From Promethearchaeota archaeon (lineage in GTDB: Archaea > Asgardarchaeota > Lokiarchaeia > Sigyniarchaeales > SOKP01), in assembly GCA_019057795.1 (NCBI GenBank), contig JAHLWS010000058.1:1-42078 (forward strand): 42,078 nt of DNA. The letters run 5' to 3'. The number at the start of each line of letters is the position of its first letter. Position 1 is the first letter of the stretch. This document shows, piece by piece, positions 1 to 42,078 of this stretch. The notes beneath the pieces were generated by a model, which was given only the letters and a program-made list of their open reading frames with translations, was not told the DNA's origin and ran no database searches. The position numbers and the translations under genes are program-made.

Positions 1-57
1 AAGCTCTACACCAGTAATATCTTCACTTGTAAGAAAATACAACACTTTTTTACCCAT
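1..57 (-). CDS. N-terminus of a probable DsrH/TusB-like sulfur relay protein (runs off window)
   Basis: ATG at 57 gives MGKKVLYFLTSEDITGVEL; GGAGG SD upstream; follows dsrE- and dsrF-like genes on the same strand. Confidence 0.55.
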   Translation of the reverse strand, partial: MGKKVLYFLTSEDITGVEL

Positions 58-72
58 CTTTTTTCAATCCTC

Positions 73-417
73 CTAAAATGGTATGGTTACGGTTGAATCC
101 GCAATCATTTTTAATATTTCTTCATGTTCTTTGATTTCTACAGCGTCTATTAGGTCGTCCTTTGTAAGACCAAGCTCATCAAGCGATTTTTTATCTACAA
201 AAATATCTAAATCGATATTTTTTATAAACTCGATATGCATAGAATACATAGTTTTATCGACGTCCTTAGTAAAGGTATATACAGCTTCGTTAATTGCAAT
301 AGTAATTGGATCAAAGTCAGCACTAACAGCAACCGTCATTCTCAATCCTTCGACAGGATAAAGCGTTCCATGAGGTGGTTGCCGTAAAAGGATAACTACA
401 TTTTTTTCTTCTGACAT
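73..417 (-). CDS. DsrF/TusC-like (DsrE-family) sulfur relay protein
   Basis: ILLRQPPHGT..EGLRM N-terminal motif, VDKKSLDELGL, 114 aa, no Cys. Confidence 0.8.
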   Translation of the reverse strand: MSEEKNVVILLRQPPHGTLYPVEGLRMTVAVSADFDPITIAINEAVYTFTKDVDKTMYSMHIEFIKNIDLDIFVDKKSLDELGLTKDDLIDAVEIKEHEEILKMIADSTVTIPF

Positions 418-428
418 TTTTTATCACC

Positions 429-788
429 TTAACAAATTACTATAAGTTTTTCTGTTTCTTCTATAATCTTCGCGAGATCAGGCGTTCCTGCTCGCTTCAC
501 GTCGCCGCATTCCTTTGTCAAACAGTTTTTCATAGTACCTCTGACTAAAAGACATAGATTACATAATCTGACGGTGGCTCCTTTATTTAAAATCTCTCTA
601 AACCCTTCTTCGATGTTAAAGATACCTTCAATTTTCTTCTGCTTATCTAAGAGGGCGTTAACGGCGTCCATATAGCAAAAGATGCGTACATCAAATCCTT
701 TATCTAATGCCGCGTTAGATATCTTAACAACCGTTTCAGCAGCTTGCGTTTGGTAAGGTCCATCAAAAAAAAGAATTCCTAGTTTCAT
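429..788 (-). CDS. DsrE/TusD-like sulfurtransferase
   Basis: DGPYQT, FCYMDAV, CNLCLLVRG with the conserved DsrE Cys. Confidence 0.85.
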   Translation of the reverse strand: MKLGILFFDGPYQTQAAETVVKISNAALDKGFDVRIFCYMDAVNALLDKQKKIEGIFNIEEGFREILNKGATVRLCNLCLLVRGTMKNCLTKECGDVKRAGTPDLAKIIEETEKLIVIC

Positions 789-814
789 TATTTTTAAACT
801 CCTTGTATACTATT

Positions 815-1873
815 TTATTTCCTCATGAAAAGCAAATAAGCTAGGAACCAGGCGCCTAGTATAATAAACGCAGTGGATACTAAACTACCGACAGATAAAA
901 GTGGAACTCCGCTTAGGGTATTCCCAATATTACAACCCATTGCAACTACTGCTCCAAAACCCATTGCTAATCCACCAATAAATTGGATTAATATCCTTTT
1001 TCCATCTTTAGGGCTTCTTAATTTAAATTCACCAGCTATCATCGAACTAATAAAAGCACCGATTACAATACCTAATACTAAGAATACTTCCCAGCTTAAT
1101 GCTGAATCAAGACCAGTAATCCAATATTTGAGCCAACCGGCCCATCCACTAGTAATCCCTAAAGCATAATTTCTACCCGTTGCTGCGGAAGATACATATG
1201 CAAACAAAGCTAAAATTCCAATTGCGCTTCCAGTAATAGCCCATGGCCATCCATTTTTAAAAATCTTCTTACCAATATCAGAAAAATCAAACATCTTATT
1301 GTCAGCTGTTTTTCTCGATTTCAACATAGGCCATATCCAAAAGTAGAGTACAACAACAATCCCAACAATCCCGATTATGAGCATAAATATTGGAGTAAGC
1401 TCTGAGCCAAAAACAGTAAGATTAGCGCCTGTTCCAACTTCGCTGATTTTATAGGTTTGTAATATCGTTTTGGCTTCTGACCATGCTCCTGATTTGGTTA
1501 TATAGGCTCCAAGCGAATATCCAAGCAATGCTACTAAGGATCCCATCATTCCTTCCCCGACTCTATATGTAGTTCCACTAGCACAACCCGCAGCCAATGT
1601 CATACCCATTCCAAAGATTAATCCACCTACAATATTTGCTACTGGTGCAAAAGGTTTAGGGTTTAACGTAATTATGTTCCCAAAAGCCATTACTGCAAAT
1701 CCAAGCATAGAAATTAAAATCGCGAGGATTACAGACTTTATAAGAGTGAATTCTTTTAAAACAATAATGTCTCTAAAAGCAGAATTCATACAAAAACGAC
1801 CGCGTTGTAAAATAATTCCAAAGATTATTCCTAGAATCAATCCAGGTAATAATACTACAAAAATATCTACCAT
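815..1873 (-). CDS. yeeE: YeeE/YedE (TsuA) family sulfur-compound transporter
   Basis: Multi-TM; QRGRFC, LAAGCASG, MGCNIG (three conserved Cys). Confidence 0.9.
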   Translation of the reverse strand: MVDIFVVLLPGLILGIIFGIILQRGRFCMNSAFRDIIVLKEFTLIKSVILAILISMLGFAVMAFGNIITLNPKPFAPVANIVGGLIFGMGMTLAAGCASGTTYRVGEGMMGSLVALLGYSLGAYITKSGAWSEAKTILQTYKISEVGTGANLTVFGSELTPIFMLIIGIVGIVVVLYFWIWPMLKSRKTADNKMFDFSDIGKKIFKNGWPWAITGSAIGILALFAYVSSAATGRNYALGITSGWAGWLKYWITGLDSALSWEVFLVLGIVIGAFISSMIAGEFKLRSPKDGKRILIQFIGGLAMGFGAVVAMGCNIGNTLSGVPLLSVGSLVSTAFIILGAWFLAYLLFMRK

Positions 1874-1892
1874 CTCTTTTTCATCCTCCTAT

Positions 1893-2126
1893 CTATTTTA
1901 TTTTTACTAAGATTTCCCATTCTGAATTGCCGACTTTATCTACAGAAAGAACTTCGTTCCCCATCGATTTCAATGTTTCAGGAATTCGCTCCGCAGAAAG
2001 AGGATAATCTATAATAATTTTCAGAATTTCTCCTGAACCCATCTTTTTAACTTTCCTCTTACTTTTAACATCAGGATAAGGACAAACCTCTCCTCTGCAA
2101 TCTAATATATCGTTTATATCAACCAT
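1893..2126 (-). CDS. tusA: TusA/SirA (YeeD-like) sulfurtransferase
   Basis: LDCRGEVCPYP (CPxP motif), 77 aa. Confidence 0.9.
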   Translation of the reverse strand: MVDINDILDCRGEVCPYPDVKSKRKVKKMGSGEILKIIIDYPLSAERIPETLKSMGNEVLSVDKVGNSEWEILVKIK

Positions 2127-2149
2127 TTTTCATCAATCCATGATTTTCT

Positions 2150-2242
2150 TTCATTTTTAAGTTTTTTTGTATTAAAATATTTCATTTTTAAGTTTTATTT
2201 TATTATAATATTATATTTTTAAGTTTTTTTGTATTATAATAT
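2150..2242. repeat. Three imperfect tandem ~30-31 bp AT-rich repeats upstream of tusA
   Basis: Units resemble ATTTTTAAGTTTTTTTGTATTA(T/A)AATAT x3. Confidence 0.55.
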
Positions 2243-2603
2243 TACAATTTGAAATGAAATAATTATATTCATATTAAGATAGTTATAAACTTTTCTTAAA
2301 AAAATTCACATAAAAGTAAATTCAATGAATTAACCATAAGATGATCATATAACTGACATAAAGAGAAAAGTTAATGGATGTATTAAAATAGGTGAAAAAA
2401 TTTTAATAACACCCATGGCAGTTCTTATTGATATAATTAATTAATGTTTATAAATTATTTCATTTTTTAATAATATCAATTTAATTATGTTACAATATTA
2501 AATGTTTTATTTAATTAAACCCAACAATTTAGAAAAACACTTTTTTAAATTAAAAAAATAAAAACAACAAGTTATGGAATGAGTTCACACAAAAAATAAA
2601 TGG

Positions 2604-3152
2604 TCATATTAATATATTTACTCCTATACCGATTAGAATAACCCCACCAATCAATTCGACTTTATTCCCGAAAAATTGACCAACTTTATTTCCAATAAGA
2701 ACTCCGAGGACGGAAAAACCAAAGGCAACAGTTCCAATTAAAATTATTGGAACTAAAATAGAGACGCTCAGAAGGGCAAAGCTTAATCCTATAGCCAACG
2801 CGTCGATGCTTGTTGCGATACCTAATAATATTAAAACTAAAAATTTGAGAGGGTTGATTTTTTTATCCTCGTCTAAGTCAGTTTTTCTAGATTCGAAAAT
2901 CATTTTAATTCCAATTACTAAAAGTAAAGCGAACGCAATCCAATGATCAATATTCGATATTAAATGTGCGATATACATTCCTCCAAGCCAACCTAAGAAT
3001 GTAAAAAATCCTTGGAAAAAACCCGTGGATGAAGCAATTTTTAAGGCGTGTTTTAATTTAACATCTTTGATAATGATTCCACTAGAGATTGAAACTGCAA
3101 AGGCATCCATTGCCAATGCAATTGCGATTAAAACTAATAAAATAAAATCCAT
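2604..3152 (-). CDS. mntP: Manganese efflux pump MntP family
   Basis: ALAMDAFAVS and ATSIDALAIG duplicated motifs, IDHWIAF. Confidence 0.92.
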   Translation of the reverse strand: MDFILLVLIAIALAMDAFAVSISSGIIIKDVKLKHALKIASSTGFFQGFFTFLGWLGGMYIAHLISNIDHWIAFALLLVIGIKMIFESRKTDLDEDKKINPLKFLVLILLGIATSIDALAIGLSFALLSVSILVPIILIGTVAFGFSVLGVLIGNKVGQFFGNKVELIGGVILIGIGVNILI

Positions 3153-3266
3153 AATTTAATTTAGAGTAAAATTTTTTTTAATCTACTTTATGAGCAAAAT
3201 AGTAAATTAAATTCTTTTAATAAACTCTATCTAATCAGAATAGAATAAGGATTTTGTGAGAAATAA

Positions 3267-4280
3267 ATGACTTTTCAAAATAATGATAAGAAAAAAATTA
3301 GCCAAGAACTAGATTTGGGAAAGAAATCTGTTGTAATTAAAGTTTCTAACCTTGTTAAGAGATTTGAGGATCTTATCGCTGTAAACGATGTTTCTTTTGA
3401 AATTTATGAAGGAGAAATCGTAGGTATTCTTGGTCCTAATGGTGCTGGTAAAACTACCACTATTCGATTATTAACTGGTATTTTTAAATTAGAAGACAAG
3501 GCAAGCATAGAAATTTTTAACGAGGATATAACAAAAAATCTAAGTAAATATAAAAAAAACTTTGGAATCGTTCCAGAAGTTAGTAATGCTTTTTCGGATT
3601 TTACTGTATGGCAAAACCTTAAGTTTTCAGGCGGTATATATGGTTTTCCAAAGGAAAAGATTGAAAAGCGCTCAAAAGAACTACTAGAACAATTTGGTTT
3701 AATCGATAAAATGCATTCTAAAACAAAAGCACTATCAAAAGGGCTTAAGCAGCGTCTTAATTTTTGTTTAGCGTTACTTCACGAGCCATCTATTCTAATT
3801 CTTGACGAGCCTACAAGTGGTTTAGATCCAATTTCCGTTAAATTAATGAGAAACCGTATTCTTCAATTGAAAAAGGAAGGTAAAACTATCTTAATTACTA
3901 CTCACGACATGCAAGAAGCACAAACCATTTGCGATAGAATTTTAATTATGAATAGAGGAAAGATCATTGCTGATGAAAGTCCTGATAAAATTCGCGAACG
4001 ATTTAAATCTACATCTACGATCCTATTTAAAATTGATGGTATTTTATCTAACGAGCAAAAAACTTCCTTGATGGACACATTCGATAGTATTAAGGAAAAA
4101 AACGAATATTACTCTATATCTAGCTACGACGTTTTAAAAGATATATCTAAGTTATATAATTATTCTAAAGAAAATAACTTAGAGATTTCTGATTTTAAAG
4201 TGAAAGAAACATCGTTAGAAGAAGTGTTTATCCATCTAATAAAAGAAGATTCAATTTCTATGGGAGGATTAGAAAAATGA
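3267..4280 (+). CDS. ABC-2 exporter ATP-binding subunit
   Basis: GPNGAGKTT, LSKG signature, ILDEPT, H-loop. Confidence 0.93.
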   Translation: MTFQNNDKKKISQELDLGKKSVVIKVSNLVKRFEDLIAVNDVSFEIYEGEIVGILGPNGAGKTTTIRLLTGIFKLEDKASIEIFNEDITKNLSKYKKNFGIVPEVSNAFSDFTVWQNLKFSGGIYGFPKEKIEKRSKELLEQFGLIDKMHSKTKALSKGLKQRLNFCLALLHEPSILILDEPTSGLDPISVKLMRNRILQLKKEGKTILITTHDMQEAQTICDRILIMNRGKIIADESPDKIRERFKSTSTILFKIDGILSNEQKTSLMDTFDSIKEKNEYYSISSYDVLKDISKLYNYSKENNLEISDFKVKETSLEEVFIHLIKEDSISMGGLEK

Positions 4281-5080
4281 TAAGCGATAGTCTAAATAGA
4301 ATTTGGATATTAAGTAAGAAAAACATCTCGCTCTACATAAAAAGAGGTCCCGTTTTAATTTTTGGGTTGCTATTTCCTTTCTTTATGACGCTTTCTTGGG
4401 CTATTGGTAGAGCCATCCCCATAAATCACGTATTTATTGGAATTGTATCTATGACTTCTTTCTTCACCGCAACAGCAATCAGTCCCGTAGTGCTCCCTAT
4501 TGAAACTCGTGAAAAATCGTTAGAAAGAATTTTAGTCTCTCCAATTTCATTGAACGAAATTTTATTGGGGATAGTCATCGCTTCGACTCTATATACACTA
4601 ATAATTACAACAATAATAACCGTTATCTTTATCCTATTGTTTTCAATAGTGTTTAATTCAATTGCAACGATCTTTTTAATGTTTTTAGGGATTGTTTTAA
4701 TGTCAATCCTAGGATCTCTATTGGGGGTTTTAGTTGCAGCATATCCTACAGATATGACTTCTAATGTGATGATTATCATGAATCTTATTAAGTTCCCTAT
4801 ACTATTTGTGAGCGGCATTTTTATTCCTCTTCATGGTTTGCCCCCTTATTTATTATTTTTATCCTTTATTTCACCAATAACCTTTCTAACGGACTTATTA
4901 AGATTCTGCGTAGACGGAAGCAATTTCTTTGCGTACCAATTTGATCTCGTCTTGCTAACCTTGTGGGTTGTTGTATTATTTATTTCAGGATATTTTCTAC
5001 ATAAAAAAACAATGCCAAAAAGGTTAGCAGAAACAAAAAAAATAAAAAAAAATAAAAATCAAAAAAAAATGAACAAATAA
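4277..5080 (+). CDS. ABC-2 exporter permease
   Basis: Six hydrophobic segments, LERILVSP, SGIFIPL; ATGA overlap with the ATPase. Confidence 0.88.
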   Translation: MISDSLNRIWILSKKNISLYIKRGPVLIFGLLFPFFMTLSWAIGRAIPINHVFIGIVSMTSFFTATAISPVVLPIETREKSLERILVSPISLNEILLGIVIASTLYTLIITTIITVIFILLFSIVFNSIATIFLMFLGIVLMSILGSLLGVLVAAYPTDMTSNVMIIMNLIKFPILFVSGIFIPLHGLPPYLLFLSFISPITFLTDLLRFCVDGSNFFAYQFDLVLLTLWVVVLFISGYFLHKKTMPKRLAETKKIKKNKNQKKMNK

Positions 5081-5101
5081 AATGGAAGTGTTGTCAAAAA
5101 A

Positions 5102-5401
5102 ATGAAAGATTTTCTGTCAGATTTAGAATTTTTGTCAGGTGAACCTCTGTTAAAGACGATTATTAAATCAAAAATGTTTAATATTAATCGCGTCTGCTTA
5201 GAAACAGGATTCGAAATAGAACCACACCCAGAACCTTACGCTGTATTTTTTTTAGTGTTAGAAGGCTCTGGAATATTTACAAGTGAAGCTGGAGAGGTCA
5301 CCCTTGAAAAAAATGGCTTTGTATTTATTAAAGCGGACGAAATAAGAGGGATTAAAACTCTTGAAAACTTAGTGTTTTTAGCTGTTCAGGATGGGCACTA
5401 A
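5102..5401 (+). CDS. Cupin domain protein
   Basis: IEPHPEP, VLEGSG, cupin beta-barrel pattern. Confidence 0.8.
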   Translation: MKDFLSDLEFLSGEPLLKTIIKSKMFNINRVCLETGFEIEPHPEPYAVFFLVLEGSGIFTSEAGEVTLEKNGFVFIKADEIRGIKTLENLVFLAVQDGH

Positions 5402-5528
5402 AACACCTTTTTTTTATATTTTTTTTATTAAATTTACAAGTAATTTTATAGTATATTCTAATCAGATTACATCTTAAAAACCTCAATATGAAGTAAACAT
5501 ATATAGTTAAAAAACAAAGTTATTATAT

Positions 5529-5921
5529 ATGCATAAGGAAGAAATTGAGCTTTTTCTAAAACGAGCTAGAAATTTTTTGGATGGAGCTAAAGAGAGATTT
5601 CAGAAAGAAGATTGGGATTTAACTTGTTTCATGGCAGAGCAATCTGTTCAACTTTTTATAAAAGCTATAATTCTAGAAAAAGGTGGTGAAGTTCCCAAAA
5701 CACATTCAATCAGGAAGTTATTTGGATTATTGTATCAATTGACTAAAGATAAGGTATTCCAATACGATAGAAAAACCTTAATATTTCTCGAAAGTGCGTA
5801 TTTAAACTCTCGATATTTTAGCTTTGTTTATGAGAAAGAAGATGCTAAAGAAGCTTTAAAAATTGCAGTAGAGGTAAAAGATCTTGTCGAAAATGTTAGA
5901 GATGATGATAAGAACGAATGA
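5529..5921 (+). CDS. HEPN domain protein (HEPN-MNT pair)
   Basis: CFMAEQSVQLFIKA, PKTHSI, YLNSRY; overlaps MNT gene. Confidence 0.88.
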   Translation: MHKEEIELFLKRARNFLDGAKERFQKEDWDLTCFMAEQSVQLFIKAIILEKGGEVPKTHSIRKLFGLLYQLTKDKVFQYDRKTLIFLESAYLNSRYFSFVYEKEDAKEALKIAVEVKDLVENVRDDDKNE

Positions 5922-6243
5922 TATGATTAAAAATAACAAAAAATATTTAAAAAAAATTGAAAGCAGTATAAAGACTATATTAAATGATTCTCAAATTTAT
6001 TTATTTGGTAGTATACTTAAAGGAGATCTAGTTGCTGGGAGTGATATAGATATATTGATAATTGCAGATGTTCCTAAAAAGCACTTGAAACGAGCAGAAT
6101 TAATCGCAGAAATCGAAGAAAATGCCGGATTACCGCTTAGTCACCCGTTTGAATTTCATTTATTAACTCAAGAAGAACTAAATACATGGATTAGAATTTA
6201 TAAGTTTAAGTTTGAGAAAATATCATCATATCTAGAAAATTAG
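5884..6243 (+). CDS. Minimal nucleotidyltransferase (MNT); true start may be ATG 5896
   Basis: LFGS-x10-DID motif (FGSILKGDLVAGSDID). Confidence 0.88.
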   Translation: MSKMLEMMIRTNDMIKNNKKYLKKIESSIKTILNDSQIYLFGSILKGDLVAGSDIDILIIADVPKKHLKRAELIAEIEENAGLPLSHPFEFHLLTQEELNTWIRIYKFKFEKISSYLEN

Positions 6244-6296
6244 AAAATAATCTATAGAAAATGTTAAGCTTTTAGATTTATATCATTTTAAATGTT

Positions 6297-7106
6297 TTAT
6301 TCTTTTGAAATATAGTATCTAAATTTATCGTCATCAATCTGCCACGCTTCAAAAAAATCAAATACCTTCTTAGTATCCCATAAATTTTCTATATTTTCAA
6401 TACCATTATAAAGATCTGTTAAAAGAGTTTTATCACAAGGATATCGTCTATGCGAAGGGTATATCTCAACAATTCCTTGATTTTTGCACAGCTTTATCAA
6501 TTTTAAAAGAGTATCAAGAACTTGGGGGAATTTATCTAGTCTAGGCAAGAATTGATCCCCATAATAAGCTACATCACTAGTAAAAAGTTCGCCTTTAGAT
6601 GTTAAAAGACAAATAGATCCCGGAGAATGTCCTGGACAATGCAGAACTTTTACATCTATTTCACCTAAGGTAAAAAGGTCTCCATCTTTTAAAGTTTTGA
6701 TTACTTTTGCGGGAGGAATTAAAAAATTTTGTTCTTCATATATCTTTACAATTTCATTAGGAGAATCCTTAAAGTAAGATACATTATAATGCTTAGAAAT
6801 CATTTTTGCTTCATTTTCATGAACATAAACCTCTCCAAATTCTTCATTACCCAAAATATGGTCCCAATGAGTATGTGTATTTATAACTATTAATTTTCTG
6901 TTCTGGATCAAACTCTCTACTAAAGGTTTTAAGGGAAAGAGACCACACCCTGTATCAACTAAAAGGGCAGAATGAGACCCTAAAATCAAGTATAGATTCA
7001 AAGGGTCATTTGTATAAACGGGATGGACAACAGAGATGTTTTCTTTAATAACATATAAATGCTCCTTATGTTTAGAAACTTTGAAATGCTGTTGTTCACT
7101 ACTCAT
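6297..7106 (-). CDS. Metallo-beta-lactamase fold hydrolase
   Basis: THTHWDH, PGHSPGS, SD, PSH motifs. Confidence 0.9.
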   Translation of the reverse strand: MSSEQQHFKVSKHKEHLYVIKENISVVHPVYTNDPLNLYLILGSHSALLVDTGCGLFPLKPLVESLIQNRKLIVINTHTHWDHILGNEEFGEVYVHENEAKMISKHYNVSYFKDSPNEIVKIYEEQNFLIPPAKVIKTLKDGDLFTLGEIDVKVLHCPGHSPGSICLLTSKGELFTSDVAYYGDQFLPRLDKFPQVLDTLLKLIKLCKNQGIVEIYPSHRRYPCDKTLLTDLYNGIENIENLWDTKKVFDFFEAWQIDDDKFRYYISKE

Positions 7107-7161
7107 ACTTTAATTAATGATTAATTAGTTTTAATAATAATTAAAAAATATCATAATTATC

Positions 7162-7929
7162 ATGGCAGACTATAAATTCTGGCTAACTAAAATCGAAGAT
7201 GGCATCTTTTGGCTCTATCTTAATAACCCTGATAAAAAAAACGCATTTGATCTTAAGGTTGTTAATGAATTGGACCAAATCCTAGAAGAAGAGATAAAGC
7301 AAAATTTAAACTTAATTCGCGTATTAGTATGCACTACTTCTATGGACGATATTTTTACCGTAGGGCTTGACATTAAATGGCTCGTAACTCTGGACGAATC
7401 TAAAGCAAAAGATATGACAAGGAAGTTACAGAAAATTTTTGGTAAGTTTGAAAGCATTTCAATCCCCGTTATAATGGCTATAAAGGGATTGAATCTTACG
7501 GCGGGATTTGAACTTATGTTGTGTGCAGATATTATCATTGCTGCCGATAACGCAAGATTTGGGCAAGTTGAGACAAAATGGGGTATGACACCTGCTGCAG
7601 GAGCAACTCAAAGATTAATTCGTTTAGTAGGACCTTTAAAAGCAAGAGATATTATATACACTTCAAGGATCATCGACGCCCAAGAAGCTTTGAAAATGGG
7701 TTTGGTTAATGAAGTTGTCCCGTTGATGGAGCTTGAGAATCGAGCCAAAGAAATGGCAAGAATGATGATACAAAATTCAGGTAGAGCAATTGCACTTTGT
7801 AAGCGATTGATTCAAGAGGGAATATATAATAACGAAATGGGGTTTCAAATGGAAGGAGAAGCTTTTCACGAGCTTTTTACTTCTGGAGAACCTAAAGAAA
7901 AATTAAAGGCGTTCTTAGAAAAAAAATAA
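7162..7929 (+). CDS. Enoyl-CoA hydratase/isomerase family protein
   Basis: NNPDKKNA, GFELMLCAD, FGQVE, GATQRL. Confidence 0.9.
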   Translation: MADYKFWLTKIEDGIFWLYLNNPDKKNAFDLKVVNELDQILEEEIKQNLNLIRVLVCTTSMDDIFTVGLDIKWLVTLDESKAKDMTRKLQKIFGKFESISIPVIMAIKGLNLTAGFELMLCADIIIAADNARFGQVETKWGMTPAAGATQRLIRLVGPLKARDIIYTSRIIDAQEALKMGLVNEVVPLMELENRAKEMARMMIQNSGRAIALCKRLIQEGIYNNEMGFQMEGEAFHELFTSGEPKEKLKAFLEKK

Positions 7930-8054
7930 AGAAGACTATTATACCATTTGATCTGCTAAATTTAATTAGAATTATTTACTAAACTATATAATCGTTTAAG
8001 ATAGTATAATTTAAAGTAATGAAATACGAAATAAATAAATAGTAGAGGATTTAT

Positions 8055-9206
8055 ATGGATTTTTCGTTAACTGAAAAGCAAAAAATGATTAAAAAAATAA
8101 CTCGTGAATTTGCGGAAGAATATATTGCTCCAGTGGCACAAGAGAGCGATCAAAAATCTGAATTGGACCCACTTGTTTTAGAGAAGATGAAAGAATTAAA
8201 ATACTTCGGTTCTTGTATACCAGAAGAGTATGGAGGTGCTGGATTGCATAACGATACTATAAGTTTTGCGATTATAACTGAAGAGATAGGACGAGTTGAT
8301 GCGTCTTGGGCCATAACTACGGGCGTTCACGCGAGCGTGTGTGCTTATCCTATTTATAAGTTTGGAACTGAAGAACAAAGGCAAAAATTTCTAATTGACC
8401 TTGCGAAAGGTAATAAAATAGGTGCTTTCTGTTTAACTGAAGCAAATGCGGGCTCTGATGCTGGAGGCGTTCAGCTAACTGCAGAGAAAGATGGAGATGA
8501 TTATATACTAAACGGCAGTAAAATTTTCGCGACGAATGGTGGGATATCAAAAACGCTCTTAGTAGTTGCTAAAACAGGCGAAAAGGATAAAAGAAAACAA
8601 CTAACTGTTTTTATAGTAGATACTGATACATCTGGTTATTCAGTAGGTGTGAAAGAAGATAAGTTAGGTGTTCGGGCGTCTAACACTTCCGAATTGGTAT
8701 TTCAAGACGTTAGAGTTCCCGAAGAAAATATATTGGGCGGACTTGGGAGTGGATTTAGGATTGGTCTTCAAATCTTAGATTACGGTAGAATTTCCATAGC
8801 TTCTCAATGCGTAGGGCTAGGTCAAGCTTGTTTAGAAACGGCCATTAAATACGCTAACGAGCGGGAACAATTTGGACAAAAAATTTCGCGTTTTCAGGGG
8901 ATTCAGTGGAAAATTGCTGATATGACAACTGACATAGAATCTGCTCGGTTGTTAACTTATAGAGCCGCGTGGATGTGCGATCAAGGAATGGACTATGGAT
9001 TGTCTGGAGCTATGGCTAAACTTGTAGCTTCTGAAGCTGCAATGAAAGCAGCCCACCAAGCAGTTCAAATTCATGGAGGATATGGTACTATGAAGGCGTA
9101 CGCCGTTGAAAGATACTTTCGGGACGCAAAGATGGGAGAAATCTATGAGGGTACATCAGAGATACAAAGATTGGTTATCGCTAATCATATGTTAAGAAAA
9201 AAATAA
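8055..9206 (+). CDS. Acyl-CoA dehydrogenase (butyryl/short-branched chain type)
   Basis: FCLTEANAGSD, LNGSKIFATNG, QIHGGYG, IYEGTSEIQR. Confidence 0.95.
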   Translation: MDFSLTEKQKMIKKITREFAEEYIAPVAQESDQKSELDPLVLEKMKELKYFGSCIPEEYGGAGLHNDTISFAIITEEIGRVDASWAITTGVHASVCAYPIYKFGTEEQRQKFLIDLAKGNKIGAFCLTEANAGSDAGGVQLTAEKDGDDYILNGSKIFATNGGISKTLLVVAKTGEKDKRKQLTVFIVDTDTSGYSVGVKEDKLGVRASNTSELVFQDVRVPEENILGGLGSGFRIGLQILDYGRISIASQCVGLGQACLETAIKYANEREQFGQKISRFQGIQWKIADMTTDIESARLLTYRAAWMCDQGMDYGLSGAMAKLVASEAAMKAAHQAVQIHGGYGTMKAYAVERYFRDAKMGEIYEGTSEIQRLVIANHMLRKK

Positions 9207-9399
9207 TTTATTTTTTCAATTTTTTAATATTTTATAGAGATTCTATTTTTAATTTTTTTAGATTTATTTCAAATAAGCTTAAAAAAATCTATAACTATGA
9301 TAAATTTAATAAGATTTTATAATGTCTTTTAATAATTTGATATAACATAACGACGATTTAATTCTATCTAACTATATTAAAAAATGGATATTTGAAACC

Positions 9400-10209
9400 A
9401 TGAAAATCTTTGTTTGTATTAAGCAAGTACCAGGTATTTCTGAGGTCAAAATAGACCCAAAAACCAATACATTAGTAAGAGAAGGAATACCATCAATTAT
9501 AAATCCACACGATAAGCATGCGATCGAATTAGGGCTTTCAATTAAGGAAGGGTACGGTGGTGAAGTAATAGCAATAAGCATGGGACCTCCCCAGACGGAG
9601 CAAGCTTTACGAGAAGTATTATCAATGGGCGTCGATAAAGCGTACCTTTTAACTGATAGAGCTTTTGCTGGGGCAGATACGTTAGCTACATCACACACGC
9701 TAGCCTTAGCGATTAAAAAAATATTGACAGAAGTAGATAAAGGCGAAAAATACATAGTGATCTGTGGAACTCAAGCAATTGATGGAGACACTGCTCAAGT
9801 AGGACCAGAATTGGCAGAAGAGTTAGGGATCCCTCAAATAACATATGTATTAAAGTTTCAGTTAAAAGGCGAAGATCTTGTTGTTGTAGAGCGGGTGTTT
9901 AGAACTGAAGAGGTAGTTGTTATTGAAACAAAGTTACCAGTATTAATTTCTGTATTAAAAAATATAAATAAGCCGCGAACTCCAAGCATGGGAGGAATTG
10001 TAAAAGCTTATCAGGAAAAGGAAGTTCATTTTTTAAATTCTGAAGATTTAGGCGCAAATAAAGCAGATGTAGGGTTAAACGGATCGATGACGGAAGTTTG
10101 GAAAATATTTATTCCGCAAAGAAAAGGAGATCATCTCATCTTGGAAGGCACTATAGAAGAAATGGTTTCTGAATTAGTTAATAATCTAAAAGACGATAAA
10201 GTTTTGTGA
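9400..10209 (+). CDS. etfB: Electron transfer flavoprotein beta subunit
   Basis: VCIKQVP, ADTLAT, GTQAIDGDTAQVGP. Confidence 0.95.
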   Translation: MKIFVCIKQVPGISEVKIDPKTNTLVREGIPSIINPHDKHAIELGLSIKEGYGGEVIAISMGPPQTEQALREVLSMGVDKAYLLTDRAFAGADTLATSHTLALAIKKILTEVDKGEKYIVICGTQAIDGDTAQVGPELAEELGIPQITYVLKFQLKGEDLVVVERVFRTEEVVVIETKLPVLISVLKNINKPRTPSMGGIVKAYQEKEVHFLNSEDLGANKADVGLNGSMTEVWKIFIPQRKGDHLILEGTIEEMVSELVNNLKDDKVL

Positions 10210-10223
10210 AAGGAGGTTTGAAG

Positions 10224-11417
10224 ATGAGTATTATTGTAGATAGTGATTTATGTGAAGGCTGTGGTGCTTGTTTAACTTCATGTCCTTATGGAGGCGTTGA
10301 AATAATCGATGACATTGCTGTTTTTAATGAAGATTGTAATTTATGTGGGGCGTGTATAGAATCATGCCCTGTAGATGCCATTACATTGGTACGGGCAGAA
10401 CGAATCGAAAAGGTGGATAAAGCACAGTATAAAGGTGTTTGGATAATAGCAGAACATTATAAAAACGAAATTCATAAAGTTGCGTTTCAGCTCTTGGGGA
10501 AGGGGCGAGAGTTATCAAACACATTAAATGTGAATTTAACTCTTGTTATATTAGGATATAAATTTGACGATAAATTGGAAGAGGTTGGTGAATACGGTGC
10601 GGACGAAGTTATATACGTTAAATCAGCTATATTAAAAGACTATTATTCGGACTTGTATGTAAATATATTAACCGATTTAATTACCGAATATAAGCCGGAA
10701 ATTATATTAATCGGGGCTACTCCAACAGGAAGAGATTTTGCCCCAAGAGTTGCCAAGCGATTAAATGCTGGATTGACAGCAGATTGTACTGGGTTAGATA
10801 TCGAAGATGAAACGGGTAATTTGATGCAAACGAGACCTACATTTGGGGGAAATATCATGGCAACCATCCGTACGCCTTCAAGCAGACCACAAATGGCAAC
10901 TGTGAGACCTGGTACTTTTAAAGCAGATAAAACCGCTAAAAAAAAAGTAAGAATTATTAAAATCGAAAAAGAATTTAAAGAAAAAGATACATTAACTAAA
11001 ATCATAAAGATCATAGCAAGACAAAAGGAGAAAGTCAATTTAGAAGACGCTGAAATAATTGTTACTGGAGGGAGAGGCGTTGGTTCAATGCAAGGTTTTA
11101 AAATTATTGAGGAATTAGCTAATGTTTTAGGAGCAGAACTGGGAGGTTCAAGAGTTCCAGTAGAACTAAATTGGCTGGGCGAAGATAGACAAGTTGGGCA
11201 AACTGGGAAAACTGTTTCTCCAAAACTCTATATCGCATGCGGAATTTCGGGAGCAATCCAACATTTAGTGGGCATGCAAAATTCAGAAATTATCGTTGCA
11301 ATTAACAAAGATCCACTTGCTCCGATTTTTCAAGTAGCTCACTATGGAATCGTTGGCGATTTGCATAAAGTTGTACCTGCTTTGATTGAAGAACTTAAAA
11401 AGACTAAATCTGAGTAA
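10224..11417 (+). CDS. etfA: Electron transfer flavoprotein alpha subunit with N-terminal 2x[4Fe-4S] ferredoxin domain
   Basis: Two CxxCxxCxxxCP motifs then GLTADC, QVGQTGKTV, GISGAIQH; ATG 10224 preceded by GGAGG. Confidence 0.93.
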   Translation: MSIIVDSDLCEGCGACLTSCPYGGVEIIDDIAVFNEDCNLCGACIESCPVDAITLVRAERIEKVDKAQYKGVWIIAEHYKNEIHKVAFQLLGKGRELSNTLNVNLTLVILGYKFDDKLEEVGEYGADEVIYVKSAILKDYYSDLYVNILTDLITEYKPEIILIGATPTGRDFAPRVAKRLNAGLTADCTGLDIEDETGNLMQTRPTFGGNIMATIRTPSSRPQMATVRPGTFKADKTAKKKVRIIKIEKEFKEKDTLTKIIKIIARQKEKVNLEDAEIIVTGGRGVGSMQGFKIIEELANVLGAELGGSRVPVELNWLGEDRQVGQTGKTVSPKLYIACGISGAIQHLVGMQNSEIIVAINKDPLAPIFQVAHYGIVGDLHKVVPALIEELKKTKSE

Positions 11418-11466
11418 AATTATAAAAAATTAAAAATAAAAATAAAATAATTTCGTTAATTCTATT

Positions 11467-12258
11467 TTAAACTTTATCTAGACGACCACCGTTTATTCCT
11501 ATGACCTCTCCATTCATAAACCATGCAGCATCGCTGCATAAGAATAAGATTACTTGAGAGACATATTTCGCTTCCCCTATTCCTAAAGGAATCCTTCCTG
11601 AATAGTATTTTCTCCATTTTCCTTCTTGTTTACTTAATAATTCACCAAGAATCGGAGTTTCGATAAGTGTAGGCATAATTGCATGAGATTTTATATTGTA
11701 TCGAATTAATTCTAATCCTGCTGTTTTAACCATTCCAATCATCCCAGATTTGGCTGCAGCATAATTCAATTGACCAATATTTCCTTCGGCAGCTTGACTG
11801 CTAATCGAAATTACTCGCCTATCAGGATAATCAGCGATCTTTTCTTTTGGGTTTTCCTTGCAATAAGCAATCCATCGCTTAGCACACGCTTGTAAAGTCA
11901 AGTAAAACCCTTTAAGGTGCGTATTTATCACATCGTCCCAAGATTCTTCTGATAATTTATGTATCATTCCATCTTTTAAAATACCGGCAGAATGAATTAG
12001 AAAATCAACCGTTCCATATTTTTCAAACGCTTGATTAACTCCAGCTTCGACCAAGTCAGATTTTCGTACATCTCCTTCAATAAATAGGACCTCTCCGTCT
12101 GCATCTTTAATTTCTTTCTCAACACGCAACCCATTTTCTTTATCAAAATCAAAAATTACTACTTTTGCTCCTTCAGCTGCGAAATCCTTAGCGGCTCTTT
12201 CTGCCAAACCTGAAGCTCCACCCGTGAGAAAGGCTACTTTACCATCAAATTTTCCCAT
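11467..12258 (-). CDS. SDR family oxidoreductase (FabG-like)
   Basis: TGGASGLA, AGIL, NYAAAK (YxxxK). Confidence 0.92.
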   Translation of the reverse strand: MGKFDGKVAFLTGGASGLAERAAKDFAAEGAKVVIFDFDKENGLRVEKEIKDADGEVLFIEGDVRKSDLVEAGVNQAFEKYGTVDFLIHSAGILKDGMIHKLSEESWDDVINTHLKGFYLTLQACAKRWIAYCKENPKEKIADYPDRRVISISSQAAEGNIGQLNYAAAKSGMIGMVKTAGLELIRYNIKSHAIMPTLIETPILGELLSKQEGKWRKYYSGRIPLGIGEAKYVSQVILFLCSDAAWFMNGEVIGINGGRLDKV

Positions 12259-13181
12259 TTTATTCGACCTCGAGTTTTAGTTTTTTTTTTATATTTTTTT
12301 TATTTAATTTACTGTTCAATATAAATTTGAAGAAGAATAAGAATTTAAAATTTTTATTATTTAAGATAGGACATTTGGATCTAGATTACTAACCATAATT
12401 ATATCGCGGACTTTTGTTTTGATTAGTACTATATTTTAGTTCGATGAATATAATTATATTTTTGCTACTATTTTCTTTTCAATTACAATTAAAAAGGAAT
12501 TACAAGGCGTAAAAAAAAAAGATTAAGTAATGGAATGTGATTATGTTTAGCGGGAAAAACTCATTCGTGGAGGAATAAATTATGGGCTAAAATAGAAACA
12601 TTCCACTACAAATAGAAAATCGAAATTTTCTATCTTAAATAAGATCATTCAGATATAAAAATATTTCGAAAAATTCGCTAATTTTACAAACGCTCTATTT
12701 GAATATTCAATAAATTTACATGTTATAAGTTGGTTTGAAATAATTTCTCTATTATTTTAACTATACAATCTTAGAATTAAATATAATTGCTAAGATAACT
12801 CATAATTTTAATTAAAAAAAAATATTTTTCTCTAATTCCTTGGGACATGGAATTATTTATTTCAAAAATATTATCCAAATTAGCGTACAAAATTTTTGAT
12901 CGCTAAGAATAAAATTGTAAAATGTACGATTTTATTAAGAACTTAATAAGGAAAAAGTCGTCATAAAATGCGAAATAAATACATCGTACTCAAATACTAA
13001 TTTGTTTAACTTTTTATTTGTTTTCTATTTGATTTTTAACCATATATTTTAACCTACTAATAGAAATAAGTGGGGGAAAATGTTCCCATTATCGTAAATA
13101 ACGAATAATTTAATTAAATTTAAGAGCCTAATTAAAATTATTAAAGATAGTAAATCTCTTAATTTTTAACGAAATTTAATC

Positions 13182-13802
13182 ATGGAAATTAAAAGTTATA
13201 ATTTATTGAACGTAGGGGTGGGTGGCCAAGGCGTAATTCGAGCGGCACAAATTCTTTCATATGCAGCTTTATTGGAAGACTATAAAGTTAGAACTGCAGA
13301 GACGCATGGCATGGCCCAAAGAGGTGGTTCAGTTGCGTCATATCTTCGATTTGGTACTGAGGTAGAAGGACCACTTGTTCCACGAGGGAAAACCGACACT
13401 ATTTTGGCTTTTGAAGCAAGTGAGGCTGCTAGGATTTTTAATTATGCTGGACCACAAACTATCTTTTTAATAAATAAAAACATCATTATCCCCCCTGTGA
13501 TTCATCAGATGAATATGGACTATCCAGATATAAAACAAATAAGCGAATTTTTGAAGAGTGTTTCTCAAAACATATATTTTATAAATGCTGATGAGATAGC
13601 AATGAATTTGGGGAATCCTCGAACCATGAATGTTGTTATGCTAGGCGTACTGTTAGGTTCACAAGCTATACCTCTCAAAAGGGAGTCTCTTGTACAGGCT
13701 ATTTTGAGCTATCTCCCAACAAAAGTACACGATGTAAATAAAAAAGCATTTGAAATGGGAATTGAAAAAGGAAAAAACATAAGGAGGGATTTTAATGAGT
13801 AA
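13182..13802 (+). CDS. iorB: Indolepyruvate:ferredoxin oxidoreductase beta subunit
   Basis: GVGGQG, ETHGMAQRGGSV, NVVMLG. Confidence 0.95.
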   Translation: MEIKSYNLLNVGVGGQGVIRAAQILSYAALLEDYKVRTAETHGMAQRGGSVASYLRFGTEVEGPLVPRGKTDTILAFEASEAARIFNYAGPQTIFLINKNIIIPPVIHQMNMDYPDIKQISEFLKSVSQNIYFINADEIAMNLGNPRTMNVVMLGVLLGSQAIPLKRESLVQAILSYLPTKVHDVNKKAFEMGIEKGKNIRRDFNE

Positions 13803-15702
13803 ACCCTACTATGCAGAAGACAATCCCGGAAAGAAAATCGTTATGTTAGGTAATGAAGCAATTGCTCGCGGAATTTTGGAAGCGGGCGTTGTCATTGGGG
13901 CGGGATATCCTGGCACTCCATCGTCCGAGATATTGCCAACCTTAGCGGAAATGCAAAAATATTTTCCACATCTCAAATTAGAATGGAGTATTAACGAAAA
14001 AGTAGGTTTTGAAGTAGCATACGGCGGATCTATGTCAAATGTACGCTCAATTGCGGTAATGAAGCATGTTGGGCTAAATGTCGCATCAGATGCGTTCATG
14101 ACGGCCTGCTATGCTGGAGCTCGAGGTGGGATGGTAGTAATTTCAGCAGATGATCCTAATTGCTATTCTTCTCAAAACGAACAAGATAATCGATATTTTG
14201 GCATTCACGCTTTAGTACCGGTCTTTGAACCCGCGACACCACAAGAAGCAAAAGATATGATAAAATACGCTTTTGATTTTTCGGAAGAATATCACTCTTT
14301 AGTATTATTTCGGACTACAACCAGGTTGAACCACGGGAGAGGAGACGTTATTCTTGGAGAAGTTAAAAAAATTAATCGCGATTACGGTTTTGATTGGGAT
14401 CGTTCCAGATGGGTTTGTTTGCCATCACACTCACGAGTTTTGCGTGTTAGATTGTTAGAAAGATTAGAGAACATCTCTGAATTTGCTGACGAATTTCCTT
14501 TTAACTCGTTAAAATTATCAAAAGAGAAAATTAACGGTGTTAGATATGGATTTGTTGCTGCTGGCATACCGTACTCTCAATTGCTAGATGCTCTTAATTT
14601 TTTCGGTATTACTAATAAAGTATCAATTTTAAAACTCGGGTTAGTTTATCCTCCGCCTAAAAAATTAATCAAAAAATTATTCGATTCTACGGATGAAATT
14701 GTAGTTGTTGAGGAGCTAGAACCATTTATTGAAAATATCTTAAAACAACTAGCATTCGAAGAAGGCATCTCAAATGAACTTAAAATTCATGGTAAAGACT
14801 TATTTCCTCAAAATGGTGAATTCTCTGCAGAAATTTATTTAGAAAATATTGCTAGTTTGGTTGGATTGCCCTACGAAAAAGTACCTGTGCCAGAGAATAT
14901 GATGATTATACCTCCAAGGCTTCCTATTTTATGTCCTGGATGTGGTCATAGAACAACTTTTTACGCAATTAAACAAGTAGAAAAAAAGATGAAAACTAAG
15001 TTCGTTAATTCTTCTGATATTGGTTGTTACACGCTCGCAGTGTACAAACCCCTTGAAGGAATAGACACTGAAGTATGTATGGGGGGTTCTATAGGCTTAG
15101 CAAATGGAATTGCTAAAATTCAATCGGAGAAAAATCCCGTATTAGCAATATTAGGCGATTCCACATTCTTCCATTCTGGTATACCCGCTTTAATAAACGC
15201 TGTTTATAACAAAAATAACATTTTAGTTGTAATTTTAGATAATAGGTCGACTAGTATGACGGGATTTCAAGACAATCCAGGTACAGGTATTACGCTCACA
15301 AAAGAACAGGGAATTCGCGTAATTATTGAAGATCTCGTAAAGGGCTGTGGCGTATCTCCGGATAAGATTTGGGTAGAAGATTCCTACAATCTAAATAAAA
15401 CTATAGAAAAGCTAGAAATAGCTGTTAAGGCTGAAGGTGTTCGAGTTTTCATTTCTAGACACTTATGTTCTTTAGTAGAAGCAAATCAATTTCGAGCACA
15501 ACAGATAACACCACCCACAGTAAAAGTAGATCAAGACAAATGCGTTGGATGCCTTATATGTGTTAATAAATTTGGATGTTCTGCGCTAAATTTTAATGAA
15601 GATGAGAAAAAAGTAGTAATAGATCAGACGGTTTGTAGAGGGTGTAAAGTGTGTATTGATGTATGCCCTCAAGAAGCTATTTATGAGGAGATTGAATCTT
15701 AA
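13795..15702 (+). CDS. iorA: Indolepyruvate:ferredoxin oxidoreductase alpha subunit
   Basis: LGNEAIARG, YPGTPSSE, KHVGLNVA, CPGCGHR, GDSTFFHSG, C-terminal ferredoxin. Confidence 0.96.
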   Translation: MSKPYYAEDNPGKKIVMLGNEAIARGILEAGVVIGAGYPGTPSSEILPTLAEMQKYFPHLKLEWSINEKVGFEVAYGGSMSNVRSIAVMKHVGLNVASDAFMTACYAGARGGMVVISADDPNCYSSQNEQDNRYFGIHALVPVFEPATPQEAKDMIKYAFDFSEEYHSLVLFRTTTRLNHGRGDVILGEVKKINRDYGFDWDRSRWVCLPSHSRVLRVRLLERLENISEFADEFPFNSLKLSKEKINGVRYGFVAAGIPYSQLLDALNFFGITNKVSILKLGLVYPPPKKLIKKLFDSTDEIVVVEELEPFIENILKQLAFEEGISNELKIHGKDLFPQNGEFSAEIYLENIASLVGLPYEKVPVPENMMIIPPRLPILCPGCGHRTTFYAIKQVEKKMKTKFVNSSDIGCYTLAVYKPLEGIDTEVCMGGSIGLANGIAKIQSEKNPVLAILGDSTFFHSGIPALINAVYNKNNILVVILDNRSTSMTGFQDNPGTGITLTKEQGIRVIIEDLVKGCGVSPDKIWVEDSYNLNKTIEKLEIAVKAEGVRVFISRHLCSLVEANQFRAQQITPPTVKVDQDKCVGCLICVNKFGCSALNFNEDEKKVVIDQTVCRGCKVCIDVCPQEAIYEEIES

Positions 15703-17103
15703 ATGCATAATTTTTTTTTCCCTAAAAGCATAGCAGTTATAGGCGCAACCGCAAATCCTAGAAAGTTCGGAAACGCAGTTACGATTAATATTCTAAAGAA
15801 TAAAAATTTAGAAAGCGAATTATTTCTTGTAACTCAAAAAAGCAACGAAATTTTAGGATTAAAATGTTATAAAAGTATATTAGATGTCCCAAAAGATGTG
15901 GATCTCGCGATAATTTTAGTCCCTGCAAAAGCAGTTGATGGCGTAATAGATCAATGCATAGAAAAACAAGTAAAAAGTATAATAATAGTTACTGCTGGTT
16001 TTGGGGAAATTAATCAAGAAGGTAAAAAAGCCGAAAAGCGAATCGCAGAAAAATGTACAAAAGTGGGCATTCGAGTTATGGGACCTAATTGTGTAGGAAT
16101 ACAAAACATAGATATAGGGCTTAACGCTTCGTTTATTCAAGCAGCGCCCCCAGGAAGTATTAGTATGATTAGCCAATCTGGTTCGTTCGGATGTGCCAGT
16201 TTTTATGCGATGGAAAGAGAAAATCTCGGATGTTCAAAATTCGCTAATATTGGAAATAACATAGACATTTCTTTTGTCGAAGTTCTTGAATTTTTTAAGG
16301 AAGATCCTAACAGTCGAATCATTTGTATTTACATGGAAACGATTGAAGATGGAAGAAAATTTTTAAAATCTTTAAAATCTATTGTTCCTATTAAACCAGT
16401 TATTGTCTTGAAAGGAGGAAGAACTTCATCTGGAATGAAGGCGGCAAGTAGCCACACAGGTTCGATAGCAACAAATTATAAAATGTTGAAAACATCCATT
16501 AAACAAGCTGGAGCAACATTATGTGAAAATGCTTCCGATTTTATTACCGCTTTGAAAACATTCTCTTTATTACCAATTCCTAAAGGTGAAAAGATAGGAG
16601 TGTTAACTAATAGTGGAGGGAGCTCTGTTTTATTCAGTGATAAAACTGAAGAATTTAATTTAAAACTAGTAGAATTTTCTGATACACTTAAAGAAAGAGT
16701 ATCGCCTCACTTGATATCTCTAGTAAAGATAGAAAACCCACTTGATATGATAGGGGTTGCTGGTGAGGAACAATTCTATAATGTTGCCAGAGAAATGTTT
16801 GAAGATCCGGGAATAAATATTGTTTTGGGGTGTGTTGTAATACCTCCTTTTCTAAGGATGAACACTGACGAACATTTTCGTGGACTTATTCGAGCTTGGA
16901 ACGAAACTGGGAGAAAAAAACCTTTATTTCCTTTATTTCTTTTTAGTGAAGGATTTAAAGAATTAAAAGAGTTGGCTAAAAAAGAGATGACTCCTATTTT
17001 CTATACACCACACGAAGCTGCTTATGCTATAAATCTATTAATTAATAGAAAGAATTTTTTGGACCATAAAGCAAATTCAATAGAAAATTACCGCGTTTGC
17101 TGA
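15703..17103 (+). CDS. acdA: ADP-forming acyl-CoA synthetase (ACD) alpha-type subunit
   Basis: PKSIAVIGA, GPNCVG, ISQSG, AASSHTG (phospho-His), TNSGG, NPLD. Confidence 0.9.
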   Translation: MHNFFFPKSIAVIGATANPRKFGNAVTINILKNKNLESELFLVTQKSNEILGLKCYKSILDVPKDVDLAIILVPAKAVDGVIDQCIEKQVKSIIIVTAGFGEINQEGKKAEKRIAEKCTKVGIRVMGPNCVGIQNIDIGLNASFIQAAPPGSISMISQSGSFGCASFYAMERENLGCSKFANIGNNIDISFVEVLEFFKEDPNSRIICIYMETIEDGRKFLKSLKSIVPIKPVIVLKGGRTSSGMKAASSHTGSIATNYKMLKTSIKQAGATLCENASDFITALKTFSLLPIPKGEKIGVLTNSGGSSVLFSDKTEEFNLKLVEFSDTLKERVSPHLISLVKIENPLDMIGVAGEEQFYNVAREMFEDPGINIVLGCVVIPPFLRMNTDEHFRGLIRAWNETGRKKPLFPLFLFSEGFKELKELAKKEMTPIFYTPHEAAYAINLLINRKNFLDHKANSIENYRVC

Positions 17104-17220
17104 AGAACTTGAAGAATTTCTTATTATTGGGTATTTTTGCGCTAGCCCGTAGCCCCCGTTAGATGTGGATTAATAAAAAGCTTGTAAAAAAAAGCAAAAA
17201 AAAAACAAAAAAGTAGATAA

Positions 17221-17560
17221 TTAAAAAATAGAAGTTGCGTAATTCTGAGCAAAATTTTCCTCGCTTAATCGAGTCTTAAGAAGGCGTATATCGTTATGGG
17301 CTTTCATGAACTCAAAACGGTCTTTTAACGCTTCTCAAAGCGTGTTTCTAAGAGGGGCGATGCGACACCATCGACCAGCAAACTCTCCTAAAGACGCTTG
17401 GTATCCGTTCTTGTAGCTGTTGTCTACTTGGGTGTTGAACCTTTTAGCGTAAATCCCTAAAGGTTGGGAGCTTCCCCTATCTGCCGTCAAAACCCAGTCG
17501 TTCTCGCGTCCTTTCCGAAGCTTCCAGCCCGCTGGCACTCTTCTGAAGTTTGACAACTTT
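17221..17560 (-). pseudogene. GC-richer foreign gene tail with internal TGA; possibly IS4-superfamily transposase remnant
   Basis: Frame continues past TGA (17335-17337) for 37 more codons to TAA 17221; WVLTAD...YAKRFNTQVDNSYK loosely resembles the Y-x2-R-x3-E motif. Confidence 0.3.
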
Positions 17561-17787
17561 TTACAAATAAATGGATGTGCTTTATTTGATAAATTCACAT
17601 TTTGATAGATCTAATTTCACTTTTTACTAGATCTGCCTAATGAAACAACATTTGACTGATAATAAAACTATTTTTTGAAGCATAACTCATATTGATTTGA
17701 TCGACCTGTAATTTAAAGCATTAGTATTTCATTCATAATTCTGTTCACTCTTGAGTTATATATAAAGTCAAGATCTAATATGGTAGT

Positions 17788-18369
17788 ATGGAAGATTTAT
17801 CAATAGTAAGTATTCTAGTAAGTGCAATATCAAGTACAATTGCGATAATAATCGCAATCATCTTAAATTGGTGGCAAAATAAAAAGACCAATGAACGATT
17901 AGAAAAATCTCTTAACCACGAGATTAAATTGAGAAATGAACGTGTTCAAAAAATGTATGATATTGTTAAAGAAGTCTTTAATACACTTAAATTCGACACT
18001 AAGAAGAGATTGTTTTTGAGTGTAATTGGAAGGCAAGGAGCACAACATAGTTATACAAATCCAAAAATATCTATGAATGAAGAGGATCTTCATATTCCAA
18101 TTGAAGGAGATTATGAAGAGAAGAAATCACTTCTGAAATTCTTTAAAAACGATTATAAATACTTATGGATTGATGAGATTTATGAATATGGGTTCGGAAG
18201 TTTTTATAATAACTCGATAAAGATGCAAGGTGGAGATCTTTTTGTTTGTAAGGGTTTTTATGAAGTAAAAGAAGATATAAATGAGATAACAGTTAAGGAT
18301 GTTCTATTATTCATATTGAATAAACTAAAAAAGGATTCTAGAGAATACTGGGGAATTGAATTAAAATGA
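17788..18369 (+). CDS. Hypothetical protein with N-terminal transmembrane helix and coiled coil
   Basis: 193-aa ORF; hydrophobic residues ~4-28; TATA-like TTATATATA ~25 nt upstream. Confidence 0.7.
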   Translation: MEDLSIVSILVSAISSTIAIIIAIILNWWQNKKTNERLEKSLNHEIKLRNERVQKMYDIVKEVFNTLKFDTKKRLFLSVIGRQGAQHSYTNPKISMNEEDLHIPIEGDYEEKKSLLKFFKNDYKYLWIDEIYEYGFGSFYNNSIKMQGGDLFVCKGFYEVKEDINEITVKDVLLFILNKLKKDSREYWGIELK

Positions 18370-18419
18370 ATTTTTTAGAATTAATACTAAGAAAAAAAAT
18401 TAGAAAATTATTCAAAGAT

Positions 18420-19112
18420 TTATTTTTTTGCAGATATACAAATATTATTTATTTGTTTTTTATAAGTTATATCTAAATGCCGAGCTAAAATCCGTAGAAA
18501 ATTAATTGCCTCATTTAAATCGTTTTTAGTTATTTGAGATGCAAAAGATGTCTTATGAGCAACATTATTTCGTCTATTAATTATCTCGGATAATTTTCCT
18601 TTTATAAGATTCGTATTGATTCTTTTTTGCCATCCTCTTTGAAATCTTTTTGTTATGTGTTCAAAAATTTTATTAAATCCAATTACATCAAAAAGGTTTA
18701 TTATCACTCTTGGGGTAGGATTATAACCTTGTAATTTGAATACTGCTGTATTTATCTCATCATTAATAATAGATCTGCATGCATTTTTTGCATCTGCTAA
18801 TTTTTTAACATCTTTTTTCAATGATGATTGTTTTAAGGTTCTATCAACATTTGTTATTATTAATTTATCAGGTAGTTTTGAAAAATCAATATTATTGGTG
18901 TGTCTTTTTATGACATCTAAATAGATATCTGGTAGACGATTTAAAAATTCTTCAAATGATGCAACAATCAAAATTGCAGAGCCCCCTCGTAAACCATAAA
19001 CATACTTCTTATGTTTTTGTTTAGGTGGGACTTTATAAGTATCTAATTGAATTAATGCTTTGGCAATTTCTAAGGATTGAAGAAACTCTTTATAGGCAAT
19101 AGATTTAATCAT
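18420..19112 (-). CDS. HEPN RNase (RiboL-PSP / MAE_28990-MAE_18760-like)
   Basis: ILIVASFEEF helix and RNNVAH (RxxxxH) motif. Confidence 0.82.
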   Translation of the reverse strand: MIKSIAYKEFLQSLEIAKALIQLDTYKVPPKQKHKKYVYGLRGGSAILIVASFEEFLNRLPDIYLDVIKRHTNNIDFSKLPDKLIITNVDRTLKQSSLKKDVKKLADAKNACRSIINDEINTAVFKLQGYNPTPRVIINLFDVIGFNKIFEHITKRFQRGWQKRINTNLIKGKLSEIINRRNNVAHKTSFASQITKNDLNEAINFLRILARHLDITYKKQINNICISAKK

Positions 19113-19119
19113 TGAATTT

Positions 19120-20427
19120 TTACCTTTTTAAGAAATTATTTATAAAATTATAGACTTTATCCTTCCGTGTGAAAAAAGCAGGTGAAGTACTTGTGTGATA
19201 AGAAATTGAATAATCAAAGTTTTCATCTGAGAAGAGTTTTTTATATTCTTTGATAAAATCATCCTGATTAAAATCATTCGGTATTGAGAGAGTTTCATCA
19301 CGGTCGACACATGCAAATATAACAGCATCAAACAATGGCGTCGTCATTTTTTTCTTCCAATAACCCTTACTTTTAAACCATCTTTTAAAAGCAAATTCAC
19401 CAAATAATCTATAAATAAAGTTTATAGTTTTAAGAAATTTCTTTTCAAATTTCTCAATTTTAATTTTATTCATCCTTTGATTTTTTCTAATGAAATCACT
19501 CATTTTCCAAGCAATATCTCCTGAAAAATAGGTTGGATTCTCAAAAAAAGTAAAAAATCTGAGTACATACTCTACATCCTTCATTTCTTGATAAATTTTT
19601 GATTCATTTTTATCATCTACTCCTAATAATTTGTGAAATGTTGAATTCTCAGACAAATCTATAATCAAATCATTTAAATCTCCCGGATAAGCACTATTCC
19701 GTATCTCTTGATCGTTTAAGCTTACACCTCCGGTATTTAAACGTTGAAAAACTTTATATTTAATATCCTCATCAGATTCATTGAGTATTATAATTGCTCT
19801 CAAAACAGTTCGAGTTTTTAGATAATTTTGATATGTTGATGGTAGATCAGAAAAAAGTCTTCTATTTAAATCTTTAAATACTTTTAGCCCAACCAGTTCT
19901 AATTTATTTGTAAAAAATCTTTGAATAGAATTTAACCGTTGTTTACCATCTATAACAGAATATTTTCCATATTCATCTTCATTTAAGTATATTGGAGGAA
20001 CTGGAACATTCATTATAAATGATTCTATTAGTTTCGATTGTCTTTCATCACTCCAACGATATCTTCGTTGATATTCAGGGTGAAGATTAATAATGTCTTC
20101 TTCTAACAATTCTGACAATGTTCTCAAGTTATAATCGACAAATTGAGTTACAAGAGTACGTTGTTGATCTTTCAATGCTCTCTCAATATCGATTTCTTTG
20201 CCCTCTTTAATAGTATCATAATCAATATCGCTGTTTTGTATGTGATCAATATAATAATCTTTTTGTGAATCAGCGTCCCTGAAATCATCAAAAATTTCCT
20301 TTTGAACATTTTTATATTTATGAATAACTCCTCCTATAAATACAATTTCTATGATTTTACCATATACTTCAAATCCAATTTTATCAATTTCATCAGAGAT
20401 ATTATAAAAATATTCCATATTCATCAC
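19120..20427 (-). CDS. KTSC-DUF262 (GmrS/ParB-like NTPase) fusion protein
   Basis: PEYQRRYRW, IDGKQRL, FQRLNTGG motifs; first ~65 aa match KTSC pattern; no HNH/DUF1524 motif seen. Confidence 0.85.
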   Translation of the reverse strand: MMNMEYFYNISDEIDKIGFEVYGKIIEIVFIGGVIHKYKNVQKEIFDDFRDADSQKDYYIDHIQNSDIDYDTIKEGKEIDIERALKDQQRTLVTQFVDYNLRTLSELLEEDIINLHPEYQRRYRWSDERQSKLIESFIMNVPVPPIYLNEDEYGKYSVIDGKQRLNSIQRFFTNKLELVGLKVFKDLNRRLFSDLPSTYQNYLKTRTVLRAIIILNESDEDIKYKVFQRLNTGGVSLNDQEIRNSAYPGDLNDLIIDLSENSTFHKLLGVDDKNESKIYQEMKDVEYVLRFFTFFENPTYFSGDIAWKMSDFIRKNQRMNKIKIEKFEKKFLKTINFIYRLFGEFAFKRWFKSKGYWKKKMTTPLFDAVIFACVDRDETLSIPNDFNQDDFIKEYKKLFSDENFDYSISYHTSTSPAFFTRKDKVYNFINNFLKR

Positions 20428-20469
20428 ACTATTAAGTTGTTTTTATTAATAATGAATATTAACTACTTT

Positions 20470-20586
20470 TTATGCATTTTGGTTAAATATGCTATGTTTC
20501 GATTTTACATGAATTGTTAAATTATATTTTTGTTTAGCTTTATAATCACAGTATGGACAATTATACCATTTAACATCAATATCATG
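20470..20586 (-). pseudogene. Startless 3' tail of a C2H2 zinc-finger gene
   Basis: HDIDVKWYNCPYCDYKAKQKYNLTIHVKSKHSIFNQNA*; in-frame TAG at 20596-20598 upstream, no start codon. Confidence 0.7.
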
Positions 20587-20696
20587 AAGACGGATCTATT
20601 ATTACAGCATACCCTTCTAAATACAGCAATTAGAATTCCCGCGCACTACTTAAATTTAAATAAGATTTTTTCTTTTTTTTATTAATTAATGGTGTT

Positions 20697-21239
20697 TTGA
20701 TTTTGAGGGTATTTATATCAGATGTTATCGTTAAAAAGGATAAATATGGTCCTGATTACTACTGGGTAGTTGGAAGGCTTCAGAGTGGTATAGATGTTAT
20801 TATCAAGGATATTTACTATGACCTTAGGGAATGTATAGGTCGCCACATCGATATGCTAATATCCTTTATGAGGTCTCCCTATTGCGAGTTGAAGAGAAGA
20901 ATTCAAAGCCAAATTTTTTTACCAGAGAAATTTTATTCAGTGGGGCTCATTGATGAGTTGTTAAGAAAGAAAAGAGTCGTTTCATCCAGCAATAAGAGAG
21001 TTATAGAATTAACCGGTGAATTTATTGATTCTTACACTATCCCTGAAAAATGGGCTCCCCTAACTCAACGAAAATCATTTAAAGTTTTATTCAAGGAGCC
21101 ACCTGCTCTTAAAACTGAAGATGGGACTTTCCTTCTATACCCCTTTCATTCACGAAGGGGAGTTCCAATTGAGAAAATTCCTCAAGAAGTGACAATCGCG
21201 GGAAGTTTGGAATTAGAAGCTTGGGCACCAAGCCAATAA
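20697..21239 (+). CDS. Hypothetical protein
   Basis: 180-aa ORF, TTG start with GGTG SD; no recognisable motif. Confidence 0.65.
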   Translation: MILRVFISDVIVKKDKYGPDYYWVVGRLQSGIDVIIKDIYYDLRECIGRHIDMLISFMRSPYCELKRRIQSQIFLPEKFYSVGLIDELLRKKRVVSSSNKRVIELTGEFIDSYTIPEKWAPLTQRKSFKVLFKEPPALKTEDGTFLLYPFHSRRGVPIEKIPQEVTIAGSLELEAWAPSQ

Positions 21240-21343
21240 AGTTCTTTAATGGATAATTGCAGAAATAGTACGAAAAAGAAGCAACCTTAAACAATATGAT
21301 TGATTAGTTTTTTAATTTAAAATAGGCTTTATTTTTATAGATA

Positions 21344-22120
21344 ATGGAATTCGTGAGTATTACAGGCGTTGGAAAAAGATTTGTCAATCCTGAGGGATTG
21401 TCCCTTGATTTAAACGGGCTCGGAATAAAAAAAATTAAAGATATTAATGGACTTCAAGATCTTACTACGCTTCGACGGCTCGAACTCCAGGGGAATGAGC
21501 TCGTCTCAATTGAGGGTCTTGAAAATCTTAAGGATCTTGAGGAATTATTCCTTGGCGGGAATAAGATTGTTAAGATTGAAAATTTAAATAAATTACCCCA
21601 TTTAAAAAGATTGATTCTAGATAGTAATAATTATTCTACAATTCGCGGACTTGAGGGAATGGCAAACCTAGAGAGATTAGGGCTTAGCTTAAACAATATT
21701 GCCAGCATTCAAGGGCTTGATACCCTGTCCGCTTTGCAAGAATTAGACTTTAGTATAAATCGGATTACTGAGATTAAAGGTCTTGATGATTTGGTTAACC
21801 TTCGTTTATTAGTTCTCCGTAGTAATAAGATAACTCACGTTCAAAGACTGCAGAATTTATTTAGCCTTGAATACTTAAATCTCAGTCGAAATCCCATCCA
21901 ATCTCTTAAAGGAATTGAAGCTCTTATTAAGCTTGAGGAGATATATCTTGATAATACTAGATTGACATCTATTATGACCGAACTCGACAAATTACCGAAT
22001 TTAAAATTTCTTTCAATTAAAGGAATGCTTGGACGTATCCCATTTGAAGAAATTAGGTACTTGATTGAAGAAAAAGGAATAGACATCCTCCCTTATGGAG
22101 TTCCTCCGTATGAACCTTGA
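21344..22120 (+). CDS. Leucine-rich repeat protein (SDS22/internalin-like)
   Basis: About nine 22-aa LxxLxLxxNxIxxIxGLxxL repeats. Confidence 0.92.
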   Translation: MEFVSITGVGKRFVNPEGLSLDLNGLGIKKIKDINGLQDLTTLRRLELQGNELVSIEGLENLKDLEELFLGGNKIVKIENLNKLPHLKRLILDSNNYSTIRGLEGMANLERLGLSLNNIASIQGLDTLSALQELDFSINRITEIKGLDDLVNLRLLVLRSNKITHVQRLQNLFSLEYLNLSRNPIQSLKGIEALIKLEEIYLDNTRLTSIMTELDKLPNLKFLSIKGMLGRIPFEEIRYLIEEKGIDILPYGVPPYEP

Positions 22121-22279
22121 ACCTTTAAAAAAACTATTATACCTTTAATTTTCTTTGGAGAAGATTTTAAAGATCTAAAGAAATTTGCTAAAAAAGAAAA
22201 AGCTCCAATTTTTTATACTCCTCTTGAAGCGGCATACGCTATAAAAATTTTAGTAGAACGATTGAAACTGAAAATTTAA
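22121..22279 (+). pseudogene. Orphan 3' end of an ACD alpha subunit gene
   Basis: KKTIIPLIFFGEDFKDLKKFAKKEKAPIFYTPLEAAYAIKILVERLKLKI*; 28/45 aa identical to 16915-17049. Confidence 0.85.
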
Positions 22280-22315
22280 AGTGGAATTCTTAAAAAAAGT
22301 AATTTTTTTTATAGA

Positions 22316-22741
22316 CTATTGTTCAAAATCTTCTACTACATCAAAGCCATTCTTTTTTAACACTTCAAACCCATTTTCGTTATCGTCTAATCTTAATACT
22401 GTCATAGTTCTAGCTTCTGACGATTTTTCGGCAAATGTATATAAATATTCAATGTTGACTTTATTATCTCCGAGTGTTTTAGCAATGTTATACAATTGAG
22501 ATATGTTATCCGTGAGCCTTACTGCTATAACTTCTGTAACTGAATGCATATAATCATTATCCTCTAATAACTCAACGCATTTCTCATATGGTTTAACTAA
22601 GAGCAATAATAATCCATAATCTTCTGTTTCGGCCACAGTTATAGATCTGATATATATGTTGTTGTTCATCAGAAATTCAAAAAAATTTGCTAGAGTCCCT
22701 GGTACATTAGGGAGAAACACAGAAATTTGTTTGAGTTTCAT
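22316..22741 (-). CDS. Tandem ACT domain protein (ior/paaK-associated type)
   Basis: MKLKQISVFLPNVPGTL, VAETEDYG, VNIEYLYTF. Confidence 0.88.
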   Translation of the reverse strand: MKLKQISVFLPNVPGTLANFFEFLMNNNIYIRSITVAETEDYGLLLLLVKPYEKCVELLEDNDYMHSVTEVIAVRLTDNISQLYNIAKTLGDNKVNIEYLYTFAEKSSEARTMTVLRLDDNENGFEVLKKNGFDVVEDFEQ

Positions 22742-22950
22742 TTTTTAATCAAATTATATTAATTTTTATTCGAAATATTATCTTAAATGATAATTGTACT
22801 TAATTAAATTACGTTTAAAAATGATACTGAAATAACGAAAATTGAAAATTTTTAAAGATCTCACTTAATTTTTTAAAGGTAATTTACTTCTGGATTCATA
22901 TAGCGAAATTTCACTTATTTTTAATCTTAATAGTTTAAATTTGGATAAAA

Positions 22951-23688
22951 GTGGTAAATATGATTAATTGGAAGGAAAAATTTAATGAGCAATTAACATG
23001 GACTGCTGAATTAAGAGATTGTTTATATGAAAAAGCAGAATTCTCTCTTAAAAAAAATTTATTAGAATTAGGTTGTTATAATGGCGAACTACTTAAAGAA
23101 ATTGGAATAAAATATAATTTAAAACTATTCGGTATAGATAAGAATAAAAATAAAATCGAATACGCAAGTGCCAACTTAGAGAAAAATCTTATCGATGCTA
23201 AGCTCATAACGATGGATATATTAAATAATAACTTTGAAGATAACTTTTTTGATGTTGTTATTACCTATTGTTATTTCTTATGGGAAATGGACATAAATCA
23301 TATTTTGGCAGAAATTCATAGAATTTTGAAACATAACGGAGTTTTTTTGATTTTGGGTGAGCCTGATTTTGGAGGAATTATTGAATACTCTGACACGGGT
23401 TTAAAGAAAGAGTTATATAATAGCCTTAAAGATTCAGGAGCAGACCCAGAAATAGGAAGGAAGATACCTCAATACTTTTCAAATGAATTTAGACTCGTGG
23501 AGCATTTTTGTTCAAGTTTTCCATGGATCCCAAGCGTAAATAGAGCGAGTTTAGTTAACGATTTAGATCTTTACATAAAAAATTTAAATACTAAAAAATT
23601 TAATTCAGTTTTGATTATACAAAGTATAGAAAGTAATAAATATTTTTTATTTATCCCAATATTTGGGTATTACCTTAAGAAGATTTAA
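22951..23688 (+). CDS. Class I SAM-dependent methyltransferase
   Basis: LELGCYNG, FDVV, EIHRILKHNG. Confidence 0.85.
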   Translation: MVNMINWKEKFNEQLTWTAELRDCLYEKAEFSLKKNLLELGCYNGELLKEIGIKYNLKLFGIDKNKNKIEYASANLEKNLIDAKLITMDILNNNFEDNFFDVVITYCYFLWEMDINHILAEIHRILKHNGVFLILGEPDFGGIIEYSDTGLKKELYNSLKDSGADPEIGRKIPQYFSNEFRLVEHFCSSFPWIPSVNRASLVNDLDLYIKNLNTKKFNSVLIIQSIESNKYFLFIPIFGYYLKKI

Positions 23689-23705
23689 AGAATTGATAAA
23701 AATTA

Positions 23706-24458
23706 ATGAGTTTAAAACAGTTTTACGAACACCATAAAAATTTTTCAGCTAGAAATCTTTCTGAATACGATCTTTCTCCCGGAATTAGATGTAAATTCGA
23801 TTTATTAAAAGAAATAATTGGTTATAGTAGAGCCTTTAAAAATGCGATAGATTTAGGTTGTTCAGGAAACTCTCTTCTTTACTTCTTAGAAAATGTACAA
23901 AATAAATCGTATTACGATATATCTGCTATATCTTTAAAGCAATATTCTAAACAGAACCCTTTATGTGGAGATGTTGTAAAATTACCGTATAAAAACAATA
24001 CTTTTGACTTGGTACTTGCTTTAGATGTGCTAGAACACGTAAAAAATGATGATTTAGCTATCTCTGAAATAAAAAGAATATTAACACAGGGAGGATTTGC
24101 TGTAATTACAGTTCCACACAGGATGAAATACTATTCAAAACAAGATAAGATAATCGGTCATTATCGTAGATATGAAATTGAGCAAATTTTAGGATTATTC
24201 CGACGCCATAATTTCAAATATTTAAAACATTTTGGAGTTTACGGGATATTAATGAAAATGTCCTTACTACAATCGATTAATCCGAAAAAAACAGAAAAGA
24301 ATTTAATAAATTTACGCAATAAATATCGCTCAAATTTAATTTTCAGAAAGATTTGGGACCTTTTTGTCAAACTTAGTTCGACACTAATGAAAATAGATGC
24401 GAAGTATTATTCTCCGAAACGAATGATGAATATAGCATTCATATTTCTAAAATTATAA
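23706..24458 (+). CDS. Class I SAM-dependent methyltransferase
   Basis: IDLGCSG, LPYKNNTFD, DVLEHV, GHYRRY. Confidence 0.88.
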   Translation: MSLKQFYEHHKNFSARNLSEYDLSPGIRCKFDLLKEIIGYSRAFKNAIDLGCSGNSLLYFLENVQNKSYYDISAISLKQYSKQNPLCGDVVKLPYKNNTFDLVLALDVLEHVKNDDLAISEIKRILTQGGFAVITVPHRMKYYSKQDKIIGHYRRYEIEQILGLFRRHNFKYLKHFGVYGILMKMSLLQSINPKKTEKNLINLRNKYRSNLIFRKIWDLFVKLSSTLMKIDAKYYSPKRMMNIAFIFLKL

Positions 24459-24460
24459 TC

Positions 24461-24856
24461 TTATTTGTTTTCAGCGTATTCTTTTTTCATTTTTTCAAAT
24501 AACTTTTTAAATTGCTCTATGTATTTCTCGTCGTTAGTTTCCTCTATTTTCTTAAGAAGTTCTACTGACTTATTTAATACAGTTGAAGTTTTTTTGATTT
24601 TATCAAAATATAGTTGCTTTGTTTGTTGAGATTTAGCAACTCTTAGAGAACTTTTATAACCCTTGATCGAGCTCTCTATTTTTTTTTGTGATTCGATTAC
24701 TGAATCTGCTAACTGCTTTTTTCTCTGTTCTAACTTAATGCAGTTATCACATATTAATTCTCCCGATCTTTTTTGCCCTTTTTTAATCATAAAGGGATTT
24801 CCACATCTAGGGCATTCAACGAGCGCAACAATTAATTTATCGTTAGGTTCGGGCAT
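24461..24856 (-). CDS. Zn-ribbon plus coiled-coil hypothetical protein
   Basis: CPRC...CDNC then K/E-rich helix. Confidence 0.7.
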   Translation of the reverse strand: MPEPNDKLIVALVECPRCGNPFMIKKGQKRSGELICDNCIKLEQRKKQLADSVIESQKKIESSIKGYKSSLRVAKSQQTKQLYFDKIKKTSTVLNKSVELLKKIEETNDEKYIEQFKKLFEKMKKEYAENK

Positions 24857-24996
24857 AAAAGATAAATAATTAAAGTTTAAATTTATTTAAATTTTAAATT
24901 ATTAATTTAATAACTTTTTTAGAATTTAATTCTTGATTTTTTTGATAGCATCTCATTATCAAGAAAGTTTATGATAAATTTTACATATTTTTTTTT

Positions 24997-25797
24997 ATGG
25001 ATTTATATCTTACAACAATATTTTTATTAATATTATTAGGTTTTTTAACGGGAACTATTTCTGCTATTGCGGGAATTGGAGGCGGAGTTTTTTTTGTATC
25101 AATAATGACTCTTTTATTTTTGATGCCGATTAATATTGCCATAGACACATCTACATTCATAATTTTAACATCTTCTTGTGCGGGATTTATAACTTATCTA
25201 AAACAAGAAAGAACAAATTTAAAACTAGCTTTAGCATTTGGTGGTTTTTCAATTTTAGGGAGCATTTTAGCCACTATTATATTTTCATTTATTCAAATCG
25301 ATAATTCAATGCTAAAAATTTTATTTGCATTGACATTACTCGTGGCAGGATTAAATATGATTCATAAAGCTATTAAAACAAAAGGAAGTTTAAGGAGTAA
25401 AGACCTGGAAAAGGGAGAATTCTCATTGCACGATTACGATTATAAAACCAATTTAAAAAAAGCTATTCCATTATTTATATTAGCAGGTTTTGTTGCAAAT
25501 TTACTAGGAATTGGCGGAGGGATTATAAATACTCCGTCCCTCAACATAATATTAGGTTTTCCTATCCATAATTCTACAGCAATTTCAACTTCAATAATTT
25601 TTTTCACTGCTATATATAATACAATCATTAAGTGTCTCTTAGGGCAAATAGATTATCTAGTTGGCCTTCTAATAACCATTGGCGCTATTTTAGGTTCGGT
25701 ATTTGGGGCAAAAATATCAAGAAAAATACCGAAAACATATTTAAAATTTTTAGTGGCGATAATCTTACTAGTTTTAGCAATTAGAATGTTTTTTTAG
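24997..25797 (+). CDS. TauE/SafE sulfite exporter family
   Basis: Duplicated GIGGG motifs, AIDTS/AISTS, multi-TM. Confidence 0.9.
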   Translation: MDLYLTTIFLLILLGFLTGTISAIAGIGGGVFFVSIMTLLFLMPINIAIDTSTFIILTSSCAGFITYLKQERTNLKLALAFGGFSILGSILATIIFSFIQIDNSMLKILFALTLLVAGLNMIHKAIKTKGSLRSKDLEKGEFSLHDYDYKTNLKKAIPLFILAGFVANLLGIGGGIINTPSLNIILGFPIHNSTAISTSIIFFTAIYNTIIKCLLGQIDYLVGLLITIGAILGSVFGAKISRKIPKTYLKFLVAIILLVLAIRMFF

Positions 25798-25888
25798 AAT
25801 TAATATGAAAAAAATATAACGGAAAACTGATAATATTATATGTAAACGAATTACGATGTAAGAAAAATAAAATGAATGGAGATAAAAA

Positions 25889-26680
25889 ATGAAAGAAAAA
25901 ATTGAATTAGTAATTAAAGATAATATTGCGATTATAAGACTAATGGATCCAGAGAATTTTAACCCTTTAAATAAAAACACCGGGAAAAAATTATTAGAAA
26001 CTATAGAATCTATTCGAAGTAATAGCGCTGTAAGATGTTTAATAATAACTGGCTCCGGAAAGGCTTTTTCAGCGGGCGGAGATATAAAACAATTTAAGGC
26101 GAGTATTGAAAATGGCACATCAGGTCAAGTTATGGACGATTTAACGCGAGACCTTTATAAAATTGCGTTAACATTGCGTCTTTATCCAAAACCTGTTATC
26201 GCGTCTGTGAATGGCTGGGCAGTAGGAGCTGGAATGAACCTCGCTCTCTCGTGTGATTTTATAATTGCCTCAGAAAAAGCGAGATTTAGGCAATCTTTTT
26301 CCAAACTCGCTCTAATACCAGGATTTGCAGGAACTATTTTGTTAAGCCGTCAGCTTACGTGGCAACAAGCAACACAAATGGCGTTTTTCGGAGATACTTA
26401 TTCAGCTGAGGAGATGAAAAAACTAGGTTTTGTCAACGAAATCGTTCCTCATGAAGATTTAGAGGAGATTTCTTTACAATGGGCTGAGCGACTCGCCAAG
26501 GGACCAACACTAACATATGCAAGGACCAAAAGATTATTCTTTGAAGCCCTCAGTACTCCATTAGAAGAACACCTTGAAATTGAGCGCCAAATGCAAGTAA
26601 AATCGGCTGAATCTGAAGATTATAAGATTGGCGTATTTGCCCTAAACGACAAAAAGGATCCCAATTTTATTGGAAAATAA
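25889..26680 (+). CDS. Enoyl-CoA hydratase/isomerase (PaaG-like)
   Basis: AFSAGGD, NGWAVGAGMNLALSCD. Confidence 0.9.
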   Translation: MKEKIELVIKDNIAIIRLMDPENFNPLNKNTGKKLLETIESIRSNSAVRCLIITGSGKAFSAGGDIKQFKASIENGTSGQVMDDLTRDLYKIALTLRLYPKPVIASVNGWAVGAGMNLALSCDFIIASEKARFRQSFSKLALIPGFAGTILLSRQLTWQQATQMAFFGDTYSAEEMKKLGFVNEIVPHEDLEEISLQWAERLAKGPTLTYARTKRLFFEALSTPLEEHLEIERQMQVKSAESEDYKIGVFALNDKKDPNFIGK

Positions 26681-26771
26681 TAATGGTACAAAAATTCGTG
26701 TAAAATAATTTCTATAAATCTTAAATCCTTTTTAGAATGATATATATTAATTTAATATCGAGTAACTTAAA

Positions 26772-27599
26772 GTGATTCTTTCGATGAGTAAGGGATTTAG
26801 ACTTCTAAGGGTTGAATATCTTTTTTCTGTGCTCGTTCCTTGTTTATTGAGCATATATTTAAACGATTACGATGTGTTTGCTCACATTTGGATATTAGCT
26901 GGATTTGGGTTTTATGCCATTACGGGAAATACGCTTAATGACGTAATCGATATGAAAGATCCAAACGAAAAGGAAACGCTAGAAAGAGTACAGGGTTATC
27001 AACGAAAAGAAATATTCACAATTTCTTTGGCAAGTTTTTTATTAGGGACCGTATGTTTCATGAATAGTATCGTAGCAAACCCCCTCTTAGGAATTTATTT
27101 AGCAGTTATCGTTATTTCCGTAATTTTCTACTGCCTATTTAAATCGCTGGTTATTATTAACCATATTATTTTAGGAATATCGCATATTTTTTTACCTTAT
27201 TTTATGATAAAAATCAACGCTGGCGATATTTCTATGAATTACTTTCCTGATCTAACTTTATTTGAGTTATTAATAATACTTTCTATAGCTTCTGTGGCAT
27301 TTTCCGGTCAAATGCTTCACGAAATGATTGATGGAGATTCGTTATCAAAATTATCTCCAAAAACTTCTCGATTAATAATCTGGATAGCATCTATAATATC
27401 GCTGACAATCGCTATATTTTCGTTAGTTATTACTCAATACATTATATTTCTACCAGTAGTCTTCTTTCCTTTTGGAATTATGTATATTTTCAGAAAACCT
27501 AGAACGGATTTAGCTGGTAGAAGCTCGTTGAAAGATGTAGGAATCATATTAGGAAATCTTACTTTCGTATATCTTATAATTTTGATCATAGCACCTTAA
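26772..27599 (+). CDS. UbiA prenyltransferase family membrane protein
   Basis: RLLRVE, GNTLNDVIDMKD (NDxxDxxD), multi-TM. Confidence 0.75.
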   Translation: MILSMSKGFRLLRVEYLFSVLVPCLLSIYLNDYDVFAHIWILAGFGFYAITGNTLNDVIDMKDPNEKETLERVQGYQRKEIFTISLASFLLGTVCFMNSIVANPLLGIYLAVIVISVIFYCLFKSLVIINHIILGISHIFLPYFMIKINAGDISMNYFPDLTLFELLIILSIASVAFSGQMLHEMIDGDSLSKLSPKTSRLIIWIASIISLTIAIFSLVITQYIIFLPVVFFPFGIMYIFRKPRTDLAGRSSLKDVGIILGNLTFVYLIILIIAP

Positions 27600-27710
27600 A
27601 AATAACATTCTTAATAATGATTTTAAAAGATTATATACTTTTTAGCCCATAATAAATAAACGAATTATTAAAATCAAGAAGAGATAAAGAATAAAAAAAT
27701 TGAGTTTGAA

Positions 27711-28979
27711 ATGACTAAAATTGAACCCGTTGATAAAGATTTTTTTTCTCCGTTTAATAAAGAAGCTTGCACTCTTTGTGGAGAATGTTTTCATAATTGC
27801 CCCGTAATGGGACTTTCTATTGAAGAATCTATTGAGGAAATGAAAAAATTAATTGAAGGGAAAGATACTACGCGAGTGCTTAAAGAATGCCAAAGTTGCC
27901 TTTCATGTAATTTTTATTGCCCTGAAAATGCTCACCCCGCTGGATTGATTTTGCAGAGATGGAATGAAAAGTACAAAAAAGAGGGGTTAAGAATCCGTGG
28001 GAAGTATTACATGACTCTTTATCCGCACTACCCTAATTTCCGATCTTATGTTATGGACCACATGCCTAAAAAAACACAAGAACTTGTTAAATCATGGGCA
28101 GATTTATCTCCTTTAAAAGGGGACACGCTTACTTATCCAGGATGTAATATAATTACTTATGCCGAGTTAACGCAAGCAAGCTTTTTTAAGGATCTAGATA
28201 TTAGGGGTAGGCTAGAATATTGTTGTGGGGAAACATTATTTCGAACAGGGTACAAAGACGAATTATTTCAAGTGACAAAGAGGTTAGACAAGTGGTTTAA
28301 CACATTAAAACCCAAAAATTTACTAGTTTTGTGTACAGCAGGAACTAATGTTTTCAAAAATGTGCTACCTCATTATGGATTAACCTATAAATTTGATTCA
28401 ATTAAATCTTATATCCAATATTTATGGGAAAAAATTGAGAATGGTACCATTCAAATTACAAATAAATTAGATATGACGGTTTCGATTCAAGATTCCTGTT
28501 ATTCAAAAATGTTTGGAGATGACTACATGGATTTACCTAGAAAAATTTTAGAAGCAATTGGGGTAAAAGTAATAGAAATCGAAGCATGCCGCGAAGATAT
28601 GAGGTGTTGTGGAATTGGGGGCGGATTTTCTGTGGATTCGGCGTACCACACAATGAAAATAAGATCAGCAACAATGAGAAACATAAAAGAATTTAAAAAA
28701 GTAAAAGTTGATGCGCTTTGTGTATATTGTGCAGGATGCCTCGCTACTTATAGCACAACCAAAAAACTATATTTTGGGAAATTAAAAATCTATCATATTA
28801 TCGAATTATTACAAATGGCATGCGGAGAGAAGCCAATGTCCAATAAAGAGAAAAAAAAGAGAGCCAAACACTTTTTCTGGGGAATCATGAAAAAGCAACT
28901 TCCGAAATTACCTTCGAAAATAACGTTTAAAATAGCGGATCTACCAGAAGATCCACCACCGTATAGCAAGGCGTATTAA
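27711..28979 (+). CDS. Fe-S oxidoreductase with CCG domains (HdrD/GlpC-like)
   Basis: Two CxxCxxCxxxCP clusters, YPGC, CCG x2, QDSC, CAGC. Confidence 0.9.
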   Translation: MTKIEPVDKDFFSPFNKEACTLCGECFHNCPVMGLSIEESIEEMKKLIEGKDTTRVLKECQSCLSCNFYCPENAHPAGLILQRWNEKYKKEGLRIRGKYYMTLYPHYPNFRSYVMDHMPKKTQELVKSWADLSPLKGDTLTYPGCNIITYAELTQASFFKDLDIRGRLEYCCGETLFRTGYKDELFQVTKRLDKWFNTLKPKNLLVLCTAGTNVFKNVLPHYGLTYKFDSIKSYIQYLWEKIENGTIQITNKLDMTVSIQDSCYSKMFGDDYMDLPRKILEAIGVKVIEIEACREDMRCCGIGGGFSVDSAYHTMKIRSATMRNIKEFKKVKVDALCVYCAGCLATYSTTKKLYFGKLKIYHIIELLQMACGEKPMSNKEKKKRAKHFFWGIMKKQLPKLPSKITFKIADLPEDPPPYSKAY

Positions 28980-28982
28980 ATT

Positions 28983-29375
28983 TTAAATGAAATTTTTTGT
29001 TTCTAAATATTCAATTAATTCTTTTAGATATTTTTGTCCAGTTATTAATACATTTTCAGCATCAATTCTATTAATTTCAGTTATGTATTCATAGTCTCCA
29101 ATTAGCCTTTTGTCAAATATATCCCTAAGTTGTCTACCTATTTCTTTTGTGAAAATATTAGTTTTAATAAAAAATTCTCCAAATTTAGAAATTAAACCCC
29201 TATGAGTTTTTATTTTTAAATTTTTTGTGAGGAGAACATCTTCAGTAATATGATGCATAGCATAATAAGTTCTTGAAACCGTACTATCAAAATCGCCAGC
29301 ATCAAATAACAGTTTAGCACTTTTAATGAATTTTTTTGCCTTTTCAATTAAAGGTTTTATGTCTATTTCACTCAT
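28983..29375 (-). CDS. HEPN domain protein (MNT-HEPN pair)
   Basis: VSRTYYAMHH, KTHRG, KRLIGDY. Confidence 0.88.
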   Translation of the reverse strand: MSEIDIKPLIEKAKKFIKSAKLLFDAGDFDSTVSRTYYAMHHITEDVLLTKNLKIKTHRGLISKFGEFFIKTNIFTKEIGRQLRDIFDKRLIGDYEYITEINRIDAENVLITGQKYLKELIEYLETKNFI

Positions 29376-29686
29376 ATCAGAATTCCCTCTTCTTTAACAT
29401 TCATTAAAAACGGTGTTTTGAGTGATTGATAGTGTTCTTCTGAAATTGGATGAATAGAAAGAATTATATTATATTTTAAATCAAAATCATAGGCAATTCT
29501 TCCTATACGATCAATCTCTTCGAAAGCAGAGATCTTTCCTTTAAGAATTATTGCTAAATCGATATCAGAATGAGTGGATTCTTCTCTTCGAGCATATGAA
29601 CCGTAAAGAATTATCTTTTTTAATTTCTCCCCATATAATTTTTGAAGCTCTGATTTAAATTCTTTTAAAATTTTTTCAATCGTCAT
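29372..29686 (-). CDS. Minimal nucleotidyltransferase (MNT)
   Basis: LYGSYARREESTHSDID; ATGA overlap with HEPN gene. Confidence 0.9.
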   Translation of the reverse strand: MTIEKILKEFKSELQKLYGEKLKKIILYGSYARREESTHSDIDLAIILKGKISAFEEIDRIGRIAYDFDLKYNIILSIHPISEEHYQSLKTPFLMNVKEEGILI

Positions 29687-29947
29687 TAATGCTAATAAAC
29701 CATTTCAAATATAAATAAACATCTTATGTAATTTGTTAGAAAATTGTTGAAAAAATTATATAAATTTATCTGTAAACCTAGAGATTTTAAAGATTCTATT
29801 GTTATATTTTAAGATAAATCTTAAGATCTTTAAAAACTATATTTTTATATACTCAGTATCTAAGGAAGTAATTTTTTTCTATTAATTTTTATTCTTTTCT
29901 GAGCCGACATTATTCTCACCTTTTTGATACACCATTGTTAATTTTCT

Positions 29948-30995
29948 TTACGCTTCGAGAAATAAATCAACTAAAGCGTCTTGGTTGTCTTGTAAGGTCC
30001 ACTTTTGGCGTATCTTCCCTTTTTTACGACATTTTTTGAGCCATGCCTTGTTAATCTTCCACGAGTTATAAAGGAGCATTCGAACCAGCATGTCTAAGTA
30101 TCTCGTGTTATCGTGTTTCGACTTCCAGCGCCTACCCATCCGATTTAAGTCGGAAAACCCCGTCTCTATAAACCATCGTTTTTTATAAAATCGAGAAGTG
30201 CGGGACGCCCAAGAACTCGTATCGCCCCTAGGTTTTTGGGTAGTCATTACAGCATAAATTATCTTCATGGCATCGTCTAAACTTAATGTCCCTTTCTTAA
30301 AGTCTTGTTTAACGCTTGAAAGAGAGTATCCCTTTTTTGCTCTTAATAATAAATATAAATCTTGGGAGAATTGTTTTCCTCCACCAGGAGCGGTCGAAAT
30401 TGTATATCTTCTGATTCTTCTTCCCGTTCCTTTCAAATATTCTTCAATCATCATGTTAATTTTTTTGTATGATTTGGAAGGAATTAAAACCTCCCCTTTC
30501 AAGATTTTTATCTCCTTTAGAAGCTCAGCCTGGTAAAATTCGCGATCTATCATTACGTAATTTAATTCAAACCCTAAATTAATTAAATGCTCAAGAAATT
30601 TAAGAATCACGGGTATTTTAGATTGTCCTTTTGCGATTTGCTCTAATCCTGCGAAAAGGTGAATTCCTTTCGACAAAATTGAAAACCCCAAGTAATGTCT
30701 CATTTTTTTCGTCCCTTTGCCCCGATTTGTTCCCTTGATCATTTTATCACCCCGTTTCCCGTAGTAAGAATGCTCTGTAAAGTCAATTAGAACATTGACC
30801 ATTCTTGAAATGAGTTGTAACCTTAACGCTTCCATTAATTGATGGTCTAAGCACTCTCGTAGAATTACTCTTGCTTTTTCGAGCCCAATATGGCGTAAAA
30901 GCTTGTTTACTTCGGTTTGATGCGGGACTTCGCGCTTACTTCGCCCATCGGCATACTTTTTTTGCCTTCCTTTTTTTTTATTCAAAAAATACTTG
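29948..30995 (-). CDS. ISH3-like DDE transposase, exon 2
   Basis: LIDFTEHSYYG, MIDREFY, YKKRWFIETGF; joins exon 1 in frame after intron removal (426 aa total). Confidence 0.88.
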
Positions 30996-33303
30996 GTCGA
31001 GTAGGTCGGGGCTGTTACCAGCCCTTTCCCCTCTTGGAACCACACGTGAGAGTTTCCCTTCATGTGGCTCGAGCAGAAAGTTCCAATCGCGTCACCGCGT
31101 ACCCTTTCGCCGTTCAGCGTCACCGTTTCCAGGTTAATTAGGTCAAACGATAATATAACAATAACTTCAATTGTTTACATAGATGGTTATGACATTGCAT
31201 ATCTGATCTCCTCGTATCTCCTTCTTTTCCAGAACTCTTTAACTTTCGGGTCAGGATTTAAAGGAGACATATCACCTACTTTAAATTTATACTTTAATCT
31301 CTTGACATCACTCGCTTTACTTAACGTATATCCTGTTTTCGCGACCTTAAATGTCCATTTTTGACTTCCTGTTTTCTCATAGTATCTATCGTATATCCAT
31401 CTCTTTCCTTTTCCATCATTTTTGTGTCTTCTTACGCACCAACGCCATATTAATCTCCAAATTTCACTATCTACTTTTGAAAACACTTGATAGGCATCGG
31501 AAAATCTATAATACATAGCCCAACCCCGAATAATCGGGTTGAGCAGAGCTATAAACCTTCCCTGTTCCATCTGTTTATTAGCCCAGATGATTAATCTCAT
31601 ATGATCTAAGAATCTCTTGACTTTTTCTTTCTGCGGTTTGACATATAATTTCTGTCTCGGTTGTTCTATCGTAAAACCTAGGAAACTAAAGCCTTGTCTT
31701 TTATCCGTTATTCTTGTTTTCTCCCGCTTCAAGCTTAGTCCCCTATCCTTCAAGAACTTCGCCATTTTTGGGATGATGCGTCTCATCGCATCTTTCGTCT
31801 TTGTCATTACAATAAGATCGTCTGCATATACTACAGCCGACCCGTCCGTTCCGAGTACCTGTTGTAATCCATGTAAAGCTATATTAGCTAAGATAGGGCT
31901 TACGGGACTTCCTTGGACGATTCCTTTGGTCGTCTTATGTCTCTTTCCGTTGTCAATAATTCCGGCTTTCAAGCATCGTTTAATAACTCCATGGAATACA
32001 TCTAACCTGTCTAAGATCGTATCGTGTCTTATATTATCAAAGAATTTATTTATATCTGCGTCTAAAATAACTTTATCTCCTTTAATTAATTCCGAATATA
32101 TCATTTGTATTGCGTCCTGTGTACTCCTGCCAGGTCTGAAACCCATAACACCAGGATCTAACCGTGCTTCCCATTTTGCCGTAAGGGCAAAAGAGATTAT
32201 CGTCGTCATTATCCTATCCTTAATTGTCATTAGTCCCAAGGGTCGCTTCTCCGATTTAACATTATTTCTCTTCTTGCGTCCATGTATCACTTCCCTCCAA
32301 TTCTCCTGTGCTTTAGGTATATACCGCCTCAGCACGGGTTGGAATTTATGTGTTCTATAATCGAAATCTTCTTTGCTTAACTCCATTCTATCTTCCGAGG
32401 TCAAATAAACCTCTCCATCTATACCAGGTGTGGTTCGTCCCTTATTCTTCTGGGTAATTATATAAATCGCGAGTAATTTCGCAGATTCAGACCTAACCAG
32501 AAGTTTCATGAGATTCTTCACTCCCTTCTTATCGCCTTTCTTGGATGCCCTGTAGATCCTACCTTGAAGTCGCCTTACATCACGTTCCAGTTGAGACCAA
32601 TTAATCTCGTCCCACCAGTCGTTTTGTCTATAGATTTGTTCAATTTTCATTGTCTAACTCCTCATATAGTTATGGTTTCTTCATGGTGCTTTCTCAGTCT
32701 CCACCACTTTCGAAGTCAGCAGTCTTTCAACTCGGGGTATCCCTTCTATAAATTATTCTTTCATTATAGAAGCCCCTATCCACTCTATTACTGGGTGGCA
32801 TTCGCTTCCTCTTAGTTCCTATGCCCGCTAAACCTTCCCCCTCACTTACGCTTGGGATACCATTCCATGGACTTCTCCATGTATGGGGCTTATCGGGATT
32901 TCCAAGTTTCATACAATTGACTTTCATCGATTCCCTTAGGTATTGGCTCTTCCCCGACTGCTCTATGGTTGGAAAAATATTAAGTTGAAAATAATATTTA
33001 CAGGCAGTTTTGCCTTTTGGCAAGGTGTATCACTACTTTTCACCTCCAGCGAATTACGAGGTTTATCACCAATTCATTTTCATTTACCATAGGTATCCTT
33101 ACAAGCCTGCAGCAGGAGTGTAGTCTCCTCTGTCAGTACCTTTTTCTCCAAGGCTTCACAAGGGGTCATTACTGTCCCCCCATGCTTGGATAGTTACACT
33201 TATCCAACTTAAGGTCGGCTTCTTGAGGGCTTATCCTTTGATAAGCTTACCATTCAGTAATACTCAATGTTCCGCATTCAATTGTATGACTTACATGTCG
33301 CAC
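30996..33303 (-). ncRNA. Group II intron (IIB-like ribozyme, 2308 nt)
   Basis: 5' GTGCGA at 33303; 34-nt domain V GAGCCACATGAAGGGAAACTCTCACGTGTGGTTC (31070-31037) with AGC triad; domain VI ending CCTACTCGAC at 30996; EBS1/EBS2 identified. Confidence 0.95.
31187..32650 (-). CDS. ltrA: Group II intron reverse transcriptase/maturase, no endonuclease domain
   Basis: INW...RLQGRI N-terminus, TPGIDG, RPLG...DR, GFRPGRS, DINKFFD, QGSPVSP, YADD, FLGF, LNPIIRGWAMYY; GAGGAG SD; no C-terminal HNH. Confidence 0.96.
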   Translation of the reverse strand: MKIEQIYRQNDWWDEINWSQLERDVRRLQGRIYRASKKGDKKGVKNLMKLLVRSESAKLLAIYIITQKNKGRTTPGIDGEVYLTSEDRMELSKEDFDYRTHKFQPVLRRYIPKAQENWREVIHGRKKRNNVKSEKRPLGLMTIKDRIMTTIISFALTAKWEARLDPGVMGFRPGRSTQDAIQMIYSELIKGDKVILDADINKFFDNIRHDTILDRLDVFHGVIKRCLKAGIIDNGKRHKTTKGIVQGSPVSPILANIALHGLQQVLGTDGSAVVYADDLIVMTKTKDAMRRIIPKMAKFLKDRGLSLKREKTRITDKRQGFSFLGFTIEQPRQKLYVKPQKEKVKRFLDHMRLIIWANKQMEQGRFIALLNPIIRGWAMYYRFSDAYQVFSKVDSEIWRLIWRWCVRRHKNDGKGKRWIYDRYYEKTGSQKWTFKVAKTGYTLSKASDVKRLKYKFKVGDMSPLNPDPKVKEFWKRRRYEEIRYAMS

Positions 33304-33536
33304 TTCAACCTTTCGCTGGCACTATCTATAGACCTTCCGGTCATTTCGGAATAAAAAAAGACTCTAAGAAAGTCCTCAGCGTCATATCTTGCGTTTTTAC
33401 CTTTTCTACACCCCCACATTTGAGATTTGATTGCGTCACAAAAGTTTTTAAAAAATGCTAACATATATTCATTAGAGAAAAGTGGTTTTAACTCAGCTTC
33501 CAAATCTGAAAGTGGAGATAAATATTTTATGCGCAT
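33304..33536 (-). CDS. ISH3-like transposase, exon 1
   Basis: 77 codons + 2 nt (MRIKYL...SASERL AA|) ending exactly at the intron GTGCG boundary. Confidence 0.85.
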
Positions 33537-33559
33537 ACATAAATATAGCCACTTTTCTC

Positions 33560-33601
33560 TTATAAATTTTTAGGTAGATTCCCACTGGAAACAAGTGGGA
33601 A
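33560..33601 (-). promoter_or_regulatory. Transposase promoter: TATA box plus upstream palindrome
   Basis: TTTATAA (33566-33560) ~24 nt before ATG 33536; TTCCCACT-N7-AGTGGGAA at 33579-33601. Confidence 0.55.
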
Positions 33602-33844
33602 AAAATAATAGTTAGATAATAAAAATTAGAAATAAATATTAATAGAAAAAGATTCAGTTAAAGAGGATTTAGAGTTCTACTTCCTTTGATACTGATACTG
33701 AATATTTATGCAAAAAATGACAATAAGTATTAATTTGGCACATTAGTCATAAAAAATTAGTTTAAACTATGCCTAAATAATCTCTTTCGTATAATTCTTA
33801 TAAAAACAAATGATTCTTAGATTATTAAAAAAAAAAAGGATTAT

Positions 33845-34174
33845 TTAAAAGCCAAGTTCCTCGAGCTTTGCTTTATTTTCTGCTACTTTTTCTGGATCAA
33901 GTGGATAGAATTTCCAAAAAACTAATACACCTAGTAAAAGAACGCACATAGGTATAATTCCTATTAGAAATCGAAGCCCCCATTGTATCAGCTCAACATT
34001 TGCTCCGCTGGCAATTAAATCTTCTAGAGTTGAAATTCCCGCTGGAAACATCGTTATAGCAAATACAATTGTAATAAATAATTCGTCAAAGAAACTTGTG
34101 AATCTGCCTATCAGTGCCCACGTTCCTAATATCATGCCTTTCTGGTTTTTTCCTGTTCGTACAACATAATCAAA
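33845..34174 (-). pseudogene. 3' remnant of an MFS/GPH-family transporter
   Basis: FDYVVRTGKNQKGMILGTWALIGR...FWKFYPLDPEKV; only the last two TM helices; overlaps the UROD-like gene end. Confidence 0.75.
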
Positions 34175-35274
34175 TTTCTTATAGGATAAGTTCCAAACTT
34201 CTTAACAGTCTCAACCATAGCTTTAATGTTTTCATATTTGCACGTACTTAAAATATCAGAACCAGCACCCAAAATAAACCCTCCACTCTCCGCAGCATCT
34301 TGTAGAGCTTGTTTTGTAGCTTCTATTGTAGTCTCTAGTGAACCATATGTCAAAACATAAGTAGCAGAGATATTACCAATCAAACAGATTTTTGATCCAT
34401 ATTTTTGTTTGAGAGGTTTTAGCCTCATACCGGATTCATACTCTAAAGGTTCAATAGCATCCACTCCAGAATTAATAAGAAATGGTATAGTTTCAGTTAC
34501 ATCTCCATCTGAATGAATAAGTAATTTAGCATCATGTTTGTGAGCATTATTAGCGAGCTCTCGATACACGGGAGTTATAATTTCATTCCAATGTTTGGGA
34601 TTAAATATTGTACTTCCCTTTAACGCCCAATCATCACAAATAAAAACCATGTCAATCCCTTTTTCAAAAAGACAGTTTTGTAATTCTTTAGTTATTCTCC
34701 CTAAAGCTTTGGCAAGATCCTTAACTAAATTAAAGTGTTTCCTTATCATATAAGCAAATCTATTTATCCCTATCATTGACCAAGTCGCGAACGCTACAGA
34801 GCCCCCAGTAGGAATTGTAACCAAACCTTTTTGAAGATAATTTTCCCATATTTTTTTAAAAGATTTAAAATGTATTTCTCCAGCAGGTTCCCATGTTTTA
34901 ATATATGTGATCCATTCTTTCAGTAATTCTGGCGTTTTAAGTACTCCATCTTGATACCACTCGCCTTTATAATAATGACCCCATTCGTTGTAGGAATCTA
35001 TATTATATTCTTTTAAGATTTCTTCTGGAACTTCCGGTTTTTTATGAGAGTGTGTTCGAATTCTATCATAGTGATACCAGATGGAATCAAATCCCATATA
35101 AAGCGCTGCATCATACATAGCATGCTTAGAAAGAGGATTAAGTGGTTTATCATCAATACTCATCTTATCTACTACCTTTTTAGTAAATGGATAATCAAAA
35201 TATTGTGCTAAGGTGGGAACTCGGTCTGGTTCCTCAAATTCCAATGTTTTTATTATACGTTCATGTGCATCCAT
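34132..35274 (-). CDS. Uroporphyrinogen decarboxylase / MtaA-CmuA-like TIM barrel
   Basis: FEEPDRVP, ICDDWA, HSDG, IEPLE, GNI, GGFILG, G.YP. Confidence 0.88.
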   Translation of the reverse strand: MDAHERIIKTLEFEEPDRVPTLAQYFDYPFTKKVVDKMSIDDKPLNPLSKHAMYDAALYMGFDSIWYHYDRIRTHSHKKPEVPEEILKEYNIDSYNEWGHYYKGEWYQDGVLKTPELLKEWITYIKTWEPAGEIHFKSFKKIWENYLQKGLVTIPTGGSVAFATWSMIGINRFAYMIRKHFNLVKDLAKALGRITKELQNCLFEKGIDMVFICDDWALKGSTIFNPKHWNEIITPVYRELANNAHKHDAKLLIHSDGDVTETIPFLINSGVDAIEPLEYESGMRLKPLKQKYGSKICLIGNISATYVLTYGSLETTIEATKQALQDAAESGGFILGAGSDILSTCKYENIKAMVETVKKFGTYPIRNLIMLYEQEKTRKA

Positions 35275-35411
35275 TTAAACCATTTTAAGTAAGTTTTGTT
35301 AAGAGTTATTTAATGCATTAGATTTTATTTTAAGTTAAACTTTATGAGTTCTTAAATAGTGTTTAAATTAAACTCAATTAAACTTATTATAAAAATTTCA
35401 TATTATTTCAT

Positions 35412-36314
35412 ATGAGATTTGGAGTTTCCCCATTATCACTTGAATTTGTAATTGAGAAAATCTTAAAAGAAAAGGGTTTATCGGGATTTGCAGAATTTAG
35501 TCTTTCAGAACTTGTTGAGGGTGTTGCTAAAACAGGATATAAACACTTTGAGATTACATTTGACATCTTTCAGGTCTTTCCCATTCAAATCAACGAAGAC
35601 GAAATTGAGAGATTGAAAAATATTAAGAGGAAATATGATATAACATATTCTGCACATCTTCCTTTCATAAGCCTTGAGCTTGCCAGCCCAAATAAATTCA
35701 TCCGTGAAGCAAGTATAAATTCGATAGTAGATTCTTATGAAACATTTATAGAATTAGAAAACGATATTGAATTTTATGTCTTACATCCAACAGGTGAATT
35801 TATTGCTGATGCAATGGATTTTATCAAGAGTCCTGATATTTTTCCAGTTGCAATAGAACTTTTTACGAATTCTTCAATTCAGAGCATTAAAGAAATATTA
35901 GATAAAACAGGAGTGAATAGTCAAAAGATAGTGATAGAAACTATGGAATTTCCATTAGACGCAACAATTAAAATGGTTAAAAAATTAAATACTAAGCTTT
36001 GTATTGATACTGCTCATATTTTAGGAGGATTTTCGGGAGATTGTGATTTAATAGAGATTACTGATAAATATTTAGAGCTAACAGGAGAAATTCACCTACA
36101 AGATTATAATGCTGATAATTTACTATCTGATCATTGTGCTTTAGGTACAGGTTCAAATTTTCCTCCAGAGTTCTTAAATTTAATTCATAGAAAGAATTTC
36201 GAGGGTCCAATCGTATTTGAATTACCAAAAAAAGACATTATCGCATCATTAGAATATATAAAGAAATATGCACCTCAAATAAAAATTCCAAATATCGAGA
36301 ATCATTATTTCTGA
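35412..36314 (+). CDS. AP endonuclease-2/xylose isomerase-like TIM barrel (possibly CbiR-like)
   Basis: SAHLP, VLHP, IETME, CIDTAH, EIHLQD, DH, VFEL. Confidence 0.8.
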   Translation: MRFGVSPLSLEFVIEKILKEKGLSGFAEFSLSELVEGVAKTGYKHFEITFDIFQVFPIQINEDEIERLKNIKRKYDITYSAHLPFISLELASPNKFIREASINSIVDSYETFIELENDIEFYVLHPTGEFIADAMDFIKSPDIFPVAIELFTNSSIQSIKEILDKTGVNSQKIVIETMEFPLDATIKMVKKLNTKLCIDTAHILGGFSGDCDLIEITDKYLELTGEIHLQDYNADNLLSDHCALGTGSNFPPEFLNLIHRKNFEGPIVFELPKKDIIASLEYIKKYAPQIKIPNIENHYF

Positions 36315-36396
36315 AATTGATCTATTCCAGTATTTTTAATTGATCTTCCCATCTACTATTAATTCATTAATTTTTTAATATCTTATTTCAGTTTGA

Positions 36397-37611
36397 GTGT
36401 CCTACATAATTGTAAAAATAATTGATCGTCCTGTTTTTAGTTATTATTTTCCTAAAAAAAGGGGAAAACTTGGTGCGTATTTAGATATCGTCGGTGAAAA
36501 TTGGGATTTAGCACAAGACCATGAAGGAATTGAAAATGCTCTTGATGGGATTGAAAAGCGAGCTGAAATTACATATTATGGGGGTGAGTCTATTCCTAGT
36601 TATTTCCCGAATTATGGTCCAGGAATTGTGGCAGCAGTTTTTGGAGTTACACCAAAATTCCAATCGAGTACAGTTTGGTTTAGTCGTCCAACAAAAATAG
36701 AGGATATCACAGAATACCTTGAAAGCGTTAAATTAAATCAAAACAATGAATGGTATTCACGACTATTAAGAATTACTGAATATGCGGCAAAACGAGCGGG
36801 TAGAAACTATATTATAGCACAAACTGATTTAGGAGGTGTTTTAGATATACTTTCAGCATTTTTAGGACCAACTAATATAATTTTAGCTATGAAGAGAAAG
36901 CCTGAAATTATTGACACATGTCGTTCAATCATACTTGAAAAACTATTACATGTTTATGATAAATTACAAGATATTATTGACAAATATGGAGATGGCTGTA
37001 GTAGTTGGCTCAATGTCTGGTGTGGAAAAAGGAGTTATCCTATGCAATGTGATTTTAGTGCGATGTTAAACCCAAAATGGTTTAAAAGGTTTGCCTTACC
37101 TGATCTTGTAGCTCAAGCAGAACATTTGGATTACGCAATTTATCATTTAGATGGTCCCAACGCACTTCATCACTTAGATCCCTTATTGGCCGAACCTGCA
37201 ATAACGGGGATTCAATGGGTTCCAGGTGCAGGAAGTGCACCAATGGGATCAGAAGTATGGATATCACTTTATAAGAAAATTCAAAAAGCAAGTAAAAATT
37301 TAGTAATAGATGCTTCGCCAGAGCAAGTTTCTAATTTATATAAAAATCTTGATTACAAAGGGTTATTTGTAAGAACCTTCTACCGAACAGAATTTATTAC
37401 AAATCTCTACTTACCGAAATTTATGGGCGGTAATGATGGCAAATTAATATTTAAAGCAAGGAATTGGATAGAAAAACAAGGGAAAAAGAAAATAACGAAA
37501 GAAGAATTAGAGGAGTTCTTAATATTAAATGGAATTGAGTTAAATAACAAGTTTAAAAAAGATTTACTGAAGGAGATTAATAGTTCTATGGCGGAAAAAA
37601 ACCTCGTATAG
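36397..37611 (+). CDS. UROD/MetE-like TIM barrel protein (start uncertain)
   Basis: IDRP, PNYGPG, TDLGG, QCDFSAM, YHLDGP, IQWVPGAG. Confidence 0.78.
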   Translation: MSYIIVKIIDRPVFSYYFPKKRGKLGAYLDIVGENWDLAQDHEGIENALDGIEKRAEITYYGGESIPSYFPNYGPGIVAAVFGVTPKFQSSTVWFSRPTKIEDITEYLESVKLNQNNEWYSRLLRITEYAAKRAGRNYIIAQTDLGGVLDILSAFLGPTNIILAMKRKPEIIDTCRSIILEKLLHVYDKLQDIIDKYGDGCSSWLNVWCGKRSYPMQCDFSAMLNPKWFKRFALPDLVAQAEHLDYAIYHLDGPNALHHLDPLLAEPAITGIQWVPGAGSAPMGSEVWISLYKKIQKASKNLVIDASPEQVSNLYKNLDYKGLFVRTFYRTEFITNLYLPKFMGGNDGKLIFKARNWIEKQGKKKITKEELEEFLILNGIELNNKFKKDLLKEINSSMAEKNLV

Positions 37612-37629
37612 TATCTCACTAATAATTTC

Positions 37630-38790
37630 TTAAAATTTTAACGGATATTTTCGATATTTCTCTATTGATGCTCTCATTGCTAAAACATTCTCCCAAGGCA
37701 TATTTAAGATGTCATGACTAGGTCCTACAAAATAACCGCCGCCTTTTCCAGCCTTCTTTATTGTACTCCTTACATTTTCGTCCACATCTTCTGGAGTTCC
37801 ATGAGTTAAAACCCCTGAAGAGTCCAATCCGCCCATAAAGCACAAACGATCTCCTAGCGATTCTTTTAATCCAGCCAAGTCAACTCCTGCTGTTGCTTCT
37901 AAAGATTGAATGCAATTAAGACCAGCATCAACTAAATCAGGTAAATATTGATCAATTTTCCCACAAGAATGGAGTACAACTATCACACTTCTTTTTTTGC
38001 ATGTTTTGTAAATTCTTTTGTGATATGGAAGGATAAATTCTCGAAAAACTTTTAAAGAAAAGAATCCATTGTCCTTATAGCCCAAATCATCGCCAAACAT
38101 AACTATATCAACGCCTACTTCAGCTAATCGTTTAATTATTTCAATATTAACCTTCGTGTACTCGTCCATAATTTCGTGAATAAATTTGGGGTTTTTACGT
38201 AAATAATAAGCAAAACGAGTAAAAGAAAGACCCCCAATCAAAACTTCGGAGGGATTTAATGGTAAATTTGCCATTGGATAGAAATAAGGCGCAAGGGCTT
38301 CAACGAATCCTTCCCATCTTTGAGTCGAGTATTTAACCCTATCGTTAATCAATTCAGTGGGTTTTCCATACTGATCCCAATAAGAGTGCAAGATCTCCGG
38401 ATTTGTAAAATAACCACCAACATACCAAGCATATTCCAAACCTGTATTAACTTGCTTCACAGTTCTATATAATCTGCCGTCCATCCTATTAAGACGACAG
38501 CCAGCGTACTCAGGAGGTGCGTTTTCATATCTCACTTTTATTTTGTTTTCCCCAAATGGGTCCATTCCATAAAGATCGGCGTTCCAAAAGCGTTGTTCTG
38601 TAATATAGTATTTAACGTTAGATTTCGTATTTTTTACGGAACTATGATATCTTTTCCTTTCTTCTGATTCTTTAAAAGCTTGGAAAGAAAGCCCTGTTTG
38701 CTCAAAGCCAAATAAATGTATAGGAACCATATCTGGTTCACCATCAAGCTCGAGAGCTTTGAATACCCGTTCACGTTTTGATAATACCAT
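37630..38790 (-). CDS. Uroporphyrinogen decarboxylase / MtaA-CmuA-like TIM barrel
   Basis: EPDMVP, GDDLG, HSCG, QSLE, GGLD, GGYFVGPSH. Confidence 0.88.
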   Translation of the reverse strand: MVLSKRERVFKALELDGEPDMVPIHLFGFEQTGLSFQAFKESEERKRYHSSVKNTKSNVKYYITEQRFWNADLYGMDPFGENKIKVRYENAPPEYAGCRLNRMDGRLYRTVKQVNTGLEYAWYVGGYFTNPEILHSYWDQYGKPTELINDRVKYSTQRWEGFVEALAPYFYPMANLPLNPSEVLIGGLSFTRFAYYLRKNPKFIHEIMDEYTKVNIEIIKRLAEVGVDIVMFGDDLGYKDNGFFSLKVFREFILPYHKRIYKTCKKRSVIVVLHSCGKIDQYLPDLVDAGLNCIQSLEATAGVDLAGLKESLGDRLCFMGGLDSSGVLTHGTPEDVDENVRSTIKKAGKGGGYFVGPSHDILNMPWENVLAMRASIEKYRKYPLKF

Positions 38791-38954
38791 AATTTTTGCG
38801 TAAATTAGTTGATTTAAAATTTAAAGAGATTAATAATGAGTAGAATAATATTATGTTAAAAAAGATTAGTTAATTAACAAATGAAAAAATTTAAGGAAGG
38901 AGTTATATATAAGTATATATCCACGGAATGCTCTAGTACACATAGGTAAATATT

Positions 38955-39266
38955 ATGAAAATTCTTTCAGTAAGAATAGACGATAACTTAGAACGAAAAC
39001 TGAGTTTTTTGCTTAAGAAATTAAAAGTAATCGATAAATCCACATACATTCGTCAATTATTGGAGAAATCGCTTTCCGAGGAGATGTTAGAAATTCTTTG
39101 TAATGAGGTTAGTGAAAAGAATATTAGTGCATGGAAAGCAGCAGAAATAGCTGAAGTTTCGCTAAGAAAAATGCTATACGAACTAAAGAAACGCTATCCT
39201 TCAGGATATGACGAACAAGCTCTTAAAGAAGATCTCGAATTTGCCTTGGGTTTAAATACATCATGA
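38955..39266 (+). CDS. RHH + UPF0175-type antitoxin
   Basis: ILSVRIDD..., ISAWKAAEIAEVSL, LKEDL; ATGA overlap with a truncated downstream start. Confidence 0.8.
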   Translation: MKILSVRIDDNLERKLSFLLKKLKVIDKSTYIRQLLEKSLSEEMLEILCNEVSEKNISAWKAAEIAEVSLRKMLYELKKRYPSGYDEQALKEDLEFALGLNTS

Positions 39267-39279
39267 TTGCTATTTTTTC

Positions 39280-39360
39280 TCCTCTATAACTCTGGTAGAG
39301 CTAGAATCTCAATTGATTTATATCCGTTTTTAAGGTCAATTTATTAAATTTACACCAATT
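39280..39360 (-). repeat. Near-identical copy of the 3' end of the PIN gene at 40091-40167
   Basis: ~77 bp match with 2 substitutions and a 4-nt insertion. Confidence 0.88.
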
Positions 39361-39476
39361 ATTTTTCTACGAATAGCGTTGCGATGGCACCATCCTCTCC
39401 CTTTGCTACGAAAACTTCCATTCCAAATTTAGGATATTTCATTTGGAGCCAGTCCTCATCAAATTTAGTGAATAGT

Positions 39477-39647
39477 TTATAAAATATTGGTTATTGATTT
39501 TACATAATCAAGATAATTCATGCCCTTTAATTCTGCTTCTTTAGCAAGGATTTTTCTAGCAATGTGGATTTGTTGTAGAGCCAGATCATTTGGAAATTCT
39601 TTCTCTATCTCTTTTTTAATCTTATCAATTTCTTTTTCATTTAATAT
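39477..39647 (-). pseudogene. Small PIN-associated protein, paralogue of 39895-40080 (ATA in place of start)
   Basis: LNEKEIDKIKKEIEKEFPNDLALQQIHIARKIL vs LSEKEKNKIITELREEFPQDEMLFELHLFR; GAGGT SD upstream. Confidence 0.7.
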
Positions 39648-39662
39648 TTTAAATAACCTCTC

Positions 39663-39773
39663 TTAAAGTAATTCTGCAGGGGTAATAATTTCAATCTGTC
39701 TTAAATTATTTAATGTAATTATCATTCGCACAATATCTCTTGTTTTTTTTCTTACTATGTGTCTAAAATTCTA
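39663..39773 (-). pseudogene. 3' remnant of a PIN domain gene
   Basis: *NFRHIVRKKTRDIVRMIITLNNLRQIEIITPAELL* resembles WNFKHLVKRNTR...IEILAPPEL. Confidence 0.78.
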
Positions 39774-39894
39774 TTAAAATAGAGTAACTTTTTTTTTTTT
39801 TATTTCGCTGTATATTTTTAAATAATTTTTACTGGAGTACTGAAATTTTACAAGATTTGCATTCTATAAGGTATTATGTTAATAGAAAATATTC

Positions 39895-40080
39895 TTATAG
39901 AGTAGGATTAACAGATTTTTTCATTTTCTGTTTTTTTAAGTACTGAATTACACGGAAAAGATGCAATTCAAAAAGCATCTCATCTTGAGGGAACTCTTCT
40001 CTTAATTCAGTAATAATCTTATTTTTTTCCTTTTCTGACAGTTTAGCTTCTTTTAATAGATTTTCAATATCATATAACAT
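39895..40080 (-). CDS. Small PIN-associated hypothetical protein (candidate antitoxin)
   Basis: 61 aa, GAGGAG SD, directly downstream of PIN gene. Confidence 0.7.
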   Translation of the reverse strand: MLYDIENLLKEAKLSEKEKNKIITELREEFPQDEMLFELHLFRVIQYLKKQKMKKSVNPTL

Positions 40081-40094
40081 TTTTTTTCCCTCCT

Positions 40095-40537
40095 CTATAA
40101 CTCTGGTGGAGCTAGAATCTCAATTGATTTATAACCGTTTTTAAGATTTATTAAATTTACACCAATTCGAGTATTTCTTTTAACTAGGTGTTTAAAGTTC
40201 CAGCTGACTAATATATCCAACGAATAAACAGAAGTTAAAGCAACCAGTAAAGCATCGTTTTCGTATTTTTCTGGAATAAGACCTTCATCAATATAAATTT
40301 GAGTTAGTTTTTTCACTTCAGTTGAAATTTTTACATTTTTCTCATTTTTCAATAAGTCCTTCATTTTTTTTTTTAAATCTTCATCTGAAACAGCACTTAT
40401 TTCTTCTGTAATTATTTCAGAATAATAGTCATCATAGTATCCCAAAAATCTTGTGTCATTTTTTGACGATTTGGATCTCGATTATCAAATCTTGCACTGT
40501 ATACTGATGTATCAAGGAAAATTTTTAATTTTTTCAT
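40095..40537 (-). pseudogene. Frameshifted PIN domain toxin
   Basis: ATG 40537 gives MKKLKIFLDTSVYSARFD...FWDT, then shifts near 40435 to YSEIITEEI...NDALLVA...LVSWNFKHL; 443 nt, not a multiple of 3. Confidence 0.85.
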
Positions 40538-40792
40538 ATTAACTATTATTTATTGATATTTAATACTCTTTTAGGTTTATTCAATAAATATTAAACAATT
40601 TTAATTTAAATAATATCGTATTGAAGATATTCAATTCCATCCCGAATCGAATTACTATTTAAAATCCAATTTTCTATTTATTTAATATATTTTTTTTAAA
40701 TCATATTTCGGTTTTTTAATCTAGAAGAAATTCATTCTTTTTGGCATATCACTCATTTTTTTAAATATATTTTGCGACATATTCGAAAATTT

Positions 40793-41152
40793 CTATCCTA
40801 TTTTTTTTATGAATGATTCTGAACTAATTATTTTCAAATGGGGCTCGACTTCTTGAAGATATTGAAAATGAAGATCGTCAGATACTAATATGAGATTTTT
40901 GTTTACAGTAATAGTACCTATTAAAATATCGATAGTGGGTATAGGAGTACCTTTTTCTCTCAAAAGTAAGGCATATTTGAAAGCTTGCTCATAGTGAATT
41001 GTAGATGGAAATATTATTGTAATATTATCATATTTAGTGCCTAGAGGATACTCAATCAATGAAAGAATGGTCGTAAATATATCCTCTTTATTAAATTGCT
41101 TTATTCCCAATTTATTAAATTGAATTAATATATTAGTATCCAATAACCACAT
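40793..41152 (-). CDS. vapC: VapC/PIN toxin
   Basis: LLDTNILI, IEY, IDILIG, VSDDLHF. Confidence 0.9.
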   Translation of the reverse strand: MWLLDTNILIQFNKLGIKQFNKEDIFTTILSLIEYPLGTKYDNITIIFPSTIHYEQAFKYALLLREKGTPIPTIDILIGTITVNKNLILVSDDLHFQYLQEVEPHLKIISSESFIKKIG

Positions 41153-41460
41153 TATCCCTCTTTACTTCTCTCTAATCTTTCGTTCTCTAATTCTTGTAAA
41201 CTTTCTAATCGCTCATGTTCCTTTTTTTTTACTTTTTTAAAAAATAAAATTTCATCTTGTTCATTTAATTCTTCAATCTTCGATAATAATTTTGGATCTA
41301 ATCGTTTTCTAAAATCCTCGATGGATAATTCATCGATTTCTTCCACTTTTCTAAGATAAGTCATTATAGATTGACGTAGAATTTCAGTCCATTTAATTTC
41401 TGGATGTTCTTTCATTTTTTTGCGGAGGTCATCATCAACGCTAAAAGTGATATTCGTCAT
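41152..41460 (-). CDS. RHH-type antitoxin (VapB-like)
   Basis: MTNITFSVDDDL...HPEIKWTEILRQSI; 1-nt overlap with vapC. Confidence 0.82.
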   Translation of the reverse strand: MTNITFSVDDDLRKKMKEHPEIKWTEILRQSIMTYLRKVEEIDELSIEDFRKRLDPKLLSKIEELNEQDEILFFKKVKKKEHERLESLQELENERLERSKEG

Positions 41461-41556
41461 AAGGTATTTAAGGAAAATCCCTTATATAAGTTTTTTTATT
41501 TAATTGATATATTTTGATTAATTCCTAAATTTTGTGTATATATAAATAATTTTTTC

Positions 41557-42078
41557 TTAATTAATAAAATTGCGCACTTCGCATCCAAGCTGTAATTGCA
41601 AGCGATTTACTATGTGATCGAGCCCCTGTCGATTCAGACTTGCTTTAAATGGCGCTTTCACGCGTTTATTGAGCCATTCCAGATTTGCCCGACAGGCTTT
41701 CCCTAATTCTGGATGTTCGAGAAAGACTCTTGCAAATGCTATTATTTCCGATTTATATTTTTTAAGAGTCGTTATAGCAGTGTTTAATTTATAAGAGTAA
41801 TTCTTGTTTTGAGTTAAGGCGGCTATTTGCCGCACATCTACAAGATTATAGGACTCCCGATAAATTTCTCCGATCATGAGCGTCATTTCTCGATATTTCT
41901 TGAGAGTTGGATGTTGCCTTAAAAACTCCTCTATAAGTGTTTCTGCTTTAGGAGTAACCTTTTCTGGTTGTTTAAAAAGAAGAAATTGCTTTTTACTGAA
42001 TTCTCGTGCCTCTTCTTTTAGCGGTTTTCTAAACTTTAGACAGAGCGTTTTCAATTTTTTTAGGAGCTCTCCTTGAAC
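41557..42078 (-). mobile_element. C-terminal part of an ISL3-like transposase (runs off window)
   Basis: FLLFKQPEKVT..., HPTLKKY, TLKKYKSEIIAF, NLEWLNKRVK resemble ISL3 C-terminal motifs; no IR identified. Confidence 0.65.

Follow-up and report, generated by a model that had tools for sequence, protein, structure and literature searches.

Plain ORF calling renders one minus-strand locus of the DNA examined here as three unrelated-looking ORFs of 81, 487 and 391 aa. Is this locus in fact a single transposase gene split by a group II intron and, if so, does the interruption serve the insertion sequence (IS) that carries the gene, or the intron? The locus lies in the 42,078-nucleotide stretch that was analyzed as a whole, referred to below as the window. 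An earlier note on this DNA had held that the ORF track miscalls a split gene as unrelated ORFs, which the ORF calling here bears out. The sequence evidence makes it very probable that codon 78 of an ISH3-like transposase gene in an Asgard (Loki-type) host is a conserved site which a mobile group II intron entered by retrohoming, in the sense orientation.

The split transposase gene and its insertion sequence

The host gene encodes the DDE transposase of an ISH3-like IS and is interrupted by the intron in the sense orientation. The parts of the IS and of the split gene, in element order, are:

33695-33699, no strand: target-site duplication, left copy; ATACT on the plus strand
33537-33694, minus strand: IS 5' leader, with the left terminal inverted repeat at 33677-33694 (CAGTATCAAAGGAAGTAG); five left ends aligned
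33304-33536, minus strand: transposase exon 1, 233 nt (77 codons plus 2 nt), ending GAAAGGTTGAA
30996-33303, minus strand: group II intron, 2308 nt, GTGCGAC...CTACTCGAC
29948-30995, minus strand: transposase exon 2, 1048 nt, from the third base of codon 78 to the stop; holds the DDE catalytic domain
29854-29871, plus strand: right terminal inverted repeat, CAGTATCTAAGGAAGTAA; 17/18 match to the left repeat
29849-29853, no strand: target-site duplication, right copy; ATACT on the plus strand, AGTAT in element orientation, the same 5 nt at both IS ends

The intron, read from 33303 to 30996, splits codon 78 (Asn). Its limits were set by intron-less IS copies that align with 0 gaps, by the end of the RF00029 match and by the 5' GTGCG. 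Both ends have the group II form of a 5' GUGYG and a 3' AY, with GTGCG at 33303-33299 and ...CTCGAC ending at 30996. The predicted ligated junction is GAAAGGTTGAA followed directly by CAAGTATTTT. Joined, the two exons give 1281 nt and a stop-free product of 426 aa (...SASERL-N-KYFLNKKKGR...); translation of this spliced frame confirmed the uninterrupted transposase that the earlier note had predicted from 233+1048 nt, and the coordinates and sequences given there all hold, exact to the nucleotide. The unspliced frame meets a stop 4 codons inside the intron (...SERLKCDM, stop), giving an 81-aa product.

All three DDE motifs had been said to be present, and D149, D228 and E355 are indeed invariant in 17 homologues. 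So are Y348 and R351, which together with E355 (YKKRWFIE) make up the Y-x2-R-x3-E signature of the ISH3 family. Exon 2 matches Pfam DDE_Tnp_1 with an E value of 2.5e-9. The best NCBIfam family of the transposase is ISH3 (NF033541, E 4e-29); as the score of 101 bits is well under the curated cut-off of 225, the element is labelled ISH3-like. The IS spans 29854-33694, is 1533 bp long without the intron, ends in inverted repeats of 18 bp and is flanked by a 5-bp target duplication. Members of the ISH3 family, as listed in ISfinder, have terminal inverted repeats, a 4-5 bp target duplication, a single ORF and a length of ~1.2-1.5 kb; the repeats, duplication and length of the present element fit these expectations.

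The ends of the element and its target duplication are intact. Homology to other IS copies stops at the right terminal inverted repeat, and a congener (G005) reads roughly straight across the IS-free target site. The 5' leader is 89% identical to that of an intron-less copy (L021); within it, TTTATAA, ~27 nt upstream of the transposase ATG, is a possible TATA box. A second copy of the IS in the same genome (C8/C14) has an unassembled interior and only its 5' junction is visible. Since it shares the AGTAT duplication with the present copy (C58), the two were considered as a single locus, but this was rejected as their flanks differ beyond the 5 nt. The shared duplications may reflect target preference; L031 of another genome (G028) is also flanked by AGTAT, while an independent IS copy (L043) has the duplication ATTAT. 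The contig breaks of G028 fall 3 nt from the intron site and might mark an occupied copy there.

Ribozyme, guide sequences and intron-encoded protein

The features that bear on the activity of the intron, including the two exon sequences that pair with it, are as follows:

33312-33319, minus strand: IBS2, CCAGCGAA, complementary to EBS2
33304-33310, minus strand: IBS1, GGTTGAA, the last 7 nt of exon 1, complementary to EBS1
33125-33214, minus strand: part of domain I, weak match to Rfam group-II-D1D4-7 (RF02012), 29.4 bits, below the cut-off of 34
33046-33053, minus strand: EBS2, TTCGCTGG, 8 Watson-Crick pairs with exon 1 positions -16 to -9
32983-32989, minus strand: EBS1, TTCAACT, in the loop of the hairpin AAATATTA/TAATATTT
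31187-32650, minus strand: intron-encoded protein, 487 aa, reverse transcriptase (RT, YADD) and maturase, without HNH endonuclease domain
30996-31072, minus strand: ribozyme domains V and VI, RF00029 55.8 bits, model positions 1-77 of 77

Domains V and VI and the YADD RT, described as intact in the earlier note, are so by these matches. The RF00029 score lies above the cut-off of 40 bits, and the 3' end of the match coincides exactly with the predicted splice site (30996). The AGC triad of domain V is found within GAGCC, and the candidate branch-point A (31002) is unpaired, 7 nt from the intron 3' end. Compensatory changes occur at 20 of the 26 pairs of domain V/VI in a set of 13 related Asgard introns. 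The cut-off of RF02012, which the present copy does not reach, is passed by the close relatives L079, L080 and L082 (74-86% identical), with 40-56 bits.

Pairing between EBS1 and IBS1 consists of 6 Watson-Crick pairs and 1 G-U pair. The two IBS elements are 1 nt apart on the exon and the two EBS elements 64 nt apart in domain I; guide sequences of the same order and spacing arose by chance in 38 of 20000 shuffles. IBS2 is conserved across the IS family, and in 23 homologues 7-8 of its 8 positions pair with EBS2. Both EBS1 and EBS2 covary with the 5' exon in relatives of the intron at other targets (for EBS1, L079, L080 and L096); in L094 the 5' exon is without complementarity to the EBS1 loop. 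EBS3 was not located in this intron, and a IIA-type reading with a delta-delta' pairing was dropped, since the T on the 5' side of EBS1 and the C that begins exon 2 do not pair.

The 487-aa ORF (intron nt 654-2117) begins at an ATG with GAGGAG 7 nt upstream, and matches the RVT_N, RVT_1 and GIIM Pfam families; no HNH domain was found in it by the Pfam domain search. Its TIGR04416 match, at 275 bits, is just below the equivalog cut-off of 300. The best solved relative is chain 6ME0_C, the T.el4h IIB maturase (E 1.7e-76, residues 12-467). On two grounds, this best PDB match and the Rfam D1D4-7 model, the intron may be termed IIB-like.

Empty sites, spread of the intron and competing explanations

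The BLASTN check proposed in the earlier note, for intron-less copies with the predicted junction, found such copies, carrying exactly GAAAGGTTGAACAAGTATTTT. Within the genus this ligated-exon sequence occurs in 1 of 42 genomes, G009, whose intron-less copy (on C315) shares 91% identity with the present IS across 1533 bp; this alignment has 0 gaps, and the junction is identical. Five full-length intron-less copies from metagenomes are 93-95% identical, with 0-1 gaps. Across 1533 bp, L021, L111, L104, L109 and L099 align colinearly without a gap, and L119 with 1 gap; in L021 and L109 the junction is identical to the prediction. Promethearchaeota MAGs supply about 25 further intron-less homologues, every one of them colinear across the junction, and exon 1 aligns colinearly with their N-termini.

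Intron copies at this same site of other IS variants (L076/L077 and L091) have ribozymes 96-98% identical and an RT 93% identical to those of the present intron, whereas their host IS are only 73-86% identical to the present one. The near-identity of the intron in such diverged IS variants argues that it moved between IS lineages by retrohoming. The intron is apparently still mobile, the ground for recent mobility being that its conservation exceeds that of the host IS variants. Relatives of the intron are found at other targets, namely inside another group II intron (L079) and at sites adjoining IS110.

From these features we infer that the intron is spliced in vivo, and the following mechanism is proposed. 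The IS promoter would transcribe exon 1, intron and exon 2 as a single RNA, on which ribosomes translating exon 1 would halt 4 codons inside the intron. The intron protein would be translated from its own GAGGAG-ATG and would assist RNA folding; the branch A would then attack the 5' splice site and the exons would be ligated. Only after this ligation could the 426-aa DDE transposase be produced. The excised lariat-protein particle would find intron-less IS copies through EBS2/EBS1 pairing (CCAGCGAA-A-GGTTGAA) and reverse-splice into them. Because the intron protein is without endonuclease, the primer would probably be nascent DNA of the replication fork, by analogy with RmInt1 and bacterial En-less introns; introns of this kind are expected to prefer the lagging-strand template. 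The IS would thus be a harmless landing site and a vehicle for the intron, and any damping of transposition a by-product. That splicing gates transposition would follow as a logical consequence for the transposase encoded in cis; the genome also has transposase paralogues whose IS share the 13-nt tip, and these may work in trans.

One competing explanation is an evolved regulatory device, in which the efficiency of splicing deliberately sets the transposition rate and the 81-aa exon-1 peptide might inhibit; we consider this unlikely. The intron separates the N-terminal region from the DDE domain, a position that would suit such a device, as unspliced RNA encodes an N-terminal fragment only, and a similar proposal has been published for RmInt1 in ISRm2011-2 (PMC4238363). 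Intron-IS composites also persist in several populations, and every assembled copy of this IS subtype in the own genome bears the intron: the ligated-exon sequence was not found in that genome, where the two junctions present (C58 and C8) are both occupied. This genome is a short-read MAG, in which the copy number of the intron cannot be judged from the assembly. Elsewhere, however, the intron-less state is the commoner one, with 15 empty sites against 1 occupied site among metagenome contigs, and the IS copies found in other MAGs are all intron-less. Moreover, the intron is younger than the split of its host IS variants, which argues for horizontal homing and not co-descent, and its close relatives at other targets likewise speak against a device fitted to this IS. 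A lasting partnership of intron and IS, in which unspliced RNA gives the 81-aa peptide, spliced RNA gives the transposase and splicing is the regulatory switch, is in our judgement similarly improbable; if true, a protein-coding gene would be switched by splicing in an archaeon closely related to eukaryotes. Homing of a selfish intron into a conserved IS site fits the evidence better than does an evolved regulatory device.

A second explanation, to which we give an equally small chance, is that of a dead end: the intron never spliced efficiently here, or has stopped, and the IS is an inactivated pseudogene that looks intact because the insertion is recent. The sub-threshold RF02012 score of the present copy would agree with this, as would the assembly of one full intron copy only; the other traces of the intron in the genome are a stub of 78 nt that ends C8 and, on C19, an RT fragment of 53 aa. 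Against it, the GTGCG, AGC triad, bulged A, YADD and EBS/IBS pairing are all intact, and three diverged IS variants that carry the intron have open exons. The ribozyme segments (96-98%) are better conserved than the ORF (93%). The dN/dS of the RT, 0.16, indicates purifying selection and that of the transposase is 0.15, both being whole-history averages that are silent on selection since the arrival of the intron. Finally, the intron has evidently spread in recent times. The third explanation, a misjoining of intron and IS or a bacterial contig, can be effectively dismissed: the MAG does comprise 87 contigs with 7.5% estimated contamination, and contigs are broken by repeats at C8 and C14, but the same two junctions recur in independent assemblies (C8 here; L076, L078, L091 and L106), the neighbouring genes share 80-94% identity with their counterparts in many congeners, and the IS family is almost confined to Promethearchaeota MAGs. 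The earlier note's probable assignment of the contig to an Asgard archaeon is upheld as well, as the congeneric genomes G009 and G028 are Promethearchaeota.

Comparison with known introns and significance

Introns nested in IS, such as RmInt1 in ISRm2011-2, and Asgard group II introns are both already published. RmInt1, in ISRm2011-2 of Sinorhizobium meliloti, is likewise an intron with an En-less RT/maturase in the sense orientation within an IS transposase ORF, and its need for splicing has been discussed as limiting IS spread (PMC4238363, PMC3035460). EBS/IBS pairing guides its homing to intron-less copies of the IS, as is predicted here from sequence. The present case differs in having an Asgard archaeon and not a bacterium as host, in residing in an ISH3-like IS and not in one of the family to which ISRm2011-2 belongs, and in an RT that is closest, among solved structures, to the T.el4h IIB maturase and not to the RmInt1-type protein. 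The T.el4h group IIB intron RNP of Thermosynechococcus elongatus (PDB 6ME0) resembles it in the use of EBS1 and EBS2 as well as in the protein. T.el4h is, however, cyanobacterial, and its protein chain, at 562 aa, is longer than the 487 aa of the present one. The C-terminal extension, missing from the present protein, contains the DNA-binding/endonuclease region.

In archaea, group II introns have been described from Methanosarcina and other Methanomicrobia (Dai & Zimmerly 2003, as cited in PMC8919778). These resemble the present one as archaeal introns with RT/maturase proteins. Dai and Zimmerly reportedly found that Methanosarcina introns home mostly into the ORFs of other introns; comparably, L079, a relative of the present intron, is nested in another group II intron. 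The target here is instead a conserved codon of a DDE transposase, and the host phylum is different. Asgard genomes lie outside the coverage of the 2022 survey (PMC8919778). Asgard group II intron maturases have been reported in Lokiarchaeia, Heimdallarchaeia and other lineages by Mattick, Malik & Delwiche (bioRxiv 10.1101/2024.12.10.627823) and by Vosseberg & Snel 2017 (PMC5709842); the terms 'transposase' and 'insertion sequence' are absent from the text of the former. Those studies are at the level of protein and phylogeny, to which the present analysis adds exact boundaries, guide-target pairing, empty sites and apparent recent homing.

The locus thus presents, to the nucleotide and as judged from its sequence, an Asgard group II intron bearing marks of current activity, whose target sites occur both empty and occupied within the same environments. 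It supplies defined sequences (junction, EBS/IBS and target) for RT-PCR or retrohoming assays, and it illustrates how gene callers render transposases split in this way as three spurious ORFs. Spliceosomal introns are presumed to descend from group II introns, and the presence of active ones in the archaeal host of eukaryogenesis is debated. The earlier note had seen here an apparently functional split protein-coding gene in a probable Asgard archaeon. What stands is an intact-looking group II intron in a transposase gene; the split gene belongs to a mobile element and not to the host. As mobile-element genes are the usual habitat of prokaryotic group II introns, the bearing of the locus on the origin of spliceosomal introns is weak. 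The locus is a clean case of nested genetic parasites, an arrangement well known in bacteria, and the intron behaves like bacterial group II introns in making its home in a mobile element and not in a host gene. This residence supports the view of Asgard introns as ordinary prokaryote-style retroelements, and not as a step toward intron-rich genes.

Structure of the split transposase gene and its insertion sequence

A group II intron interrupts codon 78 (N78) of an ISH3-like IS transposase. The features of the locus are as follows.

33536..33304, minus: transposase exon 1, 233 nt; 3' end GAAAGGTTGAA, then GTGCGAC
33303..30996, minus: group II intron; 5' GTGCGAC, 3' end CTACTCGAC at 30996
33046-33053, minus: guide sequence EBS2, intron nt 251-258, TTCGCTGG; 8 Watson-Crick pairs with exon positions -16..-9
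32983-32989, minus: guide sequence EBS1, intron nt 315-321, TTCAACT; in a hairpin loop, pairs with the last 7 exon nt
30995..29948, minus: transposase exon 2, 1048 nt; frame continues after the join
29849-53 and 33695-99: target duplication, 5 bp, AGTAT in element orientation; flanks both IS ends

The joined exons form an open frame of 426 aa (...SASERL-N-KYFLNKKKGR...), as an earlier note had claimed. That note's remark that the gene is mis-called also holds, as the plain ORF listing splits the locus into three ORFs of 81, 487 and 391 aa: the first is exon 1 plus four intron codons (...SERLKCDM-stop), the second is the reverse transcriptase (RT) and the third begins at a GTG within the intron. 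The transposase matches DDE_Tnp_1, and the three DDE motifs previously noted (D149, D228 and E355) are invariant in 17 homologues along with the YKKRWFIE signature; the intron-split codon N78 is likewise invariant. The best NCBIfam family is ISH3, with a score of 101 bits that lies under the cut-off of 225, so "ISH3-like" is the right wording.

Judged against other copies, the IS has its ends at 33694 and 29854, and its terminal repeats, CAGTATC[A/T]AAGGAAGTA, agree at 17 of 18 positions. Once the intron is subtracted, the IS measures 1533 bp, as does the independent copy L043, which has a 5-bp duplication of ATTAT. Paralogous transposases (~67% identical, sharing the 13-nt tip of this IS) occur on contigs C56 and C60. 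Solo left-end fragments in the same genome, at C64:2323-2515 (193 nt, 93% identical) and C4:22458-22501 (44 nt, 91%), are leftovers of further IS copies.

Promethearchaeota are an archaeal phylum formerly named Lokiarchaeota/Asgard, and the congeneric genomes CSMAG_2412 (G009) and Loki_b31 (G028) both bear the name Promethearchaeota archaeon, in support of the Asgard host that the earlier note held probable. Since the IS-flanking genes are 80-94% identical in many congeners, the contig as a contaminant is ruled out. In one congener (G005), the sequence is roughly continuous through the point where the IS is inserted. To the left of the IS lies a URO-D-family gene (34132-35274, minus; MtaA/CmuA-like methyltransferase fold), conserved at 80-83% in at least 8 congeners. 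Directly adjoining the right end (28983-29686, minus) are two ORFs with a 4-nt overlap, one of 130 aa with a HEPN domain (Pfam HEPN, E 1.5e-14) and one of 104 aa for a minimal nucleotidyltransferase (NTP_transf_2/Polbeta), a typical HEPN-MNT toxin-antitoxin-like pair. Two matches carry other labels, an IS homologue whose 2.5-kb contig was assigned to Nitrosopumilaceae (L057, DATKYM010000031.1) and an 83%-identical RT labelled Patescibacteria (P0015); both probably reflect mis-binning of short contigs, not transfer.

The ribozyme and its encoded protein

Domains V/VI and the YADD-bearing RT, both described earlier as intact, proved to be so. The Rfam model RF00029 (domains V/VI) aligns in full length to 30996-31072 with 55.8 bits (cut-off 40 bits), and the match ends exactly at the proposed 3' splice site. 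Domains I-IV are less well supported in this copy: the score for RF02012 is 29.4 bits, under its cut-off of 34 bits, although close relatives are above it. When 13 introns of the same archaeal order are aligned, 20 of 26 domain V/VI pairs show compensatory changes, and A31002 is unpaired, 7 nt from the intron 3' end. Among 20000 shuffles, 38 yielded guides ordered and spaced like these.

The 487-aa intron-encoded protein (IEP) contains RVT_N, RVT_1 and GIIM domains and scores 275 bits against TIGR04416; a domain search found no HNH domain in it. Among relatives of solved structure, the T.el4h IIB maturase ranks best (6ME0_C, E 1.7e-76), with IIC and IIA proteins scoring far worse. Close relatives of the RT come from sediment metagenomes and Promethearchaeota MAGs. 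RT and transposase have dN/dS ratios of 0.16 and 0.15.

Empty sites, occupied sites and intron spread

The earlier note had proposed looking for intron-less IS copies, and these were found. A copy in the congener CSMAG_2412 (C315, JAUWNA010000572) is 91% identical over the full 1533 bp with 0 gaps, and ~50 nt around its junction are identical to the predicted ligated exons. Promethearchaeota MAGs supply about 25 more homologues, every one of them colinear across the junction. When the last 19 nt of exon 1 were used to scan metagenome contigs, the IS site was intron-less in 15 matches and occupied in 1, and 7 other matches were unrelated; five of the 15 are full length (93-95% identity, 0-1 gaps), and one of these (L109; LAZR01, marine sediment) carries exactly the predicted ligated sequence. 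At the sole occupied site (L106, SDBS01029867.1, 3348-3976), intron similarity ends after 238 nt with no RT ORF beyond; possible causes are truncation of the intron, another insertion or chimerism of the contig.

Metagenome JABUBN01 holds both occupied (L078) and empty (L105) copies. Two occupied copies, C58 and C8 (the right end of the latter is probably on C14), lie at separate loci in the window's own genome, and a search of this genome found no empty junction. In Loki_b31, two contigs with the IS left part (C94:1 and C48:1) start 3 nt away from where the intron inserts, and several other IS-bearing contigs break within exon 2; the assembly graph may fork there into occupied and empty copies. 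No copy of the intron itself was found in this MAG.

In three places the same IS site is occupied by an intron whose RT protein is 91% identical. Exon 1 of L078 is 97% identical to that of the window; L076/L077 shows 86% for exon 1 and 73% for exon 2, and L091 85% for the IS 5' part and 77% for exon 2. The ribozyme parts of this intron are 96-98% identical to the window's. The intron is thus far more conserved than its host IS, which indicates, as judged from these comparisons, retrohoming between IS lineages. The whole IS family conserves the target: in 23 homologues, IBS2 (the 5' exon match of EBS2) pairs at 7-8 of its 8 positions.

More distant relatives (RT 72-85%) occupy other targets, such as another group II intron (L079) or, in L096, a position upstream of an IS110 gene, and their EBS1/EBS2 are altered to fit the new 5' exons (EBS1/IBS1 CTGCAC/GTGCAG, CATGGC/GCCATG and GGGTTT/AAACCC). 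L079 (2780-7354; GCA_004524535.1 SDNY01000040, a Promethearchaeota MAG) is a twintron adjoining an IS110 transposase gene: its inner intron (3346-5651, 84% identical to the window's) is flanked by the outer one (D1 2856-2992, RT 5718-7175, DV 7278-7354). The EBS1 loop of another relative (L094, DXJM01000227.1, 1689-3985; RT 78%) is not complementary to its 5' exon, which has GGTCAG in the same sense as the loop. A separate lineage (RT 45-46% identical) in three genomes of the same genus (L009, L010 and L011, in G026, G028 and G034) lies in AT-rich, apparently intergenic sites ending in TATTTAAAGRAAAAA, with no ORF across the junction at these sites.

Proposed expression and significance

Beyond the architecture, intact motifs, matched guides, empty sites and recent spread observed here, we propose the following course of events. 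The IS promoter would yield one transcript of exon 1, intron and exon 2, on which exon-1 translation would halt early, at intron nt 11-13, and the IEP would be made from its own GAGGAG-ATG. Lariat splicing with maturase help would restore the transposase mRNA, and retrohoming into empty IS copies would use endonuclease-free priming, by analogy with RmInt1. That splicing would "gate" transposition follows logically for the cis-encoded protein.

As in RmInt1/ISRm2011-2, where splicing was proposed to limit IS spread (PMC4238363), a group II intron is nested in an IS. Group II introns or maturases have been published for loki- and heimdallarchaeal lineages (PMC5709842; bioRxiv 10.1101/2024.12.10.627823); Asgard genomes lay outside the prokaryote-wide survey of 2022 (PMC8919778). 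Both the intron-in-IS arrangement and Asgard group II introns are thus already published, and the present case is a well-resolved further example. The locus shows neither host-gene invasion by introns nor a new mechanism; it documents an Asgard intron that appears to be active in the manner of prokaryotic ones.
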